NCBI GenBank assembly: GCA_027002825.1
Contig: JALWZG010000053.1
Coordinates: 613-60,029, forward strand
DNA from: a candidate division WOR-3 bacterium
GTDB lineage: Bacteria; Hydrothermota; Hydrothermia; LBFQ01
Direction of reading: 5' to 3'
DNA length: 59,417 nucleotides
A program made the translations under genes and the position numbers. How positions within the stretch are numbered: the first letter of the stretch is position 1; every line of letters begins with the position of its first letter. This document shows, piece after piece, positions 1-59,417 of this stretch. Below the pieces are notes generated by a model, which was given only the letters and a program-made list of their open reading frames with translations, was not told where the DNA came from and searched no databases.

Positions 1-1
1 G

Positions 2-382
2 CCCGTCGCCGTCAGCGGTGGGATCCTCGCCCTCCTCCTGACGGGTGAGAACTTCTCCGTCCCGGCCTCCATCGGCTTCATATCCCTCCTCGGCATAGCC
101 ACGGAGGTTAGCATAATCCTGATGGACTACGTGCGGAAACTGAAGGGGAAGGTCTCCCGTGCCACCGTCTTGAGGCTAAGGGCCGTCTCCATGACCGTCC
201 TCACGACTGCCCTGGGGCTGATGCCCCTGGTGTTCTCCACCGGGCCGGGTAGCGAAGTCCAGAGACCCCTCGCCATAGTCGTCCTCGGAGGCCTCACCAC
301 CCTTATCCTCTCCACCCTCTTCGTGATGCCCGCCCTCTACGGTGTGTTTGCCGGGAGGTGGAGTCTGAAACGGGAGGGGTAG
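2..382 (+). CDS. RND-family efflux pump inner-membrane subunit (CzcA/CusA/AcrB-like), C-terminal fragment; 5' end lies outside the window
   Basis: The frame is open from the window edge. The translation PVAVSGGILALLLTGENFSVPASIGFISLLGIATEV...LGLMPLVFSTGPGSEVQRPLAIVVLGGLTT looks like the last TM bundle of RND pumps. Confidence 0.8.
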   Translation, partial: PVAVSGGILALLLTGENFSVPASIGFISLLGIATEVSIILMDYVRKLKGKVSRATVLRLRAVSMTVLTTALGLMPLVFSTGPGSEVQRPLAIVVLGGLTTLILSTLFVMPALYGVFAGRWSLKREG

Positions 383-624
383 TCCACTATTAGTGGTGCT
401 ATGTAGTGATGCAACCGCCTTCCACCGTTCCGGCTGGCGGCGGGGTGGAGGGTGGGGGCTATAACGGGAAGTTATAATACTGTTATCGTGGAATTAAGGA
501 GGATGGGATCCGAGGGACCACAGGCGGCCTGAAGGAGCGTAGTTGCCCGTGAATATTGAGGGTGTAAAAGTGTATCAGAACGGAGGTTATAATGCGTTTG
601 TGTAGATGTTAAGGCAGGGGGTTG

Positions 625-810
625 TTATACTTTTATACCGTCCTGCCTTAATAAGACCTCATAAATCCGACGGTATTTCCTAAACTCCTTCAGCCAGTTG
701 TAAACCGTTTGCCGGCTTACCCCAAAAATATAGGCAATTTCCTTCACAGATACTCCCCTACTCCAAAGGAGAACCGCCTTCTTTACCTTCTCCTTCACCT
801 TCATCTGCAC
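625..810 (-). CDS. small helix-turn-helix protein (transposase/resolvase-type HTH)
   Basis: 61-aa ORF with the HTH motif VSVKEIAYIFGVSRQTVYNWLKEF. Its first 53 nt overlap the 3' end of the upstream ORF in another frame. Confidence 0.5.
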   Translation of the reverse strand: MQMKVKEKVKKAVLLWSRGVSVKEIAYIFGVSRQTVYNWLKEFRKYRRIYEVLLRQDGIKV

Positions 811-1522
811 CCTCCGGGTTTACCTTAACCACCTTCACCCCCTCTATATCGGGAACGGTTATATACTCCTCCAAACGCTTGGGTATCACGAGATAAAGCT
901 CATAGCGGTCTACTTCAAATCCCAGCCCCTTGATATACTCTACGGTGTTCCGAAACTTCTCCCTTATATCCTCTTCTCCGCCTTCAAACACAAGACCCTT
1001 GGCCTCCACTATGCGGGCTACGGTCTGGCCGTTCTCCTCGTAGATATAAACGACGTCGGCGTACTTCTGTGAGGTGTCAAGGTCGGGCTTTAAGACGGCC
1101 CTAAGGCCCTTCGGCTTTACCGCACTGTTGGATATGAGGTGTAGTTCTCTGTGCCACAGCTCGCTTCTCATTAGCCCCTTTATCTCAGCGATGTCCCTTC
1201 CTATGGTGAGCAGTATCTGGGCGATAATACGAAGGTCAGGATTCTCAATACGGTCTATGAGTTTCTCAACTTCCGGATTCACGTTGGGATTATAAGGCTG
1301 TAAGTCTTCGGGGTTGGACTTTGTGGCGTCGGCGATTGCGAGGAAGGTAATGCGTTTTGCTCCGGCACGTCTTAAGGCTCGGATTACCTTTCTCATAGTG
1401 CGGCCGGTGTGGATTACGTCGTCTATCACGAGGATGCGGAGGCCACGCACAACCGGTTCGGCGTACTCGTTGCCGTTCCGCAGGACTGAGCCATAAGCTA
1501 TGCCAAGGGCGTCGGCTACCAT
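758..1522 (-). CDS. two-domain protein: minimal phosphoribosyltransferase PRPP-loop region plus C-terminal PD-(D/E)xK-like (restriction-endonuclease-fold) region
   Basis: LRILVIDDVIHTGRTMRKVIRALRRAG is a type-I PRTase PRPP-binding loop, and only ~37 aa precede it. The C-terminal YADVVYIY..(13 aa)..RIVEAKG fits a D...ExK nuclease signature (inference). Confidence 0.55.
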   Translation of the reverse strand: MVADALGIAYGSVLRNGNEYAEPVVRGLRILVIDDVIHTGRTMRKVIRALRRAGAKRITFLAIADATKSNPEDLQPYNPNVNPEVEKLIDRIENPDLRIIAQILLTIGRDIAEIKGLMRSELWHRELHLISNSAVKPKGLRAVLKPDLDTSQKYADVVYIYEENGQTVARIVEAKGLVFEGGEEDIREKFRNTVEYIKGLGFEVDRYELYLVIPKRLEEYITVPDIEGVKVVKVNPEGADEGEGEGKEGGSPLE

Positions 1523-1539
1523 GCGGACTATAATCCTTA

Positions 1540-2001
1540 TTACGGCCGGGAGATGTGCTTTTCTACTATGCGGATGATCTTCTCAACCTTCTCAAAGCCG
1601 TCGTCTATGGCCTTTTTACTTTGGAGTTCCCTGTAGTAGGCACCGAGATGGAGGAGTTTATAGACCTCGTTGAAGAGTACCTTCAGCACATCCCTGTCCT
1701 TTCCTATCCTCATCACCCGTCCCAAATAGGAGTCGTACATATCCACCTTCTTGAGCCTGCGGTTCAGATCCTTCGCCGACAGCAATCCTTCCCACAAAAA
1801 TAGGGCCTTCAAGGCCTCAAGGGTGGCCAGATAGGCCTTGCCAGCGGCTCCGGAGATGTACTTTATGTCGGCGTATATGCCCGTCCTCCTGTCTATGCCG
1901 GCGAGTTTAATCTCCTCTCTGGCGTTCTGTAGGTACCTTTTGGCCAGTTCCAACCTCTCCTGTGGGGTTGTGGGTACCTTTAAAAGTGGCCATCTCCTCA
2001 T
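1540..2001 (-). CDS. helical ~150-aa protein of unknown function, copy A (resembles DUF5618 from memory, unverified)
   Basis: Strongly similar over its full length to the ORF at 2003-2455. Both end in the shared EKVEKIIRIVEKHISRP and contain the LHLGAYYRELQ motif. Confidence 0.7.
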   Translation of the reverse strand: MRRWPLLKVPTTPQERLELAKRYLQNAREEIKLAGIDRRTGIYADIKYISGAAGKAYLATLEALKALFLWEGLLSAKDLNRRLKKVDMYDSYLGRVMRIGKDRDVLKVLFNEVYKLLHLGAYYRELQSKKAIDDGFEKVEKIIRIVEKHISRP

Positions 2002-2002
2002 T

Positions 2003-2455
2003 CTACGGCCGGGAGATGTGCTTCTCCACGATGCGGATCATCTTCTCAACCTTCTCAAAACCGCTGTCTATGGCCTTTTTGTCCTGCAGCTCCCTGTAGT
2101 ATCCGCCTATGTGAAGCAGGCTATAAACGTTGTCAAAGAGACGTATAAGCACGTCCCTGTCCTTCCCTATCCTCATCACCCTCTTGAGAAGGGAGTCGTA
2201 CATCTCCACACGCTTCAGCTTACTCTTCACCTCCCTCTCATCCACCAACCCCTCCCACAGGAAGAGAGCCTTCAGGGCTTCAAGGGCCGCTAAGTAGGCC
2301 GTTCCGGAGGCTTCGGATACGTACTTCAGATCAACGTACTCTCCTACCCTCCTATCAACCCCGGCCTTTTTCAGGGTCTCTCTAGCGTTTTGCAGATACC
2401 TCTTGGCCAGTTGCAAACGCTCCTGCGGAGTTGTAGGCGTCCTTACAACTGCCAT
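2003..2455 (-). CDS. helical ~150-aa protein of unknown function, copy B (paralog of 1540-2001)
   Basis: Starts 1 nt upstream of copy A. Contains the same TPQERLxLAKRYLQNARE ... LH(L/I)GxYYRELQ ... EKVEKMIRIVEKHISRP architecture. Confidence 0.7.
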   Translation of the reverse strand: MAVVRTPTTPQERLQLAKRYLQNARETLKKAGVDRRVGEYVDLKYVSEASGTAYLAALEALKALFLWEGLVDEREVKSKLKRVEMYDSLLKRVMRIGKDRDVLIRLFDNVYSLLHIGGYYRELQDKKAIDSGFEKVEKMIRIVEKHISRP

Positions 2456-2464
2456 CTCCTCATT

Positions 2465-3649
2465 CTAAGGCCGGGATATGTGCCTCTCCACTATGCGGAT
2501 TATCCTCTCAACCTTCTCAAAGCCGCTGTCTACGGCCTTTTTGTCCAACAACCTCCTGTAGTACCCCCCAAGGTGGAGGATGTTATAAACGTCCCTCAAA
2601 AGCTTCAGCAACCTGCCCCTGTCCTTACCGAGAGGCAAACCCTTCAGGGCCTGTCTCAACCTCCCTATCTCCCTCGTCCTCTTCTCCATCAGAAGCGCCT
2701 TCCTTAAAGTTGTTAAACCCCAATTACCATCCTCCCACCACTTTACGCTGTACTTGTGCTTTTTGTAATCCCTCTCGCTCTCAGGTTTCCTGAAGACGAA
2801 CACGTGTTCGTGCGCTATGAGATAAAACTCATAATCCCTTCTCCTCCACCTCTCACGGGTAGCCTTCATGTTCCACTGGAGCTTTATTATATCCTCCTTC
2901 AAGATGAAGCCCACGTCCAAAAATATCTCCATCACCCTGAAGGCGAGGGGAACGTAGTGTTTGTGCTTTCTGGTATCACCTATGAGTATGGCGCAAACTT
3001 TGCCGGGTTTCAGCACCCTGTAAGACTCCTCCGCCACCTTCCTCATCTCTCGGAGATACTTATCAAAGGGCAAAGAGGACAGATCCCCGCCGAGCTCTTT
3101 ACGCCTCGTGTACGAGATTATGCTGGCGTAGGGTGGGTGCGTGGCTATGAGGTCAACGCTCCCATCCTCAACCTTGTCAAGGTTTCTGGCATCCCCCCAG
3201 TAGGTCTTTATCACGGGTTCTCTGTAATCCTTTGAAGATGAGCTGTACGAGAAGTTCAAGCGATCCCGTGCCACCATAACCGCGTCAAGGTTTATATCCA
3301 CACCTATCGCGTTCCTCTCCAAGAGCTTCGCCTCTACCAGTGTAGTCCCGCTACCCATCATCTGGTCAAGAACCCAGTCCCCCTTTTTGGTGTACTTCAG
3401 GATGAGATTCCTCGGAACATAAGGGGACCAGTTCCCCCTGTAGTTCCCTTTATGCGTTGCCCAACTGCCGCGCTCTGGAAAACTCCATACGGTTGTGCGC
3501 TCCGGCGTGTAGTCCTCAGGACCGTAGGATTTTATATTCCAACTCCCCTGAAGTTTTACACGGGAGTTTCCCACAACCACTTCCGCATGCTCTTTAATGA
3601 ACTCCAAATAGTCCTCATGGGTGATCTCCTGCATCTTTCTGTAGTTCAC
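2465..3649 (-). CDS. DNA N6-adenine/N4-cytosine methyltransferase (PF01555-like with motif I before the DPPY-type motif), C-terminally fused to the second half of the copy A/B module
   Basis: Motifs seen: WSFPERGSWATHKGNYRGNWSPYVPRNLI, VLDQMMGSGTTLVEA (AdoMet motif I) and DLIATHPPYASI (motif IV). The last ~60 aa, GKDRGRLLKLLRDVYNILHLGGYYRRLLDKKAVDSGFEKVERIIRIVERHISRP, are homologous to copies A and B. The GTG start lies 15 nt after tRNA-Ala. Confidence 0.8.
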   Translation of the reverse strand: MNYRKMQEITHEDYLEFIKEHAEVVVGNSRVKLQGSWNIKSYGPEDYTPERTTVWSFPERGSWATHKGNYRGNWSPYVPRNLILKYTKKGDWVLDQMMGSGTTLVEAKLLERNAIGVDINLDAVMVARDRLNFSYSSSSKDYREPVIKTYWGDARNLDKVEDGSVDLIATHPPYASIISYTRRKELGGDLSSLPFDKYLREMRKVAEESYRVLKPGKVCAILIGDTRKHKHYVPLAFRVMEIFLDVGFILKEDIIKLQWNMKATRERWRRRDYEFYLIAHEHVFVFRKPESERDYKKHKYSVKWWEDGNWGLTTLRKALLMEKRTREIGRLRQALKGLPLGKDRGRLLKLLRDVYNILHLGGYYRRLLDKKAVDSGFEKVERIIRIVERHISRP

Positions 3650-3664
3650 CCAAATTTCCCTTAA

Positions 3665-3737
3665 TGGAGCGGAGGGGAGTCGAACCCCCGACCCCCTGGT
3701 TGCAAACCAGGTGCTCTCCCACCTGAGCTACCGCCCC
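3665..3737 (-). tRNA. tRNA-Ala (anticodon UGC)
   Basis: The reverse complement reads GGGGCGGTAGCTCAG...CCTGGTTTGCAACCAGG...GGTTCGACTCCCCTCCGCTCCA. A cloverleaf fits, a G3:U70 pair is present, and no CCA is encoded. Confidence 0.92.
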
Positions 3738-3772
3738 AAAGGGTTAAAATTCTAAAGCCGGAAGGCGGACGG

Positions 3773-5944
3773 GTGGTTATCGCTACCCTTTCCGAAGTAA
3801 AATTCCCACTCGTGAAAAGACTGTTGATAGAGATCGGATGTGAGGAGTTGCCCGCCCTTGTTCAGGAATCCGCCGCGAGGCATCTGATGGAGGTTCTGCG
3901 GGATGAACTGAAAGAGAGGGGTTTTGAAACCGGAGACGGCAGGAGTTTCGCAACCCCCCGAAGAATAGCGACCGTACTGGAGGTTTCCCCGTTCTCCAAA
4001 ATCCTTGAGGATCTGAAACTCGGACCGCCCCTGAAAATCGCCTACGATGCCGAGGGTAGACCCACCAAAGCCCTCCTCAAGTTCCTTGAGAGGTGGGGAT
4101 TGGGGCCTGAGGACGTCGTAGAGGTAAAGGGAGAAAAGGGGCAGTACGTAGGGGTCAGGGTGAAAAGAGGCGGAGAGTTTGTCGGTGATGTCCTCGGAGA
4201 CATCCTTGAAAAATACGTAAAAGGGGTTCCGCTTCCGAAGAGGATGCGGTGGGACGATTCGGGTTTGACGTTTATAAGGCCGATAAGGTGGCTGGTGGCG
4301 ATGTTGGAGGAGGAGGTCTTACCCGTCAGGTTGGGGAAGATTGTGGCCGACCGGATAACCTACACGGCGAGATTCCCCACAGCGGAGAGGGTGGAGATAC
4401 CCTCCGCCGGCGACTACGAAACCCTTCTTGAGGAACGCGGTGTGATACCCGACTTTTCAAAGAGACTCTCCCACGTGCGCTCGCAGGTTGAGAGGTTTTT
4501 CCCCGTAAACCCGGAGGATTACGAGCTGTACGAGACGGACGTAAACTCCCTCCTTTACGAGATCACCGGTCTGGTAGAAAAGGGGTACGCGGTTTACGGC
4601 AACTACAACAGGGAGTTTTTGAAAGAGCTCTATCCGGAGGTGATAACCGCCGCCATGGTGTTCCACCAGAGATACGTGCCGCACATAGAAAACTCCCAGC
4701 TCAAAGCGGGGTTCGTTGCGTTTTCCAACAACCCGAAGGGTCTTACCCTCCACAAAAGGGGCTACGAAAACGTCCTACGGGCGAGGTTGAACGATGCCCT
4801 CTTCTACAAGAGGGAGGATTTGAAGCGGGACCTCGCCTTTTACGTTGAAAACCTGAAGAGCATCTCCTGGATAAGGGGACTCGGCACGCTGTACGATAGG
4901 ATGTTGAAGGTCAAACGGCTCTCCCTTTCAATGCCGCTTCCGGAAGGCGTCGATCGGGACGTTTTGGAGTTCGTGGCCACCCATTACCTCTTTGATACGG
5001 CCACGTCCATGATAAGGGACGGAAAGGAGTTCACCAAGCTTGAGGGCAGAATAGGCTACTACTACGCGCGGGAAATCCTGACAAGGAAGTGGGGGGACGA
5101 GGAAAAGGCCGAAAGGTACGCCTTGGGCATATACGAGGCGAGGCTACCTAAGGGGAAAAAGTTTCCCACAACCTTGGAGGGTTTGATCGTAGCCGTGGCG
5201 GACGCCCTCACGACGGTGGACGGTCTCTTGAGCATAGACTACAAGTGGTCATCCTCCAGGGACCCCCTGGGTATAAGGATGCAGATACGCCGTTTCGTCT
5301 CCCTCCTGATGTACCCCGTATCGGGGCGGATACTCGGCAGAAGACCCCTGCACGATTTCCTGAGACTTACGGAAACCTACGGAGAAAAGGAGGAGGTTTG
5401 GTATGCCATGATAGAGGAGAGTTTGACCGCCTCCCTCGCCTGGGTCCTGTCCGTAGTCCAGCCCGATTTCTATCCCCGCAACCCTTCCACGATACTCTTC
5501 ACCTATGACGGTAAAAACCTCTTCCTCTCGGCCGTTAAAGCGCGGGCCTATGAGAACGTGATAGTGGGTGAGAACGAGGAGAAGTTCGCCACCATACTCA
5601 AGAGGCTCAGGCGGATCTTCACCGCAAAACCCAAAAAGTTCCTGAGGGAGGATGATCCCCAAAGGGTCTTGGCCTACGAAAAGGCGCTTGAAGAGAGCGT
5701 GAACCGTATAGAAGGCGAACATTTGAGCCGCATCAGGGGAATATCACCGGAGGGGGAGTCCCCCAGGACCATCTTGAAGGTGTTTGAGGATTACCTGAAA
5801 CAGATCCTAAACCTCTACGGGGTTCTGGACAGGTTCTTCGCGGAGGTTCCCGTGATGGTTCAGGATGAGAGGGTTAGGGAGAGGAGGATGGCCCTCCTGC
5901 GGAGGGCGTTGGACCTAATAGACGAAATACTTCCCCGGAGGTAG
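3773..5944 (+). CDS. glyS: glycine--tRNA ligase beta subunit
   Basis: N-terminal KRLLIEIGCEELPA and full-length GlyS-like architecture (723 aa). An in-frame GTG at 3812 gives the more typical N-terminus. Confidence 0.9.
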   Translation: MVIATLSEVKFPLVKRLLIEIGCEELPALVQESAARHLMEVLRDELKERGFETGDGRSFATPRRIATVLEVSPFSKILEDLKLGPPLKIAYDAEGRPTKALLKFLERWGLGPEDVVEVKGEKGQYVGVRVKRGGEFVGDVLGDILEKYVKGVPLPKRMRWDDSGLTFIRPIRWLVAMLEEEVLPVRLGKIVADRITYTARFPTAERVEIPSAGDYETLLEERGVIPDFSKRLSHVRSQVERFFPVNPEDYELYETDVNSLLYEITGLVEKGYAVYGNYNREFLKELYPEVITAAMVFHQRYVPHIENSQLKAGFVAFSNNPKGLTLHKRGYENVLRARLNDALFYKREDLKRDLAFYVENLKSISWIRGLGTLYDRMLKVKRLSLSMPLPEGVDRDVLEFVATHYLFDTATSMIRDGKEFTKLEGRIGYYYAREILTRKWGDEEKAERYALGIYEARLPKGKKFPTTLEGLIVAVADALTTVDGLLSIDYKWSSSRDPLGIRMQIRRFVSLLMYPVSGRILGRRPLHDFLRLTETYGEKEEVWYAMIEESLTASLAWVLSVVQPDFYPRNPSTILFTYDGKNLFLSAVKARAYENVIVGENEEKFATILKRLRRIFTAKPKKFLREDDPQRVLAYEKALEESVNRIEGEHLSRIRGISPEGESPRTILKVFEDYLKQILNLYGVLDRFFAEVPVMVQDERVRERRMALLRRALDLIDEILPRR

Positions 5945-5947
5945 TGG

Positions 5948-6877
5948 ATGCTTTTCCTCCATCTGGCCATAGGCGTTCTCGGAGGGTACCTGTATTGGAA
6001 AACGGCCGAAAGCCTGGAGGCCTTCAGGGACAGGGTTGATCCCCAAAAGATAAGGGGTGGTGGGGTTGTCCTCCTACCCGTCATGTTGTGGTACCTCTGG
6101 AGGTTTACGTCAAGGTGGGCGGAGGTCATGACCTTCCTTGTGCTGGGATTTGCCGTCATGGGCATCGTAGACGACTACAGGGGAATCTCCGGTAGGGTAA
6201 AGGCCGTTATCACCCTTTTGGCATCCGTAGTCCTTCTCTGGGGTATGGGATGGGTAGTACCCGTGCGTTTCGTCAACTTTGACGTGTACGTCCCCGTCAT
6301 AACGGAGGTGTTCTGGATGGCCTTTTTCGTGGGATTCGTGAACGCCTTCAACGTTATAGACGGAAAGGACGGCGTCCTCCTCACGACGTCAACCGTGCTG
6401 CTCACCTACCTCTACCTCCTGACGGCCAACGTTATGTACCTGCACGTTGCAGCCGTAGGCGTGGGGCTTCTGCTCTGGAACAGCCCCCCCGCTCGTCTCA
6501 TCATGGGGGATGTGGGGTCTTACCTCCTGGGCCTTTTCATAACGGCGAGTTTCCTCCTCCTTGCCGAGGTTCCGATTGTGGCCAAGCTTACCGCCCTCAG
6601 CTTCCCACTCGTTGACACGCTGACCACCATCCACAGGAGGCTATCAAAGGGGGTCAGCATATTCCAGTCGGACACCCAGCACATACACCACGTCCTGTGC
6701 GACAGGCTTGGGGACCGCTGGGGACTTTTCGTGGTCTTACTCGTAAACCTCCTCTCGGTCTCCCTCTCCTACGCCTACCTTACCCTCGGTCTCGTGATCC
6801 TGCCGTTGATAGCCCTCTGGTGGGCCGTACTGTTCTCAATACCCGTAGTCCTCAGGGCAAAGGGTCTACATGCATGA
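5948..6877 (+). CDS. polyprenyl-phosphate N-acetylhexosamine-1-phosphate transferase family (GT4, WecA/MraY-like)
   Basis: Multi-TM protein with the motifs VDDYRGISG, NAFNVIDGKDG and MGDVGSYLLG. Confidence 0.8.
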   Translation: MLFLHLAIGVLGGYLYWKTAESLEAFRDRVDPQKIRGGGVVLLPVMLWYLWRFTSRWAEVMTFLVLGFAVMGIVDDYRGISGRVKAVITLLASVVLLWGMGWVVPVRFVNFDVYVPVITEVFWMAFFVGFVNAFNVIDGKDGVLLTTSTVLLTYLYLLTANVMYLHVAAVGVGLLLWNSPPARLIMGDVGSYLLGLFITASFLLLAEVPIVAKLTALSFPLVDTLTTIHRRLSKGVSIFQSDTQHIHHVLCDRLGDRWGLFVVLLVNLLSVSLSYAYLTLGLVILPLIALWWAVLFSIPVVLRAKGLHA

Positions 6878-7760
6878 GCTTGGGATTCCATACCGAGAGC
6901 AGCCTTAAGGTCTCCTCCGGCAGATGCCTCCTATAACCCTCCTCAACCCTTCCAAGGGAGGTGTGCCACCTCTTGAAATCCTCATAGGTTATAAGACCTT
7001 CCCTTAAAGCCTCCCTCAGGGCGTAATACCCCACCCGCAGGACAACTTGTCCCGCCCCTTCCATCTCCTTCAAAAGTGAAGTGGTCGCCGTCCTGCTGCC
7101 CATAAAAACCTCCTTCCACATCCGGACAACACCTTCCAAGTCCTTTACCTTCCCCTTCAGTATAAGGGCTATCCCCGGACTGTGTCCGGAAACCTCGTAG
7201 AGGGTCCTGTCCTCAACCCCCACGACCTCGGCAAAGTCTTCAAACCCCAAGGGTGAAAACCTTATCTTGGCCGCCCTGGAGAGGACGGTGGGCAAGACCT
7301 TAAAGGGGTACGAGACCACAAGTACGAAAAGCGTCCTCCTTCCCCCCTCTTCCAACAGCTTGAGCATGGCGTTTTGGGCCTGTACGGTTGCGCTCTCGGC
7401 GTTCATGACGAGGACTATCCTGTAGGGGAGTACCACAGGGGGTTTCACCGCCTCCAGCTTTAACCTCCGCACATCCCCTATGCCTATGGTGGCCCTGCTC
7501 TCATAGAAGGTCAGAGGCCTGGGTTTTCCCCTCTCCGGAGGCACAGGTGAGATCACGTGGAAGTCCGGACACGTCAGGTTTAAAACGTCCCTGCCCACAC
7601 CGTAAACCTCGGCTATGTTGTAGGCGAACTCAAGGGCAAGGGTGGCCTTGCCCACACCCTCAGGTCCGACGAAGGCCAGCGTACGGATGGCCCCGTCCTT
7701 TACCGTCCTCGCCAACACCCTTTTAGGTATCTCCTGACCCACGGTCCTCCTGAAGTTCAT
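6852..7760 (-). CDS. holB: DNA polymerase III delta' subunit
   Basis: P-loop-like GPEGVGKATLA and the sensor motif TVLSRAAKI. A 4-nt overlap (ATGA) with the upstream PGI/PMI gene suggests an operon. Confidence 0.75.
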   Translation of the reverse strand: MNFRRTVGQEIPKRVLARTVKDGAIRTLAFVGPEGVGKATLALEFAYNIAEVYGVGRDVLNLTCPDFHVISPVPPERGKPRPLTFYESRATIGIGDVRRLKLEAVKPPVVLPYRIVLVMNAESATVQAQNAMLKLLEEGGRRTLFVLVVSYPFKVLPTVLSRAAKIRFSPLGFEDFAEVVGVEDRTLYEVSGHSPGIALILKGKVKDLEGVVRMWKEVFMGSRTATTSLLKEMEGAGQVVLRVGYYALREALREGLITYEDFKRWHTSLGRVEEGYRRHLPEETLRLLSVWNPKLMHVDPLP

Positions 7761-8734
7761 ACCCCGGAGAGTTTCCCCTTAAGGGTTTTTATCCTGTCAA
7801 TCCTGTAAGGGTCTTCCCCGTACTCAACCGACAACCAGTAGCTGACGAAATCCCCAAACCACACCAGGTACAACATCTGTTCCAGCTTGCTCTCTCCCCT
7901 TGCCCGAACGTTTCTTGACCCCAAGACGTAATCCCTGAGTATCTCCTCCGTCAAGTCCATCCTCAGGCTGACCCTCGGATGGTCGTAATCCGTCCTCAGG
8001 AAGACTATCCAAAACTTCGTATCCAAGAACTCCGGATGGTCAAACCCCTCTATTTCGTTGTGGTTGTGTTCCGGGAAGGGCATGGCAAACGCGGCCGCGT
8101 TGGCGTTCTCGTTTATCTGATTCTTCCACCTGAGCGCAACGGAGAACACGGAAGAGTCGGCGTATATCAAGGGCACCCTCCTGTAAATCTCGGAGGCCGT
8201 CTCGTAGGTCGGAGAGTCCATGCCGTCAAGCTCGGGTTGAAACCTCGCGATGCTCCGGGCTGCTCTCTCAAACTCGGCGTAATCCTCCGCGCCGGCTATT
8301 CCGGACAAACGGGCCCCATAAACCAAGGCCTTTAAGAGGTATCCGAAGGCCTCCCTCGGGTGATAGCCTTGAGGAACCTTTAGAACGGCGTATCCGTCTC
8401 TTGCGGCCATTTCACCCAGCTTACCACCCGTGGTTATGACAAAGCCGCGCATCCCGCGGTCCACCGCCTGAGAGTAGGCGGAGAGGGTTTCCTCCGTGTT
8501 GCCGGAATAGCTTATGGCAACGAAGAAATCGTCCCCGGAGAGGAAGGGGGGGAGGTCGTATCCCCTAACCACCCTCACGTCTTTGCCCGTCCAGTCGTAG
8601 AAAAAGTCGGCCGCGGCGGCTGAGCCACCCATCCCGGCTATCGCTATCCTTCCACCGGAGTACTCCGGTACCTCACCCTCAACCTCCGGTTGCCAGAGCA
8701 ACATATCGGGAAATCTCCTGATGTTCTCAAGCAT
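7757..8734 (-). CDS. bifunctional phosphoglucose/phosphomannose isomerase (SIS domain)
   Basis: Motifs IAIAGMGGSAAAADF, AISYSGNTEETL and C-terminal NQINENAN...HNEIEG are typical of the PGI/PMI family. Confidence 0.8.
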   Translation of the reverse strand: MLENIRRFPDMLLWQPEVEGEVPEYSGGRIAIAGMGGSAAAADFFYDWTGKDVRVVRGYDLPPFLSGDDFFVAISYSGNTEETLSAYSQAVDRGMRGFVITTGGKLGEMAARDGYAVLKVPQGYHPREAFGYLLKALVYGARLSGIAGAEDYAEFERAARSIARFQPELDGMDSPTYETASEIYRRVPLIYADSSVFSVALRWKNQINENANAAAFAMPFPEHNHNEIEGFDHPEFLDTKFWIVFLRTDYDHPRVSLRMDLTEEILRDYVLGSRNVRARGESKLEQMLYLVWFGDFVSYWLSVEYGEDPYRIDRIKTLKGKLSGV

Positions 8735-8741
8735 TCGTGCT

Positions 8742-8787
8742 ATTCTACTGCCGACGGCTTGATTTTCACGCCTTACAGCGGTAAAAT
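8742..8787. promoter_or_regulatory. divergent -10 boxes: TAGAAT (minus strand, PGI/PMI) and TAAAAT (plus strand, nnr)
   Basis: attcta at 8742-8747 lies 7 nt from the minus-strand ATG (8734). taaaat at 8782-8787 lies 9 nt from ATG 8797. Neither gene has an SD. Confidence 0.6.
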
Positions 8788-8796
8788 AGTTGTGTC

Positions 8797-10308
8797 ATGA
8801 GGTACGTTTTGACGTTTTCGCACAGTAAATCCTACGATAAATGGATTGAGAGCCTGGGAGTGGGTGCCGATACACTCATGGAAATCGCGGCCTACGGTGT
8901 ATTCAAGGAGTTGGAGGGGGAATTTGAGCCGAGGGACTTGGACGTGGTGGTGGTTGCGGGGAAGGGGAACAACGGAGGAGACGGCGTTGCACTCGCTAGG
9001 ATTTTGGCCACATCCGGGGCAAACGTCAGGGTTTACGTTCCTGAGAACGGACACTCACCCCTCCTGCAGAAGCAGCTGAAGATATTCCGTGAACTGGAAC
9101 TCGGTTCGGTCAGGGTGTACGATACGGGGAGGCTGAAGGTGGATGTGGCCTCCTCAGACCTTGTGATAGACGCCCTCTTCGGCGTGGGTTTCAAGGGCCC
9201 TATGAAGCCGCCCTTTTCGGATGTGGCGGATGTCGTGAACGAGTACGCCCCCTTTGTCCTCAGTGTGGACGTCCCTTCGGGTGTGGACGAGAACGGACAG
9301 GCGGACGAACACGCGGTAAAGGCGGATATGACGGTGTGCTTGGGTGGGATGAAGACGTCCGTCCTGCTGTACCCGGGGAGGGTGTTCGCCGGGGATGTTA
9401 GGGTGGTGGAGTTCGGGTTTCCCTTCCCGGACGACCTCTTCCCGTATTACATGTACGAGCTGCAGGACATAAAGGAGATGCTCCCCAGACGCCTCGGAAA
9501 CGAGCATAAGGGGAGCTTTGGAAGGGTGGCCATATTTGCCGGGTCGTTCCAATACCCCGGCACGGCATATCTGACCTCGCTGGGGGCGTTGAGGAGCGGT
9601 GTGGGACTTATCTACACCGTCGTCCCAAAAAGCCTGAAACACGTGGTAAACTCACCCTCCCCCCTACCCGACGTCATCATGGTGGAGGTCCCCGATAAGC
9701 GGGGCACCTTTGTGAAGGAGAACGTTGAGTACGTGGTCAACATAAAACTCCCCTTCAACTCAATAGTCGTCGGGCCGGGGATAACGAGGTCGCCTTCTGC
9801 CATGGAGTTCGTAAACACCCTCCTGAGGACGTTCCCCCACGTACCCACAGTGGTGGATGCGGACGCCCTGTTCGTCTTCAAGAACAAACCCTTCCCCGAC
9901 AACCCCAACCTCGTCCTCACACCCCATCCGGGGGAGTTGGGCGCAATAACCGGAAAGTCCCCCGCAACCGTTGACAGGGAGAGGGTGGAGATCGCGAAGA
10001 GGCTGTCCAGGACGTTTCCCGGTGTTCTCGTCCTGAAAGGGGCACCGACCGTCATAGCCCATAACGGTGAGGTGGTCATAAACCCCACCGGAAGCACAGC
10101 CCTCTCAAGAGGGGGCAGCGGGGACCTCCTCTCCGGTCTGATAGGCGGTTTCCTGGCACAGGGGGTCAAGCCCTTTGAGGCGGCCGTCCTCGCCGTGTAC
10201 CTCCACGGCCTCGCCGCGGATCTCCTTCCGAGTGAGAGGTCGTTCAGGGTTGTGGAGATCGCCGACGCCCTGAGGGACGTTTTCGCCCTCGTTGAAAACC
10301 CCGTATAG
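8797..10308 (+). CDS. nnr: bifunctional NAD(P)H-hydrate epimerase/dehydratase
   Basis: YjeF N-terminal motif GKGNNGGDG plus the C-terminal carbohydrate-kinase motif GGSGDLLSGLIG. Confidence 0.9.
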   Translation: MRYVLTFSHSKSYDKWIESLGVGADTLMEIAAYGVFKELEGEFEPRDLDVVVVAGKGNNGGDGVALARILATSGANVRVYVPENGHSPLLQKQLKIFRELELGSVRVYDTGRLKVDVASSDLVIDALFGVGFKGPMKPPFSDVADVVNEYAPFVLSVDVPSGVDENGQADEHAVKADMTVCLGGMKTSVLLYPGRVFAGDVRVVEFGFPFPDDLFPYYMYELQDIKEMLPRRLGNEHKGSFGRVAIFAGSFQYPGTAYLTSLGALRSGVGLIYTVVPKSLKHVVNSPSPLPDVIMVEVPDKRGTFVKENVEYVVNIKLPFNSIVVGPGITRSPSAMEFVNTLLRTFPHVPTVVDADALFVFKNKPFPDNPNLVLTPHPGELGAITGKSPATVDRERVEIAKRLSRTFPGVLVLKGAPTVIAHNGEVVINPTGSTALSRGGSGDLLSGLIGGFLAQGVKPFEAAVLAVYLHGLAADLLPSERSFRVVEIADALRDVFALVENPV

Positions 10309-10370
10309 GCGACCCTCTCGCCCCGCGCTCCCGAAATCCGGTCGTCTGTAGATGGGGTAAAACGGTCGCT

Positions 10371-10378
10371 TGTATAAT
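10371..10378 (+). promoter_or_regulatory. extended -10 box TGTATAAT for gyrB, 8 nt upstream of the ATG
   Basis: Direct read: tgtataat-tcccgccc-ATG. Confidence 0.6.
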
Positions 10379-10386
10379 TCCCGCCC

Positions 10387-12279
10387 ATGGACAAAAATTA
10401 CACTGCAGAGGCCATAAAGGTCCTAAAGGGACTTGAAGGTGTGCGCAAACGCCCCGCGATGTACATAGGGGACACCGGACGCAGGGGATTCCACCACCTC
10501 TTACTTGAGATACTTGACAACGCCGTGGATGAGGCCCTCGCCGGCTACGCCAAGAACATAACCGTGACACTTTACCCGGACGGCTCGGTATCCGTTGAGG
10601 ATGACGGAAGGGGAATACCCACGGGACCGCATCCGGAGCTGGGGATAAGCGGTGTTGAGGTGGTCTTTACGGTACTGCACGCCGGAGGGAAGTTTGACAG
10701 GAAGGCCTATCAGGTGTCCGGAGGTCTCCACGGTGTAGGGGCCTCCGTAGTGAACGCCCTCTCCGAGTGGACTGAAGTTGTCGTGAAAAGGGATGGAAGG
10801 GTTTGGAGGGCGACCTTTAGCAGGGGGGAGACAGTTGAGCCTTTGACGGCTGTGGGGGAGACGGAGGGGACCGGAACCTTTGTGAGGTTTAAACCGGATC
10901 CGGAGATCTTCGGAAAGCAGAAATGGGACAGGGACTTCATAAGAAACCGCTTGAGGGAACTCTCCTACCTCGTCTCAGGCGTCAGGTTCGTCTTCAGGGA
11001 CGAGGCCACAGGCGAAGAGGAGGTTTACGAGAGCGGAGGTCTGGTGGACTTCCTCCTGTACGTGGATGAGGGGAACCAGCCCCTCTTCTCCCCGCCCTTC
11101 TACGTCAAGAAGCGGGAGGGGGACTACGAACTGGAGCTGGCCCTGCACTACACGGAGGGCGATGACGAGAGGATACTGTCCTTCGTCAACACCATACAGA
11201 CGACGGAGGGAGGCACCCACGTCACGGGGCTTAGGGCGGCCCTCACCAAGACCATAAACGAGTACGCCCAGGCCCACAACATGCTCAAAGATCTCAAGGG
11301 TAAAACCCTGTCCGGTGAGGACGTGAGGGAGGGGCTTACGGCCATACTCCACGTAAAGCTCCCGGAGCCGCAGTTTGAGGGCCAGACCAAGACCAAACTC
11401 GGAACGGCGGCGGCCCGCACCTTCGTTGAGGGCATCGTGGCCAACGAGTTCAGGAGGTTCCTTGAGGAGAACCCCAAGGCCGCCCAGGCCATAATCCAGA
11501 AGGCCATCCTCGCCGCCAAGTCAAGGGCGGCCGCCCGCAAGGCGAGGGAACTGGTCAAACGTAAGAGCTTCCTTGAGTCGGACACCCTCCCCGGAAAGCT
11601 GGCCGACTGCATAACCAAAAAACCCGAGGAGGCCGAACTCTTCATAGTTGAGGGGGACTCCGCAGGTGGATCGGCCAAACAGGCCCGCGACAGGAGGTTT
11701 CAGGCCATACTGCCCATAAGGGGGAAGATAAGGAACGTTGAGAAGGCGGAGACGGTCAAGGTCCTGTCCAACGCCGAGGTGAGGGCCATAATCACTGCCA
11801 TAGGCTGCGGGATAAAGGACGAGTGCGACCCCTCCAAGTCCCGCTACGGCAAGATAATCATAATGAGCGACGCCGACGTAGACGGCGCCCACATCCGGAC
11901 CCTCCTCCTCACCCTCTTCTGGCGGTTTATGAAGCCCCTTGTGGAGCAGGGGTACATATACATCGCCATGCCGCCCCTCTACCGCGTCCAGAAGGGCAAG
12001 CAGGTCCGGTATCTCTACTCCGACGAGGAGCTGGAGGAGCTGCTGAAGGAATGGGGGAACAACGTCGTGATACAGAGGTACAAGGGACTGGGTGAGATGA
12101 ACCCGGAGCAGCTCTGGGAGACCACCATGGATCCCGAAACCCGTATACTGAAAAAGGTCACGGTGGAAGACGCAGTAGAGGCCGACCACCTCTTCTCCGT
12201 CCTGATGGGTAAGGTCGTAGAGCGCCGCAGGGAGTTCATAGAGAGGAACGCCCGGTTCGTCAAGAACCTGGACGTGTAG
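10387..12279 (+). CDS. gyrB: DNA gyrase subunit B
   Basis: Motifs LEGVRKRPAMYIGDT, HHLLLEILDNAVDEA, EGDSAGGSAKQARDR, PIRGKIRNVEKA and QRYKGLGEMNPEQLWETTM. At 630 aa there is no room for an intein. Confidence 0.97.
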   Translation: MDKNYTAEAIKVLKGLEGVRKRPAMYIGDTGRRGFHHLLLEILDNAVDEALAGYAKNITVTLYPDGSVSVEDDGRGIPTGPHPELGISGVEVVFTVLHAGGKFDRKAYQVSGGLHGVGASVVNALSEWTEVVVKRDGRVWRATFSRGETVEPLTAVGETEGTGTFVRFKPDPEIFGKQKWDRDFIRNRLRELSYLVSGVRFVFRDEATGEEEVYESGGLVDFLLYVDEGNQPLFSPPFYVKKREGDYELELALHYTEGDDERILSFVNTIQTTEGGTHVTGLRAALTKTINEYAQAHNMLKDLKGKTLSGEDVREGLTAILHVKLPEPQFEGQTKTKLGTAAARTFVEGIVANEFRRFLEENPKAAQAIIQKAILAAKSRAAARKARELVKRKSFLESDTLPGKLADCITKKPEEAELFIVEGDSAGGSAKQARDRRFQAILPIRGKIRNVEKAETVKVLSNAEVRAIITAIGCGIKDECDPSKSRYGKIIIMSDADVDGAHIRTLLLTLFWRFMKPLVEQGYIYIAMPPLYRVQKGKQVRYLYSDEELEELLKEWGNNVVIQRYKGLGEMNPEQLWETTMDPETRILKKVTVEDAVEADHLFSVLMGKVVERRREFIERNARFVKNLDV

Positions 12280-13358
12280 TGCTTGCGGATCTCCTGGAAT
12301 CCCTGAAGGGTTATCACATAGCCTTCAACCTCTTCTCGTATCTGACCTTTAGATCGGCCCTGGCCTTCCTCCTGTCCTTCACGCTCTCCTTCTTCCTCCT
12401 GAGGTGGTACATAAAGAGGTTCGGCAGGAGGATGTACGAGAGGATATCCGAAGACGTCCCCGAAAACCACAGGAAAAAGGAGGGGACACCCTCATCCGCG
12501 GGTGTGGTCTTTGTAAGCGTGGCACTCGTTATAACACTCCTCCTCGCATCTCCCGTCCCGGAGGTGCTGACGGCCGTGTTCACCACCTTCGTCATGGGGG
12601 TTATGGGTTTCACGGATGACGTGTTAAAGCTCAGGAAGAAGGAGAAGAAGGGGGGACTCACCAAAAGGGTAAAACTCGTGTTTCAGCTCGCCCTCGGTCT
12701 GCTCTTCGCCCTCGTTGCGCTGAGGATCTTCGGGGAAAAGGCGTTTACAACCCAGCTCCTCTTTTTGAAAAACTACTTCATCCACATGGGATGGTTCTAC
12801 GTGATATTCGTATCCCTGGTGCTGGCGGGTACCGCGAACGGTGTCAACTTGACGGACGGGCTTGACGGTCTGGCCGCGGGCGTCGTCCTATTCCCCCTTG
12901 TGGTGTTCGGCGTAATAGCGTACGTTGAGGGGAACGTCAAGTTCGCCAACTATTTGAACCTACTCTACATAAAAGACGCCGGTCACCTTGTGGTCTTCGC
13001 CTCCTCTCTGGCAGGCTCCCTTGTGGCCTTCCTCTGGTACAACACCCACCCCGCGGAGGTCTTCATGGGGGATGTCGGATCGCAGGCCCTTGGAGGCGCA
13101 CTCGGATCTCTGGCCATACTCACAAAACAGGAGATCCTCCTCGCCGTCGCCGGTGGTGTGCTTGTGCTTGAGACCCTCTCCGTCGCCCTTCAGATAGGGT
13201 ATTTCAGGATAAGCGGTGGGAAGCGCCTGTTCAGGATGGCCCCGCTCCACCACCACTTTGAAAAGCTGGGGTGGGCGGAGGCGAAAATCGTCGTCAGGTT
13301 CTGGATACTCTCCCTCCTCTTTTCCCTCGTAGCCCTGGCCACGCTCAAGATACGCTAA
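12279..13358 (+). CDS. mraY: phospho-N-acetylmuramoyl-pentapeptide transferase
   Basis: Motifs KKEGTPSSAGV, NGVNLTDGLDGLAAG, FMGDVGSQALGG and APLHHHFE. The GTG start overlaps the gyrB stop. Confidence 0.9.
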   Translation: MLADLLESLKGYHIAFNLFSYLTFRSALAFLLSFTLSFFLLRWYIKRFGRRMYERISEDVPENHRKKEGTPSSAGVVFVSVALVITLLLASPVPEVLTAVFTTFVMGVMGFTDDVLKLRKKEKKGGLTKRVKLVFQLALGLLFALVALRIFGEKAFTTQLLFLKNYFIHMGWFYVIFVSLVLAGTANGVNLTDGLDGLAAGVVLFPLVVFGVIAYVEGNVKFANYLNLLYIKDAGHLVVFASSLAGSLVAFLWYNTHPAEVFMGDVGSQALGGALGSLAILTKQEILLAVAGGVLVLETLSVALQIGYFRISGGKRLFRMAPLHHHFEKLGWAEAKIVVRFWILSLLFSLVALATLKIR

Positions 13359-13990
13359 ACCTCAAATATCTCTCCTCCGTCCCCGTCCTCCCCCTTCATC
13401 AACCTACCGATTATCCCGAAGGGAATCCCGGCAAGGAACCCACCTATGTGCGCCCACCAGGCGACACCCGTCTCCACGCCCATTATGGCGTATACGTACT
13501 GGAAGAGTATCCATATGCCTATGTAGTAGTAGGCCGGCAGGGCGTAAATCCACCAAAGCACAAGCGTGTATATGCGGGCGAAGGGAAACATTATCATGTA
13601 AGCCGCCAGCACCCCCGATATGGCCCCTGAGGCCCCCACTAAGGGCAGGTGTGAGTGGGGGTGGAAGAGGGCGTGGAAGAGCGCTCCCAGTATGGCCGCC
13701 GAGGCGTAAAGGGATAAGAACCCCACCTTACCGAGCCTGTCCTCAACGTTATCCCCGAATATGTAGAGGTAGTACATGTTTCCGAAGAGGTGAGCCAGGT
13801 TGCCGTGCAGAAAGGCGTACGTCAGGAGGTTTATGTCGTCCTTCCCGATCCAAAACCTGACGGGGACGAACCCCCACCTCTCAACCGTTTCGGGCGTCTG
13901 GGCTATGAAGATGAAAACGCTGACGACTATCAAAAACCACGTCAGGGTGGGAAAACCCTTAGAGGGTATGTCATCCTTGATCGGAAACAT
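13355..13990 (-). CDS. rhomboid-family intramembrane serine protease
   Basis: Motifs FLHGNLAHLFGNM and VGASGAISGVLAAY, with six or more predicted TM helices. Confidence 0.85.
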   Translation of the reverse strand: MFPIKDDIPSKGFPTLTWFLIVVSVFIFIAQTPETVERWGFVPVRFWIGKDDINLLTYAFLHGNLAHLFGNMYYLYIFGDNVEDRLGKVGFLSLYASAAILGALFHALFHPHSHLPLVGASGAISGVLAAYMIMFPFARIYTLVLWWIYALPAYYYIGIWILFQYVYAIMGVETGVAWWAHIGGFLAGIPFGIIGRLMKGEDGDGGEIFEV

Positions 13991-14090
13991 GAAGGTATTT
14001 TAAAAGTGTCGGAAAACCCCCGCCCCCTTCCCCTGTCGTCGGATGGGTGACGAAGGGTGAAAACACGCGGCGATTTCCCCTTTACACTCC

Positions 14091-14735
14091 ATGCCCATGA
14101 TCAAGAGGGAACACGCTCTGGAGCTCTGCGACTGCCTTGAGAGCAGTATGGAGAAGTGGATATGGTTGGGTATGCTGGAGGGGTATCCCAACGTGAACCT
14201 CAAGGACGTATCCAGACATATGTTCGTAAACCTGAAGGACGTGCGAGCGGTGGCAAAGAAGCTGGAGAGGAGGGGTATACTCAAGGCCTACGGTAAGGAC
14301 AAGTACGTGATAAACCTGGATCACGATACCGCCCGGCTTTTCAGGCTCAGGATAGAGGAGGAGGTCATGAGGCCTTGGAGTGAGGAGGATTACTACGACT
14401 TTTACGATGAGCTCAACGTGGACGAGAAAAGGCTTCTGAACAGGATAGCCTATTCCTCGGGGAAGGTGAACATAAACGCCCTTATGGGTATGGTCAAGGC
14501 GGAGGGCTTCTTCAAAATAGCATCGCTTGAGAGAAAGCTCAGGAACTTCTGCTACAGAAGGGGCCTGAAGCTTCCCATGCGCAGGACGAAGAGGTTTGTG
14601 AACCTGAGCGGAGGCAGGACAAAGGCGGAGTACGTGGTGGACGAGGAGTTCAGACAGAAGATAAAGTCAATAATTATGCAATTTAAGGTAGGGGGGGGGG
14701 GTAGCCGGGAGTTGGCTATCCGTTATCCCTATTAA
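14091..14735 (+). CDS. hypothetical protein with probable N-terminal winged-helix domain
   Basis: ORF only; the segment VSRHMFVNLKDVRAVAKKLERRGILKA looks like a wHTH. A possible leaderless start is at ATG 14097. A G11 tract lies 45 nt from the 3' end of the ORF. Confidence 0.5.
   Translation: MPMIKREHALELCDCLESSMEKWIWLGMLEGYPNVNLKDVSRHMFVNLKDVRAVAKKLERRGILKAYGKDKYVINLDHDTARLFRLRIEEEVMRPWSEEDYYDFYDELNVDEKRLLNRIAYSSGKVNINALMGMVKAEGFFKIASLERKLRNFCYRRGLKLPMRRTKRFVNLSGGRTKAEYVVDEEFRQKIKSIIMQFKVGGGGSRELAIRYPY
14691..14701 (+). repeat. homopolymeric G11 tract inside the CDS (encodes GGGG)
   Basis: Direct read: ggta + 11 g + tagcc. Confidence 0.95.
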
Positions 14736-14744
14736 AATCTTCGC

Positions 14745-15896
14745 TTGAGGATAGGGGATGTCTGGGGGGTGTTGAGGGAGTGGAGGAGGCGGTTTGACGT
14801 TTACCTTGTGGGAGGTGTGGTGAGGGATGGGTTGCTCTACGGGGAAGGGAAAAGGGTTGAGGATTGCGATGTGGTGTTGAGGGGTGGAAGGGATACCCTG
14901 AAGGGGTTCGTCTCCCATCTGAAGGGTGAGGGGTTTGTCCTGAAGAAGTGGAGTGTGTTCGGGACGGCGGAGCTAAAAAAGGGCAACCTAAACCTTGACG
15001 TGGCCCTTCTGAGGAGGGAGTTTTACGCTTACCCTGGGGCCTTACCCCAAGTGGAGTTCACGGACAGCCTGGAGGAGGATTCGAGGAGGAGGGATTTCAC
15101 CGTAAACGCCCTGTACTGCGACGGGGAAAAAATCCTGGACTTCCACGGGGGTGTAAGGGATCTAAAGATGCGTCTTTTAAAACCCCTGGCATCCTTTGCC
15201 GATGATCCCACAAGGGCGTTGAGAGGTGTGAGGTACAGACACAAGCTCGGTTTCAGCTACCACCCCAGCTTCTTTGAATCCCTCAAAGACGCCCAGAGGT
15301 ACATACCAAACGTATCCCCACAGAGGATAACGAACGAGGTGAGGCTTACCGCCCTCTTGAGGAAGAAGTCCTTTTTGGGAGCGTTGAAGGAGGGTGTCGG
15401 CTTCGGCCTCCTGAGGACGATCCTGAAGGAGGGGTACAAACCACCGGATAGGGTTTACCTCGGAAGACCTTCACCCCACAGATGGGTGGTACCCCTCGCC
15501 CCCTTTTTAAAGGAGGACCTCCCCCTCACCGGAGAGGAGAGAGAGGCCGTCTCAATCCCGCGCGGCTTGAGGGTTAAAAACCTCGTAGACGTACACATGA
15601 ACATGCACAGGTGGAGCGACCTGAAGGTACTCGTCTACACCACGTGGGAGGCTGGACGTGAGAGGGAGATGTTGAGGTTCTATCTGAGGTTTCGCGGATA
15701 CGTTAGGGTAAAGGTCTACCCCATGGAGGAGAGGTTGAAAAGTCTCAAGGAGATCGCCCGTAGGTTCTCCCTCCGTGAGATACCCGAAATATGCCTTGCA
15801 GAGGCCCCCAAACCCCATCTCAGGCAGAGGTACAGGCTCATGTGTGAGGGTGAAATACTGCAGAAAATGTTTCGGGCTTACCATTCCCGGACTTGA
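14745..15896 (+). CDS. cca: tRNA nucleotidyltransferase / poly(A) polymerase family (CCA-, CC- or A-adding enzyme)
   Basis: Head-domain motifs YLVGGVVRDGLL, DCDVV and RRDFTVNALY. TTG start. No tRNA gene in the window encodes CCA. Confidence 0.8.
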   Translation: MRIGDVWGVLREWRRRFDVYLVGGVVRDGLLYGEGKRVEDCDVVLRGGRDTLKGFVSHLKGEGFVLKKWSVFGTAELKKGNLNLDVALLRREFYAYPGALPQVEFTDSLEEDSRRRDFTVNALYCDGEKILDFHGGVRDLKMRLLKPLASFADDPTRALRGVRYRHKLGFSYHPSFFESLKDAQRYIPNVSPQRITNEVRLTALLRKKSFLGALKEGVGFGLLRTILKEGYKPPDRVYLGRPSPHRWVVPLAPFLKEDLPLTGEEREAVSIPRGLRVKNLVDVHMNMHRWSDLKVLVYTTWEAGREREMLRFYLRFRGYVRVKVYPMEERLKSLKEIARRFSLREIPEICLAEAPKPHLRQRYRLMCEGEILQKMFRAYHSRT

Positions 15897-16594
15897 TGAG
15901 GAGGCTTCTGCCGTTTCTGCCGCTGATGGGCGGATGCTGGGCGTATTCGGAGAGGGATGCCGAGATGTACGTGTTCCACAACGGGGAGGAGAGAAGGGTT
16001 TTCGGATTCCTCCCCGCGGATTGGGTGAAGGAGAGGGCTTACTTCTTCACCATAATGATGCCCCTCAAACTCTACCTCGCCACCCCGGAGGAAACTGTGC
16101 GCATGTTCGCAGACCTGCACGTCCTAACCCTGGACAAGCAGAGGAACATAAAGCGGGCATTTCTCGTAAGCGAACCTATAACCTCATCCCCTAACGGCGC
16201 CCGTGTGCTGCTCAAACGCGGGGATTTCAACGTTGGGAGTATACATCTGCGCCTAAAGGAGACCGGGGTCTCGGTCGTTTTGGACAGCCTGAGGGCTGAA
16301 GCTCACAGAAACTCCCACCACACCTACGTCTGGATAAGGACACTTCCCCCCGCGAGGAACTTTCCAGAGGTGATTTATTACTTCGGCGGAGACTCGCTTG
16401 AGATGTTCCCGGTTGAGAAAGCGCCTTTCCTCGTAAAACACCACGGAAGGCTGCAGTACAAATACCAGGAGTGGTACGACAGGTGGATCTTCACGGTCAA
16501 AACCCCTTCCCCCCTCCCCCCACCCGACTCCCTGAAGGTCAAGGCCCACATCTTCATGGTGGGGGACACCTCACTCCTCCTGAAGCGGATTTAG
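15893..16594 (+). CDS. hypothetical secreted protein or lipoprotein
   Basis: N-terminal LLPFLPLMGGC resembles a lipobox. No recognisable catalytic motif. Confidence 0.45.
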   Translation: MMRRLLPFLPLMGGCWAYSERDAEMYVFHNGEERRVFGFLPADWVKERAYFFTIMMPLKLYLATPEETVRMFADLHVLTLDKQRNIKRAFLVSEPITSSPNGARVLLKRGDFNVGSIHLRLKETGVSVVLDSLRAEAHRNSHHTYVWIRTLPPARNFPEVIYYFGGDSLEMFPVEKAPFLVKHHGRLQYKYQEWYDRWIFTVKTPSPLPPPDSLKVKAHIFMVGDTSLLLKRI

Positions 16595-16604
16595 AATTGG
16601 AGGT

Positions 16605-17108
16605 ATGATTCGCCTCTTTCTGCTCCCGGTCCTCCTGATCCTGGGATGCTCCAAGGGTGAGAGGGGTAGGGATGAGAGTCTGAAGGCGGGGGCCGACTCC
16701 GTCAAGGTTGTGTCAACATCCGATGGTCGGAAGCTCTGGGTCATGAAGGCCGTTAGGGTTGAGGAGAGGGGGGATACCCTCGTGGGGTTCGGTATAAGGA
16801 TAAGGTTTTACTCCTCAGGTGAGATTTCCTCCGTCCTGACGGCCGATTCGGGCAAGTACGACCGTGTTAGCGGGGATATGGTGGCGTACGGTAGGGTCCA
16901 CCTCGTATCCTCGGACAGCACCGAGGTGTGGACGAGCAGCCTCAACTGGGACGAGAAGCGCAGGATCATATGGACGGAGGATTCGGTCAGGATCTTTGAG
17001 AAAAAACGCAACAGGACGCTCTTCGCAAAGGGAATGGAGACGGACGCCGAGATCTCCTACATAAAGTTCAAGTCCCCCGTTAGGGGAGAGGGGGAGATGG
17101 AAGAATAG
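16605..17108 (+). CDS. LptC-like lipoprotein (tentative)
   Basis: Lipobox LLILGCSKG. The size and beta-rich pattern (SSLNWDEKRRIIWTEDSVRI) resemble LptC. Confidence 0.45.
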   Translation: MIRLFLLPVLLILGCSKGERGRDESLKAGADSVKVVSTSDGRKLWVMKAVRVEERGDTLVGFGIRIRFYSSGEISSVLTADSGKYDRVSGDMVAYGRVHLVSSDSTEVWTSSLNWDEKRRIIWTEDSVRIFEKKRNRTLFAKGMETDAEISYIKFKSPVRGEGEMEE

Positions 17109-17135
17109 GTCTTATCGGCCTTAGAATAGAGCGAT

Positions 17136-17513
17136 ATGAGGTGGATTCTGACCCTTTTGAGCATCTCAATAGGCGTGGGTGCTTACGGCCGTTTGATGGC
17201 CGATTGCGGGGAGCATAAGGGGGAAAAGGCGCATCACTCGGAGCATTCCCCGGAGAATTACAAACCCTACAGGGCGGTTTTTGAGGACGGGGTGAACCTC
17301 TCGGCCAAACCCACGCACACCTTCAGGGTAAAGGGTGTCATGTGTGAGGTGTGCATAAAGAAGATAGAGGCGGAGCTGAAGAACCTGAAAGGTGTGTCCG
17401 CCATGGAGTACGTCTGGGAGGAAAAGAGGTTGAAGGTCTGGGCCGAGGGTGTGGAGGCCGAAAGGATACTGGAGGCCGTATCAAAAGCCGGCTACGAGGC
17501 GGAGGTCATCTGA
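17136..17513 (+). CDS. secreted heavy-metal-associated (HMA) domain protein, CopZ-like
   Basis: Signal peptide, His-rich linker HKGEKAHHSEHSPE, and the metal-binding motif GVMCEVC. Confidence 0.75.
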   Translation: MRWILTLLSISIGVGAYGRLMADCGEHKGEKAHHSEHSPENYKPYRAVFEDGVNLSAKPTHTFRVKGVMCEVCIKKIEAELKNLKGVSAMEYVWEEKRLKVWAEGVEAERILEAVSKAGYEAEVI

Positions 17514-18339
17514 CCGAATACACCCTCCCCTTGCCGTCAAAGCTCACGACGACAACCCTGATGCCGTTTTCGTCCCAATCCCCGTCGCTTATCCAGTGTT
17601 TGAAGGGGAGGTCGGTGTGGGTTTCCGCTCTCCTCAGGTTGAAAACCTTCGGTATCTCGTCCTTACCGCCGTAAAGGACCTTCTCCCCCTTGGGGTCGCC
17701 CTTTACGAACAGGGTGCCGTAAGACGTTATACCACCCATCTCCTCACCCCTCTCGTTGAAGAACTTCACACCCTCATACGTGGATACGAGGATTTTGCCG
17801 TCCACCGTCCAGAACACGTCCGTGATGGGGGAGGCCAGGTACCAGCTGCGATAGGGTACAAGCGTGTCCACAAACCACATGTCCACATGGCCGTTGCACG
17901 TCCCCGTGATAAAACGGCTTCCCTCAGGTGAAAGGTCCACGGCCGTAAAGGCGCACCCCCTGTGGTTGGAAACCTCAACCGCCTTTCCGGAGGATACATC
18001 AAGGAGGACCAAACCCTTGTTCTGGACGGCGAGTATCCTACCCTCGGATATCCAGACGAGGTCGTTGGTTGATGAGGGGTTCTTGTAAGAGGAGACGAGA
18101 TTTCCCGCCGACGTGAACACGGAAATCCTATCCCCTCCGACGGCGATCCTTCCCGAGGGGGACAGCCTTACAACCTTTGGGTTTACAACTCCCGTTTTGA
18201 AGCCGTTTATGATGTGCGGCCCGGTATCCGACCAGATGTACACCCTTCCTTCCATGTCAAGGCTGACTATCACGCCGTTCCACCAATCAACCGACACCAC
18301 GGGAGCCTGATGGGTGAAGACCCAGAGGATCTCCATCAC
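17506..18339 (-). CDS. WD40/beta-propeller repeat protein
   Basis: Repeated beta-strand blocks ending in W/D, such as DMEGRVYIWS, NGHVDMWF and DGKGRVYSV. Confidence 0.55.
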   Translation of the reverse strand: MMEILWVFTHQAPVVSVDWWNGVIVSLDMEGRVYIWSDTGPHIINGFKTGVVNPKVVRLSPSGRIAVGGDRISVFTSAGNLVSSYKNPSSTNDLVWISEGRILAVQNKGLVLLDVSSGKAVEVSNHRGCAFTAVDLSPEGSRFITGTCNGHVDMWFVDTLVPYRSWYLASPITDVFWTVDGKILVSTYEGVKFFNERGEEMGGITSYGTLFVKGDPKGEKVLYGGKDEIPKVFNLRRAETHTDLPFKHWISDGDWDENGIRVVVVSFDGKGRVYSVR

Positions 18340-19196
18340 CTCGTAGGTTCTTCCACGACCCTGTACCGTGTGATCGTGATGGGTTTGAGGCGGATCTGCA
18401 GGATCCTTACCACCTGGTTCAAGGCCTCATCCGCCCTGTTTTCAAGCACAAAACCGTATTCCCCGGAGGTTAGGCCGACGTGAAAACATCCGAAAGAGAT
18501 ACCGAGGAACTCGTCAACGGCGGAAAAGGGGTATCCGAGGCGTGCCCTTTCGTATTCCTCGCGTCGCAGGACGTAGAGGTCCACCTTCCCGGCCGAAAAC
18601 ACGCCGCACACCTCCTCCCTGTAGAAGGGGTTTTCAAGGAAGAACTCCCCGTACCTGAACCGGAGGGAGTCATCCGTTTTGAGGGGCGCGGTGTATATTA
18701 TCACACCCGACGTGGGGCCTTTCAAGGTGAAGCGGGGTTCCTTTCCATAGGTGTTTGAGAAGAATATGTCGCTTTTCGGGGGCATGAACACCTCCCATTT
18801 GCCGAGATATACCACCACCGTGTCCCAGAGCGTGTCCTCGTAGGGGACCTTCACCCTCCTTATCCTCAGGGTGGTCTTGAAGTCCCTCCACCCGGGCGCG
18901 GGAAATCTCTCCACCACCACATCAACCCTCACCCTCTTCCAGAGTCCGCTCTTCTCAACCCTCAGGGTGTAAGGCCTTACCGTATCGCTCACAAACGTCC
19001 AAAAGATGCTGTCCGTGTATATCTCGGATAGTTTTGGTTTTTTACCGAACTCACCGAAGTAAACCCCGTCCAGATCCTCGGACGACCTTACGAGGATCTT
19101 CAACGTGTCCATCGGAGCTGCGAAGAAGTGGTACTCCCACACCCCTTTTCTCCAGAGTACTGCCGTCAGGACGACGGTGGTGTCAATAACCGTCAA
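18336..19196 (-). CDS. hypothetical protein
   Basis: 286-aa ORF that overlaps both neighbours by a few nt (operon context). No motif recognised. Confidence 0.5.
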   Translation of the reverse strand: MTVIDTTVVLTAVLWRKGVWEYHFFAAPMDTLKILVRSSEDLDGVYFGEFGKKPKLSEIYTDSIFWTFVSDTVRPYTLRVEKSGLWKRVRVDVVVERFPAPGWRDFKTTLRIRRVKVPYEDTLWDTVVVYLGKWEVFMPPKSDIFFSNTYGKEPRFTLKGPTSGVIIYTAPLKTDDSLRFRYGEFFLENPFYREEVCGVFSAGKVDLYVLRREEYERARLGYPFSAVDEFLGISFGCFHVGLTSGEYGFVLENRADEALNQVVRILQIRLKPITITRYRVVEEPTR

Positions 19197-19716
19197 GTTC
19201 GTAGTACTCCAATACCCTGTACTCGGCGTTCGGACGCTTCAGGATGCTCTCGTACAGGACTACACGATCCACCCAAAACTCAACGGGTTTGACGTTCCAA
19301 TCCCCTACGTTTACGCGCCGCCTGCTCCTCCCCACGGTTATGTGCGAGACGAAGGGCTTGTCCCTCGGTGGCACGGGTAGACCCTCAAGCGCCCTGTCCA
19401 CCCTTTCGCTCAGCCTTTTGAGGTGGCCCCCGTCCTCAACCCCAACCCACACCACCCTGGCGGCGTATTTGCTGGGAAAACCGCCCACCCCTTTGATCCT
19501 GATCCTAAACCTTTCCCCCAGGCGGGCGTTTCTCAGTCTACCCTTTATCAGCTCAACCGTTTCCCTTTCCAACTCCCCGAGAAACCTCAGGGTTATGTGT
19601 AGGTTCTGTAGGGGGACGGTTCTCAGGAAGGCCAGGTTCCACTTCAACCCCTTCATCAACCTCCCCAGCTCCCGCCTCGCCTCATCACCTATCTCAACCG
19701 CTACGAACACCCTCAT
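19183..19716 (-). CDS. thpR: RNA 2',3'-cyclic phosphodiesterase (2H family, ThpR/LigT)
   Basis: Two HxT/S motifs are present: LHITLRFLGE and SHITVGR. Confidence 0.85.
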   Translation of the reverse strand: MRVFVAVEIGDEARRELGRLMKGLKWNLAFLRTVPLQNLHITLRFLGELERETVELIKGRLRNARLGERFRIRIKGVGGFPSKYAARVVWVGVEDGGHLKRLSERVDRALEGLPVPPRDKPFVSHITVGRSRRRVNVGDWNVKPVEFWVDRVVLYESILKRPNAEYRVLEYYELDGY

Positions 19717-19717
19717 A

Positions 19718-20152
19718 TCAGTGGCCGAAAAACCTCGGACTGAAGGCCACCACGCTCCACACTATGAACACGGCCGACAGGAGCATAACCCCCCAGCTCA
19801 GGACCCTCTGACGGTCTATTGAGTTTGTGTAAGGGTAGGAGGGCCTTGAAGGGCGACCTATGAAAAACCCGAACTCCGTGAGTATCAGGCGCATGCCGTT
19901 CAGGGCATGGACGGCGACGGCCACCACCAACAACCATTCCCCAAAGGCTGCGATGGGGCTGTGGGCAACCTTCTCCATAGTGGCCTTCCAGACCTCCGGA
20001 CCGAATATCCTCATACCCGTCACGATTATATGCACCGGGAGGTAGAGGGCAAGGGCTATGCCCGTAATCCTGTGCAGGAGGAAGAGGTAGGCCTCCAAGT
20101 TGTACTTTCCACCGAAAAGCCACTTTATCAACCCTTCTCTGCGGTTGTACAT
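19718..20152 (-). CDS. SdhC-like cytochrome b membrane protein (succinate dehydrogenase/fumarate reductase b-subunit fold), orphan
   Basis: Motifs LHRITGIALALYLPVHI and HALNGMRLILTEFG. The start is set at ATG 20152 (MYNRREG), 9 nt after a TATAAT box; the ORF track extends to 20200. Confidence 0.5.
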   Translation of the reverse strand: MYNRREGLIKWLFGGKYNLEAYLFLLHRITGIALALYLPVHIIVTGMRIFGPEVWKATMEKVAHSPIAAFGEWLLVVAVAVHALNGMRLILTEFGFFIGRPSRPSYPYTNSIDRQRVLSWGVMLLSAVFIVWSVVAFSPRFFGH

Positions 20153-20161
20153 AGGACAGGT

Positions 20162-20224
20162 ATTATAGGCCTGAAAAGGCCTCGCAACCCCGCCCGGCAC
20201 TCGCTATCGTTTCGGGGTTAGAAT
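20162..20224. promoter_or_regulatory. divergent -10 boxes: TATAAT (minus strand, SdhC-like) and TAGAAT (plus strand, M23 peptidase)
   Basis: attata at 20162-20167 lies 9 nt from ATG 20152. tagaat at 20219-20224 lies 12 nt from ATG 20237. Confidence 0.55.
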
Positions 20225-20236
20225 AACGGGTTCGTC

Positions 20237-21076
20237 ATGGCGAGGAGGCTTTTTTACAGGCGATTTGGCAAATCCTATGTGGTTTTGGGTTTGGAGTCCG
20301 TTCGCCCTTTGGTGGTTTTTGGCCTAACCCTCGCGGCCTTTGTGGGTGGGGGGGTGTACATGTGGGTGGTGGGTGGTGCGAGGGTCTACGAAAACCTCAG
20401 GATAAGGGAGGAGATGGAGGCCGTCAAGGCGGAGAACAGAAACCTCAGGCAAGAGATATCCGCCCTGATGGAGAGGTACGATTCACTACACGCGAGACAA
20501 AAGGCCCTTGCGGGGTATCTCGGTGTACCGATTTACGGGGCGACGTTGAAAGACGTGGCCATAGGAGGTAGTCTGGAGGACGCGGACTTGGACCGCCTGA
20601 AGGCGTACGCCGAATTTGAAGGCTCTCTGGTGTCCATGCTGGAGGAGAAGGCGAAAAACCGGATGGAAGCGCTCAGACACCTACCCAGCATACCTCCGGT
20701 CAGAGGTGTGATGGTGTCGGGTTTCGGCGTCAGAAAGGATCCCATAACGGGGGGTCTAAGGTTTCACAAGGGCATAGACTTTGACGCCCCCAAGGGAACA
20801 CCCGTCGTGGCGACGGCCGACGGCGTGGTTGAAAAGGCGGGATGGAGTAAAGGTGGATACGGAATTCAGGTGATAGTGGACCACGGTAACGGCATAAAGA
20901 CCAGGTACGCACATCTGTTCAAGGCCTTGGTAAAAGAGGGGGACAGTGTGAAAAGGGGTGAGGTTATAGGCCTTGTGGGGAATACGGGTAGATCCGTAGG
21001 GGATCACCTGCACTACGAGGTCCTCCTACACGGAACGGCCGTGAACCCCGCCAAGTTCTTACTGGTGGATTTTTAG
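20237..21076 (+). CDS. M23-family metallopeptidase
   Basis: Motifs HKGIDFDAPKGTPVVATADGVV and GNTGRSVGDHLHYEV, with an N-terminal TM helix and coiled coil. Confidence 0.85.
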   Translation: MARRLFYRRFGKSYVVLGLESVRPLVVFGLTLAAFVGGGVYMWVVGGARVYENLRIREEMEAVKAENRNLRQEISALMERYDSLHARQKALAGYLGVPIYGATLKDVAIGGSLEDADLDRLKAYAEFEGSLVSMLEEKAKNRMEALRHLPSIPPVRGVMVSGFGVRKDPITGGLRFHKGIDFDAPKGTPVVATADGVVEKAGWSKGGYGIQVIVDHGNGIKTRYAHLFKALVKEGDSVKRGEVIGLVGNTGRSVGDHLHYEVLLHGTAVNPAKFLLVDF

Positions 21077-21078
21077 GC

Positions 21079-21861
21079 ATGTACCCCGTCCTCTTGGACA
21101 TCGGAGGCCTGCAGATCAGGACATACGGTGTGTTGGTCGGTGCGGCCGTACTCCTGGGTATACACTTCGCCAGCAAACACCTCAGCAGATTCGGAATATC
21201 GTCGGATGACGTGTGGAACACGGCGGTCTGGGCGATACTCTTCGGAATAGCCGGTGCCAGATTAGCCTTCGTGATCCAGCACTGGGATTACTTCAGCAGG
21301 AACCTGACGGAGATCCCGGCCGTATGGCACGGAGGTCTTACGTTTTACGGCGTGATACTCGGCGCTGTTCCCATACTGTGGAAGTTGAGAAAGGAGAGGT
21401 GGGATTTCTGGGTTATCCTTGACGCGACCGTGCCGGCCGTGGCTTTGGGACTGGCCGTCGGTAGGTGGGGGTGTTTCTTCAACGGATGCTGCTACGGCAA
21501 ACCTACGGATCTGCCATGGGGGGTAGTGTATCCCCCCGGTTCCGATCCCCATCTACACTTCGGGGACGTCCCACTTCATCCGTCCCAGATCTACGAGTCC
21601 GTCGGGGACGCCCTCCTTTTCCTGTTCTACCTTTACATGTTGAGGAGGGTGGGTGTTAAAAGACCCGGTGTTGTGGGAGCCTTGGCCCTTGTCCTGACAC
21701 CCCTTGTGAGGTTTTTCGTGGATTTCACGCGGGTTTACGAACCCAACGCCTACGTGTTCGGTCTGACCTTCAACCAGTGGATAGCCCTAACGCTTTCCTC
21801 CATGGGTCTCATCCTCTTATACGTCAGGATGAGGGTAGAACACAAAACCGACCCCACTTAG
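21079..21861 (+). CDS. lgt: prolipoprotein diacylglyceryl transferase
   Basis: Motifs GGLTFYG, GRWGCFFNGCCYGKP and HPSQIYES. Confidence 0.9.
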   Translation: MYPVLLDIGGLQIRTYGVLVGAAVLLGIHFASKHLSRFGISSDDVWNTAVWAILFGIAGARLAFVIQHWDYFSRNLTEIPAVWHGGLTFYGVILGAVPILWKLRKERWDFWVILDATVPAVALGLAVGRWGCFFNGCCYGKPTDLPWGVVYPPGSDPHLHFGDVPLHPSQIYESVGDALLFLFYLYMLRRVGVKRPGVVGALALVLTPLVRFFVDFTRVYEPNAYVFGLTFNQWIALTLSSMGLILLYVRMRVEHKTDPT

Positions 21862-21871
21862 AATACCCGCT

Positions 21872-23272
21872 ATGGGAGGTTTAAAGGACTTGAGGCACGT
21901 CTTCCGCAAGTACGATATAAGGGGGGTTTATCCGGAGGAGATAAACGAGGGTTTCGCTTACAGGCTCGCCGTGGCCTTCGGTAAGATCTTAGAGGACATG
22001 GGGGCCAACACCGTAGTGGTGGGTGGGGATGTGCGCACACATACACCGGCCATAAAGGACTCCTTCGTGAGGGGCCTGACCCATATGGGGATGACCATCG
22101 TGGATATTGGCACCGTACCCACCCCGGTGATGTACTTCGCCGCCAAGACCCTCAACGTCCACGCCGGAGTGCAGGTAACGGCCAGCCACAACCCTCCGGA
22201 GTTCAACGGTTTTAAAATAGTCCTCGGTGGTGAACCCTTTTACGGTGATGATATACAGAGGCTCTACCACACCTTCTCCGATCCCCACCTCTCCCCCAGA
22301 TACCCGTACCCGAACGGAAGGGTTATCCCCCACGACGCCCTGGGGGAGTACGTCAAATGGACGCTTAAGAACGTGGCGATAGAGAGGGGGTTTTATGTGG
22401 GTGTGGACGCCGGAAACGGTGTTGCGGGGCCGGTGGTGGAAAGGATATACCCCAGAAAGGGTGTGAGGTACGAGGGGATTTACATGGAACCCGACGGGAG
22501 GTTTCCCAACCACATTCCCGATCCCACTGTGCCCGAGTACATGGAAGACCTATCCCGCCTCGTCGTGGAGAAGGGGTTGGACATGGGCTTCGGCTTTGAC
22601 GGGGACGCCGACCGCTTCGGCCTCGTCTCACCTGAGGGCAAACTCGTGTTCGCCGATAAGGTATTGGCCCTCCTCGCCAGACCCGTCTTGAGGGAGATAC
22701 CGGGCGCCCCCATAATCCTTGACGTCAAATGTTCCAAGGGGGTGGTGGAGTACCTCCAGAGGCTCGGCGCCAGGGTGGTGATGTGGAAGACGGGCCACTC
22801 CCTGATAAAGGCCAAGATGAAGGAGATAGGCGCCCCCTTGGCCGGTGAGATGTCCGGACACATATTCTTCAAGTACAGGTTTTTCGGCCACGATGACGCG
22901 ATTTACACATCCCTGAGGCTTCTTGAAATGCTTTCAAAGGAGGAGAAGTCCCTCTCCGAGCTCCTCGCGGAGATACCGGAGTACATCTCCACGCCGGAGA
23001 TAAGGGTCCCCGTTGACAACGATGAGGTGAAGTTCAAGATAGTGGAGGAGCTGGTGGAGAGGTTCAAGGCGAGGGGACTACCCGTGATAGACATAGACGG
23101 CGCCCGCATTGAGTTCCCGGACGGCTTCGCCCTCGTCAGGGCGTCCAACACACAGAGCGTCTTGGTGATGAGGTTTGAGGCCAAGAGTGAGGAGAGGCTT
23201 GAGGAGCTGAAGGAGCTCATCCTATCGGAACTGCGCGGGTATCCGGAGGTGGATTTAACGGGGATAGAATAG
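21872..23272 (+). CDS. phosphomannomutase/phosphoglucomutase
   Basis: Motifs TASHNPPEFNGFK, GFDGDADRF and GEMSGHIFF. Confidence 0.9.
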   Translation: MGGLKDLRHVFRKYDIRGVYPEEINEGFAYRLAVAFGKILEDMGANTVVVGGDVRTHTPAIKDSFVRGLTHMGMTIVDIGTVPTPVMYFAAKTLNVHAGVQVTASHNPPEFNGFKIVLGGEPFYGDDIQRLYHTFSDPHLSPRYPYPNGRVIPHDALGEYVKWTLKNVAIERGFYVGVDAGNGVAGPVVERIYPRKGVRYEGIYMEPDGRFPNHIPDPTVPEYMEDLSRLVVEKGLDMGFGFDGDADRFGLVSPEGKLVFADKVLALLARPVLREIPGAPIILDVKCSKGVVEYLQRLGARVVMWKTGHSLIKAKMKEIGAPLAGEMSGHIFFKYRFFGHDDAIYTSLRLLEMLSKEEKSLSELLAEIPEYISTPEIRVPVDNDEVKFKIVEELVERFKARGLPVIDIDGARIEFPDGFALVRASNTQSVLVMRFEAKSEERLEELKELILSELRGYPEVDLTGIE

Positions 23273-23277
23273 GGGCC

Positions 23278-24195
23278 ATGTTGACACACCTTTTCCTTTC
23301 GGGGTTTCCCATCTTTGTCTCCCCGGATGACTTCGGCAGGTTGAAACCGAGGGTTGTAATAGACGTGCGTGAGCCTGAGGAGTACGCCAAGGGGCATGTG
23401 CCGGGAGCGGTGAACCTGCCCGTAAACTCCTTCCTGATGGCGAAGGACAGTGTGCCTTTCCACATGATGCGGTTTGACAGCCTGGTCGACAGGTTTGCAT
23501 CCCTCGGCGTCAAACAGGGGGACAGGGTTCTGATATACTCTTCGGCTTCCCTACCCTACCATTACCTGAACGTCGCCGCGCTGTACATGGTTTTAAAACA
23601 TCTCGGATTCAGGAACGTTCACGTTCTGGACGGGGGGTTTGAGGCGTGGGTGGACGCGGGGAAACCTACGAGCGATAAAAAGGGTTTGAGGCCGAGGATA
23701 AAGCTGAAGGCAAAGCCCGACAGCAGCTTTGTGATAGGTTTGGACAGCCTTATAGTAAAGCGGGAGGTGGTGGACACGGCTACGGGGAGGAGGGAGATAA
23801 AGGTGGTTCAAAGGACGGACGTCAGGTTTTACGACCTGAGGGTTCCGGGTTATTACTTCGGTGTCCTCGGTCTCCCGTTCTACAGGAGGAGGGGGCACAT
23901 TCCGGGGGCGAGAAACCTTCCCTTTACGTTCTTCCTGCAGAGGAAGAGGGGGAACAGGGGAGGGCTGTTCTACGTGATGCGGGACACTTCCGAGATAAGG
24001 CAGATACTGAAGCTGAACCTTGACCCTTTGAAGCTGAACGTGTTTTACGGTAATACACCGAGGGAGGCCGCGTTCGCCCTTATGTTGCTTGACGCCGTCG
24101 GATATCCCCGTGAGAGGTTCAGGCTATACCTGAACGGTTTTCCGGAATGGAGCGATGACACCGCCCTTCCGGTCGTCAGGTACATATGGGAGTGA
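23278..24195 (+). CDS. tandem rhodanese-domain protein with no cysteine
   Basis: Two rhodanese-like halves are present (VIDVREPEEYAKGHVPGAVNLP and RRRGHIPGARNLP). The 305-aa translation contains no Cys. Confidence 0.7.
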   Translation: MLTHLFLSGFPIFVSPDDFGRLKPRVVIDVREPEEYAKGHVPGAVNLPVNSFLMAKDSVPFHMMRFDSLVDRFASLGVKQGDRVLIYSSASLPYHYLNVAALYMVLKHLGFRNVHVLDGGFEAWVDAGKPTSDKKGLRPRIKLKAKPDSSFVIGLDSLIVKREVVDTATGRREIKVVQRTDVRFYDLRVPGYYFGVLGLPFYRRRGHIPGARNLPFTFFLQRKRGNRGGLFYVMRDTSEIRQILKLNLDPLKLNVFYGNTPREAAFALMLLDAVGYPRERFRLYLNGFPEWSDDTALPVVRYIWE

Positions 24196-24977
24196 ATATG
24201 GGCATCACGGTCAGGGAGCTGCTGAGGTTAAAGGGGAAGAGGAGGATCACGGCGATAACCGCCTACGATTACGTCTCCGCCCTCCTCGCCGAGGCCGTCG
24301 GTTTTGACGTGGTTTTGGTGGGGGATTCGGCGGCGATGGTCGTTCACGGGTATGACAACACCCTTCCCATAGGTATGGACGAGATGAGGTTGCACGTTAG
24401 GGCTGTCGCGAGGGTTGTGAAAAACCCACTCCTGGTGGCGGACATGCCCTTCATGAGCTACCAGCCCTCGGAGGAGGAGGCCATAAGAAATGCCGGTGAG
24501 TTCTTAAAACTCGGTGCCGAGGCCGTGAAGGTGGAAGGGGGACGGGAGATCGCGCCCCTCATAGCCAAGCTCGTCTCCTACGGCATACCCGTTATGGCAC
24601 ACCTCGGTATGAACCCGCAGAAGTTCCGCGTGTACGGGGGGTACAGGTTGCAGGGCAGGGATAAGGAGGAGCTCCTGAGGGACGCCCTCGCCGTTCAGGA
24701 CGCGGGCGCCTTTGCCGTTGTCCTTGAGAAAGTGCCCTCCGAAAGTGCGAGGTACATAACCGAAAACCTCAGGATACCCACCATAGGGATAGGGGCCGGA
24801 CCACACACCGACGGTCAGATCCTCGTGTTTCACGACGTCCTCGGTTTGATACCGGGGCTTGAGTTCAAATTCGTCAGGAGGTATTTGGACGGTTTTGGCC
24901 TTATGAAGGAAGCCCTTGAGAGGTTTAAGAGGGACGTGTTGGAAGGGGATTTTCCCTCCGAAAAGGAGAGCTTTTGA
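24186..24977 (+). CDS. panB: 3-methyl-2-oxobutanoate hydroxymethyltransferase
   Basis: Motifs ITAITAYDY, VLVGDSAAMVVHGYDNTLP, KVEGG and IGIGAG. ATG 24198 is an alternative start. Confidence 0.9.
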   Translation: MGVNMGITVRELLRLKGKRRITAITAYDYVSALLAEAVGFDVVLVGDSAAMVVHGYDNTLPIGMDEMRLHVRAVARVVKNPLLVADMPFMSYQPSEEEAIRNAGEFLKLGAEAVKVEGGREIAPLIAKLVSYGIPVMAHLGMNPQKFRVYGGYRLQGRDKEELLRDALAVQDAGAFAVVLEKVPSESARYITENLRIPTIGIGAGPHTDGQILVFHDVLGLIPGLEFKFVRRYLDGFGLMKEALERFKRDVLEGDFPSEKESF

Positions 24978-25426
24978 TGGATTTCCTGGCGAGGGCCGTC
25001 GCCAGCGGTTTTTTTGTGGGCAGGATACCCATCGCACCCGCAACCTTCGGGAGCGTGTGGGCCGTCCTTCTGGTGATGGCAACGGGGAGCTGGGGGCCGG
25101 CCTACTGGTCGCTTGCGCTACTCCTTTTACCCCTCTCGGTTCTGACCTCCTCTCATGTCTCCGGTTTGCTCCTCGAGAAAGACCCAAAAGAGGTGGTAAT
25201 AGACGAAATAGTCTCACTTTACCTCGCGTACGCCACCTTTCCCCTGACGTGGAAAACCATCATAGCGGGTTTCCTCCTGTTCAGGCTTTACGATGTGATC
25301 AAACCGTTCCCAGCACGAAGACTTGAGAACCTGCCCCACGGCTACGGCATAGTGGCGGACGATCTCGTAGCCGGTGCGTACACATGGTTAACCCTTTACG
25401 TCCTTCTTAGGTTGGGTTTCCTGTAA
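24974..25426 (+). CDS. pgpA: phosphatidylglycerophosphatase A
   Basis: Motifs GRIPIAPATFGS, VIDEIV and YDVIKPFPA are typical of PgpA. Confidence 0.8.
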   Translation: MMDFLARAVASGFFVGRIPIAPATFGSVWAVLLVMATGSWGPAYWSLALLLLPLSVLTSSHVSGLLLEKDPKEVVIDEIVSLYLAYATFPLTWKTIIAGFLLFRLYDVIKPFPARRLENLPHGYGIVADDLVAGAYTWLTLYVLLRLGFL

Positions 25427-25445
25427 GGCTTTAGAATACCCGACC

Positions 25446-25808
25446 ATGCCCTACAGGGTTAAGGTGATAAGGGAATTCTCGGCGGCCCACTTCCTTGAGA
25501 GGTACAAGGGTAGGTCGGAGCCTCTCCACGGCCACAACTACAGGGTGGAGGTCGTTCTGGAGGGAGAGGTAAACGATGAGGGGTACCTCGTTGATTTCCT
25601 TGAGGTCAACTCCTACCTGAAGGAAATACTCCCGGAGCATAGGATGCTCAACGATATACTCGGAGGCGCATCCACCACGGAGAGGCTGGCGAGGTGGATA
25701 TACGAGAGGGTAAAGGAGAGGTTTCCCCAGGTGGTGGAGGTTTGGGTATGGGAAACGGGTAAATTCGCCGCATCCTACACGGAAAGGAAATCCATCACCT
25801 CCTTATAA
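25446..25808 (+). CDS. queD: 6-carboxy-5,6,7,8-tetrahydropterin synthase
   Basis: Motifs FSAAHFL and LHGHNYRVEVVLEG; 120 aa. Confidence 0.85.
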   Translation: MPYRVKVIREFSAAHFLERYKGRSEPLHGHNYRVEVVLEGEVNDEGYLVDFLEVNSYLKEILPEHRMLNDILGGASTTERLARWIYERVKERFPQVVEVWVWETGKFAASYTERKSITSL

Positions 25809-27069
25809 CCCTTTTCATCCCTTTGGGAGTTCTCAAAAAGTACACCCCAGGCCTGTCGGGGAGCCTGTCGTACCTCCTCCCGGACGCGTCGTACACCTCG
25901 TTTACTTCTCCGCAGGAAACGGGCGTCCGGCTCTCGTATACGTCTGTGGTGATACACCCGTTGAACACGGCAACCGTGGCGTTGCCGATTGTCTCTCCGG
26001 AGGATCTGGAGAAGGTGATACTCTGGGCTGGGGGTGGCGTGATGGTTGAGATGGAGAAGGTGGTATCGTACGCGGAGACGGAGGCGTCCTGAGAGCATGG
26101 GGCGTAGCCGGTCGCCGTGTCAATCTTTATGAGAAGTAAGGTGTCCGCCGCGAAGTTCGGGTCCGCGTAGGCGTAGATGTGGCCGTCGGCGAAGGTTATG
26201 TCGTAGATGCTCGCCACCCAATCCGTGGCGTACTTCTTCTTCCAGATGAGGTTTCCGGTGCTGTCCAGCTTTACAACGTTCTCCCATCCGCCTACGTATA
26301 TGTCCCCGCCGAGGACCAGGAGGTCGTAGCCGTTCATGTAGAGCAGTCTCACGTCCCATACGACGTTTCCGAGTGTGTCAAGGCGCACAAGTGGCTCCGA
26401 ACCCGTGCGGAGGTAGAAAAGGACGTCCGCCCCTATCCTCTCAAGGCGCATGACCCTCCAACCCCAGTAGGACATCTGCCGTGTGAAGCCCATCTTCCTG
26501 GCCCACAGGGGGTTTCCGTTTCCGTCCGTTGCGAAGATCACCACCGTGTCGCTCGTGTCCGTTGCTGCTACGAAGAACCTGCCCCCCACCTTTACGAGAG
26601 CATCGGTTTGGGAACCGAGGGATGGATACCTCTTCGCCCACATTACGTTCCCGAGGGTGTCTATCTTTACGAGGGCCGGCCTGTAGGCGGAGAGGTCGTT
26701 GAAACAGGATTTCAGGAGGAATACGAAGCCATCGCCATCCCATACGGCGTCCTGAACGTTGGCCCCGCAGAAGGATGAGTAGGAGTATGTGAAGGAACGA
26801 ACGATGTTCCCATTTTCATCTATAAGGGAGAGCATAATGCCGTTTCTGTCCTGTGTGAAGAAGTACCCTCCGGAGTAGGTCCCGATGTAGTCCAGTCGCC
26901 AGGTGGGGACGGACTTCGCCCATACTACGCTGCCGGAAGGGGTCAGCTTGGCGTACCCGAAGCCCACGGACAGGACAACACCACTATCTCTGGCCGGTGT
27001 GATTACAGGCTTCCATGACATTTCGGAGTACTGCAGCCCCTTTACGAACGTTGCCGTAAGGAAAAGCAT
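25795..27069 (-). CDS. secreted beta-propeller-repeat protein with C-terminal T9SS/FlgD-Ig-like sorting tail
   Basis: Periodic (S/T)xGNxxWxK repeats occur (PSGSVVWAKS, TLGNVMWAKRY, GNGNPLWARKM, TLGNVVWDVRL, STGNLIWKKKY). The tail reads VYDASGRRYDRLPDRPGVYFLRTPKGMKRVIRR. Confidence 0.7.
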   Translation of the reverse strand: MLFLTATFVKGLQYSEMSWKPVITPARDSGVVLSVGFGYAKLTPSGSVVWAKSVPTWRLDYIGTYSGGYFFTQDRNGIMLSLIDENGNIVRSFTYSYSSFCGANVQDAVWDGDGFVFLLKSCFNDLSAYRPALVKIDTLGNVMWAKRYPSLGSQTDALVKVGGRFFVAATDTSDTVVIFATDGNGNPLWARKMGFTRQMSYWGWRVMRLERIGADVLFYLRTGSEPLVRLDTLGNVVWDVRLLYMNGYDLLVLGGDIYVGGWENVVKLDSTGNLIWKKKYATDWVASIYDITFADGHIYAYADPNFAADTLLLIKIDTATGYAPCSQDASVSAYDTTFSISTITPPPAQSITFSRSSGETIGNATVAVFNGCITTDVYESRTPVSCGEVNEVYDASGRRYDRLPDRPGVYFLRTPKGMKRVIRR

Positions 27070-27072
27070 CCT

Positions 27073-28356
27073 TCACCTCCTTATAACTTTTTTAGTCCCC
27101 CTGGGAGTCCTCACGAAATAAACCCCCGGTCTATCGGGCAGCCTCTCGTACCTCCGTCCGGATGCGTCGTAGACTTCCACGGGTTTTCCGCATACGTTTT
27201 CTGTCATCTCCTCAACGTTAGTAGCAATACACTGCAGGTTGATGGTATAAGATGCGGATCCGGTGGAAACTGATGAGCCTTTGCTGACGCTCTGGTTTTG
27301 GACGGATACGGTTATGTTTGAGGGGGAAACGGATGAACTCACAAAGGAGAGGTTGTAATGGGAGGCACACGGAAGGGACCCATCCGTTCCCACGCTTATG
27401 ATGGCTATGCTGTCCGTGTAGGCGTCGGCCTCTCCAACGGCGTAGAGCCTTCCACCCGATAGGACCATCCCATGCAAGGATATGCTCAGGGAGGAGGCGT
27501 ACTCCTTTGACCAGATTACGTTTCCGGACGTGTCTATCTTGAAGAGCTCGTCCCAGTCGCCGGCTAAGTAGAGATTTGCACCTTCACCCGCCTCAATTCT
27601 GGCGAGGTAATAGGTGTTTTCCCTCTTTGCCCATACGACGCTGAGGGAGTTGTCCAGCTTTAGAAGGTTGTAGTCCGAGGAGACGAAGAGGTTGCTCCCC
27701 ACAACTGCCATTCCTATGGTGATGTTGCCGCCCGTGCTGGCGTAAGCCCCCATGGTTCTGGCGAGGGATACGTTCCCGGAGGCGTCGGTCTTTATCAGCA
27801 CGAGGTCGCGACTGTAGGTCGTATCAAGAAGGCCTATTACGTACCCGCCGCCGTAGGGTGCGAGCGTGTTCACGAGTCCCGGAACGCCGTAGCTCTTGGC
27901 CCAGTTCACGTTCCCGCTCGTGGTGAGGGAGAGCAGGAGGGGGTAGTAAACGGAGGACAGGTAGCTCTCAAAGAGGAATATCAGGTTTCCGCCGGAACTG
28001 GTCATCTCCCGTACGTTGTTGTATAGGCCGGGGAGGGTGTAGGAGTAGCCCCACTGCTCCGAGCCGTCGGCGGCGAGGGAGTGAATGTGGACGTCGCTTC
28101 CGTACCCGTCCACCACCACGTAGCCGCTGGCGTGGGTGAAGACGCCCTCGCAGTAGCTGGAAAGGGACCTCGCCCAGGCTACGCTGCCGGAGGGGTTGAC
28201 CTTGAACACCCTGTACCCGGTGCATACCACAGCCCCGCTGTCAAGGGAAGGGGCGACGTAGGTCCTCCAGTAGTTGCTGTGTCCCACGCCGACGAAACCG
28301 GCGCCGTAGAGCGGCATCCCCAAGAGCATCAGCGCAAATGTGCGGAGTTTTTTCAT
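27073..28356 (-). CDS. secreted beta-propeller-repeat protein, paralog of 25795-27069
   Basis: Signal peptide MKKLRTFALMLLGMPLYG, the same repeat pattern, and a near-identical tail VYDASGRRYERLPDRPGVYFVRTPRGTKKVIRR. Confidence 0.7.
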   Translation of the reverse strand: MKKLRTFALMLLGMPLYGAGFVGVGHSNYWRTYVAPSLDSGAVVCTGYRVFKVNPSGSVAWARSLSSYCEGVFTHASGYVVVDGYGSDVHIHSLAADGSEQWGYSYTLPGLYNNVREMTSSGGNLIFLFESYLSSVYYPLLLSLTTSGNVNWAKSYGVPGLVNTLAPYGGGYVIGLLDTTYSRDLVLIKTDASGNVSLARTMGAYASTGGNITIGMAVVGSNLFVSSDYNLLKLDNSLSVVWAKRENTYYLARIEAGEGANLYLAGDWDELFKIDTSGNVIWSKEYASSLSISLHGMVLSGGRLYAVGEADAYTDSIAIISVGTDGSLPCASHYNLSFVSSSVSPSNITVSVQNQSVSKGSSVSTGSASYTINLQCIATNVEEMTENVCGKPVEVYDASGRRYERLPDRPGVYFVRTPRGTKKVIRR

Positions 28357-28445
28357 GGTACGGACATGCTAAGAGGGAGAGCCGGAACTAAAACACGCGG
28401 TTGAACACACCGCGTTGAACATGAACCCGCCCTTACAATACCCCC

Positions 28446-29282
28446 ATGATAGATCCCGGCTTGAACGGTAAGGTGGTCCTGATCACCGGTGCCAACAACC
28501 CTTACGGCATCGGCGCCGCTACGGCGAAGGCCTTTGCCGCTCAGGGTTCACGCGTCTTCCTTCACTTCTTCCGCTCTCCGGAAGCTCACCCGGAAGAAGA
28601 GGCACACCGCCCTGGACCGGCCTTTTACCGCGCCCAGCAGGGCAAGACGGCGGATGGGGTACTTGAGGAGATCCGCCGAACGGGTGGGCGGGCGGAGGCG
28701 TGGGAGTGCGACCTCTCCGATCCGGCAAATATCCCCCGGCTGTTTGACCGCGTGGAGGAGGTCTTTGGGCCCGTGGACATCCTCGTGAACAACGCCGCGA
28801 GCTGGCAGGGTGATACCTTTCTACCCGGCACCGATACCTTCATCTCCACCGAAAGCTACGAGCGGAACTTCGCCGTAAACGCCCGTGCCGTCGCCCTGAT
28901 GATGGCCGAGTTCGCCCGCAGATTTGTGCGGCGTAAAGGAAACTGGGGACGTATCGTAAACGTAAGCACGGACGGGGCATCCGCCTTTCCCGGAGAGGTC
29001 TCCTACGGCGCGAGCAAACACGCCATGGAGAGCTACAGCCGCGCCGCGGCGGTTGAGCTGGGGCCCTACGGGATAACCGTAAACGTGGTCGCACCGGGGC
29101 CGGTTCAGACCGGATACATCACGCCGGAGATGGAAAAGAGCTTGAGTGCGAGGATTCCCCTGCGGAGGGTGGGAAGGCCTGAGGATGTTGCCGACGCCAT
29201 AGTGTTTCTGGCCTCGGAACAGGCCCGCTGGATTACGGGGCAGCTGCTGTACGTGGACGGGGGTAGTGTGATGCCCCTGTGA
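28446..29282 (+). CDS. short-chain dehydrogenase/reductase
   Basis: Motifs ITGANNPYGIGAATA, NNAAS and YGASKHA (YxxxK). Confidence 0.85.
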   Translation: MIDPGLNGKVVLITGANNPYGIGAATAKAFAAQGSRVFLHFFRSPEAHPEEEAHRPGPAFYRAQQGKTADGVLEEIRRTGGRAEAWECDLSDPANIPRLFDRVEEVFGPVDILVNNAASWQGDTFLPGTDTFISTESYERNFAVNARAVALMMAEFARRFVRRKGNWGRIVNVSTDGASAFPGEVSYGASKHAMESYSRAAAVELGPYGITVNVVAPGPVQTGYITPEMEKSLSARIPLRRVGRPEDVADAIVFLASEQARWITGQLLYVDGGSVMPL

Positions 29283-30367
29283 TGGGTTTAGAATACCCTG
29301 CCATGTTTTACCCTGTGCACCTTTCCCTTTTCTCCGGGGGATTTATCTCATCCCGGTTTGGGTTTCAAGGCGCAACGGTTGAACCGGCCTACTTCTGGGG
29401 TAGGGCAAAGGTGGATGTGCGACCCTTCTATTCTGACCGGATACGTCTTGACTTCAGAGGGCTACACCTGAAACTGGAGATGGGTGAGTCCTTTCTGAAA
29501 ATCGGTAAGTTCATCCCCCTTGACACCGGAAACCTGTTCGTCAACCCCTTCGGCAGGGGGTATGACGGTGCAAACCTGACCCTGAAAAGGGGCGAGATGT
29601 ACCTCGCCTTCTCGGTGTTGAAGGGAAAACCGTGGGTCTCCGACAGCACATACTACTTCAACCCCCTCGGAACGGTCATAGGACCGGGTTTTACCGCTGA
29701 CAGGTACGTGATGATCCGGAGGATCGGCTGGAGGGCGTTCACCTTTACCGAGGTGACCGTCTTCTCCACAGGTGAGGGCTTGTTTCCGGACGTTTCCGCC
29801 TTCAACCCCCTCCTCCCCGGATATCTGTACCAGTGGCTTTACGGGAGGGAGGTGAACGTGCTTTGGGGAATAGGTTGGCATGGGAAAAACCACACGCTCA
29901 GACTGGTGGTGGACGACTTCCAGTACCTCCCCTCATGGCTTAGTATAGTGCCACCTACACTGGGCGTTCGTCTTTCCGGAAAGCGTGGTCGCTTTCATTA
30001 CGACCTCCTCTGGATTTCGGCCTTTACGTTCGCCAACAGGAAACCCTGGGACGCCCTGTTGGAGTCCACCGCTTACGGCTCGGATTACGCCCACGCGACC
30101 TTCAGGATATCGGCGGGCAAAGGGAACATATCCCCCCTTCTGGAGGTGGGGGTAAAGGGAGAGGGTAGGTACAGGGGGGTGTTCAAGGAGCCGAGGATAG
30201 GGGAGTACCCACCCTTCTCCTTCCTGCACGACCCCGTCAGGGTAAGCCCTTGGGTGGGTTTCGGCCTCTCCTATGGGGATTTAACCGTCATCCTCGGATA
30301 CGGTGAAAAGGAAAACTCCGTCCAAATAGGCAAGTTCTTCCTCTGGTTCGCCCTACTCGGTGGATAA
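29279..30367 (+). CDS. hypothetical beta-rich protein, possibly outer-membrane
   Basis: ORF only, with alternating aromatic/Gly beta-strand patterns. The likely real start is ATG 29303, 8 nt after a TAGAAT box. Confidence 0.45.
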   Translation: MMGLEYPAMFYPVHLSLFSGGFISSRFGFQGATVEPAYFWGRAKVDVRPFYSDRIRLDFRGLHLKLEMGESFLKIGKFIPLDTGNLFVNPFGRGYDGANLTLKRGEMYLAFSVLKGKPWVSDSTYYFNPLGTVIGPGFTADRYVMIRRIGWRAFTFTEVTVFSTGEGLFPDVSAFNPLLPGYLYQWLYGREVNVLWGIGWHGKNHTLRLVVDDFQYLPSWLSIVPPTLGVRLSGKRGRFHYDLLWISAFTFANRKPWDALLESTAYGSDYAHATFRISAGKGNISPLLEVGVKGEGRYRGVFKEPRIGEYPPFSFLHDPVRVSPWVGFGLSYGDLTVILGYGEKENSVQIGKFFLWFALLGG

Positions 30368-30369
30368 AG

Positions 30370-30443
30370 CGCGCCCGGAGGGACTCGAACCCCCAACCTC
30401 CTGGTCCGTAGCCAGGTGCTCTATCCTATTGAGCTACGGGCGC
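30370..30443 (-). tRNA. tRNA-Arg (anticodon ACG)
   Basis: The reverse complement reads GCGCCCGTAGCTCAATAGGATAGAGCACCTGGCTACGGACCAGG...GGTTCGAGTCCCTCCGGGCGCG. No CCA is encoded. Confidence 0.9.
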
Positions 30444-30470
30444 GCGAGGTGTATATTTTAAAGGCGAAAC

Positions 30471-31013
30471 TCACCTCATAACGTCCGCCGCCCTCTGTGG
30501 GTCCTCGCTCTGGCTCAGGACGAATACAACCTCGTCCAGAACCGTCAAGACCCTTTCGCTTACACCCCCCTTCACGGCCTCATCCACAACCCTGTACAGC
30601 CCCCGTAGTATCCTCTGGGTCGCCCTGATATCCCTGACACCCGTTCCGAAGTGTAGGAGTTCCAAAACGTCTAAAACCCTTTCGTAAAGCTCACCGTATC
30701 CCTCAATCCCCCTTGCCTCCTCAAGTCTGGTCAAAAGGTCTATAAGGGCTCCCAAAACTTCGGCCACCACCGAAAACACCATCTCCCTTTCAGGCTCAGT
30801 CTTGCCCAGGCCCATCTGGTTTGACACCACATCCGTGATGTACTCCAAAACCGGCACGAGCCTGCTGTCCGGTGCAATTCCCATCGCCTCCGCGAGTGTC
30901 TTCAACATCTTGTCCATATAGCCCTTTCTCCTCTTGTAGGAATCGTAAGGCTCCATGAAATAGGACGTCGCCCATGAAGAGACCTCCACCAGTTTGTCAA
31001 CAAATCCCCTCAT
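30471..31013 (-). CDS. hypothetical all-helical protein
   Basis: ORF only. The start is set at ATG 31013 (MRGFVDKL), 10 nt after a TAAAAT box; the ORF track extends to 31070. The gene is bracketed by two tRNA genes. Confidence 0.5.
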   Translation of the reverse strand: MRGFVDKLVEVSSWATSYFMEPYDSYKRRKGYMDKMLKTLAEAMGIAPDSRLVPVLEYITDVVSNQMGLGKTEPEREMVFSVVAEVLGALIDLLTRLEEARGIEGYGELYERVLDVLELLHFGTGVRDIRATQRILRGLYRVVDEAVKGGVSERVLTVLDEVVFVLSQSEDPQRAADVMR

Positions 31014-31077
31014 GACGGAAGGTATTTTACACCCGCCATCCCGGCCGCACTTCGGCCTTATAATATACACCTCAAGG

Positions 31078-31149
31078 GCGGGAGTAGCTCAGTGGTAGAG
31101 CACCTGCTTGCCATGCAGGGGGTCGCGGGTTCGAATCCCGTCTCCCGCT
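31078..31149 (+). tRNA. tRNA-Gly (anticodon GCC)
   Basis: Sequence GCGGGAGTAGCTCAGTGGTAGAGCACCTGCTTGCCATGCAGG...GGTTCGAATCCCGTCTCCCGCT. No CCA is encoded, and the gene is followed by a T8 run. Confidence 0.92.
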
Positions 31150-31161
31150 CTTTTTTTTATC

Positions 31162-32214
31162 GTGAAGGATAAGGTGGTGATAGGGCTTTCGGGAGGGGTG
31201 GACAGCTCCGTGGCCGCCTTCCTCCTCAAGGAGGCGGGTTATGAGGTGATAGGGGCGAGTGTGGTTCTGAACCCCCACATAGACCATCCCCACTCGTGCT
31301 GCAGCGTATCATCCCTACACCTCGCCCGCAGGGTGGCGGTAAAGTTGGGGATACCGTTTAAGGTCCTGGACAGGTCCGAGGGTTTTCAGAGGGAGGTGGT
31401 GGGCTATTTTGTTGAGGAGTACAGGAAGGGTCGCACACCGAACCCCTGTCTACTCTGCAACAGGGATTACAAGCTGAAGGCCCTCTTTGACCTCGCTGAA
31501 GAGATAGGTGCGCGGTTTGTGGCGACGGGGCATTACGTGAGGAAGGGCGAATTGGAGGGTAAAGAGCTCCTGAGGAGGGGGAGGGTATTCCGGAAGGACC
31601 AGTCCTACTACCTCTTCAGAGTTCCGGCGGCTTGGATAGAGAGGTTCATCTTTCCTGTGGGTGAGATGGAAAAGGAGGAGGTTAGAAGTCTCGCCCTCAG
31701 ACTGGGCCTTCCTACGGCTAAGAGGCCGGAGTCCCAGGACCTGTGCTTCCTCGCGGGAATGGATTACAGGGATTTCCTTGAGGAGAGGGGGGTGGGACCG
31801 AGAAGGGGCAGGTTCATATACAGGGGAAAGGTGGTGGGATACCACTGTGGAGCGTACAGGTTTACCGTGGGTCAGAGGAAAGGTCTCGGTATCTCCCTCG
31901 GTAAGAGGGTTTACGTAAAGGGTATCCGCGGAAACGACGTGTTTTTGGGGGATTACGAGGACGTCGTGGTCAGACGCATAAGGGTGGTGGACATCAACTG
32001 GCACCACAGGCCGTCCGATGTGTTTGAGGCAAACGTTCAGGTCAGGGCAACCGCCTCACCCAAGAGGGCCAAGGTCTACGTGAGGGGGGAGGAGGCGGAG
32101 GTCTTCTTTGAGGATCCCGTGTTTGCACCTGCCCCCGGACAGGGTGCGGCCTTTTACGCGGGGGATGTGCTGCTGGGAGGTGGCACCATAGAGGAGGCTT
32201 CCACCGTAGAATAG
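31162..32214 (+). CDS. mnmA: tRNA-specific 2-thiouridylase
   Basis: PP-loop motif VVIGLSGGVDSSVAA, plus NPCLLCN and ATGHY. The ORF-track start (31108) lies inside tRNA-Gly. The in-frame GTG at 31162 gives the canonical N-terminus. Confidence 0.9.
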   Translation: MKDKVVIGLSGGVDSSVAAFLLKEAGYEVIGASVVLNPHIDHPHSCCSVSSLHLARRVAVKLGIPFKVLDRSEGFQREVVGYFVEEYRKGRTPNPCLLCNRDYKLKALFDLAEEIGARFVATGHYVRKGELEGKELLRRGRVFRKDQSYYLFRVPAAWIERFIFPVGEMEKEEVRSLALRLGLPTAKRPESQDLCFLAGMDYRDFLEERGVGPRRGRFIYRGKVVGYHCGAYRFTVGQRKGLGISLGKRVYVKGIRGNDVFLGDYEDVVVRRIRVVDINWHHRPSDVFEANVQVRATASPKRAKVYVRGEEAEVFFEDPVFAPAPGQGAAFYAGDVLLGGGTIEEASTVE

Positions 32215-32221
32215 GTGGGGT

Positions 32222-33715
32222 TTGAGGCGCCTCGTTTGGGTGTTGAGGTTTTTCTGGGTTCTCCTGGCCTTACTCCTCCTTTTGAACTTGGAGTTCATGT
32301 TGCCCGCAAAACCCGTCGCCCTTTTTGACGTCTCCAGGAGTGTCAGGTGGGTGTTCCCCCAAGAAGACCTCAGGAATTTGGAAGAGGAGCTGAAAAGGGT
32401 GGGTTTTGACGTCAGGAGGTTCGGAACGGATACCTCAACCGACCTCTATTCGGCCCTGAAGGACGCCCACACACCCCTCCTCCTGATCTCCGACGGTTTC
32501 CACAACGCCCCCTCCGATCCTCTCTCCGTGGCCTACGAGAAGGAGGTTTATGTTCTGATATACCCACCGCTGATGGATGTGATGGACGTTCCCAAAAGGG
32601 TGAAAGCCGTCCGTCTCAAGACCCCTGCGACGGAAGGTGAGGTTGTCGGTATGAGGGTTGAGCTCACCTCGGCCGAAAGGGATACCGTAAGCCTGGTTTA
32701 CGGTGGGGATACGCTGAGGGAGGTTGCGGGGATGACCGCGGAGTTTGAGTTCAGGGCGAGGGAGGGGGATGCCCTACTCCTCTCTTCGGGGGATACGGTG
32801 GGTTTCAAAATCTTCACGAGGAAACCGAAGGGAATAGGGGTGTTGGCCTGGACACCACTCCCCGTAGTCCGGTTTATAAGGTGGCACGTTCCGGACGCCG
32901 TGTTCATCTTCGTGAGGGACAGCATCCCGGAAACGGATTTCTCCTTCGCCGTTTACGTGGACCCTCCGCGCGAGGTGATAAACCCCTCAAAACCCGCCCT
33001 TTACGTCCTGGGTGGGAGAAGTGGGTTTAAGAGGGTTGCGGGGAGGTTCTACCTGAGGGGTGATGTTCCACCCATAAGGGAGGTGTTCCTCCCACCGTAC
33101 AGGTTTGATGAGGTGTACGAGAGGGTGGGGGATATGCCACTCGTGGCGTCAAAGGGGAACGCCCTCTTCGTCCTCTCACCGGACATCTGGAAGGTTTGGC
33201 TGGCGGATCCCCTGTCCTACGAGAGGTTTTTGGGCTACCTCAGCGGATTCCTCATCCGGGATTACGAGATCTACTTAGAGCGTCCCGTTTACAACCTCAT
33301 GGACAGGATCAGGCTACACGTCTTTCCGACCTTCCCCATGGAGATCTCCGTGGACGGGGGAAAACCCGTAAGGATAACCTCCCTTTACACCTACGAGAGG
33401 ATAGCCCACAGGGGGGACAGCGTTATAACGGTTGGGGTCTTCAAGAGGGGAGCCTTAATAGCGCGGGAGAGCCTGAGGTTCTCCCTGAGGGAGGTTTACG
33501 CGGAGGATGTGTACCTCGGAGTTGATACGCACCTTTTGAAGACCCTTGCCCGGCTTTCGGGTGGTGGGGTCTTCCGTAGCCCGCAGGAGGCCTATGAGGT
33601 CCTGAGCAGGAGGGGTAGGCTCTTCTCCCTCTCCTCCCTCTGGCCGCTCTTCCTGATGGCGGTTTTACTCGCATGGACGGAGTGGTTCATAAGGCGCAGT
33701 AGGGGGATGGTGTGA
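32222..33715 (+). CDS. membrane-anchored VWA-like protein (BatA-like, tentative)
   Basis: N- and C-terminal TM helices, the MIDAS-like motif ALFDVSRSV (DxSxS), and LLLISDGFHN. Confidence 0.45.
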   Translation: MRRLVWVLRFFWVLLALLLLLNLEFMLPAKPVALFDVSRSVRWVFPQEDLRNLEEELKRVGFDVRRFGTDTSTDLYSALKDAHTPLLLISDGFHNAPSDPLSVAYEKEVYVLIYPPLMDVMDVPKRVKAVRLKTPATEGEVVGMRVELTSAERDTVSLVYGGDTLREVAGMTAEFEFRAREGDALLLSSGDTVGFKIFTRKPKGIGVLAWTPLPVVRFIRWHVPDAVFIFVRDSIPETDFSFAVYVDPPREVINPSKPALYVLGGRSGFKRVAGRFYLRGDVPPIREVFLPPYRFDEVYERVGDMPLVASKGNALFVLSPDIWKVWLADPLSYERFLGYLSGFLIRDYEIYLERPVYNLMDRIRLHVFPTFPMEISVDGGKPVRITSLYTYERIAHRGDSVITVGVFKRGALIARESLRFSLREVYAEDVYLGVDTHLLKTLARLSGGGVFRSPQEAYEVLSRRGRLFSLSSLWPLFLMAVLLAWTEWFIRRSRGMV

Positions 33716-33719
33716 AACC

Positions 33720-34754
33720 TCACTTACCCATCGCCTCGGCGAGTATCCTCTGAAAGTCCCGTGAGTACTTTTGGGCTACGGCCGGGCTGAAGAATATGAC
33801 GACGTTCTCGTCGTTCCTCTTTCGGGCCGACCTTGAGAAGTTGTACGATCCCGTTATGACCACGGAATCGTCAACGATTATGTACTTGTTGTGCATGATG
33901 TACGGGTTTCCGTCTTTGAACACTTCAACACCCGCCCTTTTGAGTCTTCCGTACTCCGAGCCTCTGTTCTTAACGCTCCTCGCCTCCACGACACCTACGA
34001 CCTCAACCCCCCTCCTCTTGGCCCTGATCATGGCCTTTCCTATGTCGTCATCCGTGAAGGAGAAGGCCGCGAACTTTACGCTCCGGCGCGCGCCGTTGAG
34101 TATGGACACTATCCTGCGGGCTATACTGTCCTCCGGTGCGAAGTAGTTTTCAAGGTACATGCCGGAAAGACGGAAACAGCAATCGGTGTTCCTCGGAGAT
34201 GTGGGGCCGAAGAGTCTGTCCTTGAACATCTCAAGGAATTCCCTCCTGTAGTTCTCCGCTATCTGGGGTGAGCGCAGTATAAAGGCGTTGTTATCGTTGC
34301 GGTAGACGGAGGACTCCTTGAAGTTCATGGAGCCGGACCACACCGCCCTCCCGTCAATCACGATGAACTTGTTGTGCATGTAGGGTTCCCTTTCGTCAAA
34401 GACCACAGGAATTCCCTCCGATAACAGCTTCTTCGCCGCCCACTTCCCCTTCATCCTGTCGTCAAGCACCACCTTCACGTCCACACCCCTCCTCTTGGCA
34501 TCCGTCAGGGCCTCAACCACACCCTCAAGCTCCAGCTCAAACACGGCCACGTACACGTACTCCCTGGCCGAGCGTATGAAGTTCACAAGGGCTTTTTCAA
34601 CGGGATATCCTGTCCTCGTGAAGAAAACCTGAACGGGTGAGGCGGAAAGGGTCCGAGCATCCCTCTGCCTTTCCTTGGAGAGCGCCCTCCACGCGAAGTA
34701 AGCGGCCACTATCAGCAGGAGTGCCAGAGGCCAGACGTTCCTCAACCTCTTCAT
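33720..34754 (-). CDS. phospholipase D / cardiolipin-synthase-like family protein
   Basis: Two HKD motifs: HNKFIVIDGRAVWSGSMNF and HNKYIIVDDSVVITGSYNFS. An N-terminal TM anchor is present. Confidence 0.85.
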   Translation of the reverse strand: MKRLRNVWPLALLLIVAAYFAWRALSKERQRDARTLSASPVQVFFTRTGYPVEKALVNFIRSAREYVYVAVFELELEGVVEALTDAKRRGVDVKVVLDDRMKGKWAAKKLLSEGIPVVFDEREPYMHNKFIVIDGRAVWSGSMNFKESSVYRNDNNAFILRSPQIAENYRREFLEMFKDRLFGPTSPRNTDCCFRLSGMYLENYFAPEDSIARRIVSILNGARRSVKFAAFSFTDDDIGKAMIRAKRRGVEVVGVVEARSVKNRGSEYGRLKRAGVEVFKDGNPYIMHNKYIIVDDSVVITGSYNFSRSARKRNDENVVIFFSPAVAQKYSRDFQRILAEAMGK

Positions 34755-34787
34755 GGTGGTAAATGTACTGGAGAAACGGGGGTGAGT

Positions 34788-35948
34788 TCAAGCCCTCTCC
34801 CAGAGTTCCTTTATGTTGAAATCGCCTTTTTTCTCCCTTGTGCGCGTGAAGATACCGAACTTGGCCGAGTACCCGTCAAGCCACTCGTAGTTGTCAAGGA
34901 GGCTCCAGTATAGGTAGCCCTTCACGTTTATCCCCTCCCCCTTCGCCCTCTTCAGCCACCTGAGGTGCCGGGAGACGAATTCAACCCTCTCGGAGTGGCT
35001 CTCCGTGGCTATGCCGTTCTCCGTGATTATTACGGGTTTCCCAAAGGAAAACCTTTTCACCGTTTCGTAAATCCCCCTGGGGTACACCTCCCAACCCAGG
35101 GAGTTCCTCCACACACCCTCCGGGTAAACCTCTACGCCAAAGGGGTCTTTCGGGGAAAACCTGACCCTGTCCTTCGTGTAATAGTTTATCCCGATGAAGT
35201 CCCCCGTCCTGCCCAGGCTCTCAAAGCCGGCGGGGGGTAAAATCCTACCCTTTACCTCGGCGTACACCGGCAGGAAGTTGAAGGTGTAGTCCCTAAGGAA
35301 AGCGGGAATACGTCCGAGTAGGCCCACAGGTTGGAACACCCTCATGTGATGGGCTATTCCGACGGAGGCCCCTTTGACGTTTCTCTTTATCTCGCCGTAC
35401 GCCCTTACGTGGGCTTTGAGCATGTTTTTCACCACCTTCAGGGCGAGTGTTATAGACCTCTTACCCGGTGGCCACGCACCTATTACATAACCCTGATAGG
35501 CGAAAACGTTGGGCTCGTTCACGGTTATCCAGAAAGGCACATCCGGGAAGAAGGAGGACACAAATGCGGCGTACCTTCCGAAGATGATGGGGGAGTCCTC
35601 CCTAAGCCATCCTCCCGTTGCGTAAAACCAGATGGGGTTGGTGAAGTGGTGGAGCGTTATCATGGGGGTTATACCGGCCTTCAGGAGGTGATCCACAAAC
35701 CTCCTGTACCTGAGGACGGCCTCCCCGTTGAACCTACCCTCATCGGGTTCTATCCTGCTCCACTCAACGCTGAACCTGTAGAAGTTGGCCCCGATCTCCT
35801 TCAGGAGTTCCACGTCCTCCTCCATCCTCTCCCAACTCCTACACGCCTCCCCAACCGGAGGGGCTTTCCCCCTGTTCTCCCAAAGCGTCCAGTCGTTTTG
35901 AACCTTTCCCTCTACCTGATGGGCGCTCGTCGCCGCTCCGAGAAGCAC
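34788..35948 (-). CDS. glycoside hydrolase family 1 beta-glucosidase
   Basis: Motifs SAHQVEG, TLHHFTNP, TVNEPN (acid/base) and ITENG (nucleophile). At 386 aa it is rather short for GH1. Confidence 0.88.
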   Translation of the reverse strand: MLLGAATSAHQVEGKVQNDWTLWENRGKAPPVGEACRSWERMEEDVELLKEIGANFYRFSVEWSRIEPDEGRFNGEAVLRYRRFVDHLLKAGITPMITLHHFTNPIWFYATGGWLREDSPIIFGRYAAFVSSFFPDVPFWITVNEPNVFAYQGYVIGAWPPGKRSITLALKVVKNMLKAHVRAYGEIKRNVKGASVGIAHHMRVFQPVGLLGRIPAFLRDYTFNFLPVYAEVKGRILPPAGFESLGRTGDFIGINYYTKDRVRFSPKDPFGVEVYPEGVWRNSLGWEVYPRGIYETVKRFSFGKPVIITENGIATESHSERVEFVSRHLRWLKRAKGEGINVKGYLYWSLLDNYEWLDGYSAKFGIFTRTREKKGDFNIKELWERA

Positions 35949-35953
35949 TCTTT

Positions 35954-35974
35954 ATTCTAAGTCAGACGTAGAAT
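35954..35974. promoter_or_regulatory. back-to-back TAGAAT boxes for divergent GH1 and MFS genes
   Basis: attcta at 35954-35959 lies 5 nt from the GH1 GTG. tagaat at 35969-35974 lies 9 nt from the MFS TTG at 35984. Confidence 0.55.
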
Positions 35975-35983
35975 AGGTGGCGT

Positions 35984-37159
35984 TTGAACAGAACGCTCTA
36001 CTTCGTCGCCCTCATCAGGTTCATCCTCGCACTCTCCTTTTCCGTGATGTGGCCCTTTATACCTCTTTACCTGTCCGACAGGGGACTTTCCCCTTTTGAG
36101 ATAGGGGTTTTCCTGACGGGGGCCGGACTCATAGGAACAACCGTGAGACCCCTTTCGGGAGCCCTCTCGGATCGCTTCGGCAGGGTGAGGTTGATAAACG
36201 TTTTCATTTTCTTCCGTGCGATCGTCCTGTTGGTGGTCGCCCTTTGCGTCCTTTGGGATGCACCCCTTTGGGTCTTTTTCCTTCTGCTCCTCATGGTGGT
36301 GTTCGGATTTTCCGCCTTCGTACCCGTGATAGACTCCTATGTGGCGGATATAATGTCGGAGAGGGAGAGGATACTGGGTTTCGGTTGGATGAGGTTGGCC
36401 ATAAACGGTGGGTTTGCCCTTGGATCTTTCCTCGCCTCCTTTGTCCTACCTTACGGATACGCTCCCCTTTTCCTCCTCTCATCTTCCCTGGTATTCATCG
36501 CCGCCTTCCTCTCCCTGAGGTTGGAGGAGGGCGACGGAAAGAGCGGTTCGCCCGTAAAGGGTGCGGGCTTTGAACTGCCCAACGTCGGGTTTATGGCCTT
36601 TGCCCTCATCTCGACGAGCGTCTTCATCCTCTCCTCCCAGCTCATAAACAACTTTGGCATATTCGCCAAGGATTACGTGGGTGTTGAAAAGCATCTCATA
36701 GCTTACCTCTTCACCCTCAACGGCCTCCTCATAGCCCTCCTACAGATCCCCTTCTCCTCACTCCTGAGGAGGGTGGGGTATGTCCCCCCGGTCCTCCTCG
36801 GAGGCTTGGGTTGGTCCATCGCCTTCCTCATAACACTTCAGGCCCACTCCTATCTCCACCTCGTACTGGCCGTCCTCTCCATGACCCTCGCCGAGATCAT
36901 AACCGTACCGGTGGTCATGGCTTCCGCCACCAACAGGGCCCCCTTCGGTAGGATCGGGGCTTACATGGGATTCTGGAGTACGTTTCAGGGACTCGGATAC
37001 ACGTTGGGACCGGCCTGGGGTGGTTTTTGGCTTGACAGGTTGGGTAGGGGTGCGTGGGCGGTCCTGGCCTTTCAATCCCTTTTGACGGGTGTCCTCCTCG
37101 CCCTCTTACGGGAAAAACCCGTTAGGGAAACCCCGAAAGGCACACCCGTAGAATCCTAA
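35984..37159 (+). CDS. MFS transporter
   Basis: About 12 TM segments and the loop motif GALSDRFGRVRL. Confidence 0.8.
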   Translation: MNRTLYFVALIRFILALSFSVMWPFIPLYLSDRGLSPFEIGVFLTGAGLIGTTVRPLSGALSDRFGRVRLINVFIFFRAIVLLVVALCVLWDAPLWVFFLLLLMVVFGFSAFVPVIDSYVADIMSERERILGFGWMRLAINGGFALGSFLASFVLPYGYAPLFLLSSSLVFIAAFLSLRLEEGDGKSGSPVKGAGFELPNVGFMAFALISTSVFILSSQLINNFGIFAKDYVGVEKHLIAYLFTLNGLLIALLQIPFSSLLRRVGYVPPVLLGGLGWSIAFLITLQAHSYLHLVLAVLSMTLAEIITVPVVMASATNRAPFGRIGAYMGFWSTFQGLGYTLGPAWGGFWLDRLGRGAWAVLAFQSLLTGVLLALLREKPVRETPKGTPVES

Positions 37160-37162
37160 CCC

Positions 37163-38338
37163 ATGGAGAAGGGTAAAAAGGTCATCCTGTCCGGCATGAG
37201 ACCCACAGGGCGTATGCACATAGGACATCTCGCGGGCGTCCTCACCAACTGGGTGAAGCTCCAGGACGAGTACGAGTGCTACTACGAGATAGCCGACTGG
37301 CACGCCCTGACGGACAACCCCGCGAAGGCGAGGGAGGTGAATACCAACGTCTTGGGCATGGTCAGGGACTGGTTGGCCGTGGGGATAGATCCCGAAAAGG
37401 CTACGGTTTTCCGCCAGTCCTACGTACCGGAACACGCGGAGCTGCACCTGGCCTTCTCCATGCTCGTCTCCGTGCCGAGGCTCCTGAGAAACCCCACGTT
37501 CAAGGAAAAGCTCTCCGAGATAAGGAAGAGGAAAGGGATGACGAGGATGACCTTAAAGGTGGGCAGGCTCCAGGTGGAGGAGGAGCTGGAGCAAGCCCTG
37601 AGGTTTCTCCGGGAGGAGGAGGTTGTGAAGGCAGAGAGGATGCTCCACAGCCTTATAAACAGGGCGAAGGAGGAGGTGATGGAAAGGTTGGCCGAAGATG
37701 CGTCCGTAGAAGGCTCCGCAATACCTCCCGAGATCTCCTATGGCCTTTTCGGATATCCCGTCCTTCAGGCGGCGGACATACTCCTCTACAAGGGGGAGAT
37801 CGTACCCATAGGCGAGGATCAGCTCCCCCACCTTGAGCTCACGAGGGAGATAGCGAGGGATTTCAACAGGATATACGCACCCGTATTTCCGATCCCCGAA
37901 CCACTCTTAACCGAGACCCCGAAGATCCTGGGGACGGACGGGAGGAAGATGTCCAAATCCTACAACAACGCCATATTCCTGAGCGACCCTCCCCACGTGG
38001 TGGAGGAGAAGATCAAAAAGAGCGTTACGGATCCCATGAAGGTGCGCCGTAACGATCCGGGAAGGCCGGAGATCTGCCCCATATTCCACATGCACGCCTT
38101 TTTCAACGGCGACGAGGCGGAGGGTATAGAGAGGGAGTGTAGGGCGGGAAAACTGGGTTGCGTGGCGTGTAAAGGTCGCCTGGTGGAGGTTGTAACGGAA
38201 AAGCTGGCCCCAATAAGGGAGAGAGCTGAGGGTTATACGGACGGTGAGGTTTGGGAGATCGTGGAGGAGGGGTCGAAGAGGGCCAAAGAGGTGGCCGAGA
38301 GGACGATGGCGGAGGTGAAGGAGGCCGTATTCGGTTGA
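37163..38338 (+). CDS. trpS: tryptophan--tRNA ligase (with internal insertion and C-terminal Cys4 motif)
   Basis: HIGH-type motif TGRMHIGH, GYPVLQAADILLY, and KMSKS. At 391 aa it is longer than the ~330 aa typical of this enzyme. Confidence 0.9.
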   Translation: MEKGKKVILSGMRPTGRMHIGHLAGVLTNWVKLQDEYECYYEIADWHALTDNPAKAREVNTNVLGMVRDWLAVGIDPEKATVFRQSYVPEHAELHLAFSMLVSVPRLLRNPTFKEKLSEIRKRKGMTRMTLKVGRLQVEEELEQALRFLREEEVVKAERMLHSLINRAKEEVMERLAEDASVEGSAIPPEISYGLFGYPVLQAADILLYKGEIVPIGEDQLPHLELTREIARDFNRIYAPVFPIPEPLLTETPKILGTDGRKMSKSYNNAIFLSDPPHVVEEKIKKSVTDPMKVRRNDPGRPEICPIFHMHAFFNGDEAEGIERECRAGKLGCVACKGRLVEVVTEKLAPIRERAEGYTDGEVWEIVEEGSKRAKEVAERTMAEVKEAVFG

Positions 38339-39228
38339 TGGAGGTATCCGTCGTCATACCCACCCTGAACGCGGGGGAGCGCCTACGGAGGCTCCTACTC
38401 TCCCTGAGGGAACAGACGATCCCGTTGGAGATAATCGTCGTAGACTCCTCATCGGAGGATGAGACACCGGAGATCGCCAGGAGGTACGCCCACAAGTTCA
38501 TGACCGTAAGGCGTGAGGATTTCAACCACGGTTTGACCCGAAATCTCGCCTTGAGTAGGGCGGAGGGTGAAGTGGTGGTGTTCATGTCCCAAGACGCCTT
38601 GCCCGAAAGGGAGGACACCATAGAAACCCTTATCCGTCCTCTGGAAAGGGGAGAGGTGGTCCTCTCCTACGCACGCCACATACCGCCTCCGGGAACTAGA
38701 CCCCCGGAGGTCTTCTTTAGGCTCTTCAGCTACCCACCCCGCAGTGAGATCAGACACGCCGGTATGCTGAGGGAACACGGCTTAAGGGTTTTCTCAAACT
38801 CAAACGTGTGCGCCGCATACCTGAAGGAAAAGCTCCTTGAAATAGGCGGATTTCCAAGGGTAATACTCTCCGAGGATCTCTACGCGGCCGCGAGGCTCGT
38901 TCTGGCGGGGTACAGGATAATGTACAACGCCGAAGCGAGGGTGTACCACGCCCACCACCTGACCCTGAAGGGGATGTTTCAGAGATACTTCTCAATAGGG
39001 GTTTTCTACGCCGAGAACAGGTGGATAAAGGAGTACGGGGGCAGGGGGGACACCCTCAGGTTCTTCCTTCAGGAAATGCTGTTCCTGGCCGAAGATGAGG
39101 CCTTTTGGATACCGTACGCGGTTGCCGAAAACATGGCCAGGTTGGCCGGTCTGCTCCTCGGAATGAACTACAGGATATTTCCCAAAAGTTTACTACCCGC
39201 CCTGAGCGGGTACAGGCACTACTTCTGA
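38338..39228 (+). CDS. family-2 glycosyltransferase
   Basis: MEVSVVIPTLNAGERL and IIVVDSSSEDETP. The ATG overlaps the trpS TGA (TGATG); the ORF-track start at 38251 lies inside trpS. Confidence 0.8.
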   Translation: MEVSVVIPTLNAGERLRRLLLSLREQTIPLEIIVVDSSSEDETPEIARRYAHKFMTVRREDFNHGLTRNLALSRAEGEVVVFMSQDALPEREDTIETLIRPLERGEVVLSYARHIPPPGTRPPEVFFRLFSYPPRSEIRHAGMLREHGLRVFSNSNVCAAYLKEKLLEIGGFPRVILSEDLYAAARLVLAGYRIMYNAEARVYHAHHLTLKGMFQRYFSIGVFYAENRWIKEYGGRGDTLRFFLQEMLFLAEDEAFWIPYAVAENMARLAGLLLGMNYRIFPKSLLPALSGYRHYF

Positions 39229-39756
39229 TCACCTACCGTATATCAGAACACCGAGGTGGCCGGTTATGAGGTTCTCCTTCAGCCAATCCCTTACGCCGAG
39301 GACATCGTATCTCACCTGTGATAGGAGGGAGAGCTCAGGGGTTATGGCCCATTCGAACCCCAAACCCACCATTACATCGGGCCTCAGCTTCTGGAAATCA
39401 AACCCGCCTTCCGCCACACCCGGCAATCCGAATATACCGAGACCGAAGGAGAAATAGGTGAACGTCCCGTTGGTGTTGACGAACTCCTTACGACCGAACA
39501 GGGGTATCCTCGTTGAGAAATCAAAGGAGAACCCAACACCGCTGTCGGGTGAGTACACGCCGTGGGCGGTGACCAGAAAGGCGAGAGGCTCGTACCAGTT
39601 CCCTATGGCCACCATGCCCCCTCCCCCTCCACCGAAGCTCCCAATCCTCTTACCGTAATAACCGCTTCCGAAAACCCCATAGGCGTTTTTCACCGTCTCC
39701 CCGTGTTCTGGGGGATGCACCTCGTTGTTCACCTGGGCGACCAACAGGAAAACCAT
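39229..39756 (-). CDS. hypothetical Gly-rich beta-barrel-like protein (possible small OMP)
   Basis: Alternating beta pattern GLGFEWAITPELSLLSQVRYDVL. The signal peptide is weak. Confidence 0.4.
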   Translation of the reverse strand: MVFLLVAQVNNEVHPPEHGETVKNAYGVFGSGYYGKRIGSFGGGGGGMVAIGNWYEPLAFLVTAHGVYSPDSGVGFSFDFSTRIPLFGRKEFVNTNGTFTYFSFGLGIFGLPGVAEGGFDFQKLRPDVMVGLGFEWAITPELSLLSQVRYDVLGVRDWLKENLITGHLGVLIYGR

Positions 39757-39804
39757 CTCTCTATTCTAACGCAGAAAGGGGGGTGGAAATCCCCCCCCAA
39801 GATA

Positions 39805-40434
39805 TCACCCGATGGCCTCTTTGAAGCGCCTTTCCACCTCCTCCCAGTTTACGACGTTCCACCACGCCTTGACGTAGTCCCCGCGACGGTTCTGGTACCT
39901 GAGGTAATAGGCGTGCTCCCACACGTCAAGGCCAAGGATGGGCGTCCCCGTGAAACCGGATATGTCCTCCGGCATGATGGGGTTGTCCTGGTTGGCCGTG
40001 GAGCCGATGAGGAGCTTCCTGTCCTTCACGACGAGCCACGCCCATCCGGAGCCGAACCTGCCGAGGGCGGCCTTGCTGAACTCCTCCTTGAAGGCCTCAA
40101 AGCTGCCGAAGGTCTCCTCCAGGGCCTTGAGCAGGTCCCCGGTGGGTTTTCCACCTCCGTTGGGGGACATGACCGTCCAGAAGAGGGAGTGGTTGAAATG
40201 ACCACCGCCGTTGTTGCGCACGGCCGTGCGTATGTCCTCGGGCACCTCGTGCAGCCTGCTCAACAGCTCCTCAAGGCCCCAGTCCTGAAGCTCGGGATGC
40301 TTTTCAAGGGCGGCGTTGAGCTTTTTCACGTAGCCACCGTGGTGCTTGTTGTGGTGTATCCACATGGTGGCCACGTCTATGTAAGGCTCAAGCGCATCAT
40401 AGCCGTAAGGAAGCTCGGGTAGTTTAAACGCCAT
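39805..40434 (-). CDS. sod: Fe/Mn superoxide dismutase
   Basis: Motifs [22 protein letters not shown] and DVWEHAYYL. Confidence 0.95.
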
Positions 40435-40437
40435 ACT

Positions 40438-40447
40438 TCACCTCCTT
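40438..40447 (-). promoter_or_regulatory. canonical Shine-Dalgarno AAGGAGGTGA for sod
   Basis: The reverse complement of tcacctcctt lies 3 nt from the ATG (GGAGG core 6 nt away). A TATAAT box (reverse complement of 40472-40477) lies upstream. This is one of very few genes here with a leader and an SD. Confidence 0.7.
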
Positions 40448-40501
40448 TTTATCCTGACCTTTTAAGTAAGGATTATAGGGTTGAAACGCCCACCGGGTGA
40501 A

Positions 40502-40531
40502 TTGACGGGACCGGCCCTTCACCCTTAGAAT
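40502..40531 (+). promoter_or_regulatory. thiC promoter: TTGACG, 18-nt spacer, TAGAAT; start codon 9 nt after the -10 box
   Basis: Direct read: TTGACG at 40502-40507, TAGAAT at 40526-40531, ATG at 40541. Confidence 0.6.
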
Positions 40532-40540
40532 TGACAAGCC

Positions 40541-41881
40541 ATGACACAGCTTGAGGCCGCAAGGCAGGGGAAAATAACTCCAGAAATGGAGAAGGTTGCC
40601 AGGGACGAGGGCCTCCATCCGGAGGTCATCAGAGAGGGTGTGGCCGAGGGAACCATCGTCATCCCCGCCAACAGGGTGCATCTGTCCCGCAACCTCAAGA
40701 AGGTCGTCGGCATAGGGAAGGGCCTGCGCACGAAGGTGAACGCCAACCTCGGTACGTCCTACGACTACGTGAACGTGGCCGAGGAGGTGGAGAAGCTCAA
40801 GGTGGCCGTTGAGGCCGGGGCCGACACCGTGATGGACCTGTCAACCGGAGGGGATCTCCGGGCCATACGCCAGACCCTCATGGCCGTCGCCGAGGTACCC
40901 TTGGGGAGCGTACCCGTCTACGAGGCCGAGTTTGACGCCGCCCGGAAGAAGGGGTCCGTCTTCCACCTTGAGCCGGACGACTTCCTTGAGGCCATAGAGA
41001 AGCACGCCCAGGACGGCGTAGACTTCATGACCATCCACGCCGGCATCACCCTTGAGGGGCTGCGGTTCATGAAGGAGCAGGGCCGCACCACGTGGGTGGT
41101 CTCCAGAGGGGGAGGCCTCCTCGCCGCCTGGATGATGTACCACAACCGGGAGAACCCCCTGTACGAGCGCTTTGACGACATCCTTGACATAATGAGGACC
41201 TACGACGTCACCGTCAGCCTCGGCGACTCCCTCCGTCCCGGAAGCATAGCCGACAGTTTTGACAGGCCGCAGATACACGAGCTTCTGGTCTTGGGTGAGT
41301 TGGTGGATAGGGCCCGCAAGGCCGGGGTGCAGGTGATGGTTGAGGGGCCGGGCCACGTCCCCCTGAACGAGATAGAGGCCCAGGTGATAGCCGAGAAGAA
41401 GATATGCAAGGGGGCGCCCTTCTACGTCCTCGGACCCCTCCCGACGGACGTCGGAGCCGGATGGGACCACATAACCGGGGCCATAGGTGGAGCCTTGGCC
41501 GCCGCCGCCGGCGTGGACTTCCTCTGCTACGTCACTCCGGCCGAACACCTCGGCCTACCCACGCCCGAACACGTCCGCGCCGGGGTCATAGCCTTCCGCA
41601 TAGCCGCCCATATTGGAGACATAGTCAAGGGGGTGAAGGGGGCCTACGAGTGGGACCTCGCCATGTCCCGCGCCCGCTACGCCCTTGATTGGGAGGCCCA
41701 GCTCAGGTTGGCCCTTGACCCCGTAAAGGCGAGGGAGATATTTGAACAGAGGGCGTCCAAGACGGAGGCCTGCTCCATGTGCGGACCCTTCTGCCCGATG
41801 AACTTGGTCGAGAAGTTCCTGCAGGACGCCAGAAGGGCGAGGGAGGAGGTGAGGCAGGTTTTACAGGAGATCGCAACCTGA
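40541..41881 (+). CDS. thiC: phosphomethylpyrimidine synthase
   Basis: Motifs [28 protein letters not shown] and C-terminal [10 protein letters not shown]. Confidence 0.95.
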
Positions 41882-41922
41882 GGGTGGTTGAACACCCCGC
41901 GACGTCCTTAAAATAGACGGGT

Positions 41923-42300
41923 ATGCTTTTCCTTTTGGCGCTTTCCGTTTCGGACGCGTGGGCGAGGCCGGGGATGGAGGGGGGCAATTCGGCGGTCTAC
42001 TTCAGGATCAGGAACGGGGGTGATAGGGAGGATACCCTTTACGCCGCCGAGAGCGATGTGGCGGAGAAGGTGGAGATCCACGAGACCTACAAGACCGAGA
42101 AGGGGTTGATGGGCATGAGACATGTGCCTTTCGTCGTCATCCCCGCAGGTGGAGAGATCCTCTTCAAACCCGGTGGTTATCACGTAATGCTCATAAACCT
42201 AAAGAGACCCCTGAAGGAGGGGGACAGGATAACCCTCGTGCTGAGGTTTAAGGTGGCGGGGGAGGTGGTGTTGAAGGACGTGGAGGTGAAAGTGGAGTAA
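41923..42300 (+). CDS. periplasmic copper chaperone PCu(A)C (DUF461)
   Basis: Signal peptide, plus HET...MGMRHV...PGGYHVMLINLKRPLKEGD. Confidence 0.7.
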   Translation: MLFLLALSVSDAWARPGMEGGNSAVYFRIRNGGDREDTLYAAESDVAEKVEIHETYKTEKGLMGMRHVPFVVIPAGGEILFKPGGYHVMLINLKRPLKEGDRITLVLRFKVAGEVVLKDVEVKVE

Positions 42301-44067
42301 ATGGAAAGGTTTCTGGAGGAGGTTCTCAACCTCGTCGCGGGCTACTGCACGACCGCCATAGGGGAGAGGACGGTTCTCTCCCTCCGGCCCGATCACAGGA
42401 GGGCGAAGGTTGATTTCGGTGATATAGCCGCGGCCCTCTCCGAGTGGAGAAGGGGTATGTCCCTTTCCCTGCCGATGTTCCCCAACATGGAGGACGTCTT
42501 CTCCTACCTTGAGAGGTACGGCACGCTCAACGGGGAAAAGGTGTACACCGTTGCCCTTTTCGTTGAGAAGGTCCTGTCCGCACGTGAGAGGATACACTCC
42601 AACCGCCTGGCCCGCCATCTGAACGTCCCCAACCACCTGATAAGGCTATCACGTGAGATAAAGGCCAACCTGACCCCTTCGGGTAAGGTCAGGATGGACA
42701 AGCACTCCACCCTCTCCGAGCTCGTGAGGAGGAGAAACCAACTGAGGGAGAGGCTCCTCGCCCTGTACTCGGAGGTCATCAAGAAGCACGCCGAAAAACT
42801 CCGCGAAAGGCAGCCGGTTATAAAGGGTGGAAGGCTCTCCCTGGCCGTCATATCCAACTTCAAGATTGACGGAATAGTTCACGGATACTCCGCCACGACG
42901 GAAACCGTCTTCGTAGAGCCTTACGAGGTCGCCCCCCTTCAGAACGATCTGGTCAGGGTTGAGGAGCAGATAAAGGAGTACGAGGAGAGGGTGGTCAAAA
43001 ACCTCTCCCACCGTGTCCTGAGGAACATGGACATCATCAGGAGGCTCTACGAGTCCATCGGGAGGCTTGACAGCGTGTTCGCGAGGGCGAAGTATTCAAT
43101 AGAGTACGGTTGCACCATACCCAAGTTCGGGAAGGCCTTGAGGCTGAAGGGGGCGTTTGAGCCTGTACTCTACAGGTTGAAGGGTGAGAAAACGGTTCCC
43201 ATTGACCTGAACCCACAGAGGTTTGCCCTGCTTATAACCGGACCGAACGCCGGTGGAAAAACCGTTACCCTCAGAACGGTCGCCTTTGCCGTCCTCATGT
43301 CCTCCCTCGGAATACCCGTACCCGCCCAAGAGGTTGAAGTTCCGGAGGGGAGTAGGGTTTTCCCGCTCGGATTTGAGAGTGAAACGGATGTGGAGGAGGG
43401 CCTCTCAGGTTTTACGGGTGAGCTCAAGAGGCTGAAGGTGATCGTGGAATCCGCCAGAGGCGGAGATGTGGTCCTCTTTGACGAGGTCTTCGCATCAACC
43501 GACCCGGATGAGGCCTCTGCTCTGGCGTACAGCACGGCCAAATTCCTGAGCGATAGGGGAATTTACGTCCTGATGAGTACACACTTTTCCACGTTGAAGG
43601 CCCTCGCCCTTGAATCGGATTTTTTTGACGTGGCGACGATGGAGAATTACAGGCTCGTCTTCGGGAGGGTCGGACACAGCGAGGGGCTAAAGGCCGCAAG
43701 GGCGTTCCTCCCACCCGAAATCGTATCCCATGCGCAAGAGGTCCTTAAAAGGATACCCTCCTACATCTCCAGACTCAGACAGGAGTACGAGGAGAAGTTG
43801 AAAAAGTTGGAAAGGGAGAGGGAAGAGGTCAGGAAGACCCTTCACGCCGTCAGGCGGGCCATATCAAGGGGAGGCAACCGGGCGGAGGTGGAGGGGATAT
43901 TTGAGAGGGTTAAGGGGATGGGTGATGGGGAGATCTCACCCGGAAAGGAGTACTTTGTGAAGAGCCTTGGGTTGACGGCAAAAGTGGTGGACGTCAGGGG
44001 GAAAAAGGCCATCGTCAAGGTCAGGAACTTCACGGTTGAGGTGCCACTTGAGGACATAATCCCATAA
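42301..44067 (+). CDS. mutS2: MutS2-family ATPase lacking the C-terminal Smr domain
   Basis: Walker A LITGPNAGGKTV, Walker B VLFDEVFASTDPDEA, a coiled coil, and a KOW-like end KEYFVKSLGLTAKVVDVRGKKAIVKV. The protein stops after 588 aa. Confidence 0.8.
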   Translation: MERFLEEVLNLVAGYCTTAIGERTVLSLRPDHRRAKVDFGDIAAALSEWRRGMSLSLPMFPNMEDVFSYLERYGTLNGEKVYTVALFVEKVLSARERIHSNRLARHLNVPNHLIRLSREIKANLTPSGKVRMDKHSTLSELVRRRNQLRERLLALYSEVIKKHAEKLRERQPVIKGGRLSLAVISNFKIDGIVHGYSATTETVFVEPYEVAPLQNDLVRVEEQIKEYEERVVKNLSHRVLRNMDIIRRLYESIGRLDSVFARAKYSIEYGCTIPKFGKALRLKGAFEPVLYRLKGEKTVPIDLNPQRFALLITGPNAGGKTVTLRTVAFAVLMSSLGIPVPAQEVEVPEGSRVFPLGFESETDVEEGLSGFTGELKRLKVIVESARGGDVVLFDEVFASTDPDEASALAYSTAKFLSDRGIYVLMSTHFSTLKALALESDFFDVATMENYRLVFGRVGHSEGLKAARAFLPPEIVSHAQEVLKRIPSYISRLRQEYEEKLKKLEREREEVRKTLHAVRRAISRGGNRAEVEGIFERVKGMGDGEISPGKEYFVKSLGLTAKVVDVRGKKAIVKVRNFTVEVPLEDIIP

Positions 44068-44090
44068 AAAAGGGGGGCCTTCGGCCCCCC
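44066..44090 (-). terminator. rho-independent terminator for the minus-strand gene (GC hairpin plus T5); shared hairpin for convergent mutS2
   Basis: aaaaa-ggggggcc-ttc-ggcccccc: an 8-bp G/C stem at 44072-44079 and 44083-44090. On the minus strand it is followed by TTTTT. Confidence 0.65.
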
Positions 44091-44112
44091 TCGGAGTCCC
44101 CTCGGACCCCCT

Positions 44113-45141
44113 TTAGAACCTCACGATGCGGTGCACCCTTCCCTTCTCGTCCACGATGAAGTAGACCCCGCGGCGACCTATAGCGGGGACCCTCTTACCG
44201 GAGACGTCGTAAACGGCCGCGGCTTTCCTCAGCTGAGGCTCAGACGTGTACTCCTGGGCGGAAACACCCAGGGTTCTTATGGAGTCAAGCTCCTTCACGA
44301 AAGGCGTGTCCAGCGGAGTCGGATAGGTCACGGGAGTTCCACCGAACTTGTAGAATATGGTGTCTCTGGCGCTGTCAACGGCCATCCTGAGCATGTAAAC
44401 CCCGTCAAAGATCCTGAACTTCCAGAACCTGTGCAACCTGAAGCTGTCAAGGTCCGCACCCGAATAGTTGGGATTCGTCAGTATGACGTTTCCGAAGAAT
44501 TCCAGGCCGACCTCGTAAAGCGTTCCGCTGAGGTTCTGAGGTGAACCGTTTACGATCACGGAGATGTTGGTGTTGCTCTTGGAGAGGAGTGTGGACTGGA
44601 CGTTGTAAATTATCAGGGTATCGGCGGTCGCATCGCCGTCAACGTCCCCGATAGGGGTTTTCTCGTTGAGCCTGAGAACACACGTATCCCATCCCATCCA
44701 CACGTCTCCCACGTTGGCCCCGCTCATCAGCACCCTGTAGGGGTCCATAGTCCAGTCCACGTAGTACGTTCCGTCAAAGTACACGATAACCGTGTCTAAG
44801 GTGTCAGGAGGCGGGGCGAGGGTGGTTTGCGTCTTTTGGAGCGAGACCATTTGCGCGAGTTCCACGTTCATGGATGGGCAGTAGGGGCCTATGGGGCCGT
44901 TGTAGTTTCCGAGCTGGTCCACGGAATCCCTGAAGAAACCCGAGCCGTACCACCCGTCCGATGCCGTGTCCGGTTTTATCTGGTAGTAGTACTTGTTTCC
45001 CATGGCGAAACCGAAGGTGCCGCTGAGGGAAAACGGAGACACGTCGCTCCCGCCGTTTTTGAAGGAGATGGCGGGCTTATCCCTGAATATAACCATACCC
45101 ACCTTAGGTAGGTCAAAAGATACCAACGCCAACCACATCAT
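44113..45141 (-). CDS. secreted protein with C-terminal T9SS/FlgD-Ig-like sorting tail
   Basis: The tail VYDVSGKRVPAIGRRGVYFIVDEKGRVHRIVRF is related to the tails at 25795 and 27073. The start is set at ATG 45141, 9 nt after TATAAT; the ORF track extends to 45186. Confidence 0.6.
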   Translation of the reverse strand: MMWLALVSFDLPKVGMVIFRDKPAISFKNGGSDVSPFSLSGTFGFAMGNKYYYQIKPDTASDGWYGSGFFRDSVDQLGNYNGPIGPYCPSMNVELAQMVSLQKTQTTLAPPPDTLDTVIVYFDGTYYVDWTMDPYRVLMSGANVGDVWMGWDTCVLRLNEKTPIGDVDGDATADTLIIYNVQSTLLSKSNTNISVIVNGSPQNLSGTLYEVGLEFFGNVILTNPNYSGADLDSFRLHRFWKFRIFDGVYMLRMAVDSARDTIFYKFGGTPVTYPTPLDTPFVKELDSIRTLGVSAQEYTSEPQLRKAAAVYDVSGKRVPAIGRRGVYFIVDEKGRVHRIVRF

Positions 45142-45150
45142 GACACCTGT

Positions 45151-45202
45151 ATTATAGGGCTGAAACGCGATTTCGTGTCCGGGCACAGCTCACCCTTAAA
45201 AT
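45151..45202. promoter_or_regulatory. divergent -10 boxes: TATAAT (minus strand, secreted protein) and TAAAAT (plus strand, dnaB)
   Basis: attata at 45151-45156 lies 9 nt from ATG 45141. taaaat at 45197-45202 lies 9 nt from ATG 45212. Confidence 0.55.
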
Positions 45203-45211
45203 CGTTCCCGA

Positions 45212-46588
45212 ATGCAGCAGATCAGCCCCCCCCACAGCCTTGAAGCCGAAATGGGTCTCCTCTCCGCCTGCCTTTACAAACCGGAGCTGCTCGGAAAGGC
45301 CGTCGTTGAACTTCAGGAGGAGGACTTCTACGATGAGAGGCACAGGTTGCTCTTCTCCGCGCTGAAGTCCCTTTACTCGGAAAGTGGGGTTTTGGACGCC
45401 GCCATACTGCTTGAACACCTGAAAAAGAGGGATATTCTGGAAAAGGTGGGCGGTATCCCCTACCTCTCCGAGATATTTGATAGGGTCAGGGGTACGATTT
45501 CCCTCGCCCTCTTTGAGCAGTACCTCAAAATCGTCAAGGACAAGTCCATAAAGCGCGGGATAATAAACACGTTCTCCGAGACGGTCAGGTTGGCCTACGA
45601 GGACGAACTGGACTCGGACACCCTACTCGACAGGGCGGAGAAGGAGATCTTTGACATGAGGATGCGCACGATAAGGGGGACGCAGTGGATACCCGTCGGC
45701 GAAATAGCGATGAACCTCCTGAACAAGCTGGAGGCCAGGGTAAGCGGGGAGCTACCCCATGAGGCCGTCCCCACGGGTTTCAGGCACCTTGACGAGATAA
45801 CGGGAGGTTTCAGACCCGGTGAGTGGATCATAGTCGCCGCAAGGCCCTCGGTGGGTAAAACGGCATTTGTTCTCAACGTACACAGGAACATGGCCCTGAG
45901 CGGCATACCCACCGCCATGTTTTCCCTTGAGATGAGCGCGGAGGCCATAGCCATGAGGATGCTCTCCATGGAAAGCGGCATACCGATGTACAACCTGAGG
46001 GAGGGCAGGATAGGGCCTAAGGACTTGCCAAGGCTGGCCGACGCCGTGGAGAGGATCATGGAGATGCCCTTTTACATAGACATAACCCACGGGATAGACA
46101 TATTTGAGATACGCAGCAAGGCGAGGATGGTGGTGAAGGAGTACGGGGTCAAGATGATATCCGTTGATTACCTACAGCTTATGGACCTGAAGGGCTTGAG
46201 GGCGAGGAACATGACGAGGGCGGAGGAGCTCGCCAAGATCTCCCGAAGCCTAAAAATACTGGCGGGCGAGCTGAACGTCTCCATAGTGGGCATATCCCAG
46301 GTTAGCAGGGAGGTTGAAAAGAGGGCGGACAAAAAGCCCACCATGGCCGACCTGCGCGAGTCCGGAGCGCTTGAGCAAGATGCGGACATAATCCTCCTGC
46401 TCTACAGACCGGGAAGGTACGATAAGGACGTTGACGAGACGTTGGTTGAGGTGGACGTGGCCAAGAACAGACAGGGCGCGCTGGGGACGGTAAAACTCCA
46501 CTTCTACGCCGAGCGTATGAGGTTTGTGGATTGGGAGGAGGAGGACGAGAGCATAGAGGAGCTGGAAGGGGATTCAATGCCCTTTTAG
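45212..46588 (+). CDS. dnaB: replicative DNA helicase
   Basis: Motifs PHSLEAEMGLLSA, AARPSVGKTAF, ISQVSREVEKR and ESGALEQDADI. At 458 aa there is no intein. Confidence 0.95.
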   Translation: MQQISPPHSLEAEMGLLSACLYKPELLGKAVVELQEEDFYDERHRLLFSALKSLYSESGVLDAAILLEHLKKRDILEKVGGIPYLSEIFDRVRGTISLALFEQYLKIVKDKSIKRGIINTFSETVRLAYEDELDSDTLLDRAEKEIFDMRMRTIRGTQWIPVGEIAMNLLNKLEARVSGELPHEAVPTGFRHLDEITGGFRPGEWIIVAARPSVGKTAFVLNVHRNMALSGIPTAMFSLEMSAEAIAMRMLSMESGIPMYNLREGRIGPKDLPRLADAVERIMEMPFYIDITHGIDIFEIRSKARMVVKEYGVKMISVDYLQLMDLKGLRARNMTRAEELAKISRSLKILAGELNVSIVGISQVSREVEKRADKKPTMADLRESGALEQDADIILLLYRPGRYDKDVDETLVEVDVAKNRQGALGTVKLHFYAERMRFVDWEEEDESIEELEGDSMPF

Positions 46589-46593
46589 GGAAC

Positions 46594-47703
46594 ATGATAC
46601 CTCTTTTTGATCTGAACTGGGATGAAGATGAAAGAAGAGCCGTGATTGAAGTTCTGGAATCGGGGTGGGTTTCCATGGGTCCGAAAACCGGGGAGTATGA
46701 GAGAAAATTGGCAGAATTTTACGGTGTCAGGTACGCCCTTGCGACGTCATCCGGGACCACCGCCCTCACACTCGTCTATGAAGCCTTGGATTTGAAAGGC
46801 TGGGATGTAATACTCCCCTCACTCACCTTTGTCGCGACCGCAAACGCCCTCCTAAAGGTGGGGGCAAATCCCGTTTTTGCGGACGTACACTCGCCAGAGA
46901 TCCCCTTGATATCCGCGGAAACGGTTGAGAGGGTTCTGACCAAAAAAACCAAGGCGGTCGTCTTTGTGAATTACGCCGGCCACGGGGATACCCTTAAAGA
47001 CCTGAAGGAATTCTGCGACAAGCGGGGTTTGATCCTCATAGAGGACGCCTCCCACGCCCACGGCGCTGAATATCCCGGAGGTATGGCCGGCACCTTCGGT
47101 GTGGCAGGCGCCTTCAGCACATTTGCCAACAAAAATCTCAGCACGGGTGAAGGCGGGTACGTCATAACCGACGATGAAAACCTGTACAAAAGGATGAAAC
47201 TCCTCAGGTCCCACGGTATGACGTCCTCATCCTGGGAGAGGTTGAAAGGCAGGGAGGAGTTCTACGATGTGGTTGAGGTGGGGTTCAACTTCAGGATATC
47301 CGAAATCCACGCGGCTATCGGCCTGGCCAACCTGAGGAAATTGAAGAGGGAAAACGAAAAGAGGAGGGGGATCGTCAGGTATTACAGGGGTCTTTTGAGG
47401 GAAACCCTGCCCGAGGTTGGTATTCCGTTTTCGGAAAACTCCCCCTCATCCCACTACATCTTCCCCGTTCTGCTGCCGGAGGGGGTGGACAGGAGCGCCG
47501 TCAGGAGGAGGATGTACGAGATGGGCGTATACACCAGCATACACTATCCGCCCGTCCATCTTTTCAAAATTTATGCCGGCAGGGGTGCGAGGCTGCCCAA
47601 CACCGAGGAGTACGCCCGAAGGACGCTCACTCTTCCCCTGTGGGGGAACATGGGAGAGGAGAAGGTTGAAAGGGTTGTGGAGGTCCTGAAAAGGGCGCTT
47701 TAA
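46594..47703 (+). CDS. DegT/DnrJ/EryC1/StrS-family sugar aminotransferase
   Basis: Motifs GWVSMGPKTGEYE, ATSSGTTAL and NKNLSTGEGG (PLP Lys region). The ORF-track start at 46531 lies inside dnaB. Confidence 0.85.
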   Translation: MIPLFDLNWDEDERRAVIEVLESGWVSMGPKTGEYERKLAEFYGVRYALATSSGTTALTLVYEALDLKGWDVILPSLTFVATANALLKVGANPVFADVHSPEIPLISAETVERVLTKKTKAVVFVNYAGHGDTLKDLKEFCDKRGLILIEDASHAHGAEYPGGMAGTFGVAGAFSTFANKNLSTGEGGYVITDDENLYKRMKLLRSHGMTSSSWERLKGREEFYDVVEVGFNFRISEIHAAIGLANLRKLKRENEKRRGIVRYYRGLLRETLPEVGIPFSENSPSSHYIFPVLLPEGVDRSAVRRRMYEMGVYTSIHYPPVHLFKIYAGRGARLPNTEEYARRTLTLPLWGNMGEEKVERVVEVLKRAL

Positions 47704-47738
47704 CGGAGTACACCCTTCACCTTTAAAATCCCAACATC

Positions 47739-48569
47739 ATGAGGCGTGTACTGTTGCCGTTTTTATTGGTGGGCATCCTTTTGGGATGTCGCAAGGACAC
47801 AGGCACGGGGCCGGACGGTGGGGATGGAAACGGTGAGGAGCAGCCGCCCATCACCTACACCTCCGCCGATAGCACCCGGAACTACTTCGGCCTCTCAGGT
47901 GTTTTCGTATACAGGGACAGCACCTACATCTTCAGCTCCTCCTCCTTCACGACGGATACGGTCAAGAGGACCTTTTTGGACACCTCCTTCGTGGACCCCA
48001 AACTCTACGTACCCTTTAAGGATTCGCTCTACGCAAGCGGCAGGGTGAACACGGACACGTTTGAGATAAGGGCGGAGACCCTGTACCTCAACATCAGCAT
48101 ATCCTGGGACACGACCTACATAGGGAGCATAAGGTACCTGTACGGCGTCAGGCCGCTGAGCGTCGGACAGAGCTGGACCCCTGTAAACGTCGGAACGTAC
48201 CCCCTCAGCGGCACAATCGTCCAGCCCGATACCACCAACAACTGCACAACCTACGTGTACTTTGACTCCCTGAAGGTGGACTCCTCCTTTGCCCAGGTCC
48301 TGGCGCAGGTCTCATTCTCAACACCCCTGCAGAATTTCACGGATGTGTTCCAGAACCTCTACAGGGTGCATTCAAGGATATTCATACACACGGTGGGAAC
48401 GGGTAGTGGATGCTACACCCTCCAGCTTTACGCCCTCACCGACGTGATAGACACGACCTATATAAAGGACGGCTACGGAATAGTAGGCTCAACCTCCCTC
48501 AACAGGATAAGCATCCCGCTCCTCATGACGGACTCAACCACAACCCACAGGGTTCTTGTAGGGAGATGA
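47739..48569 (+). CDS. hypothetical lipoprotein
   Basis: Lipobox LLVGILLGCRKD, a Thr/Ser-rich composition, and no recognised domain. Confidence 0.5.
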   Translation: MRRVLLPFLLVGILLGCRKDTGTGPDGGDGNGEEQPPITYTSADSTRNYFGLSGVFVYRDSTYIFSSSSFTTDTVKRTFLDTSFVDPKLYVPFKDSLYASGRVNTDTFEIRAETLYLNISISWDTTYIGSIRYLYGVRPLSVGQSWTPVNVGTYPLSGTIVQPDTTNNCTTYVYFDSLKVDSSFAQVLAQVSFSTPLQNFTDVFQNLYRVHSRIFIHTVGTGSGCYTLQLYALTDVIDTTYIKDGYGIVGSTSLNRISIPLLMTDSTTTHRVLVGR

Positions 48570-48805
48570 AGGAGATCACGCTTGACACCACGGTTGAAGA
48601 GGTGGTCCTGCGCTACCCCGAATCCGTTGACATCTTCTTCAAGTACGGCATACCCGCCATAGCGTGCGGCTCCCCCATATGGGGGACCATCGGCGAGAAC
48701 GCCCAAAAGTACGGGGTTGAGGACGTTGAAGGACTTCTGCGTGAGCTGAACGACCTCGCGAGGAAAAAGGGCGGAGGGTTTGACATAAGGATAAGTGTTG
48801 ACTGA
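48566..48805 (+). CDS. DUF1858-like small protein (hybrid-cluster-protein-associated redox disulfide domain type)
   Basis: MKEITLDTTVEEVVLRYPESVDIFFKYGIPAIACGSP. The ATG overlaps the upstream TGA (ATGA). Confidence 0.6.
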   Translation: MKEITLDTTVEEVVLRYPESVDIFFKYGIPAIACGSPIWGTIGENAQKYGVEDVEGLLRELNDLARKKGGGFDIRISVD

Positions 48806-49259
48806 GGACCTGCTCTGCCTGAAAAGGGTTCTCGTGGGCGAGGGGTTGAAGGTGGCGACGGCTGAGTCCTGTACGGGTGGTGCCCTCGCCCACGCCCTGA
48901 CATCAATACCCGGTTCTTCGGAGTACTTCCTCGGGGGTATCGTGGCGTACTCAACGGACGTGAAAACGGAAATCCTCGGTGTCCGGAAGGAAACGGTTGA
49001 GAGGTACGGCGTATACTCGGAGGAGGTGGTGAGGGAGATGGCCGAAGGCGCGTGCAGGCTAACGGGTGCGGACCTGTGTCTGGCCACCAGCGGTGAGTTC
49101 AACGGTAGGGGTTTCTTCTATTACTGCCTTCTCTGGAGAGGCGTGTACCTATGCGGTAAGGAGTACGTATCCGGTGATAGGGTGGAGATGAAGGAGAGGG
49201 CGGTGGCATTTCTGCTGAGGAGGGTTTTGAAGGTTGTACTCTCGGACGTTCGGCCTTAA
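48795..49259 (+). CDS. CinA C-terminal domain protein (nicotinamide-nucleotide amidohydrolase PncC-like)
   Basis: TAESCTGGALAHALTSIPGSSEYFLGGIVAYS. Confidence 0.8.
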   Translation: MLTEDLLCLKRVLVGEGLKVATAESCTGGALAHALTSIPGSSEYFLGGIVAYSTDVKTEILGVRKETVERYGVYSEEVVREMAEGACRLTGADLCLATSGEFNGRGFFYYCLLWRGVYLCGKEYVSGDRVEMKERAVAFLLRRVLKVVLSDVRP

Positions 49260-49273
49260 AATATCCGTCTCAG

Positions 49274-49345
49274 GCGGGCGTAGCTCAGGGGTAGAGCACC
49301 AGCTTCCCAAGCTGGGGGTCGCGGGTTCGAATCCCGTCGCCCGCT
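49274..49345 (+). tRNA. tRNA-Gly (anticodon CCC)
   Basis: Sequence GCGGGCGTAGCTCAGGGGTAGAGCACCAGCTTCCCAAGCTGG...GGTTCGAATCCCGTCGCCCGCT. No CCA is encoded. Confidence 0.92.
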
Positions 49346-49353
49346 TTTCCGTT

Positions 49354-49785
49354 GTGGTGGTGTTGATAACGGCATGTGGTAGGAAAAAGGAGGAAACCCC
49401 GCAGAAGGCCTGGAAGCTGTACAGGTCATCACGGATACGCTATCTGAAAAAGGTGGCTGACAGGGTGGGGGTGAGGTTTCTCATACTGAGCGCGGAGTAC
49501 GGTCTGGTGGACTCCGAGGAGGTGATAGCTCCTTACGAGAGGGTTATGGACGAGAAGAGGTGTGATGCCCTAATACATCAGATGGTCGAGAAGCTCTCCC
49601 GGCTGGGCGTCAGTAAGGTTGTCTTCTACAGGGGTGGGGCGAGAAAATCCTATTTTCTGTGCCTTCAGCGGGCATGTGGAATTTTAAACCTGCCTTTGGT
49701 GTCGCTCGGCTATGCCAACATGGGCGGCATACGCGAGGTGGAGGAGGTGTTGAAAAGGGCGCATGATACCGTTTTTCGTGGTTGA
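49354..49785 (+). CDS. DUF6884-like protein (unknown function)
   Basis: Pattern LITACGRKKE...AWKLYRSS...FLILSAEYGLVDSEEVIAPYE matches what I recall of DUF6884 (N-terminal C..K, SA.YGL, PY). The ORF-track start (49234) runs through the tRNA. The first in-frame GTG is at 49354, 8 nt after the tRNA. Confidence 0.55.
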   Translation: MVVLITACGRKKEETPQKAWKLYRSSRIRYLKKVADRVGVRFLILSAEYGLVDSEEVIAPYERVMDEKRCDALIHQMVEKLSRLGVSKVVFYRGGARKSYFLCLQRACGILNLPLVSLGYANMGGIREVEEVLKRAHDTVFRG

Positions 49786-50767
49786 CAGAAGGGTCTCCCT
49801 GGAAATACTGAAAGGTCTCTTCCTCAAGCTCCCGGACAAGACCTTCGGACTGATGGGAAACGTCCACGTTTCCAACAGGTTCATAGAGCTCTTCAGGGAC
49901 TTCCCCTACGGGACCGCCCTCAAGTACTGCGATGATATGGGGATAACCCCCGAGGACGCCGACGAGATGATAAGGGACAGGATCGTGAGGTTTGCCGACA
50001 GCGGGGTGTTCCAGCGGAGGAGGTTTTCCTATGAAGAGCTTTTCATCCGCTACGAGCAGATGGGGACGGATTACGGGAGTATTGTGGATTTCATATACGA
50101 CCCGGAAAGGACCCTGGAGAGCGCGGAGGCTGCCATGAGGGCTTACAGGAGGGGAAATTACGGGTTTAAGCTGGTGGGTGTGGCCCAGGGGGTGCGCCTT
50201 GAGGACTACATCAGGAGCTGGGAGAGGTTGAAAAGGATGGGCTACGAGTACATAGCGATAGGTGGTCTGTTAAAGCGTACGGCGAACAGCAACTTCCTCT
50301 CCCTGAGGAATGACAGCGTATACTACATACAGGAGGTGGTCTCAAGGATCAGGGAGAACTTCGGTGAGGGGGAGTGGATATTCCTCTTCGGGGCTTTTTC
50401 ACCGCGGAGGGCTAAACTCCTGAAAAACCTCGGCATATATGGGGCGGATTACAAGGGGTGGCTTTACCACTACGAGGACGATTACTCCTTTGTGCCTGAG
50501 TATTTGAGCGGTTTGGCCGAAAGGTACGGCGTTTCCGAGGAGGACGTCAAGAGGGTGCGACTTCTGGTCGGTGAGTACGCCTCCTACAAGAGGCGGGGCT
50601 ACAGGCTCACGTATTTCAGGTCGGACGACGACCTCAGGAGATCCAAAAAGATAAGGGAGCTGAAGGGGGAGATAGACCGGACCTTGAAAAAGTACGGCTT
50701 AAACCTCCAGTTCTTCAGGTTTATGAGGACGAGGGACAGACTCTACGAGATCCTGAAGGGTGTTTGA
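49763..50767 (+). CDS. TGT-fold (tRNA-guanine transglycosylase / DpdA-like) protein
   Basis: Three motifs match TGT equivalents: FADSGVFQ (TGT DSGGFQ), YIAIGGLL (TGT AIGGLSVGE) and FLFGAFSPRR (TGT LMGVGTP). No Zn-binding Cys cluster is present. The gene overlaps the upstream ORF by 23 nt. Confidence 0.5.
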   Translation: MIPFFVVDRRVSLEILKGLFLKLPDKTFGLMGNVHVSNRFIELFRDFPYGTALKYCDDMGITPEDADEMIRDRIVRFADSGVFQRRRFSYEELFIRYEQMGTDYGSIVDFIYDPERTLESAEAAMRAYRRGNYGFKLVGVAQGVRLEDYIRSWERLKRMGYEYIAIGGLLKRTANSNFLSLRNDSVYYIQEVVSRIRENFGEGEWIFLFGAFSPRRAKLLKNLGIYGADYKGWLYHYEDDYSFVPEYLSGLAERYGVSEEDVKRVRLLVGEYASYKRRGYRLTYFRSDDDLRRSKKIRELKGEIDRTLKKYGLNLQFFRFMRTRDRLYEILKGV

Positions 50768-51638
50768 CACGTTTAGAATTCCCCACTTGAGGGGACACGT
50801 GGTCTACAAAAAGGGCCCCCATCTGGGGGTTGAGGTGGGAGAACGGGTTTTCATCTCGCTTCCGAGGAAAAGGTTGAGGGGTCAGGTTTACGTGGGTGAT
50901 TTCGTTGAGGTGGATGTGGTGGATGACAGACACGTGCGCATAAAGGAGGTGTACGAGAGGAAAAACCTCCTACCCAAACCCAAGGTGGCAAACGTGGATC
51001 TGCTGGTGGCCGTCTTTTCCCTCAGACTACCCAAGCTTGACAACCTCCACCTGGATTCGGTCCTCGCCATATCGGAGAAGTACGGGGTTGACTCCCTCGT
51101 CGTCCTGAACAAGTTGGATCTGGCCGGTGAGGAGGAGTTCTTGAGGTGGAGGTCGGTATACGAGGGTGCGGGGTACAGTGTTATAGGCACAAGTGCCATA
51201 ACCGGGGAGGGGCTTGAACGTCTGAAAGCGGAGATATCCGGTAAGACGGTGGTTTTGGCCGGACCCTCAGGAGCGGGGAAGACAAGCATTATAAGAAAGC
51301 TCGCTCCGGGGGTTAACCTGAAGGTGGGCAGGATAGGGAGGCACGGCAGGGGTAGGCACACCACGACGGACATAACCTTGGTGAAACTTCCCGAGGGTGG
51401 TTATGTGTGCGATACCCCCGGTTTTGCCAAGGTTGAGATCTCCTTTTTCGTCGGTAGGGATGAGCTCCCCAGACTCTACAGGGAGTTTCGCAGGTTCTCC
51501 TGTAGGTTTTCCGACTGCACCCATACGCACGAGCCGGGGTGTGGCGTCCTCGGAAACGTGGGGGAGGAACCGGGAAAGGTCCACCCGGAGAGGTACAGGA
51601 CGTACAGGGTTCTCCTTGAAAAACTACAACGTGTTTGA
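50760..51638 (+). CDS. rsgA: ribosome small-subunit-dependent GTPase A
   Basis: Motifs VLNKLDL, LAGPSGAGKTS, DTPGF and the Zn knuckle CRFSDCTHTHEPGC. The likely leaderless start is TTG 50787. Confidence 0.85.
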   Translation: MFDTFRIPHLRGHVVYKKGPHLGVEVGERVFISLPRKRLRGQVYVGDFVEVDVVDDRHVRIKEVYERKNLLPKPKVANVDLLVAVFSLRLPKLDNLHLDSVLAISEKYGVDSLVVLNKLDLAGEEEFLRWRSVYEGAGYSVIGTSAITGEGLERLKAEISGKTVVLAGPSGAGKTSIIRKLAPGVNLKVGRIGRHGRGRHTTTDITLVKLPEGGYVCDTPGFAKVEISFFVGRDELPRLYREFRRFSCRFSDCTHTHEPGCGVLGNVGEEPGKVHPERYRTYRVLLEKLQRV

Positions 51639-51700
51639 TTTTGCACACCCCCCGGCAACCGCCTCCCCCCCATCGCACAGTCCCCCTAATAATACCCGCT

Positions 51701-53152
51701 ATGGTTTTGGACAGGATAGCCGAAGCCTATGACAGGATGCAGGAGGAGCTCCTGAGGGAGTCCTATCTCCTCGGAGCGGGCATAAAGGAACAACCGGAGT
51801 ACAGGAGGATATACGAATCCTACGGCGACCTCTACTCCATGGAAACAATAACCGCTTTGATAAAGGAGAAGCTCTCCCTCCACGAGGACGCACCGGACGA
51901 GATGTTTGACGTTTACGATAGGGCGATCTTTACGCTGCTCTCCCTCTACCTGAGCAACAGGCTTGTAAAGGACCACGAGGAGATGGACAGGTACGAGATG
52001 GGTGCGGTGGTTGAGGTCAGGGGGAAGAGGTACCCCTACCGGATGCTCCCCCTCATCCTGCAAAAGGAGGAAAAAAGGGAAAGGCGTTCCGAGATATTCC
52101 ACGCCTCCCTTCCGATCGTAAATCGCCTGACGGATATGAAGCTCGGGATCTACAGAAAGGCCTTGAGCGTCGTCCGCCGGGAATTCGGGTATCCCAACCT
52201 GTTGGACTACCATTCGCACGAGAAGAAGGAGGACATAGCATCCTATTCCAAGAAGATGGAGGGATTCCTCTCGGAAACCTACGAGGAGTACCGGGAACTC
52301 GCCGAGAGGTTTTTCTCACTCCTCGGCCTCGGATGGGGGGAGGTTGAGGGCTACGATATACCCTACCTCCTGTCCGGAATCCCGTTCAAGACGCGGATGA
52401 AGGTATCAAGCCTACAGGCCTTGAGGGAAACCCTCAAAAGGGGAGGGATAGACGTTGATGGACTTGGGAATTTGAGGATAGACTCCGAAATAAGGCCTAA
52501 GAAATCTCCGAGGGCCTTCTGCGCACCCGTCAGGATACCGGACGAGATTTACGTGGTCGTGAAACCCTCAGGAAACTTTTCCGACGTCCTCACCCTCTTC
52601 CACGAGATGGGCCACGCCCTGCACTTCGCGTTCACCGATAGGGACCTACCCGTCGTGTTCAAGAGGATGGGCAGGGTTGGGACCTCCGAGGTTTTCTCCT
52701 TCAACCTGCAGTACATAACGGATCAGGTGGAGTGGCTCTCCGTCTTTGTGAGGGATTTGGACGAGGAGTTCCTGCGGTTCAGGAGGTTTGCCTATCTCTT
52801 TTACAGGCGCAGGTACGCCGCAAAGGTGATATACGAGAGCAGAATCCTCGCCGGAGATAGGTGGGAGGAGGAGGGTCCACGGGTTTACGAGGAGGTCCTA
52901 ACAGGTGCCACGGGTGTGCATCACCACCCGGCAAAGTATTTTCTGGACATGGACTGGGGGTTTTACTCCTTGGAGTACTCCCAGGCCTGGGAGGTTGAGG
53001 TGGTCCTGAGGGAGAGGCTGAGGGAGGAGTTCGGAGGTGATTGGTTCTTCAAGCCCGAGGCCTACGAGTTCCTAAAGTCCTTGTGGTCTTACGGCCTGAG
53101 GTACCCACCCTACCGGATATCCACTGGGATTTTGGGCGTTCCCCTCTCCTAA
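51701..53152 (+). CDS. M3-family oligoendopeptidase (PepF-like)
   Basis: Zinc motif HEMGHALH. The start is set at ATG 51701 (MVLDRIAEAY); the ORF-track extension from 51635 is Pro-rich and implausible. Confidence 0.75.
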   Translation: MVLDRIAEAYDRMQEELLRESYLLGAGIKEQPEYRRIYESYGDLYSMETITALIKEKLSLHEDAPDEMFDVYDRAIFTLLSLYLSNRLVKDHEEMDRYEMGAVVEVRGKRYPYRMLPLILQKEEKRERRSEIFHASLPIVNRLTDMKLGIYRKALSVVRREFGYPNLLDYHSHEKKEDIASYSKKMEGFLSETYEEYRELAERFFSLLGLGWGEVEGYDIPYLLSGIPFKTRMKVSSLQALRETLKRGGIDVDGLGNLRIDSEIRPKKSPRAFCAPVRIPDEIYVVVKPSGNFSDVLTLFHEMGHALHFAFTDRDLPVVFKRMGRVGTSEVFSFNLQYITDQVEWLSVFVRDLDEEFLRFRRFAYLFYRRRYAAKVIYESRILAGDRWEEEGPRVYEEVLTGATGVHHHPAKYFLDMDWGFYSLEYSQAWEVEVVLRERLREEFGGDWFFKPEAYEFLKSLWSYGLRYPPYRISTGILGVPLS

Positions 53153-53868
53153 AGCCCATGCCTCTCCGCCCAAAGGCCGCAGAGTATCAGCAGCACCACA
53201 CCTATGAGAAACCTCAAAACCTCCGAGAGGAGCATTACGGAGTTTATGTTCCTGAGTCCCTCCACACCGCTTATTTCGGGCAGGGAATCGGGTGATATGA
53301 AGCGCAGGGGGTCAACCCATCCAAGGACCCAACTTATGAGTGCGAACATGAGGACGGCGAAGAACCACTTTGCCGGCATGTCCTTCGCGACGAAGGCCGC
53401 TATCAGACTGACGTTCAGCATTACGAGGTATTTGGCGTAAAGGACGGCGAGTGAGAGGTGTAAATCCGCCTGTTGGAAAATTCGGGCTATCTCCACCGCC
53501 CTGCCCGAAAGCATGTACTGGAGGATCACGAACGAGCCTAAGAGGAACACGAGAAAATAGCCCGTGGCCTGAATCCAAAGCCATATCCCCTTTGAGAGGA
53601 GGACGTAAACCCTGCTCACGGGTAGTGTGTTTATGAACTCGTAAACCCTCCCCTGCCTGTCAAGGAAATAGGTGGCCATGCCCGCCACCATGCTCCACAC
53701 GAACAGACCGGAGATCGTGAGGAAAACGAACACGATGGCCACATCCCTCCCCCTGTGGGCGTTGTACACCCCCAAACCCATGAGTGAGGAGACTATGAGT
53801 AGGTTGGCGAAAAACCAACCCAAAGAAAGCCTTATCTCCTTGTAGAGAAGGACAGGTAAGTGTTTCAT
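53149..53868 (-). CDS. multi-pass membrane protein (ABC-2-permease-like, tentative)
   Basis: Six hydrophobic segments and no catalytic motif. Confidence 0.45.
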   Translation of the reverse strand: MKHLPVLLYKEIRLSLGWFFANLLIVSSLMGLGVYNAHRGRDVAIVFVFLTISGLFVWSMVAGMATYFLDRQGRVYEFINTLPVSRVYVLLSKGIWLWIQATGYFLVFLLGSFVILQYMLSGRAVEIARIFQQADLHLSLAVLYAKYLVMLNVSLIAAFVAKDMPAKWFFAVLMFALISWVLGWVDPLRFISPDSLPEISGVEGLRNINSVMLLSEVLRFLIGVVLLILCGLWAERHGL

Positions 53869-53879
53869 GCGGCGGTGGT

Positions 53880-55193
53880 TTAAATCTCCCTTAAGGCCTG
53901 CAAGAGGCCGTCTATGTCCTCCCTTGTGTGTTTGTCCGTAAAGGCGAACAGGAGGTGGTTCTCACCCAGATCGGGCAGTGAAGGGCCTACTAAGAAACCC
54001 CTGTCTATCAGGGCGTCTATAAGGGTATCGGAGGGTATGGGTCCCTTTACCGCCACTTCCCTGAAGCTCAGACCTGAGAAGGCCACCTCATAACCCTTTG
54101 GAAGGTTCTTCGTGAAGTACACGGTTTTGGCGAGGGTGGTCAAGGCGTTCTTCTTTATCCCTTCCCTTCCCAAGAGGGCGGTGTACACGGCCGCGGCGAG
54201 GGCCATCAGCTGGTTGTTTGTGCATATGTTGGAGGTGGCCTTGGCCCTCCTTATGTGCTGCTCCCTCGTCTGGAGTGTCGTCACGAACCCCCTACGTCCG
54301 TCAACGTCCGTGGTCTCCGCCACGATCCTTCCGGGCATTTGGCGTATGTACCTCTTCCAAGAGGTCATGATCCCCAGATACGGCCCCCCAAAACCGAGAG
54401 GTAGGCCGAGGACCTGACCCTCGGCCGTGGCTATGTCCGCCCTTACCTCGCCGGGTGGGACGAGGACCGAAGCCCCTATGGGATCGTAATGCACCAGGAG
54501 GAGAGTTCCCCTTTCCTTCACGGCGGGTCCGAGCGTGCGCAGGTTTTCCACCACGCCGAAGTGGTTGGGGGACTGTACGACCACGGCGGCCGTATCATCG
54601 TCTATCTTTGAAAGGAGCTCCGGCAGATCGATCTCACCGGAGGGTGTAAAACCCACCTCATCAACCTCTGCGAAATCGGGTAGGTAGGTGTCCACCACCA
54701 TCCTGTAGAGGGGATTGAGGGATCTGGGAAGTATCACCTTGTACCTCTTTTTGAGGCGGAAGGCCATAAGCACGGCCTCGGCCAGGGCTGTTGCCCCGTC
54801 GTACATGGAGGAGTTGGAAACCTCCATCCCGGCTATCTCGGCCATGAGACTCTGGAACTCGTACATGGCCTGGAGCGTGCCTTGTGAGACCTCCGGTTGA
54901 TAGGGTGTGTACGCCGTGTAAAACTCCGATCTCAGGAGTACATGGTTGACGACGGAAGGGGTGTGGACGTCGTACGCCCCACCCCCCGCGAAAACCTTCA
55001 GGTCCCACCTGTTCAGGGATGCGATGTGGAGGATGTGGGCGTAGAGCTCGCTCTCGCTCATACGTGGTATGTTCGGCGTGGGCATAAAAGCCTCCCCTCC
55101 CACCGCCTCTCTCATGAGCTCCTCCTGAGAGGAGAAGCCGAGCGCCCTGAGCATCTCGGCCCTGTCCCTTTCTCCCAGTGATAGGTACCTCAT
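53880..55193 (-). CDS. gcvPA: glycine dehydrogenase (decarboxylating) subunit 1
   Basis: Motifs FAGGGAYDVHTPSV, YTPYQPEVSQGTLQ and TREQHIRRAKATSNICTN. Confidence 0.9.
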   Translation of the reverse strand: MRYLSLGERDRAEMLRALGFSSQEELMREAVGGEAFMPTPNIPRMSESELYAHILHIASLNRWDLKVFAGGGAYDVHTPSVVNHVLLRSEFYTAYTPYQPEVSQGTLQAMYEFQSLMAEIAGMEVSNSSMYDGATALAEAVLMAFRLKKRYKVILPRSLNPLYRMVVDTYLPDFAEVDEVGFTPSGEIDLPELLSKIDDDTAAVVVQSPNHFGVVENLRTLGPAVKERGTLLLVHYDPIGASVLVPPGEVRADIATAEGQVLGLPLGFGGPYLGIMTSWKRYIRQMPGRIVAETTDVDGRRGFVTTLQTREQHIRRAKATSNICTNNQLMALAAAVYTALLGREGIKKNALTTLAKTVYFTKNLPKGYEVAFSGLSFREVAVKGPIPSDTLIDALIDRGFLVGPSLPDLGENHLLFAFTDKHTREDIDGLLQALREI

Positions 55194-55195
55194 AC

Positions 55196-55576
55196 CTACC
55201 CTTCTACGAGCTTCCTGTAGTCCTCAGGCGAGAGCAGGTCCTTCACCTCTTCGGGGTTTTCAACCTTCAGCTTGAACATCCACCCCTTCCCGTAGGGGTC
55301 CCTGTTAAGCAGCTCCGGGCTGCCCTCCAGCTCCCCGTTGACATCAACCACCTCACCGCTGAGGGGGGCGTACACGTCGGCCGCCGTCTTCACGGCCTCC
55401 ACCGTTGCCACGGCCTCCATCCTCTTCACCTTCCTACCCACCTCCGGCAGCTCCACATAAACTATATCGCCGAGCTGGTCCTGGGCGTAATCCGTTATTC
55501 CCACCGTGGCCGTTTCACCCTCAAGGCGCACCCATTCATGCTCCTTTGTGTACAGGAGATCGGAAGGAACCTTCAT
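55196..55576 (-). CDS. gcvH: glycine cleavage system H protein
   Basis: YTKEHEWV and the lipoyl-lysine motif VEAVKTAADVYAP. Confidence 0.95.
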   Translation of the reverse strand: MKVPSDLLYTKEHEWVRLEGETATVGITDYAQDQLGDIVYVELPEVGRKVKRMEAVATVEAVKTAADVYAPLSGEVVDVNGELEGSPELLNRDPYGKGWMFKLKVENPEEVKDLLSPEDYRKLVEG

Positions 55577-55613
55577 GATAAGGTATTCTACTCCCGAAAC
55601 CCCACGGTTTTCC

Positions 55614-56216
55614 TCATATGCCGACGAGGGAGTACATGAGGATATTCACACCCATCCTTATGGCCTTTTCCCTTATATCCGGCGGATCTCCGTATCTGTC
55701 CGTCCATCCATCGGAGACGTTGGAGTTCCACGTGTAGAGGAGGACGAGCCGCCCCTTGACGAATATACCGTAGGCCTTGGGTGGTCCGGGATAATGCTCG
55801 TGCACCTTGGGGAGGGGCTGGTCGTAAAAGATGTGGAAGATGGGGTGTTGGGGTGGGAGTTCCACAAGATCGTAATCCGGAAACACCTTCTTTATCTCCC
55901 TCCTGAAATGTCTGTCAAGGCCGAAGTCGTCGTCAACGTAGAGAAACCCCCCGTTCAGGAGGTACCTGCGGAGGTTTTTGGCGTCCTCCTCGGAGAAATG
56001 GACGTTTCCGTGGCCGGTCATGAACAGCATGTGGTAATCGTATATCAGTGGGGAAGAAGGCTTGACGCTGTAGGGCAGGGTGTCAAAGACGGGTGAAACA
56101 CGGCTGTTAAAGGCCTTCGCTATGTTGGGTAGGATCTCGGGGTCGTTGTACCAATCCCCACCTCCGCTGTACTCCAGTCGGGCGATCTTTAGAAGTCCAA
56201 GGATGAGGAGCATCAC
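55614..56216 (-). CDS. DUF4159 domain protein
   Basis: Motifs YSGGGDWYNDP, MLFMTGHGNVHFSEEDAKNLRRYLLNGGFLYVDDD. Confidence 0.7.
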   Translation of the reverse strand: MMLLILGLLKIARLEYSGGGDWYNDPEILPNIAKAFNSRVSPVFDTLPYSVKPSSPLIYDYHMLFMTGHGNVHFSEEDAKNLRRYLLNGGFLYVDDDFGLDRHFRREIKKVFPDYDLVELPPQHPIFHIFYDQPLPKVHEHYPGPPKAYGIFVKGRLVLLYTWNSNVSDGWTDRYGDPPDIREKAIRMGVNILMYSLVGI

Positions 56217-57079
56217 AGGAAAAAGGAGGGATCGTTTGCGAGTTCCCTAAGCCTCTTTATGCGCTTTTCAAGGGGGGGATGGGTTGAGAAGAGCTCGGCA
56301 AGGAAGTCCCCTGAGAGGGGGTTTACTATGAACATGTGGCTCATGTGCTGGGGGACCTCGGCGGAAGGTACCGCCTGCACACCGTAGGCCAGCTTCTCAA
56401 GGGCTGAGGCCAGGGCTTCCGGATCCCTTATGAACTTGGCACCCCAGTAGTCCGCGAGGTATTCCCTCGCACGGGATATGGCCAGTTTTATGAGCATCAC
56501 CACTATGGGTATGACGATGAGCATGGCGAGGAGGATCAGGGGGTTCCCCCTGTCCCTGTCCCTTCCCCCAAAACCGAACAGCGAGGCCCAGCGGAGGAGG
56601 TCCAAGAGGTACATGATCGCCCCAGCTATCGTGGCCACGACGGACATGATCAGTATGTCCATGTTCTTGATGTGGGCTATCTCGTGGGCCACCACACCTT
56701 TCAACTCCCTCCTGTTCAGAAGGTTCAATATGCCCTGGGTGAAGACCACGGCCGAGTGTTTGGGGTCCCTACCCGTTGCGAATGCGTTGGGCTGGAGGAT
56801 GGGGGCCACGTACACCCTTGGCTTTGGGACGCCGGCGCTTTCGGCCACCTCTTCAACCATGCGGTGCAGTTCCGGTGCCTCCTCCTCGCTGACCTCCCTT
56901 GCCCCGACGGACGCCACGGCTATCCTGTCGGAGAAAAACCACGCCGCGAGGTTCATCACGGCGGCGACGGTCAGGGCGATCAGCCCACCCGATGAACCTC
57001 CGAAGTACTGCCCCAGATAAACGAGGATCAGCGTAAGTGCCGTCAGGAGGACAAAAGTCTTCAACGTGTTCACCCACAT
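56213..57079 (-). CDS. htpX: zinc metalloprotease HtpX
   Basis: HEIAHI plus a downstream REYLAD, and four TM segments. Confidence 0.9.
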   Translation of the reverse strand: MWVNTLKTFVLLTALTLILVYLGQYFGGSSGGLIALTVAAVMNLAAWFFSDRIAVASVGAREVSEEEAPELHRMVEEVAESAGVPKPRVYVAPILQPNAFATGRDPKHSAVVFTQGILNLLNRRELKGVVAHEIAHIKNMDILIMSVVATIAGAIMYLLDLLRWASLFGFGGRDRDRGNPLILLAMLIVIPIVVMLIKLAISRAREYLADYWGAKFIRDPEALASALEKLAYGVQAVPSAEVPQHMSHMFIVNPLSGDFLAELFSTHPPLEKRIKRLRELANDPSFFL

Positions 57080-57112
57080 AGTCTTTGAATTGTAAGGCTG
57101 ACCCGTTCCCTT

Positions 57113-57805
57113 TTAGAAGTGTAGGACCCTCATGCGCCTGTCCACGGGTTTTTGGGAGAGGATCGCGAGGAGGACGATACCGTACCACATGGTGGAGGGG
57201 TCCGGAGGGGAGAAGTTGTAGTAGAGCCATATGAAAAACCAGACCTCGTTTACGAGGAAAACCCCGAAGGCAAACGTGCGAAGCACCCACGCCCTGTCGT
57301 AGAGGGCGGATCTTACGGAGGAGTACATGACGACGGCCGAGAAGAACATGTAAAAGAGGTTGAAAAAGGATGCGACCGGTCTGCTTGAGAAGGGGTACAC
57401 GTAAAAGGAGGTGAAGAACGCCAAAACCACGCTCAGAAGGGAGAAGAGGATTGATGTTGAGAAGAAAAAGGTGGAATGGGTGAGCCAGAGATGCACAAGG
57501 TTCCCAGTAAAGAGGAGGAGGTAAAACAGGAAGTAGAACACGTCTCCGATGTACGCGGCCGTTATGCTGGGTAGGAGGTTTAGAACCTGGTGTAGGGTGT
57601 AGGACAGAAAGGCGGCCGCCCAGATCACCTCAAAGTTTCTCCCCCTCCTCCACATGATGTAAGCGGAGAATAGGGCGATTAAGGCCCCGCCGACGTAGAT
57701 GTAATTCTCGTAGAGCTCTCGCATCACGGGTGAGAGGGCGGACAGGATCACGACCAAAACCGTTAAGGCGATCTTCCCGAGCTCCACGGAGATTCTATTA
57801 TACAA
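57113..57805 (-). CDS. multi-pass membrane protein, unknown function
   Basis: Seven hydrophobic segments. An alternative in-frame GTG start lies at 57787, 9 nt after TATAAT. Confidence 0.5.
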   Translation of the reverse strand: MYNRISVELGKIALTVLVVILSALSPVMRELYENYIYVGGALIALFSAYIMWRRGRNFEVIWAAAFLSYTLHQVLNLLPSITAAYIGDVFYFLFYLLLFTGNLVHLWLTHSTFFFSTSILFSLLSVVLAFFTSFYVYPFSSRPVASFFNLFYMFFSAVVMYSSVRSALYDRAWVLRTFAFGVFLVNEVWFFIWLYYNFSPPDPSTMWYGIVLLAILSQKPVDRRMRVLHF

Positions 57806-57812
57806 CGGGGAC

Positions 57813-58721
57813 CTACCCCCTTAAAACGTTCCTCCTGATACCCTTCAACCCCGCCCTCATGATCGGCGTTCCCTCAAACCTCTTTCTGAAATCCTCTTCA
57901 TCCATTTTCAGAAAGTCTTCCCGCCCGATCTCGCGGAACCTCTCCTCCTTTTCCCTGAGGTGGGGGTTGGCCAGAGGTGGCGTTTTCTCCGTCCAGGGAC
58001 AGACGTCGTTGCACACATCACATCCGAATATCCAACCGTGAAGGCTGACACCGGGGGGGAAATCCTCTCCTTTGTACTCAACACTCCAGTAGGATATGCA
58101 CCGGTTTGCGTCTACGGTTCTATCGGATAGGATGGCGCCTGTGGGGCACGCCTCAACGCAGGCGTTGCACCTGCCGCACCAGTCGTAAACGAAAGGGGTG
58201 TCGGGCTTTAAAACGAGATCCGTCATAACACCTCCAAGGAGAATTGAAGGACCGAAGCGGGGGTTTACCAGGAGGGAGCTTTTCCCTATCCACCCCAAAC
58301 CGGCCAAAACGGCCAGGGCCTGCTCAAGGACGGGGGCGGAATCGGAGAACACCCTGTACTCCCCGCCTATCTCCTCCTTTGCCCACTTTACAAACCGCCT
58401 GAGGAGTTTTTTGAACACCCTGTGATAGTCGCGTCGGGTCGCGTATCGGGCTATACCGAGGGAGGGGTTGACCCTTTTTCTGCCGTAAGTCATACCCACC
58501 ACCACGGCCGAGGCCGCCCCCGGTAGGAATTTCTCCGGGTTGAGCCTTACGCCAAGCGTCCTCTCAATCCATCCCATATCCGCATGTCTTTTCTCCTCCA
58601 ACCATCTCACGAGCCTCTCCCTCACACGATCCGATGGAAAGCCGCGCAGGGAGGCTATTCCCACAAGATCAAACCCCAGTTCACGGAGGAAACCCTTGAT
58701 CCTCTCCTCTCTGGACGACAT
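57813..58721 (-). CDS. queG: epoxyqueuosine reductase
   Basis: Motifs CGRCNACVEACPTGAI, CISYWSVE and GCDVCNDVCPW. Confidence 0.9.
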   Translation of the reverse strand: MSSREERIKGFLRELGFDLVGIASLRGFPSDRVRERLVRWLEEKRHADMGWIERTLGVRLNPEKFLPGAASAVVVGMTYGRKRVNPSLGIARYATRRDYHRVFKKLLRRFVKWAKEEIGGEYRVFSDSAPVLEQALAVLAGLGWIGKSSLLVNPRFGPSILLGGVMTDLVLKPDTPFVYDWCGRCNACVEACPTGAILSDRTVDANRCISYWSVEYKGEDFPPGVSLHGWIFGCDVCNDVCPWTEKTPPLANPHLREKEERFREIGREDFLKMDEEDFRKRFEGTPIMRAGLKGIRRNVLRG

Positions 58722-59281
58722 CAGAGCCTAAGGAGTAGCCGGTGGAAGAAGGTTTCACCCGAAAGCTCTGGGTGAAACGTCAGACCTATAACCCTTCCCT
58801 GCAACACCCCCACAACCTCACCCTCCTCCGTCCTCGCCAGAACCTCCACACCCTCTCCCACCTCAACGATACGCGGTGCCCTTATGAAAACCCCCGTCGT
58901 CTCCTTGCTCTCACCGTTGAATCCCACCCTCAGGATGGCCTCAAAGCTGTCCTTCTGCCTACCGTAGGCGTTTCTACGCACTTTTACGTTCAGTCTCCCA
59001 AGCGTCAGGCCGGGGTCGTCGTCCACCACCTCGCGGGAGAGGACTATGAGACCCGCACACGTTCCGAGCAGGGGTTTGTCCCAACGGCGGAGGACATCAG
59101 CAAAACCGTACCTCTTCAGTATGCGGGCGAAGTGCGTACTCTCACCTCCGGGAAGCACAAGGGCGTCCACCTGTTGCAGCTGTTCCGGCAGCTTGACGGC
59201 CACGGGTTCAACACCCAACTCCCTGAGGACTTCTCCGTGTTCCTCAAAGTCCCCTTGAAAGGAAAGGACACCCACCCTCAT
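58721..59281 (-). CDS. pdxT: pyridoxal 5'-phosphate synthase glutaminase subunit
   Basis: Motifs MRVGVLSFQGDFEEH, GTCAGLI and FHPE. The ORF-track start (59332) lies inside tRNA-Thr. The ATG at 59281 is 9 nt after the tRNA 3' end. Confidence 0.9.
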   Translation of the reverse strand: MRVGVLSFQGDFEEHGEVLRELGVEPVAVKLPEQLQQVDALVLPGGESTHFARILKRYGFADVLRRWDKPLLGTCAGLIVLSREVVDDDPGLTLGRLNVKVRRNAYGRQKDSFEAILRVGFNGESKETTGVFIRAPRIVEVGEGVEVLARTEEGEVVGVLQGRVIGLTFHPELSGETFFHRLLLRL

Positions 59282-59290
59282 CCGGGTAAA

Positions 59291-59364
59291 AGCCCGCGGG
59301 CGGACTTGAACCGCCGACCTCGTCCTTACCAAGGACGCGCTCTGACCGCCTGAGCTACGCGGGC
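59291..59364 (-). tRNA. tRNA-Thr (anticodon GGU)
   Basis: The reverse complement reads GCCCGCGTAGCTCAGGCGGTCAGAGCGCGTCCTTGGTAAGGACG...GGTTCAAGTCCGCCCGCGGGCT. No CCA is encoded. Confidence 0.9.
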
Positions 59365-59369
59365 GTAAG

Positions 59370-59417
59370 TCGGGGCGCCGGGATTTGAACCCGGGACCTC
59401 TTCCACCCCAAGGAAGC
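59370..59417 (-). tRNA. tRNA-Pro (anticodon GGG), 3' part only; 5' part lies outside the window
   Basis: The reverse complement reads ...CTTCCTTGGGGTGGAAGAGGTCCCGGGTTCAAATCCCGGCGCCCCGA. It ends 5 nt before tRNA-Thr. Confidence 0.75.

What the first reader, a model, noticed from the sequence alone, without database searches (positions are those of the whole stretch)
383..3664. tRNA-Ala-flanked accessory island: orphan permuted MTase, triplicated helical module, PRTase/nuclease-like protein and HTH (candidate uncharacterised R-M-like or defence locus)
Five co-directional, tightly packed minus-strand ORFs (gaps of 9, 1 and 17 nt, plus one 53-nt overlap) fill the space between the end of an RND pump gene and tRNA-Ala. 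The first gene, the MTase, starts only 15 nt after the tRNA 3' end, which is the classic position of integrated elements. By hand count the region is more AT-rich than the core: 661-720 has 27/60 G+C, against 39/60 for 10441-10500 in gyrB. None of the five products is housekeeping. The MTase has no recognisable restriction partner. The only nuclease-like candidate is the D...ExK C-terminal region of the PRTase-loop protein. PRTase domains are known effector or toxin modules in some anti-phage systems (retron-associated PRTases, ShosT), but I do not recognise this gene combination as any described system. No integrase or clear att repeat was found, so mobility is unproven.
Basis: partly seen in the sequence, partly recalled or inferred. 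Interest (0 to 1): 0.75.

Follow-up and report, generated by a model that had tools for sequence, protein, structure and literature searches.

The report
Decayed accessory-gene patchwork beside tRNA-Ala
The 3.3-kb low-GC stretch next to tRNA-Ala is not one new defence system but three unrelated accessory modules joined by deletions: a DNA methylase that lost its restriction enzyme, a tandem array of HEPN-like genes, and a truncated rare nuclease-like gene with a small DNA-binding partner.

Summary
Five co-directional minus-strand ORFs, with exactly the stated gaps, fill the space between an RND-pump gene end and tRNA-Ala. This is the lowest-GC 3.3-kb stretch of the window (51.1% against 56.5%).

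The reading as a single R-M-like or defence system is not supported. Each part occurs elsewhere without the others.

1. **Methylase.** The core (aa 1-308) is intact. It belongs to a very large family (70-80% identity) whose usual downstream partner is a DpnII-family (GATC) endonuclease. Here only about 30 nt of that R gene remain. A small deletion removed the methylase stop codon, so the ORF runs into the 3' 55% of a DUF5618 copy. No homolog seen has this fusion.

2. **Helical module.** It is DUF5618, a HEPN-superfamily fold (model pLDDT 91.7; best PDB match 3mfn). Tandem arrays of 2-5 copies recur in WOR-3 genomes in unrelated contexts.

3. **PRTase/nuclease gene.** It is 5'-truncated relative to a 431-aa form. 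The family has 11 proteins among 1.84 billion. With its overlapping HTH gene it forms a sharply bounded 915-bp module that occurs alone in another genome. The nuclease fold is plausible but only weakly supported.

No integrase, att repeat, MNT, RT or DprA-like gene was found. Interest is modest.

The parts
3664..3738 (-). tRNA-Ala (TGC). It marks the right edge of the block and lies 14 nt from the MTase start.
   Evidence: ARAGORN; Rfam tRNA, 65.7 bits.
2726..3649 (-). Complete DNA methyltransferase core (aa 1-308). It has a permuted N6_N4_Mtase layout, with motif I GSGTT at aa 99 and motif IV HPPY at aa 171. It belongs to a family whose usual partner is a DpnII-type REase.
   Evidence: PF01555 E=9e-30. 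PADLOC MTase_II E=3e-79. It is 76-80% identical to hundreds of 300-320 aa proteins that end at ...KWW plus 0-6 residues. All 116 columns that are at least 97% conserved in 120 homologs are kept.
2701..2731 (-). Scar of a deleted DpnII-family restriction gene: ATGGTAA | TTGGGGTTTAACAACTTTAAGGAA. This reads as R codons 1-2, then an apparent 11-nt deletion that removed the MTase stop codon, then LGFNNFKE in the R frame. In the MTase frame it is read as DGNWGLTTLRK.
   Evidence: Compared with 29 M-R junctions, whose R N-termini read MV(K/R)FKELGF.(N/S)FEEY. The match to L055 is 19 of 24 nt. The peptide pattern occurs only twice in 118,830 six-frame residues. No other DpnII similarity exists in the window.
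2465..2700 (-). 3' part (about 55%) of a DUF5618 gene copy, fused in frame to the MTase (aa ~317-394). It keeps the H-x3-YYR signature and the family's own stop codon.
   Evidence: PF18498 positions 62-121 of 121, E=4e-6. DNA repeat D2 is 85% identical to the DUFb 3' end. The fragment is 66-76% identical in protein to DUF5618 copies in L025 and L027. dN/dS is 0.33-0.54 against 0.18 for the full copies.
2003..2455 (-). DUF5618 copy b (150 aa), HEPN-superfamily four-helix bundle.
   Evidence: PF18498 E=2e-22, PaREP1 E=2e-6. AF2 model pLDDT 91.7. Foldseek matches: 3mfn E=2.7e-5 (TM 0.73/0.86), then 2q00 and 2hsb.
1540..2001 (-). DUF5618 copy a (153 aa), 72% identical to copy b.
   Evidence: PF18498 E=1e-19; tblastn; dN/dS 0.18 between a and b.
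1286..1532 (-). 5'-truncated PRTase remnant, consisting of the PRPP-binding loop and its flanks (aa 1-79 of ORF 758-1522). Homology to the 431-aa form starts at that protein's residue 166, 8 nt after the DUF5618a stop codon.
   Evidence: PF00156 positions 81-133 of 158 only. Alignment A1. tblastn with P0003. DNA homology to L021 starts at window 1532. AF2 pLDDT is below 50 for residues 1-43 and 57-83.
758..1285 (-). C-terminal domain (aa 80-254) of a tiny orphan family. It is predicted to have a PD-(D/E)xK restriction-endonuclease-like fold (D156, E173-x-K175), preceded by a variable helical linker.
   Evidence: Invariant D156, E173 and K175 in 8 homologs. Predicted alpha-beta-beta-beta-alpha-beta topology, pLDDT 60-86. 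Foldseek top matches are FokI, N.BspD6I, R.BspD6I, HamA and BamHI, but with E=0.03-0.4 only. Only 11 proteins match in 1.84 billion.
625..810 (-). Small HTH protein (61 aa) that overlaps the previous gene by 53 nt. It is the conserved partner of the PRTase/nuclease gene.
   Evidence: HTH_23 E=6e-11, HTH_28 E=8e-11. It is 84-86% identical and in the same overlapping arrangement in L021 and L030/L031. dN/dS is 0.05-0.09. DNA homology to L021 ends at window 618.
383..624 (.). Non-coding spacer between the HTH gene and the RND gene end. No recognisable element was found in it.
   Evidence: No Rfam match; no tRNA-derived repeat; not shared with L021.
1..382 (+). 3' end of an RND (AcrB-type) transporter gene; left edge of the block.
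   Evidence: ACR_tran positions 897-1020 of 1021, E=2e-30.

Best explanation
The block is a composite of three independent accessory modules, welded together by deletions. It lies in a variable spot between an RND-pump gene and tRNA-Ala in a thermophilic WOR-3-type bacterium.

**Module 1 — relic of a DpnII/MboI-type Type II R-M operon (M then R, overlapping).**
- Shown: the methylase is complete. The R gene is gone except for about 30 nt. A small deletion removed the methylase stop codon, so the ORF reads through the scar into a 5'-truncated DUF5618 copy.
- Inferred: the enzyme still methylates GATC as a solitary methylase, and the HEPN-derived tail is a by-product rather than a functional domain.

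**Module 2 — tandem array of DUF5618 genes.**
- Shown: they have a HEPN-superfamily fold. Such arrays are a lineage-specific expansion in this clade and sit in unrelated contexts.
- Shown: the canonical Rx4-6H motif is replaced by an invariant H115...Y119-Y120-R121-x5-K127.
- Inferred: they are RNA-binding or RNA-cleaving stress or defence proteins that act on their own, like archaeal PaREP1 arrays.

**Module 3 — a 915-bp two-gene unit: a PRTase-loop plus restriction-endonuclease-like protein, and an overlapping small HTH protein.**
- Shown: the unit has sharp boundaries. It occurs alone elsewhere and is far less diverged between two genomes than their GlyS. The window copy lacks the first ~165 codons of the 431-aa form.
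- Inferred: the full-length form is a toxin-like nuclease or nucleotide-sensing protein controlled by the HTH partner. The window copy is a partly disabled remnant that may keep a nuclease or DNA-binding activity.

The likely ancestral order was tRNA-Ala, M, R, DUF5618 array, then full-length PRTase-nuclease and HTH.
For: **MTase family and its partner**
- 7,989 relatives have E<=1e-10. The best 120 are 287-328 aa, cover 69-78% of the query, and none has PF18498.
- In WOR-3 genomes the 76%-identical homolog overlaps a DpnII-family gene by 14 nt.
- Of 63 metagenome loci with at least 900 bp downstream, 26 have DpnII directly downstream, 6 have it elsewhere in the locus, and none has DUF5618.
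- Homologs end at KWW plus 0-6 residues. The window continues past that point through an R-gene scar.
- The core keeps all 116 highly conserved columns.

**DUF5618**
- Pfam, a confident model and Foldseek matches to 3mfn, 2q00 and 2hsb agree on a HEPN fold.
- Arrays of 2-5 copies occur in L025, L026, L027, L028, L029 and L036 with different neighbours.
- Decayed partial copies sit at array edges in L027/L028.

**PRTase/nuclease module**
- It has 8 word-indexed relatives and 11 profile-search relatives.
- Homology to the 431-aa form starts at four different residues: 147 (L021), 166 (window), 192 (L022) and 243 (L023, L118).
- DNA homology to L021 runs only from window 1532 to 618.
- Between the window and the MAG that carries both L021 and L001, module identity is 86-92% with dS 0.43-0.80. 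GlyS identity between the same two genomes is 63% with dS 1.57.
- GC3 of these two genes is 0.57-0.60, against 0.68-0.73 for the MTase, the DUF5618 genes and the core genes.

**Negative results**
- No integrase and no att repeat were found, and PADLOC reports no complete defence system.
- No viral relatives were found.
Against: - The five ORFs are tightly packed and co-directional, so they are probably co-transcribed today and could have acquired a joint function.
- The PRTase remnant and the HTH gene show strong purifying selection (dN/dS 0.05-0.09). That fits poorly with a dead relic, although it may reflect constraint before recent truncations.
- The DUF5618 fragment stayed in frame with the MTase and its dN/dS (0.33-0.54) is below 1.
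- HEPN-T (PaREP1) arrays next to REase-fold genes are a described pattern in archaea (PMC3710099), and Uma2 genes flank DUF5618 arrays in L029 and L036. A functional link between the array and the nuclease-like gene is therefore not excluded.
- The R-gene scar is short. Its HMM score alone is not significant, and MAFFT prefers a different small indel.
- GATC specificity is inferred only from the partner family of homologs.
- The available relatives are distant (60-63% GlyS identity), so the synteny test is weak.
Confidence: 0.7

Rival explanations
1. One reading: the five genes form one uncharacterised R-M-like or defence operon. The methylase protects self DNA. The PRTase-loop/PD-(D/E)xK protein is the effector nuclease. 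The HEPN modules and the HTH protein act as accessory or regulatory parts.
For: The genes are tightly packed and co-directional. The stretch is low in GC. D...ExK is invariant and the fold matches are REase-like. HEPN domains are often linked to R-M systems (PMC3710099). PADLOC gives weak ShosT and mad1/mad2 matches.
Against: - No co-occurrence was seen. None of 80 MTase loci carries DUF5618 or the nuclease-like gene.
- The nuclease-like gene occurs without any MTase within 5-8 kb (or to the contig end) in L021, L022, L023, L030 and L118. A restriction enzyme lacking its methylase would not be tolerated.
- The MTase family's own partner is DpnII-type, and a scar of it remains.
- Both junctions are truncations.
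- The mad1 and ShosT matches cover only the HTH motif and the PRPP loop, far below NCBIfam cut-offs (18.6 bits against a cut-off of 80).
Confidence: 0.07
2. The DUF5618 array and the adjacent REase-fold gene with its HTH partner form one functional unit: a bacterial counterpart of the archaeal 'PaREP1 in tandem plus REase' operons. The orphaned methylase is only a neighbour.
For: Anantharaman et al. 2013 describe PaREP1-type HEPN genes in tandem repeats or in operons with MNT and REase genes (PMC3710099). Uma2 (PD-(D/E)xK) genes flank DUF5618 arrays in L029 and L036. A PLD-family gene lies near the array in L027. In the window the array abuts the nuclease-like gene with only 17 nt between them.
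Against: The junction is a truncation of the nuclease gene's 5' part, not a conserved intergenic arrangement. The nuclease-like family never has DUF5618 next to it in the other five contexts. It shows no profile similarity to Uma2. L025 and L037 have no nuclease gene next to the array. Uma2 genes are multi-copy in many genomes, so adjacency may be chance (my own knowledge, not tested here).
Confidence: 0.12
3. The unusual features (the MTase-HEPN fusion and the truncated PRTase gene) are artefacts: mis-assembly across repeats, or chimerism of a metagenome-assembled contig.
For: The sequence comes from an uncultured lineage. The locus contains a 462-nt tandem repeat. A near-identical copy of part of the PRTase/nuclease gene exists in another context, L022.
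Against: The repeat copies are only 75-85% identical, too diverged to collapse. The MTase/scar/DUF5618 junction does not lie at a repeat boundary, and all reading frames remain open. The database lists the DUFb product under two window-derived contig lengths, 60,029 and 14,387.
Confidence: 0.05

Closest known systems
DpnII/MboI-type Type II restriction-modification operons, and solitary methylases left after loss of R
   Same: The methylase core is 76-80% identical to methylases that overlap a PF04556 (DpnII) gene at their 3' end. The window keeps the M-R overlap sequence ATGGTA and a short piece of R.
   Different: No restriction gene is present. The methylase stop codon is lost and 85 extra residues are appended, most from a HEPN-type gene. 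That fusion was seen in none of the best 120 protein relatives or 80 metagenome loci. Target sequence and modified base were not tested; motif IV is HPPY.
HEPN-T / PaREP1 family tandem arrays (Anantharaman et al. 2013, PMC3710099), and DUF5618 (PF18498; structure 3mfn, Dfer_2879)
   Same: The proteins share a four-helix HEPN fold. The Pfam match clears the gathering score (80 and 71 bits against 33). Foldseek matches 3mfn and 2q00. The tandem paralog arrangement is as described for PaREP1. A His is conserved, but the canonical Rx4-6H is absent.
   Different: This is a bacterial (WOR-3) expansion rather than a crenarchaeal one. No MNT partner is present. One copy is truncated and fused to a methylase, whereas the 2013 survey reported HEPN fusions to nucleases, helicases and ATPases but not to methylases. 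No paper in the library mentions DUF5618.
ShosTA toxin-antitoxin defence (PRTase toxin ShosT plus antitoxin ShosA; PMC11961720, PMC12961424)
   Same: There is a PRPP-loop match to PADLOC ShosT (E=4e-8, 31 bits, aa 20-84). The layout is two genes with a small partner.
   Different: Only about 65 residues match. The N-terminal half of the PRTase fold is missing in the window copy. The partner is a 61-aa HTH protein. The C-terminal domain is REase-like, which is not a ShosT feature.
Type III-A retrons with PRTase-like effectors (PMC7736814, PMC12746101)
   Same: There is a weak PRTase_III-A match (E=0.02).
   Different: No reverse transcriptase domain is present among the five products, and Rfam finds no retron ncRNA.
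tRNA-targeted integrative genomic islands
   Same: The block sits directly 3' of a tRNA gene, has a low G+C content and carries accessory cargo.
   Different: There is no integrase or recombinase, and no direct repeat of the tRNA 3' end. The cargo consists of fragments of separate modules.

Membership tests
Type II restriction-modification system (DpnII/MboI type) | A DNA methyltransferase of the family that pairs with PF04556 endonucleases | tested here: met
   76% identity to the M gene of M-R pairs in L032-L035. All 116 highly conserved columns are kept.
Type II restriction-modification system (DpnII/MboI type) | A cognate restriction endonuclease gene | tested here: not met
   tblastn with a DpnII-family protein finds nothing in the window. 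Only a ~30-nt scar remains at 2701-2731. The nuclease-like domain of 758-1522 is unrelated to the alternative 187-189 aa partner ORFs.
Type II restriction-modification system (DpnII/MboI type) | Methylation of the GATC target | not testable with these tools
   This needs a methylome. GATC O/E in the window is 0.71, which is not decisive.
DUF5618 (PF18498) / HEPN superfamily | Profile match above the Pfam gathering score | tested here: met
   80.0 and 71.4 bits against a cut-off of 33 for the two full copies. The fused fragment scores 27.6 bits, below the cut-off.
DUF5618 (PF18498) / HEPN superfamily | Four-helix HEPN fold | tested here: met
   AF2 pLDDT 91.7. Foldseek: 3mfn E=2.7e-5, 2q00 E=9e-4, 2hsb probability 1.00.
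Catalytic HEPN RNases | Conserved Rx4-6H motif at the start of the last helix | tested here: not met
   In 39 family members the invariant residues are H115, Y119, Y120, R121 and K127, which gives R-x5-K. The C-terminal RIVEKH is not invariant.
HEPN-MNT toxin-antitoxin | An adjacent minimal nucleotidyltransferase gene | tested here: not met
   None of the five products has a nucleotidyltransferase domain. None of the DUF5618 array loci has one next to the array.
Type I phosphoribosyltransferases (PF00156), including ShosT-type and retron-type effectors | A complete PRTase fold: the N-terminal strands and helices as well as the PRPP loop | tested here: not met
   Only profile positions 81-133 of 158 match, starting at residue 21. 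Homology to the 431-aa relative starts at that protein's residue 166. AF2 gives low confidence for residues 1-43 and 57-83.
ShosTA | A ShosA (DprA-like) partner gene | tested here: not met
   PADLOC and Pfam scans of the five products show none.
Retron (type III-A) | A reverse transcriptase and an msr/msd ncRNA | tested here: not met
   No RT domain; no Rfam match other than the tRNA.
PD-(D/E)xK restriction-endonuclease-like superfamily (C-terminal domain of 758-1522) | An alpha-beta-beta-beta-alpha-beta core, with D at the start of strand 2 and (D/E)xK in strand 3 | tested here: inconclusive
   D156, E173 and K175 are invariant in 8 relatives, and the predicted topology fits. Foldseek matches are mostly REase-fold proteins, but none has E<=0.001. 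One member matches TnsA_N weakly, E=0.028. The more distant relative P0251 has R in place of K.
MADS (methylation-associated defence system) | MAD1 and MAD2 matches above the family cut-offs, with the other mad genes present | tested here: not met
   MAD1 scores 18.6 bits against a cut-off of 80. PADLOC mad1 and mad2 match only the HTH motif and the generic MTase region. No other mad genes are present.
tRNA-integrated genomic island | An integrase, and a direct repeat of the tRNA 3' end at the far boundary | tested here: not met
   No recombinase domain. The longest tRNA-derived match in 1-3663 is 9 nt.

The most novel reading that the evidence does not exclude
The 915-bp pair (PRPP-loop plus restriction-endonuclease-like protein, with an overlapping small HTH protein) is a new, clade-restricted selfish module. 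It could be a nucleotide-sensing nuclease toxin with an HTH antitoxin or regulator, or a nuclease-based mobile gene. It moves horizontally between WOR-3 lineages and lands in different intergenic sites. The truncated copies would still be active because the conserved PRPP-loop segment works as a sensor. Separately, the DUF5618 arrays could be a bacterial counterpart of archaeal PaREP1 arrays, with a defence role.
Probability: 0.17. Interest if true: 0.55.

Novelty: new member of a known kind. Interest (0 to 1): 0.28.

Why it matters
The main value is corrective. A tidy-looking, tRNA-flanked five-gene 'operon' turns out to be a mosaic of decayed modules, so it should not be catalogued as a candidate defence system.

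Three smaller points may interest specialists:

1. It is a clear example of how a solitary methylase arises. The R gene is deleted down to a ~30-nt scar, the stop codon is lost, and the ORF reads through into a neighbouring gene.
2. Tandem DUF5618 (HEPN-type) arrays appear to be a lineage-specific expansion in thermophilic WOR-3 bacteria. No paper in the searched library mentions this family.
3. A PRTase-nuclease-like family exists with only 11 members among 1.84 billion representative proteins. It looks horizontally mobile and repeatedly truncated.

None of these opens a long-standing question.

Tried and rejected
- **Synteny test for an 'empty site'.** Only four relatives (60-63% GlyS identity) were found. 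They share just glyS plus the next gene, with no tRNA-Ala or RND gene nearby, so the test is uninformative beyond showing the block is absent.
- **att-site search.** A search with the tRNA sequence found nothing of 10 nt or more.
- **Rfam scan and promoter/terminator scans of 1-4200.** Rfam found only the tRNA. Promoter-like and terminator-like counts did not exceed shuffled controls.
- **Is the nuclease-like domain the methylase's replacement partner?** It has no profile similarity to the 187-189 aa ORFs that follow some MTase homologs, and none to Uma2. Rejected.
- **PADLOC, NCBIfam and PHROGs for a known system.** The only matches are generic MTase, PRPP-loop and HTH hits.
- **Viral origin.** No relatives of the MTase, DUF5618 or the PRTase/nuclease gene were found in IMG/VR.
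- **Plasmid database, for a named close MTase homolog.** The best hit is 52% identical and unannotated.
- **Protein-HMM test of the R-gene scar.** On its own it gave non-significant scores because the remnant is only 8 residues. The case rests on position plus the 19/24-nt DNA match.
- **The C-terminal RIVEKH as a HEPN Rx4H motif.** Rejected, because it is not invariant in the family.

Full report
**Observation**

The window carries five minus-strand ORFs at 2465-3649, 2003-2455, 1540-2001, 758-1522 and 625-810. The gaps are 9, 1 and 17 nt, followed by a 53-nt overlap. tRNA-Ala(TGC) at 3664-3738 lies 14 nt from the first start codon. A further 242 nt of non-coding DNA precede the end of an AcrB-type transporter gene at 382. 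Region 383-3664 is 51.1% GC against 56.5% for the rest, lower than every one of 562 equally long sliding windows.

**Organism and synteny**

GlyS, encoded next to the tRNA, is at most 63% identical to proteins of candidate division WOR-3 MAGs from hydrothermal samples. In the four nearest genomes only glyS and the following gene are syntenic. None has a tRNA, the RND gene or any of the five genes upstream of glyS. The block is therefore not core, but the relatives are too distant to show an empty site.

**The methylase**

- Residues 1-308 form a permuted N6_N4_Mtase: motif I GSGTT at aa 99 and HPPY at aa 171. PADLOC calls it a Type II MTase (E=3e-79).
- The family is very large and conserved across bacteria and archaea of hot habitats. 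It has 7,989 relatives at E<=1e-10. The best 120 are 287-328 aa, cover 69-78% of the query, and none has a DUF5618 domain.
- All homologs end at '...KWW' plus 0-6 residues.
- In WOR-3 genomes the 76%-identical homolog overlaps by 14 nt a gene of the DpnII family, PF04556. By Pfam's description these enzymes cut unmethylated GATC; that statement is my own knowledge.
- Among 80 metagenome loci, 63 have at least 900 bp downstream. Of these, 26 carry DpnII directly downstream and 6 elsewhere in the locus. A further subset carries a conserved 187-189 aa ORF without any Pfam match. None carries DUF5618.
- The window has no DpnII similarity. At the position of the M-R overlap it reads ATGGTAA|TTGGGGTTTAACAACTTTAAGGAA. 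This corresponds to R codons 1-2, then an apparent 11-nt deletion that would have contained the methylase stop codon, then LGFNNFKE in the R frame. The 29 R N-termini read MV(K/R)FKELGF.(N/S)FEEY, and the match to L055 is 19 of 24 nt.
- The peptide pattern occurs twice in 118,830 six-frame residues, so finding it within 15 codons of the expected site has a chance of roughly 1e-4. This is my estimate. The HMM score alone is not significant, and MAFFT prefers a 4-nt indel instead.
- Beyond about 2700 the ORF continues in frame into the last ~55% of a DUF5618 copy and uses that gene's stop codon.
- The core keeps all 116 columns that are at least 97% conserved in 120 homologs, so the enzyme is probably active.
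- I conclude that this is an orphaned methylase of a DpnII-type R-M operon. The 'permuted MTase with a helical tail' is a deletion product.

**The triplicated helical module**

- It is a DNA tandem repeat of period 462-463 nt with 75-85% identity, and includes the short spacer.
- The two full copies match DUF5618 (80 and 71 bits against a cut-off of 33) and more weakly PaREP1 and HEPN.
- A model built on 39 sequences has pLDDT 91.7. Its best PDB matches are 3mfn (Dfer_2879; E=2.7e-5, TM 0.73/0.86), 2q00 (a Sulfolobus PaREP1-type protein) and 2hsb, followed by HEPN toxins.
- The family lacks the canonical Rx4-6H motif. Its invariant residues include H115, Y119, Y120, R121 and K127.
- 146 relatives were found, named where named as WOR-3, Hydrothermia, Caldipriscus or Thermotogae.
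- Arrays recur with about 12-nt spacers in quite different contexts: four and a half copies in L025, five in L027, two in L029 and three in L036. Decayed fragments sit at array edges.
- Tandem PaREP1 genes, sometimes next to REase-fold genes, were described for archaea by Anantharaman et al. 2013 (PMC3710099). No paper in the library mentions DUF5618.
- The fused fragment evolves under relaxed constraint: dN/dS 0.33-0.54, against 0.18 between the two full copies.

**The PRTase/nuclease gene and HTH**

- The Pribosyltran match covers only profile positions 81-133 of 158, starting at residue 21.
- Only 8 relatives exist in the word-indexed search of 5.8 billion proteins. An exhaustive profile search of 1.84 billion representatives with the C-terminal domain finds 11.
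- One relative, P0003, is 431 aa. Homology of the other copies to it starts at residue 147 (L021), 166 (window), 192 (L022) and 243 (L023, L118). These are four independent 5' truncations.
- In the window the homology starts 8 nt after the DUF5618a stop codon, just after a degenerate copy of the array spacer.
- The C-terminal domain has invariant D156, E173 and K175 on a predicted alpha-beta-beta-beta-alpha-beta core with pLDDT 60-86; the whole-protein mean is 57.7.
- Foldseek's top matches are almost all restriction-endonuclease folds (FokI, N.BspD6I and R.BspD6I, HamA, BamHI, SwaI, Cas4), but with E=0.03-0.4.
- One family member hits TnsA_N at E=0.028. A distant member has R in place of K. 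The nuclease fold is therefore plausible but not proven.
- The 61-aa HTH protein overlaps the gene in the same way in L021 and in L030/L031, at 84-86% identity.
- DNA homology between the window and L021 runs from 1532 to 618 only. That is a 915-bp unit with sharp ends, sitting in a different neighbourhood.
- Between these two genomes the unit has dS 0.43-0.80 and 86-92% protein identity, against dS 1.57 and 63% for GlyS. Its GC3 is 0.57-0.60, against about 0.70 for host genes. Both point to horizontal movement.
- L022 carries a copy whose flanks are ~99-100% identical in DNA to the window copy, but with a different central segment, different ends and no HTH gene.
- No MTase lies within 5-8 kb (or to the contig end) of any of these copies. 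This argues against a classical restriction enzyme.

**Known systems**

- PADLOC finds only the MTase. It also gives a 31-bit ShosT match on the PRPP loop and HTH-only matches to mad1 and CasR.
- NCBIfam MAD1 scores 18.6 bits against a cut-off of 80.
- No RT, MNT, DprA-like, integrase or recombinase domain is present. There is no att-like repeat and no RNA family besides the tRNA.
- No viral relatives were found.
- ShosT is a complete PRTase coupled to a pyrophosphatase (PMC11961720), and retron III-A effectors need an RT and an ncRNA (PMC7736814, PMC12746101). The window copy meets neither definition.

**Conclusion**

The best-supported account is a patchwork of three parts: an R-M relic, a clade-typical HEPN array, and a truncated, horizontally acquired nuclease-like/HTH pair. 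These are joined at two deletion junctions, at about 2700 and at 1532/1533.

What the locus most likely does now is the following. It methylates DNA, probably at GATC (inferred). It expresses two HEPN-type proteins of unknown target. It may also express a shortened nuclease-like protein with its HTH partner.

The main caveats are the strong purifying selection on the PRPP-loop remnant and the HTH gene (dN/dS 0.05-0.09), and the recurrent proximity of HEPN-T arrays to REase-fold genes. Both leave room for residual or joint function.

Interest is modest. The components belong to known kinds, and the apparent novelty of the combination comes from decay.

Noticed in passing
whole window 1-59417: Two palindromic tetranucleotides are strongly depleted: CTAG 3 observed against 78.8 expected (O/E 0.04), and TCGA 15 against 142.8 (0.11). 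GATC is only mildly low (0.71). The TCGA avoidance suggests TaqI-type restriction pressure in this lineage.
   Followed up: no
window 49357-49755 (+), next to tRNA-Gly(CCC) at 49273-49346: A DUF6884 gene lies directly after a tRNA. Its 55%-identical homolog is the immediate upstream neighbour of the PRTase/nuclease+HTH module in L021.
   Followed up: partly
L047:1154-1723, L050:1525-2088, L059:3917-4483, L064:1990-2553, L089:3919-4485: In a subset of MTase homolog loci the DpnII gene is replaced by a conserved 187-189 aa ORF that overlaps or abuts the MTase end and has no Pfam match. It may be an undescribed restriction-enzyme family for the same methylase.
   Followed up: partly
window 1150-1290; L021 about 8290-8400; L022 about 3520-3620: The linker between the PRPP-loop remnant and the nuclease-like domain is hypervariable. 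L021/P0002 has a 7-aa (21-nt) unit DIAEMKT repeated about four times, the window has one unit, and L022 has an unrelated coiled-coil-like segment. The flanks of the window and L022 copies are ~99-100% identical in DNA.
   Followed up: partly
L029:241-807; L036:119-694 and 2118-2693: Uma2-family (PD-(D/E)xK) genes flank DUF5618 arrays in two other contigs. A PLD-family gene lies near the array in L027.
   Followed up: partly
window 2462-2490 and 2000-2028 (- strand): The same promoter-like site (TGGAGA, 17 nt, TAGAAT) followed by GAGGAG recurs at each DUF5618 unit boundary, so each copy may carry its own start signals. The total count does not exceed shuffled controls.
   Followed up: no
L092:1921-2967, L093:1608-2654: Two MTase homolog loci have a shortened MTase (query aa 3-240) overlapped by a 348-aa ORF with a weak NucS_C / inactive-REase match. 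This is another rearranged variant of this R-M family.
   Followed up: no
L030:199-1293 and L021:9183-10346: A Peptidase_M23 gene lies next to the PRTase/nuclease+HTH module in both L021 (downstream) and L030. In L030 it is upstream and followed by a glucosaminidase-domain ORF. The window's M23 homolog is 20 kb away, at about 20640-21050.
   Followed up: no

Follow-up and report, generated by a model that had tools for sequence, protein, structure and literature searches.

The window (the whole 59,417-nt stretch of DNA that was analysed, from a bacterium of candidate division WOR-3) contains a 394-aa methyltransferase ORF (3649–2465, minus strand), followed on the same strand by two free genes of the DUF5618 family, termed copies B and A. 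The methyltransferase ORF itself is composed of three parts: a methyltransferase core, a short linker derived from an endonuclease gene, and a tail, C', derived from a third DUF5618 paralogue, termed type C. The features, in order of coordinate, are as follows.

1523–1554 (minus): degenerate third junction after copy A, ATCTCCCGGCCGTAATAAGG, abutting the start of a PRTase-like ORF
1540–2001 (minus): copy A, a DUF5618 gene of 153 aa (PF18498, E 9.9e-20, 71.4 bits)
1996–2028 (minus): junction element B/A, of the same composition as C'/B (TGGAGA-17-TAGAAT, GAGGAG, ATGGCC)
2003–2455 (minus): copy B, an intact DUF5618 gene of 150 aa (PF18498, E 2.2e-22, 80.0 bits)
2456–2490 (minus): junction element C'/B, made of the ..VERHISRP codons, stop TAG, AAT, GAGGAG and ATG (TGGAGA-17 nt-TAGAAT, sigma-70-like)
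2465–2699 (minus): 3' remnant C' of a type-C DUF5618 paralogue, residues 318–394 of the methyltransferase ORF plus the stop TAG (2467–2465)
2700–2730 (minus): 31-nt scar of a DpnII-family endonuclease gene, recognized from frame translations and comparison with overlapping PF04556 genes
2726–3649 (minus): beta-class N6/N4 DNA methyltransferase core, residues 1–308, ending in KWWEDG (PF01555, E 8.8e-30)
3664–3738 (minus): tRNA-Ala(TGC), immediately upstream of the methyltransferase and at the left edge of an accessory segment of slightly lower GC

The methyltransferase core matches the PADLOC model MTase_II (PDLC03376) with 264 bits over residues 40–288 and keeps all residues that are invariant among 52 homologues. 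Its motif IV, for which (D/S)PP(Y/F) is expected, reads THPPY, as it does in 52/52 aligned homologues, and His in place of Asp or Ser appears to be a property of this methyltransferase subfamily. A GATC specificity would be suggested by the DpnII family name only. The best 120 protein homologues (68–80% identity, 287–328 aa) all end at the KWWEDG site (..WW(E/N)(D/N)G..), as do about 200 homologues when those from metagenome loci are counted. Gene callers place the start further along, so the 394-aa form has no exact match in the databases; the 389-aa form is recorded in a single ENA scaffold, identical to the window.

In 35 of 62 informative loci, the methyltransferase gene is followed by a DpnII-family endonuclease gene (PF04556), which in L058 and L063 overlaps the methyltransferase stop codon; several of the endonuclease genes at the surveyed loci are themselves fragmented. 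Here no intact cognate endonuclease gene is present, and only the scar at 2730–2700 remains. The scar keeps the endonuclease start ATG GTA (2730–2725) and codons 7–14, LGFNNFKE (2723–2700), both standing exactly where the endonuclease start is expected. The N-terminal consensus of the endonuclease in 31 loci is MVKFKELGFxxFEEY, and L077 has LGFNNF. Between 2724 and 2723 there is a deletion of 11 nt, with which the methyltransferase stop codon was lost, and in the methyltransferase frame the scar is read as an out-of-frame linker, NWGLTTLRK (residues 309–317). A tblastn search of the 59-kb window with the L058 endonuclease as query found no other DpnII-like sequence.

The tail that follows the linker is closest to a paralogue type that is found full-length elsewhere. 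By BLASTP it is 85–89% identical over 74 aa to full-length proteins (P0221, L038, L002 and L010), compared with 69% over 55 aa for copy B, and at the DNA level it is about 89–92% identical to type C (counted from the alignment). In L010, a full-length C gene lies directly upstream of a B-like gene. A reading made earlier from the sequence alone (hereafter the sequence-only reading) had described the tail as homologous to the C-terminal halves of A and B, and indeed the last ~75 aa of the ORF align with them, but the tail is nearer to type C than to B or A. C' corresponds to about codons 59–149 of C. It matches positions 76–148 of the DUF5618 HMM, and against Pfam DUF5618 it scores 27.6 bits (cut-off 33) over profile positions 62–121, as a partial domain.

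Helices 1 and 2, including the conserved helix-2 glutamate, are missing from the tail, which retains the insert helix and helices 3 and 4 of the four-helix domain; the near-invariant Asp of GKDRD is Gly. Its internal deletion of 10 aa corresponds to a loss of 30 nt, flanked in intact C genes by 10-nt direct repeats, GGAGAAGAGG, of which one copy survives here at 2687–2678. In the AlphaFold2 model of the fusion, the linker has a pLDDT below 50 at residues 301–312 and the tail is helical at moderate confidence. The tail carries three lineage-specific codon changes, one of them unique and non-synonymous, and its pN/pS against intact orthologues is 0.18–0.29 (0.10–0.24 among orthologues), a comparison that has no power at three changes. 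It is still in C's own frame, which has a chance of one in three. As the frame is kept, only one change is non-synonymous and pN/pS is not raised, selection could be acting on the tail; our reading is that the tail is probably a functionally neutral scar. Other accidental DUF5618 chimeras are on record.

Copies A and B both lie above the Pfam gathering cut-off for DUF5618 (PF18498; 33 bits), and against PaREP1/PaREP8 (PF05942; cut-off 24.4 bits) copy B scores 28.2 bits and copy A 19.5 bits. They had been called close paralogues, which their 72% amino-acid identity bears out, but not in the sense of recent duplicates: synonymous divergence stays at ~0.6 throughout the gene and falls to 0.29 only in the last 15 codons. 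A and B are long-diverged, ordinary array members, and both genes are under purifying selection, with a pN/pS of ~0.3 between them. In copy A, a single additional base follows the canonical ATGG and shifts the frame by +1. The canonical frame stops after 28 codons; the ATG used in its place lies in frame at 2001 and overlaps B's stop codon (TAGAATG).

At the DNA level, the repeats are direct, with a spacing of 463/462 nt. A 142-nt segment occurs three times at 75–85% identity, an identical 16-mer lies at 1581, 2044 and 2506, and the 18-mer ATCTCCCGGCCGTAGAAT has three occurrences with ≤3 mismatches, against 0.07 expected by chance. The 462-nt period escaped Tandem Repeats Finder, as identity between the copies is only 73–75%; the array is detectable only by direct-repeat search or at the protein level. 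A, B and the methyltransferase ORF all terminate in IRIVE(K/R)HISRP, and both inter-unit junctions read TAG AAT GAGGAG ATGGC. On all these points (the shared ending, the 16-mer, the recurring junction and the frameshift in copy A with use of the ATG at 2001), the sequence-only reading was accurate.

The same reading had suggested a helical bundle of DUF5618 or HEPN type, and the Pfam matches, structure prediction and structure search agree. The AlphaFold2 model of copy B (pLDDT 91) has four long helices and a two-helix insert (10–29, 43–68, (73–79, 83–92), 98–119 and 126–147), the insert falling between helices 2 and 3 as in the HEPN four-helix up-and-down bundle. Foldseek matched this model to 3mfn (E 5e-5, TM 0.73/0.86, r.m.s.d. 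2.4), with phmmer also matching the same protein (E 1.9e-8), and second best to the PaREP1-type HEPN protein 2q00 (TM 0.61–0.65/0.74–0.79); the HepT/HEPN toxins 6m6u, 7ae6 and 5yep were weak matches, and the Pfam HEPN match (E 0.018) is below the HEPN cut-off. In all of 34 sequences the end of helix 3 carries His115, and none has an Arg 4–6 residues upstream of it, as the Rx4-6H motif of catalytic HEPN domains would require. The C-terminal RIVEKH was considered as an HEPN Rx4H active site and rejected: it lies in helix 4 and is unconserved in the family (R to K/Q/E, H to Y). The family has an invariant segment, LHxGGYYR..KKA.D.GF. From sequence and predicted fold, A and B are DUF5618 proteins, and the family appears to form a PaREP1-like branch within the HEPN four-helix superfamily. 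A and B may act as RNA-targeting or nucleotide-binding conflict proteins of HEPN type. No papers came up in a literature search for DUF5618, and Pfam classes the module as a family of unknown function rather than a characterized domain.

Among the closest known systems are the PaREP1/8 HEPN proteins (PMC3710099). Like the DUF5618 proteins here, these are small and free-standing, with four helices and an insert that separates helix 2 from helix 3; both keep the His at the end of helix 3 in the absence of the Arg of Rx4-6H, and both are encoded in operons of tandem paralogues with lineage-specific expansions in thermophiles. However, PaREP1/8 hosts are crenarchaeal whereas the present one is a bacterium (candidate division WOR-3 / Hydrothermia). 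The PaREP1 Pfam cut-off is reached by copy B alone, the DUF5618 genes here showed no MNT or DUF1626 partner, and each of them has a conserved junction element overlapping its 3' end. The copies clearly belong to DUF5618 (71–80 bits against PF18498) and share the fold of its founding structure, 3mfn (Dfer_2879 of Dyadobacter fermentans), in their predicted model; the WOR-3 subfamily differs in having its own invariant YYRE..KKAID.GF segment, absent from 3mfn, and in being multi-copy and arrayed. HepT/MntA (HEPN-MNT) toxin–antitoxin systems share the superfamily fold, but they are two-gene modules with an Rx4-6H motif and an adjacent nucleotidyltransferase gene, whereas the DUF5618 genes here are arrayed paralogues that lack both. 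Pfam assigned no NTP-transferase domain to any of the five ORFs lying from 625 to 3649, and no nucleotidyltransferase gene is listed beside the DUF5618 arrays of L002, L004 and L006.

Arrays are the rule in this family: head-to-tail arrays of 2–5 DUF5618 genes are common in hot-spring genomes of candidate division WOR-3, together with many decayed fragments, so that homologous loci do not always carry a single copy. The arrays show the same stop-AAT-spacer-ATG junction, with spacers of 9–12 nt, and grow by tandem duplication of a unit made of the gene and its spacer. The proposal that the unit carries its own stop, -10-like TAGAAT and start extends to other genomes. The junction motif occurs upstream of DUF5618 genes in more than 25 places, solitary genes included, and the conserved DNA element before every family member consists of the last ~45 nt of the preceding gene, its stop codon and AAT. 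Uma2 genes, for example, end in ..KEVFISRP* only when a DUF5618 gene is next, and otherwise in ..KEVFK*. The junction element may carry the expression signals of the next gene, as a -35/-10-like pair 6 nt before its ATG; upstream ORFs of any kind do tend to end inside the junction, and such a role would account for this. A promoter scan found TGGAGA-17-TAGAAT at both junctions, but regional matches numbered 3 versus 2.7 in shuffles, so it is positional conservation only that argues for a promoter role.

Two further candidates concerning the array were rejected. An integron gene-cassette array does not fit the spacers between array genes, which are 1–12 nt whereas attC needs ~60–140 nt, and no integrase was seen in the listed array neighbourhoods. 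Truncation of the PRTase-like ORF by the array was also considered; a 280-aa form, with a start six codons earlier, occurs without an array in L144, and here only the first few codons are affected.

Taken together, we consider it very probable that a decayed type II restriction–modification cassette here adjoins an array of tandem PaREP1-like HEPN (DUF5618) paralogues, and that the chimera arose by deletions. The ancestral order on the minus strand would have been tRNA-Ala, methyltransferase, overlapping DpnII-family endonuclease gene, and DUF5618 genes C, B and A. This state is reconstructed, as the full methyltransferase–endonuclease–C–B–A order was in no genome found. One deletion removed 11 nt in the methyltransferase/endonuclease overlap, including the methyltransferase stop codon; another joined about codon 15 of the endonuclease to about codon 59 of C, removing the rest of the endonuclease gene and ~58 codons of C; and a third was the 30-nt slippage between the 10-nt repeats inside C. 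The deletions can be read directly in the DNA, and the order given here is the one that we think likely. The methyltransferase ORF now crosses nine out-of-frame endonuclease codons, enters C's native frame and ends at C's stop, so that the orphan methyltransferase carries along a hitch-hiking tail of 86 residues. The locus resembles DpnII-like type II cassettes in its PF01555 beta-class methyltransferase, the stop of which normally overlaps the start of the PF04556 gene, and in endonuclease decay with the methyltransferase kept, seen also at other surveyed loci. Where it differs is that the methyltransferase stop was lost as well and the ORF became fused to a fragment of an unrelated gene downstream.

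The sequence-only reading had run in the opposite direction: on that view the tail would be a real domain of the methyltransferase, serving regulation or interaction, and the free genes downstream would be copies of it that act as its competitors or regulators. We regard this as very unlikely. In our reading the array C–B–A existed already, and C lost its front and was read into by the methyltransferase ORF. The tail is indeed in frame and helical, keeps the family-invariant segment and has no raised pN/pS, and HEPN domains are often linked to restriction–modification systems (PMC3710099); yet those that are so linked fuse to nucleases and helicases, not to methylases (PMC3710099). Neither a tail nor a DUF5618 gene within 4 kb was found for any of the best 120 protein homologues or 80 metagenome loci of the methyltransferase, ~200 relatives in all, and conversely this methyltransferase is beside none of 57 DUF5618 loci. 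A conserved restriction–modification and HEPN system was rejected on the same counts (0/80 methyltransferase loci with DUF5618 at ≤4 kb, 0/57 in reverse). Also against a regulatory tail are its nearness to a different paralogue type, the origin of the linker as an endonuclease remnant, the loss of helices 1–2 and of 10 aa, and the separation of A and B long before the fusion (pS 0.6 versus three unique codon changes in the tail).

That the chimera has since been co-opted seems similarly improbable. Here the half-domain would complement or heterodimerize with free A or B, tethering or gating HEPN activity on the methyltransferase. PrrC held by EcoprrI is an analogue for such HEPN activity tethered to a modification enzyme, and the locus, if it were of this kind, would catch at its origin a PrrC/EcoprrI-like system in which a nuclease module has just become coupled to a modification enzyme. 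The half-domain keeps helix 3, with the conserved histidine, and helix 4, the fusion preserved C's frame, and HEPN proteins are generally dimeric (PMC3710099). The occurrence is, however, single and recent, the Asp-to-Gly change affects a near-invariant residue, and the two families have no conserved association. An assembly artefact, in which DUF5618 repeats mis-joined the end of a methyltransferase contig to the middle of a DUF5618 gene, is likewise very unlikely. DUF5618 genes are often at contig ends in WOR-3 bins and so do break assemblies, but the 60-kb source contig and a second assembly, ENA scaffold_7831 (L001), share at 100% identity an 8147-nt stretch that covers the junctions, with the same arrangement in both. 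The ≤2–3 nt shared at the endonuclease/C junction are much too few to yield a k-mer mis-join, and the three separate deletion scars, one of them repeat-flanked, look biological.

Free regulator genes made by iterating an enzyme tail would have had no precedent. What the evidence shows instead is familiar, endonuclease loss and ORF run-on; restriction–modification systems are well known to lose the endonuclease and keep the methyltransferase. The locus provides a clean, nucleotide-resolved example of the way in which chimeric ORFs, and what look like new domain architectures, arise in defence islands, and a caution against reading function into fusions seen in a single genome. DUF5618, a rare family that is arrayed in thermophilic WOR-3, appears to parallel in bacteria the PaREP1 expansions of archaea, and its junction element, which repeatedly supplies the last codons and stop of whichever gene is upstream, offers a testable piece of array biology.

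The locus is laid out as follows (window coordinates):

3738-3664, minus strand: tRNA-Ala
3649-2465, minus strand: 394-aa ORF (methyltransferase plus tail)
2455-2003, minus strand: ORF B, 150 aa
2001-1540, minus strand: ORF A, 153 aa
1522-758, minus strand: PRTase-like ORF
810-625, minus strand: small HTH ORF

A and B are 72% identical, and the last ~75 residues of the 394-aa ORF (the tail) align to their C-terminal halves; all three ORFs end in IRIVE(K/R)HISRP. Direct DNA repeats are spaced 463/462 nt, one 16-mer is common to the three copies, and at ≤3 mismatches there are three matches to the 18-mer ATCTCCCGGCCGTAGAAT (0.07 expected). Both junctions read TAG AAT GAGGAG ATGGC. The repeat and recurring junction described by the sequence-only reading are thus borne out, and an ENA scaffold is identical to the window over 8147 nt. 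GC content is 0.46-0.53 at 600-3650 (HTH ORF to methyltransferase) versus 0.54-0.62 in the flanks, which, with the adjoining tRNA-Ala, is consistent with an accessory island. The PRTase-like ORF (254 aa) overlaps the HTH ORF (61 aa; both within window 625-1522, minus strand). Among 5.8 billion proteins it has only 8 homologues, including a 431-aa form and a 280-aa form that has the same HTH partner and adjoins a DUF6884 gene in a different WOR-3 genome (L144 8001-8976). PADLOC matches to ShosT/PsyrT-type PRTases are weak; the PRTase-like ORF may be a defence or toxin module.

A and B are DUF5618 members, matching the Pfam family far over cut-off, with weaker PaREP1 and HEPN matches; structure 3mfn is a sequence relative. 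AlphaFold2 models B (pLDDT 91) as four long helices, the second and third separated by a short insert of two helices; the best structural matches of this model are 3mfn, then 2q00 (a PaREP1-type HEPN structure), with HepT-type toxins weakly after. The earlier suggestion of a DUF5618 or HEPN-like bundle therefore holds. All of 34 family members share His115 (end of helix 3), Glu59 (helix 2), Arg121, Lys126 and Lys127; none of the 34 has an arginine 4-6 residues upstream of His115. The same pattern, with the histidine kept, the arginine lost and other basic residues conserved, was described for PaREP1/8 by Anantharaman et al., who add that the PaREP1/8 genes are found in operons of tandem repeats (PMC3710099). 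A and B probably work like PaREP1-type HEPN proteins and are probably to be grouped with them. Both the canonical Rx4-6H motif and an MNT partner are missing, so A and B are not HepT-type toxins. The C-terminal RIVEKH was considered as an Rx4H motif and rejected, as it sits in helix 4 and is not conserved in the family.

This is a small family, with 348 representatives at E≤1e-3 in a set of 1.84 billion; almost all of them are free-standing proteins of 130-150 aa. Hot-spring genome bins of candidate division WOR-3/Hydrothermia supply nearly all close relatives, often with many loci per genome. An HMM scan of 57 loci revealed same-orientation arrays of 2-5 full-length, diverged genes with 9-12-nt spacers (five genes in L006, at least five in L015, three each in L002, L013 and L016), accompanied by many truncated or frameshifted copies. 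Arrays are the normal state of the family. With a synonymous divergence of about 0.6 and a pN/pS of about 0.3, A and B are old duplicates. The N-terminal frame shift noticed earlier in copy A is confirmed: one extra base (+1) follows the canonical ATGG (window 1996-2004), the canonical frame stops after 28 codons, and the sole in-frame ATG (2001) overlaps the B stop and has no Shine-Dalgarno sequence upstream. Another gene caller gives a 137-aa version; copy A may be expressed by coupling or be becoming a pseudogene. The few longer DUF5618 proteins are evident accidents (P0390, P0385, P0261 and L028 5992-7536): one ORF holding two array members, hence two DUF5618 domains; an N-terminal fragment of a peptidase S9 joined to a DUF5618 truncated at its 5' end; DUF5618 joined to a type IX secretion C-terminal domain (a secretion-signal domain); and, in L028, a stop changed from TAA to AAA, with read-through into a downstream secreted-protein gene.

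The stop-AAT-spacer-ATG junction is likewise a family-wide feature, in keeping with the proposal that each unit carries its own stop, TAGAAT and start. Almost all DUF5618 genes examined have ATCTCCCGGCCGTAGAAT, or in another subgroup ..CCTTAAAAT, 6-12 nt ahead of their ATG (L002 680-697 and 2679-2696; L010 5517-5534; L019 5511-5528; L016 2830; L028 5977; L033, L034, L046 5977; window 2479-2462 and 2017-2000). These genes, solitary ones included, are preceded by a stretch of at least 18 nt identical to the family 3' end plus stop plus AAT; before first or solitary copies, 18-35 nt of this "3' end" persist without a preceding gene, and the left boundary of the element varies from 18 to about 35 nt. 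Uma2-family genes preceding a DUF5618 gene end in ..KEVFISRP* TAG AAT, whereas other Uma2 genes end in ..KEVFK* TGA, so that an upstream ORF ending inside the element is routine; the methyltransferase tail is an extended case of this. Over their last 15 codons A and B differ less at synonymous sites (divergence 0.29), and the element carries TGGAGA-17 nt-TAGAAT, 6 nt before the ATG. Because promoter-like matches are no more numerous than in shuffles, we can only infer that it holds the downstream gene's expression signals; the element may serve as a promoter or as a recombination hot spot. In five WOR-3 loci (L019 3741-5522; L010 3628-5531; L026 492-1663; L002 116-691 and 2115-2690), tandem arrays of 2-3 Uma2-family (PD-(D/E)xK) genes immediately precede the DUF5618 arrays, and a 325-aa putative secreted protein is encoded downstream in six loci.

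The sequence-only reading took A and B to be an enzyme tail iterated as free genes. This is not supported, since A and B are old duplicates, methyltransferase homologues are tail-less, and the tail matches another paralogue. In BLASTP against all collected family members, the tail is 85-89% identical over 74 residues to full-length proteins of a separate paralogue type, C (P0221; L038; L002 1165-1614; L010 5542-5991), and 69% over 55 residues to copy B. By sequence comparison, the tail was not copied from A or B and is nearest to type C, which in L010 lies directly upstream of a B-like gene, matching the window order. Type C natively has the features that resemble decay, such as YYRR for YYRE. 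The nucleotides of the tail, from 2699 up to its stop, are close to C genes except for one 30-nt in-frame gap; in intact C genes this segment is flanked by the direct repeat GGAGAAGAGG. Only three codon changes are window-specific, so the fusion is recent: two are synonymous and the third puts Gly in place of the Asp of GKDRD, which is nearly invariant. In pairwise comparisons, pN/pS does not differ from the values for intact orthologues. The tail lacks helices 1 and 2, hence the conserved helix-2 glutamate, and the whole-protein model shows a low-confidence linker followed by three helices of moderate confidence. Across DUF5618 paralogues, residues of ELQxKKAIDxGF covary (S..D, D..S or N..A; alignment positions 125, 131). 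One 3' variant, LLDKKA.DSGFEKVER, is common to the tail (at 2530-2560) and the L038 C gene, another, LQSKKAIDDGFEKVEK, to the L010 and L002 C genes; these patterns suggest 3' ends made mosaic by gene conversion between paralogues.

The 120 best methyltransferase homologues (68-80% identity; hot-environment bacteria and archaea) are 287-328 aa long and end in ..KWW(E/N)(D/N)G... The same tail-less end occurs in 80 metagenome loci, none with DUF5618 within 4 kb; the association is unique to this genome. In L058 (WOR-3) and L063, the methyltransferase is followed by a gene for a DpnII-family endonuclease, with a 14-nt overlap between the methyltransferase stop and the endonuclease start. Such a gene follows in 35/62 loci with sufficient downstream sequence (fragmented in several), with the N-terminus MVKFKELGFxxFEEYxxxFF (31 loci). 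The window methyltransferase belongs to this DpnII-type restriction-modification family, but its endonuclease has been lost. The family (P0001-P0120) has an invariant THPPY motif IV and spans Archaea (Methanospirare, Alkanophagales, Thermoprotei, Nitrososphaeria) and Bacteria (WOR-3, Hippea, Dictyoglomus, Hydrogenobacter, Caldisericota) at 68-80% identity, implying frequent horizontal transfer among thermophiles. Relative to Markov expectation, CTAG stands at 0.04, TCGA at 0.11 and GATC at 0.71 (window 1-59417); such marked avoidance of TCGA suggests that a TaqI-like restriction system exerts pressure.

Remnants of the endonuclease gene persist at the fusion point, where the window reads TGGTGGGAGG ATGGTAA TTGGGGTTTAACAACTTTAAGGAA GGCGCTTCTG... 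The endonuclease start ATG GTA is kept, followed by an 11-nt gap where homologues have the methyltransferase stop; codons 7-14 (LGFNNFKE; LGFNNF in L077) are kept up to the junction with C. Read in the methyltransferase frame, this region is the linker NWGLTTLRK; the window holds no other DpnII-like sequence. Ancestrally, the methyltransferase would have been followed by the DpnII-like endonuclease and then by C, B and A. Three deletions, one of 11 nt within the methyltransferase/endonuclease overlap, one reaching from about codon 15 of the endonuclease to about codon 59 of C, and one of 30 nt between direct repeats, orphaned the methyltransferase, and its ORF now runs to the stop of C.

We regard the tail as a neutral scar and consider its co-option for a role very improbable. 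The locus brings together known kinds of element: an array of paralogues, a methyltransferase left without its endonuclease, and a chimeric ORF.

Follow-up and report, generated by a model that had tools for sequence, protein, structure and literature searches.

Can a nucleic-acid base be exchanged and finished by two small proteins encoded side by side in a cell? This question is raised by two overlapping genes directly behind tRNA-Gly(CCC) in a 59,417-nucleotide stretch of DNA from a candidate division WOR-3 bacterium, the whole of which we call the window. The original prediction, made from the letters alone, was a tRNA-linked cassette of a DUF6884-like protein and a protein with the fold of tRNA-guanine transglycosylases (TGT) and DpdA, here termed TGTL. 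Two sources of 7-deazaguanine in DNA are known, the bacterial Dpd islands and phages, and to our knowledge the characterised writers are all Zn-containing DpdAs, the bacterial ones being DpdB-dependent and the rest viral.

The layout of the locus (Table 1) is largely as predicted, with the tRNA gene just 5' of the pair (starting at 49273 according to ARAGORN, 49274 in the prediction), two ORFs that overlap, and a first ORF of 143 rather than about 144 codons; the motifs on which the prediction was built (ITACGRKK, LYRSS, ILSAEYGLV, APYE, FADSGVFQ, YIAIGGLL and FLFGAFSP) are all present in the translations. A mechanically called ORF (49234-49785) reads through the tRNA gene, and since DUF6884 homologues begin M-x-V-L-[LIV]-x-T-A-C-G, we take the GTG codon lying 7 nt past the tRNA as the real start. 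The N-terminal MIPFFV of TGTL is shared by its homologues. The overlap between the two genes, which is 4 nt in relatives, suggests translational coupling.

Table 1. Positions of the two-gene locus, of its predicted functional residues and of the queuosine-related genes in the window
Feature	Position	Strand	Basis or remark
tRNA-Gly(CCC)	49273-49346	+	ARAGORN
DUF6884 (DpdC-like) protein, 143 aa	49354..49785	+	start GTG 49354; Pfam PF21818
TGTL, TGT-fold DpdA-like transglycosylase, 334 aa	49763..50767	+	ATG 49763, stop 50767
Overlap of DUF6884 and TGTL genes, 23 nt	49763..49785	+	ORF coordinates
DUF6884 protein, putative active-site Cys8	49375-49377	+	CxxxK motif
DUF6884 protein, Lys12	49387-49389	+	CxxxK motif; ILSAEYG (LSAxxG) motif downstream
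TGTL D79, predicted general acid/base	49997-49999	+	conservation, DpdA alignment
TGTL D109, predicted base recognition	50087-50089	+	conservation, DpdA alignment
TGTL Q142, predicted base recognition	50186-50188	+	conservation, DpdA alignment
TGTL G167-G168-L169, predicted catalytic/base-binding residues	50261-50269	+	conservation, DpdA alignment
TGTL D229, predicted nucleophile	50447-50449	+	conservation, register with DpdA Asp256
TGTL C-terminal helical domain	residues ~240-334	+	without Zn site
QueD-like gene	25392-25805		77.3 bits, QueD cut-off 89.25
QueG	57813-58721	-	248.8 bits, cut-off 200

TGTL is confidently modelled as a TGT-fold TIM barrel (AF2 model, pLDDT 91.6, pTM 0.87). The top Foldseek match of this model in the PDB was the DNA preQ0 insertase DpdA (7ui4; E 6.8e-11, probability 1.00), followed by TGTs, among them dozens of Z. 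mobilis TGT entries matched with probability 1.00, and when the profile of the TGTL family was run against 177,635 PDB sequences, DpdA was the sole match. Because hhalign against E. coli TGT alone aligned the central 64 columns only, we compared the family with an alignment of seven annotated DpdAs, whose genes were taken from plasmids, and obtained a probability of 99.3% (E 1.7e-20). TGTL scored 13.4 bits against the Pfam TGT model (PF01702; cut-off 26.3) and 39.2 bits, over residues 115-175 only, against the NCBIfam DpdA equivalog (NF041059; cut-off 200); its PADLOC matches were to DpdA only, and these were local. No match to DUF6610 (PF20314, the DpdA4 family) was found in a Pfam scan at E<=1, which returned just the weak TGT match, nor did TGTL match any of the PHROGs, and single-sequence phmmer searches of PDB sequences gave nothing meaningful for TGTL or for the DUF6884 protein. 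Structure and profile searches thus uphold the claim of a TGT/DpdA fold with catalytic motifs, and, with scores below both cut-offs, TGTL is not the ordinary tRNA tgt.

The residues that carry the chemistry in DpdA have counterparts in TGTL (DpdA numbering after PMC10164549). D79, within FADSGVF (motif D-[SC]-G-x-F), is invariant in 34 sequences and aligned to the GDCGAF of DpdA, where it corresponds to Asp95; F83 corresponds to Phe99, D109 to Asp130, Q142 to His181, and G167-G168-L169 to GGM. D109, Q142 and the glycine-glycine-leucine stretch are invariant across the family, so that the base-recognition set of the TGT superfamily (Asp, Gln/His and a GG[LM] backbone) is present. In characterised enzymes the general acid/base is Asp95 (DpdA) or Asp102 (Zm TGT), and the nucleophile is Asp256 (DpdA) or Asp280 (Zm TGT). 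The candidate for the latter in TGTL is the invariant D229, found in DYKGW at the end of a predicted strand (227-230); since the hhalign path gaps just before D229, its pairing with Asp256 was drawn from register and spacing only, with 19 residues separating G210 from D229 in TGTL and G237 from Asp256 in DpdA, and LGI-YGA-D in register with FGV-TSI-D. The Zn site CxCxxC...H, represented in the DpdA alignment by the invariant C368, C370, C373 and H395, is absent from TGTL, whose only Cys is not conserved and whose C-terminus is helical; as predicted, a PUA-type extension is also missing.

The identity of the first protein is defined by its match to Pfam PF21818 (E 1.9e-14, 54.4 bits; cut-off 30), which bears out its assignment to DUF6884. 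PADLOC matched it to PDC-M57A (1.9e-12) and to DpdC (2.2e-7, residues 11-76), and ten positions (C8, K12, A19, Y23, I44, S46, G50, Y61, Y100 and G124) are invariant in 29 DUF6884 partners, including those of the CxxxK and LSAxxG motifs (C8, K12 and I44-L-S46-A-x-x-G50) as defined in PMC11701544. The protein was modelled with a pLDDT of 93.4 (AF2), and comparison of the model with the PDB gave no significant fold match (best E about 3e-3, TM <0.5, to RuvC, PFK and weakly UDG-like entries), with YaaA outside the top 50. DUF6884 is itself the domain of DpdC, an enzyme that turns preQ0-DNA into ADG-DNA with no need of DpdA/B (PMC10164549). When the DUF6884 protein was compared by hhalign with proteins in the DpdC position of real dpd clusters, 54 core columns were aligned (probability 93%, E 3.4e-7), whereas the full-length DpdC architecture, of about 280-310 aa with a C-terminal region, was not found in this 143-aa protein. 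Thus, instead of a TGT plus a DUF partner, as first described, the pair is an analogue of DpdA plus DpdC, i.e. of two of the three Dpd modification proteins.

Within the window, the pair is flanked on the same strand by housekeeping genes, in the order PncC-domain gene, tRNA-Gly, pair and RsgA, with an M3 peptidase also in the flanks; consensus promoter and terminator scans did no better than shuffles. The tRNA is a neighbour of the pair, outside the module, and is probably co-transcribed with it. We reject the idea that the pair was acquired at this tRNA: a search of 48.8-53.5 kb for att-like direct repeats of its 3' end was negative, the GC content is flat (0.53-0.58) and shows no anomaly, and at the four other two-gene loci described below no tRNA occurs within 8 kb. 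Searches of the 59-kb window for HerA, NurA-like, SIR2-ORC, CARF6, QueA and TGT found none, and BLASTP with DpdB, DpdD, DpdK, QueC, QueE and FolE was negative, in line, for these three dpd genes, with the predicted absence of dpdB-K. The only que-gene match of the dpd/que BLASTP was the distant QueD-like gene at 25.4 kb; of the queD and queG genes originally read in the window, QueG is above its cut-off, whereas the QueD-like gene falls below it (Table 1). Nuclease partners and a canonical tgt could sit elsewhere in the genome, outside the window.

The family to which TGTL belongs is rare and sporadic, being found in 45 species among 185,579 species genomes, both archaeal and bacterial, and in 122 clusters at E<=1e-30 among 1.84 billion representatives. 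Many carriers are thermophilic, although mesophilic cyanobacteria, Planctomycetes and Acidobacteria are included, and the nearest relatives, at 52-55% identity, come from MAGs of Thermotogota, WOR-3 and an uncultured bacterium. No viral relative was found by a pattern/tblastn scan of 2.9 million viral contigs (IMG/VR), and a phage-type DpdA origin was therefore dropped. In 48 non-redundant loci, with linkage scored where enough flank was available around TGTL, DUF6884 is adjacent to TGTL, within about 4 kb of it, or fused to it, with few exceptions; this co-occurrence is far above chance expectation. Some cyanobacterial and haloarchaeal proteins that are bona fide DpdAs are fused to DUF6884 as well. 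At two loci (L016 and L017) a small RsmD/PrmA-like methyltransferase lies upstream in place of DUF6884, at another (L050) the fused gene is downstream of mutS-mutL, and some loci adjoin toxin-antitoxin genes.

Most relatives carry additional nuclease/ATPase partners. The commonest are a NurA-like nuclease and a HerA ATPase, beside TGTL at 28 loci, the HerA having its best match in the PADLOC model "HerA type III coevolved"; SIR2-ORC/Cdc6 (SIR2-AAA) with CARF6-like partners occurs at five loci, and a DEAD helicase with a PLD nuclease at five others (L004, L035, L024, L041 and L046). Such swappable DNA-acting or defence-type partners fit a conserved marking module. Five DpdB/DndB sequences used as BLASTP queries matched nothing in the window and nothing at the 48 related loci, and no preQ0-synthesis gene adjoins any of the 48. 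The literature searches made did not find a TGT-like/DUF6884/NurA/HerA system described. The window and four further loci (L007, L009, L010 and L011) form a monophyletic two-gene clade nested within the NurA-HerA-linked forms, each among different housekeeping neighbours, and dN/dS values of 0.08 and 0.15 indicate purifying selection in this clade. Hence the minimal pair without helicase-type genes, as originally described, is true of the window but not of most relatives, so the window version is a reduced orphan form rather than the typical system. As the family elsewhere adjoins defence-type nucleases, the window copy is probably a DNA-marking module minus its nuclease partners.

We give about even chances to the explanation that the pair is an orphan, modification-only member of a rare, undescribed clade of Dpd-like systems that would place 7-deazaguanine in DNA. 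TGTL would flip a guanine out of double-stranded DNA and replace it with a free 7-deazaguanine base, most likely preQ0 from the host queuosine pathway, with D109, Q142 and the GGL backbone holding the incoming base. The DUF6884 protein would then flip the inserted base out, and its Cys8/Lys12 site would hydrate the nitrile to the amide, yielding dADG, as DpdC does. In most relatives the pair is coupled to the nuclease/ATPase module, presumably making up restriction-modification-like defence; in the clade of the window the nuclease partners would have been lost and the pair would survive in a housekeeping operon (pncC-like gene, tRNA-Gly, pair and rsgA).

Several observations bear on this explanation from either side. 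The presence of QueG and of the QueD-like gene in the window favours a supply of preQ0, while the lack of preQ0-synthesis genes beside all 48 loci makes the identity of the incoming base less certain, QueD being present in 78% of dpd islands. Against a Dpd-like reading stand the TGTL scores below the curated DpdA and TGT cut-offs, the loss of a Zn motif that is invariant in DpdA, and the lack of DpdB, which Salmonella DpdA requires (PMC10164549). A DpdC-like role is weakened by a DUF6884 protein half the length of DpdC, with 54 columns aligned, and self-marking by the SIR2 and CARF-like partners, which are typical of abortive-infection systems working without it. More tentatively, and at less than even odds, TGTL and DUF6884 may be central to a new family of DNA base-exchange systems, carried for the most part by archaea and thermophiles. 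Needing neither Zn nor DpdB nor linked que genes, the family would mark DNA with a 7-deazaguanine or another non-canonical purine, and effectors that can replace one another (NurA/HerA, SIR2-AAA with CARF-like, or helicase-PLD) would read the mark; the two-gene clade would then be a chromosomal orphan writer providing a constitutive 7-deazaguanine epigenome in thermophilic bacteria. On this reading, no cellular Dpd-like system would have been known before from hyperthermophiles such as Thermococcus and Archaeoglobus.

One may also consider explanations in which the cell's own DNA is not marked. The pair could instead sense or attack foreign DNA, such as 7-deazaguanine-modified phage DNA, with TGTL acting as a glycosylase or base-exchanger, DUF6884 recognising the flipped or abasic site, and the lesions or covalent complexes being processed by NurA/HerA or triggering SIR2/PLD effectors; the window copy would either be what remains of such a system or serve on its own as an anti-modification enzyme. 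The SIR2-AAA, CARF-like and "HerA type III coevolved"-like partners, usual in systems without self-marking, fit this scenario, as do the absence of linked preQ0 genes and the pull-down of the DUF6884 member YfjM on abasic and RNA-base DNA lesions (PMC11701544). Nevertheless we consider it unlikely, for an effector-less sensor would hardly last under purifying selection in five diverged genomes, every residue that binds a guanine-type base for re-insertion has been kept, and the pairing or fusion of DUF6884 with DpdA occurs in true Dpd modification modules too. Conjugation of a nucleobase to protein, as by Cap10 of type IV CBASS, a TGT-family enzyme that handles a deazaguanylated protein, is a precedent for proteins as substrates of such enzymes in defence systems (bioRxiv 10.1101/2025.04.06.647259), yet it is extremely improbable here: BLASTP found no QueC-like (Cap9) gene in the window or the related loci, no CD-NTase is seen among the annotated flanking genes of the window or the recurrent neighbour families, PADLOC matches DpdA only, and the partner is a DNA-binding-type DUF6884.

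A role in translation, in which minimal base-exchange and tailoring enzymes would modify tRNA or rRNA, is suggested by the tRNA-guanine transglycosylase fold itself, by the position of the window pair, which has a tRNA on one side and on the other rsgA, the gene of a ribosome-biogenesis GTPase, and by the methyltransferase that replaces the upstream DUF6884 at two loci. It is quite unlikely, given that DpdA is closer than TGT (hhalign E 1.7e-20, whereas E. coli TGT is matched only locally, over 64 columns), that TGTL has no PUA or other tRNA-binding extension, that the recurrent partners (NurA, HerA, PLD and helicases) act on DNA, that neither the tRNA nor rsgA is a conserved neighbour, and that the family is so rare and patchy. 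Very unlikely, in our view, is a DNA-repair module, mainly of thermophiles, that replaces or excises damaged guanines and leaves end resection to NurA/HerA. NurA-HerA is the archaeal end-resection machinery, a repair role has been proposed for DUF6884 (PMC11701544), one fused gene follows mutS-mutL and thermophiles are common among the carriers, but the spread is sporadic (45/185,579 species genomes) and includes mesophiles, and partner modules give way to SIR2, CARF-like and PLD types, with toxin-antitoxin neighbours at some loci, a combination that is the signature of a defence island rather than of core repair.

If the Dpd-like explanation is true, a minimal Zn-less cellular writer and a minimal DpdC-like finisher would be added to the known 7-deazaguanine writers, in a family spread horizontally through archaea and deep-branching bacteria and linked to nuclease modules not previously tied to base-exchange chemistry. 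Some carriers are cultured and tractable (Thermococcus barossii, T. thermotolerans and Thermococcus sp. GR6), T. barossii (CP015101) having the four-gene form, which is also known from Aquificota, and the family is a possible source of thermostable enzymes with which DNA bases could be exchanged at specific sites. With the orphan form comes the question of what a 7-deazaguanine mark without restriction does for a cell.

Among known systems, BREX-related capture (BRC) resembles the TGTL family in combining a TGT-family protein with a HerA/FtsK translocase (and GNAT) in a predicted defence setting, and it has been proposed to mark DNA with 7-deazaguanine (PMC12839542). Identity with BRC was rejected, since BRC, for which the absence of a DpdC homologue is stated explicitly (PMC12839542), contains PglZ, DUF6079, a STAND NTPase, DUF4007 and GNAT, all of them missing from the TGTL family, which instead includes DUF6884 and a NurA-like nuclease. 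With bacterial TGT and ArcTGT, TGTL shares the fold and the Asp/Asp/Gln/GGL/Asp layout; unlike them, it is below the Pfam cut-off, has neither the Zn site nor the C-terminal tRNA-binding domains, and belongs to a rare, patchy family with DNA-type partners. The phage and viral enzymes DpdA1-DpdA4 (PMC6884629, PMC10516641) act on DNA as transglycosylases by themselves, with no need of DpdB, and the structural matches of TGTL include TGT-like phage proteins, for example from Vibrio phage nt-1 and Cellulophaga phage phiST, although these matches are weaker than that to bacterial DpdA (E 3e-7 vs 6.8e-11) and TGTL has no DUF6610 match, viral-contig relative or PHROG match. From DpdA/DpdB/DpdC of Salmonella Montevideo (7ui4; PMC10164549), TGTL differs in its length (334 compared with about 416 aa), in lacking the CxCxxC...H Zn site and in having Gln for His181, and the pair differs in having no DpdB (ParB/DGQHR ATPase), no linked DpdD, DpdK or que genes, a DUF6884 partner half the size of DpdC, and, as the commonest partners, NurA-like and HerA proteins that are not part of Dpd. 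On the other hand, TGTL keeps the barrel and the counterparts of Asp95, Phe99, Asp130 and Asp256, its partner carries the DpdC domain with CxxxK and LSAxxG, the two activities are fused in some bona fide DpdAs, and the helicase/PLD-type nucleases of its relatives recall DpdE/J/K.

The best-supported reading of the two genes behind tRNA-Gly(CCC) is a putative Dpd-like DNA-marking module, in which a TGT-fold, DpdA-like protein (TGTL) is paired with a DpdC-like DUF6884 protein. The core of the original prediction, that such a pair is a base-exchange candidate, holds at the level of sequence and predicted structure. The predicted order of the tRNA and two ORFs overlapping by 23 nt is confirmed by ARAGORN and the ORF coordinates, and all quoted motifs are present in the translations. 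The credible start of the DUF6884 gene is GTG 49354, since M-x-V-L-[LIV]-x-T-A-C-G opens the sequences of its 27 closest homologues; the N-terminus of TGTL is common to all its homologues.

Coordinates of features in the window and at related loci (L numbers, loci from other genomes)
Feature	Position	Strand	Remarks
QueD-like	25392-25805		77.3 bits, QueD equivalog cut-off 89.25
276-aa protein	47739-48569		lipoprotein-like N-terminus; no NCBIfam match at E<=1e-5
PncC-domain protein	48795-49259	+	same strand as pair
ORF1, mechanical call	49234-49785		183 aa; reads through tRNA
tRNA-Gly(CCC)	49273-49346	+	ARAGORN
DUF6884 protein	49354-49785	+	143 aa; starts 7 nt past tRNA
TGTL	49763-50767	+	334 aa; begins MIPFFV
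RsgA	50760-51638	+	overlaps stop of TGTL gene
M3-type peptidase		+	flank of pair
239-aa protein	53149-53868	-	no NCBIfam match at E<=1e-5
QueG	57813-58721	-	above curated cut-off
HerA	L003:6109-7977		PADLOC 'HerA, type III coevolved', full-length, E 4e-81
HerA	L018:6205-8004		same model, full-length, E 1.4e-83
PrmA/MTS-type methyltransferase	L016:7178-7792; L017:5027-5641		204 aa; directly upstream of TGTL; WOR-3 MAGs
Methyltransferase, same family	L048:41-652		Hydrothermarchaeota
Fused TGTL-DUF6884 gene downstream of mutS-mutL	L050:1053-5527		Methanoregula MAG; no nuclease partner
DUF6884-DpdA fusion	L056:1074-3149		plasmid NZ_CP014001
DUF6884-DpdA fusion	L058:753-2849		plasmid NC_019762
DUF6884-DpdA fusion	L057:5764-8670		plasmid NZ_CP119991
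Second small TGT-like protein	L058:2922-3806; L056:6159-7082		about 294-307 aa; beside DpdA fusion, cyanobacterial dpd plasmids

The assignment of the first protein to DUF6884 is borne out by Pfam PF21818 (54.4 bits, cut-off 30), and by this match it is a bona fide member; it also matches the PADLOC PDC-M57A and DpdC models. The DpdC domain is itself DUF6884 (PMC11888242), for which the Pfam curators note CxxxK and LSAxxG as conserved motifs and a YaaA-like DNA-binding cleft, one member binding DNA lesions (PMC11701544), and DpdC turns preQ0-DNA into ADG-DNA without depending on DpdA/B (PMC10164549). C8, K12, I44, S46, G50, Y61, Y100 and G124 are invariant across 29 partner DUF6884 proteins. 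The match to the proteins that occupy the DpdC place in genuine dpd clusters, which are twice as long, spans 54 core columns only (probability 93%, E 3.4e-7). The model, predicted with confidence (pLDDT 93.4), matches no PDB fold significantly.

For TGTL, matches to Pfam TGT (E 0.041, 13.4 bits, cut-off 26.3), NCBIfam DpdA (39 bits, cut-off 200) and PADLOC DpdA (E 3e-11, residues 111-174) are all sub-threshold and local. None of the close homologues has an entry in the precomputed Pfam field, so no dedicated model exists for the family. In the confident AlphaFold2 prediction made with 34 family members (pLDDT 91.6, pTM 0.87), an eight-stranded barrel leads into a helical C-terminal domain. The predicted DpdA-like TGT fold is upheld by its best Foldseek match in the PDB, the DNA preQ0 insertase DpdA (7ui4, E 6.8e-11), and by profile-profile alignment with seven plasmid genes annotated dpdA (probability 99.3%, E 1.7e-20, 341 columns). 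Dozens of Z. mobilis TGT entries follow 7ui4, phage TGT/DpdA-like proteins among viral models match more weakly than DpdA, and the family profile matches exactly one PDB sequence, that of DpdA. In DpdA, Asp95 is the general acid/base and Asp256 the nucleophile (PMC10164549). D79 of TGTL aligns with Asp95, F83 with Phe99, D109 with Asp130, Q142 with His181 (Gln in TGTs) and GGL with GGM; D229, invariant inside DYKGW and placed where a predicted strand ends, is paired with Asp256 by register, because the hhalign gap opens there, at a spacing of 19 residues in both proteins (G210 to D229; G237 to Asp256). Given these pairings and the fold, TGTL is a TGT-superfamily enzyme with a predicted intact base-exchange site. 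As had been noticed, it lacks the CxCxxC...H Zn motif, which is invariant in the DpdA alignment. By these comparisons TGTL is nearest to DpdA yet belongs to no defined DpdA or TGT family, and it fits none of the known subfamilies (bDpdA and DpdA1-4).

The emphasis originally laid on the tRNA did not survive: the window has no tRNA-end repeat, GC across the pair region is flat (0.53-0.58) with no compositional signal in a GC scan, and no tRNA lies near the other two-gene loci (L007, L009, L010 and L011). The adjacency is incidental. The tRNA is wedged on one strand between the PncC-domain stop, 13 nt before it, and the DUF6884 start; no convincing promoter or terminator was found around it and its neighbours (48795-49354), and it is probably released by processing of a polycistronic transcript.

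In a rough neighbour-joining tree of the barrel domain, for which the contexts of L019 and L020 are incomplete, the five two-gene loci form one clade nested among NurA-HerA-linked forms of Aquificota, Desulfurobacteriaceae and Thermococcaceae, and their housekeeping neighbours differ at each locus. The 59-kb window holds no homologue of HerA, NurA-like, SIR2, CARF6, DpdB/D/K, QueA or TGT proteins. Catalytic residues are all kept in the window pair, and dN/dS between L007 and L010, approximate as dS is >1, is 0.08 for TGTL and 0.15 for DUF6884. On these signs the pair is a maintained, putatively functional module without partners in the window.

By our searches the TGTL family is rare and stands well apart from TGT and DpdA: a word-indexed search gave 75 clusters, and an exhaustive profile search of 1.84 billion representatives gave 122 with E<=1e-30, rising to 585 with E<=1e-3. 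When one genome was scanned for each species, 45 species had it. The bacterial carriers belong to Thermotogota, WOR-3, Aquificota, Desulfurobacteriaceae, cyanobacteria, Planctomycetes, Acidobacteria, Dehalococcoidia and Acidimicrobiia, the archaeal ones to Thermococcaceae, Archaeoglobus, Methanoperedens, Thermoplasmata, Bathyarchaeia and Heimdallarchaeota. In IMG/VR no relative turned up. We surveyed 48 non-redundant loci by calling ORFs, running family HMMs and clustering all neighbours. The expected co-occurrence was found at nearly all of them, with DUF6884 directly upstream of TGTL (the five two-gene loci), about 4 kb upstream (a ~610-aa and then a ~620-aa protein lying between it and TGTL), directly downstream, or fused to its C-terminus in proteins of 400-490 aa. 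Among the exceptions are two WOR-3 loci that have a small methyltransferase and no DUF6884. This methyltransferase may act as another kind of tailoring enzyme or may have no connection with TGTL.

Of the two intervening proteins, one is a NurA-like nuclease (Pfam NurA) and the other a HerA ATPase matching Pfam DUF87 and a PADLOC type III model; HerA is present in 28 of the 48 loci. A SIR2-ORC/Cdc6 AAA protein with a CARF6-like protein occurs in five of the 48, a large DEAD/Helicase_C protein with a PLD nuclease in Archaeoglobus, Thermoplasmata and Heimdallarchaeota loci, and toxin-antitoxin genes beside some loci. The supposed lack of nuclease or helicase partners holds for the 59-kb window and is not a trait of the family at large. 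The HerA match, together with the CARF6-like alternative partner, may point to a link with type III CRISPR signalling; no cas genes were noticed in passing within 8 kb. By BLASTP, none of the 48 related loci carries dpdB, dpdD, dpdK, queC/D/E or folE. The Methanoregula locus is the only repair-gene association seen.

Some bona fide DpdAs are DUF6884-DpdA fusions, with DUF6884 N-terminal in two cyanobacteria and C-terminal in one haloarchaeon (about residues 794-864 of 968), so that TGT-type and DUF6884 activities are independently tied together. These fusions are annotated merely as 'DpdA' or 'queuine tRNA-ribosyltransferase', the DpdC-like half missing from the annotation. The small TGT-like proteins beside the cyanobacterial fusions have DSGIF and GGLLK motifs resembling TGTL and match its profile weakly (E 4e-10 and 1.8e-5, 14-sequence search); they may connect the family of TGTL with the classical dpd islands.

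If the pair is indeed Dpd-like, TGTL would replace guanine in DNA with a base of the 7-deazaguanine type, most likely preQ0 supplied by the host queuosine pathway, and the DUF6884 protein would convert the inserted base in place, with the amide ADG as the most likely product. The mark would in most relatives be read by interchangeable nuclease/ATPase partners, and in the clade of the window these would have been lost, leaving an orphan writer. Of the two queuosine genes originally reported in the window, queG stands and queD falls just short of its cut-off; the QueD-like gene is the sole preQ0-pathway gene found there and, with QueC, QueE and FolE homologues absent from these 59 kb, the claim that the organism makes preQ0 rests on these two genes. 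Against a Dpd-like role count the absence of the Zn site and of DpdB, which Salmonella DpdA requires (PMC10164549), the lack of linked que genes, and partners (SIR2, CARF-like) that usually need no self-marking.

One may also consider that the enzyme acts on foreign, possibly modified, DNA, which we rank first among the alternatives, ahead of an RNA-modification pair, then a DNA-repair module and lastly a Cap10-like protein-conjugation enzyme. All four account less well for three facts taken together, namely the conserved DpdA/DpdC-type pairing, partners of the DNA type and the survival of the orphan pair, and a Dpd-like DNA-marking module would fit these best.

Similar modular logic is found in other modification-based defence systems, e.g. 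phosphorothioate systems. Full-text literature searches turned up no account of NurA/HerA joined to a TGT-like/DUF6884 module. The recently proposed BRC system likewise combines HerA/FtsK with TGT, but it has PglZ, STAND, DUF4007 and GNAT components and is explicitly without DpdC, and is therefore a different system.
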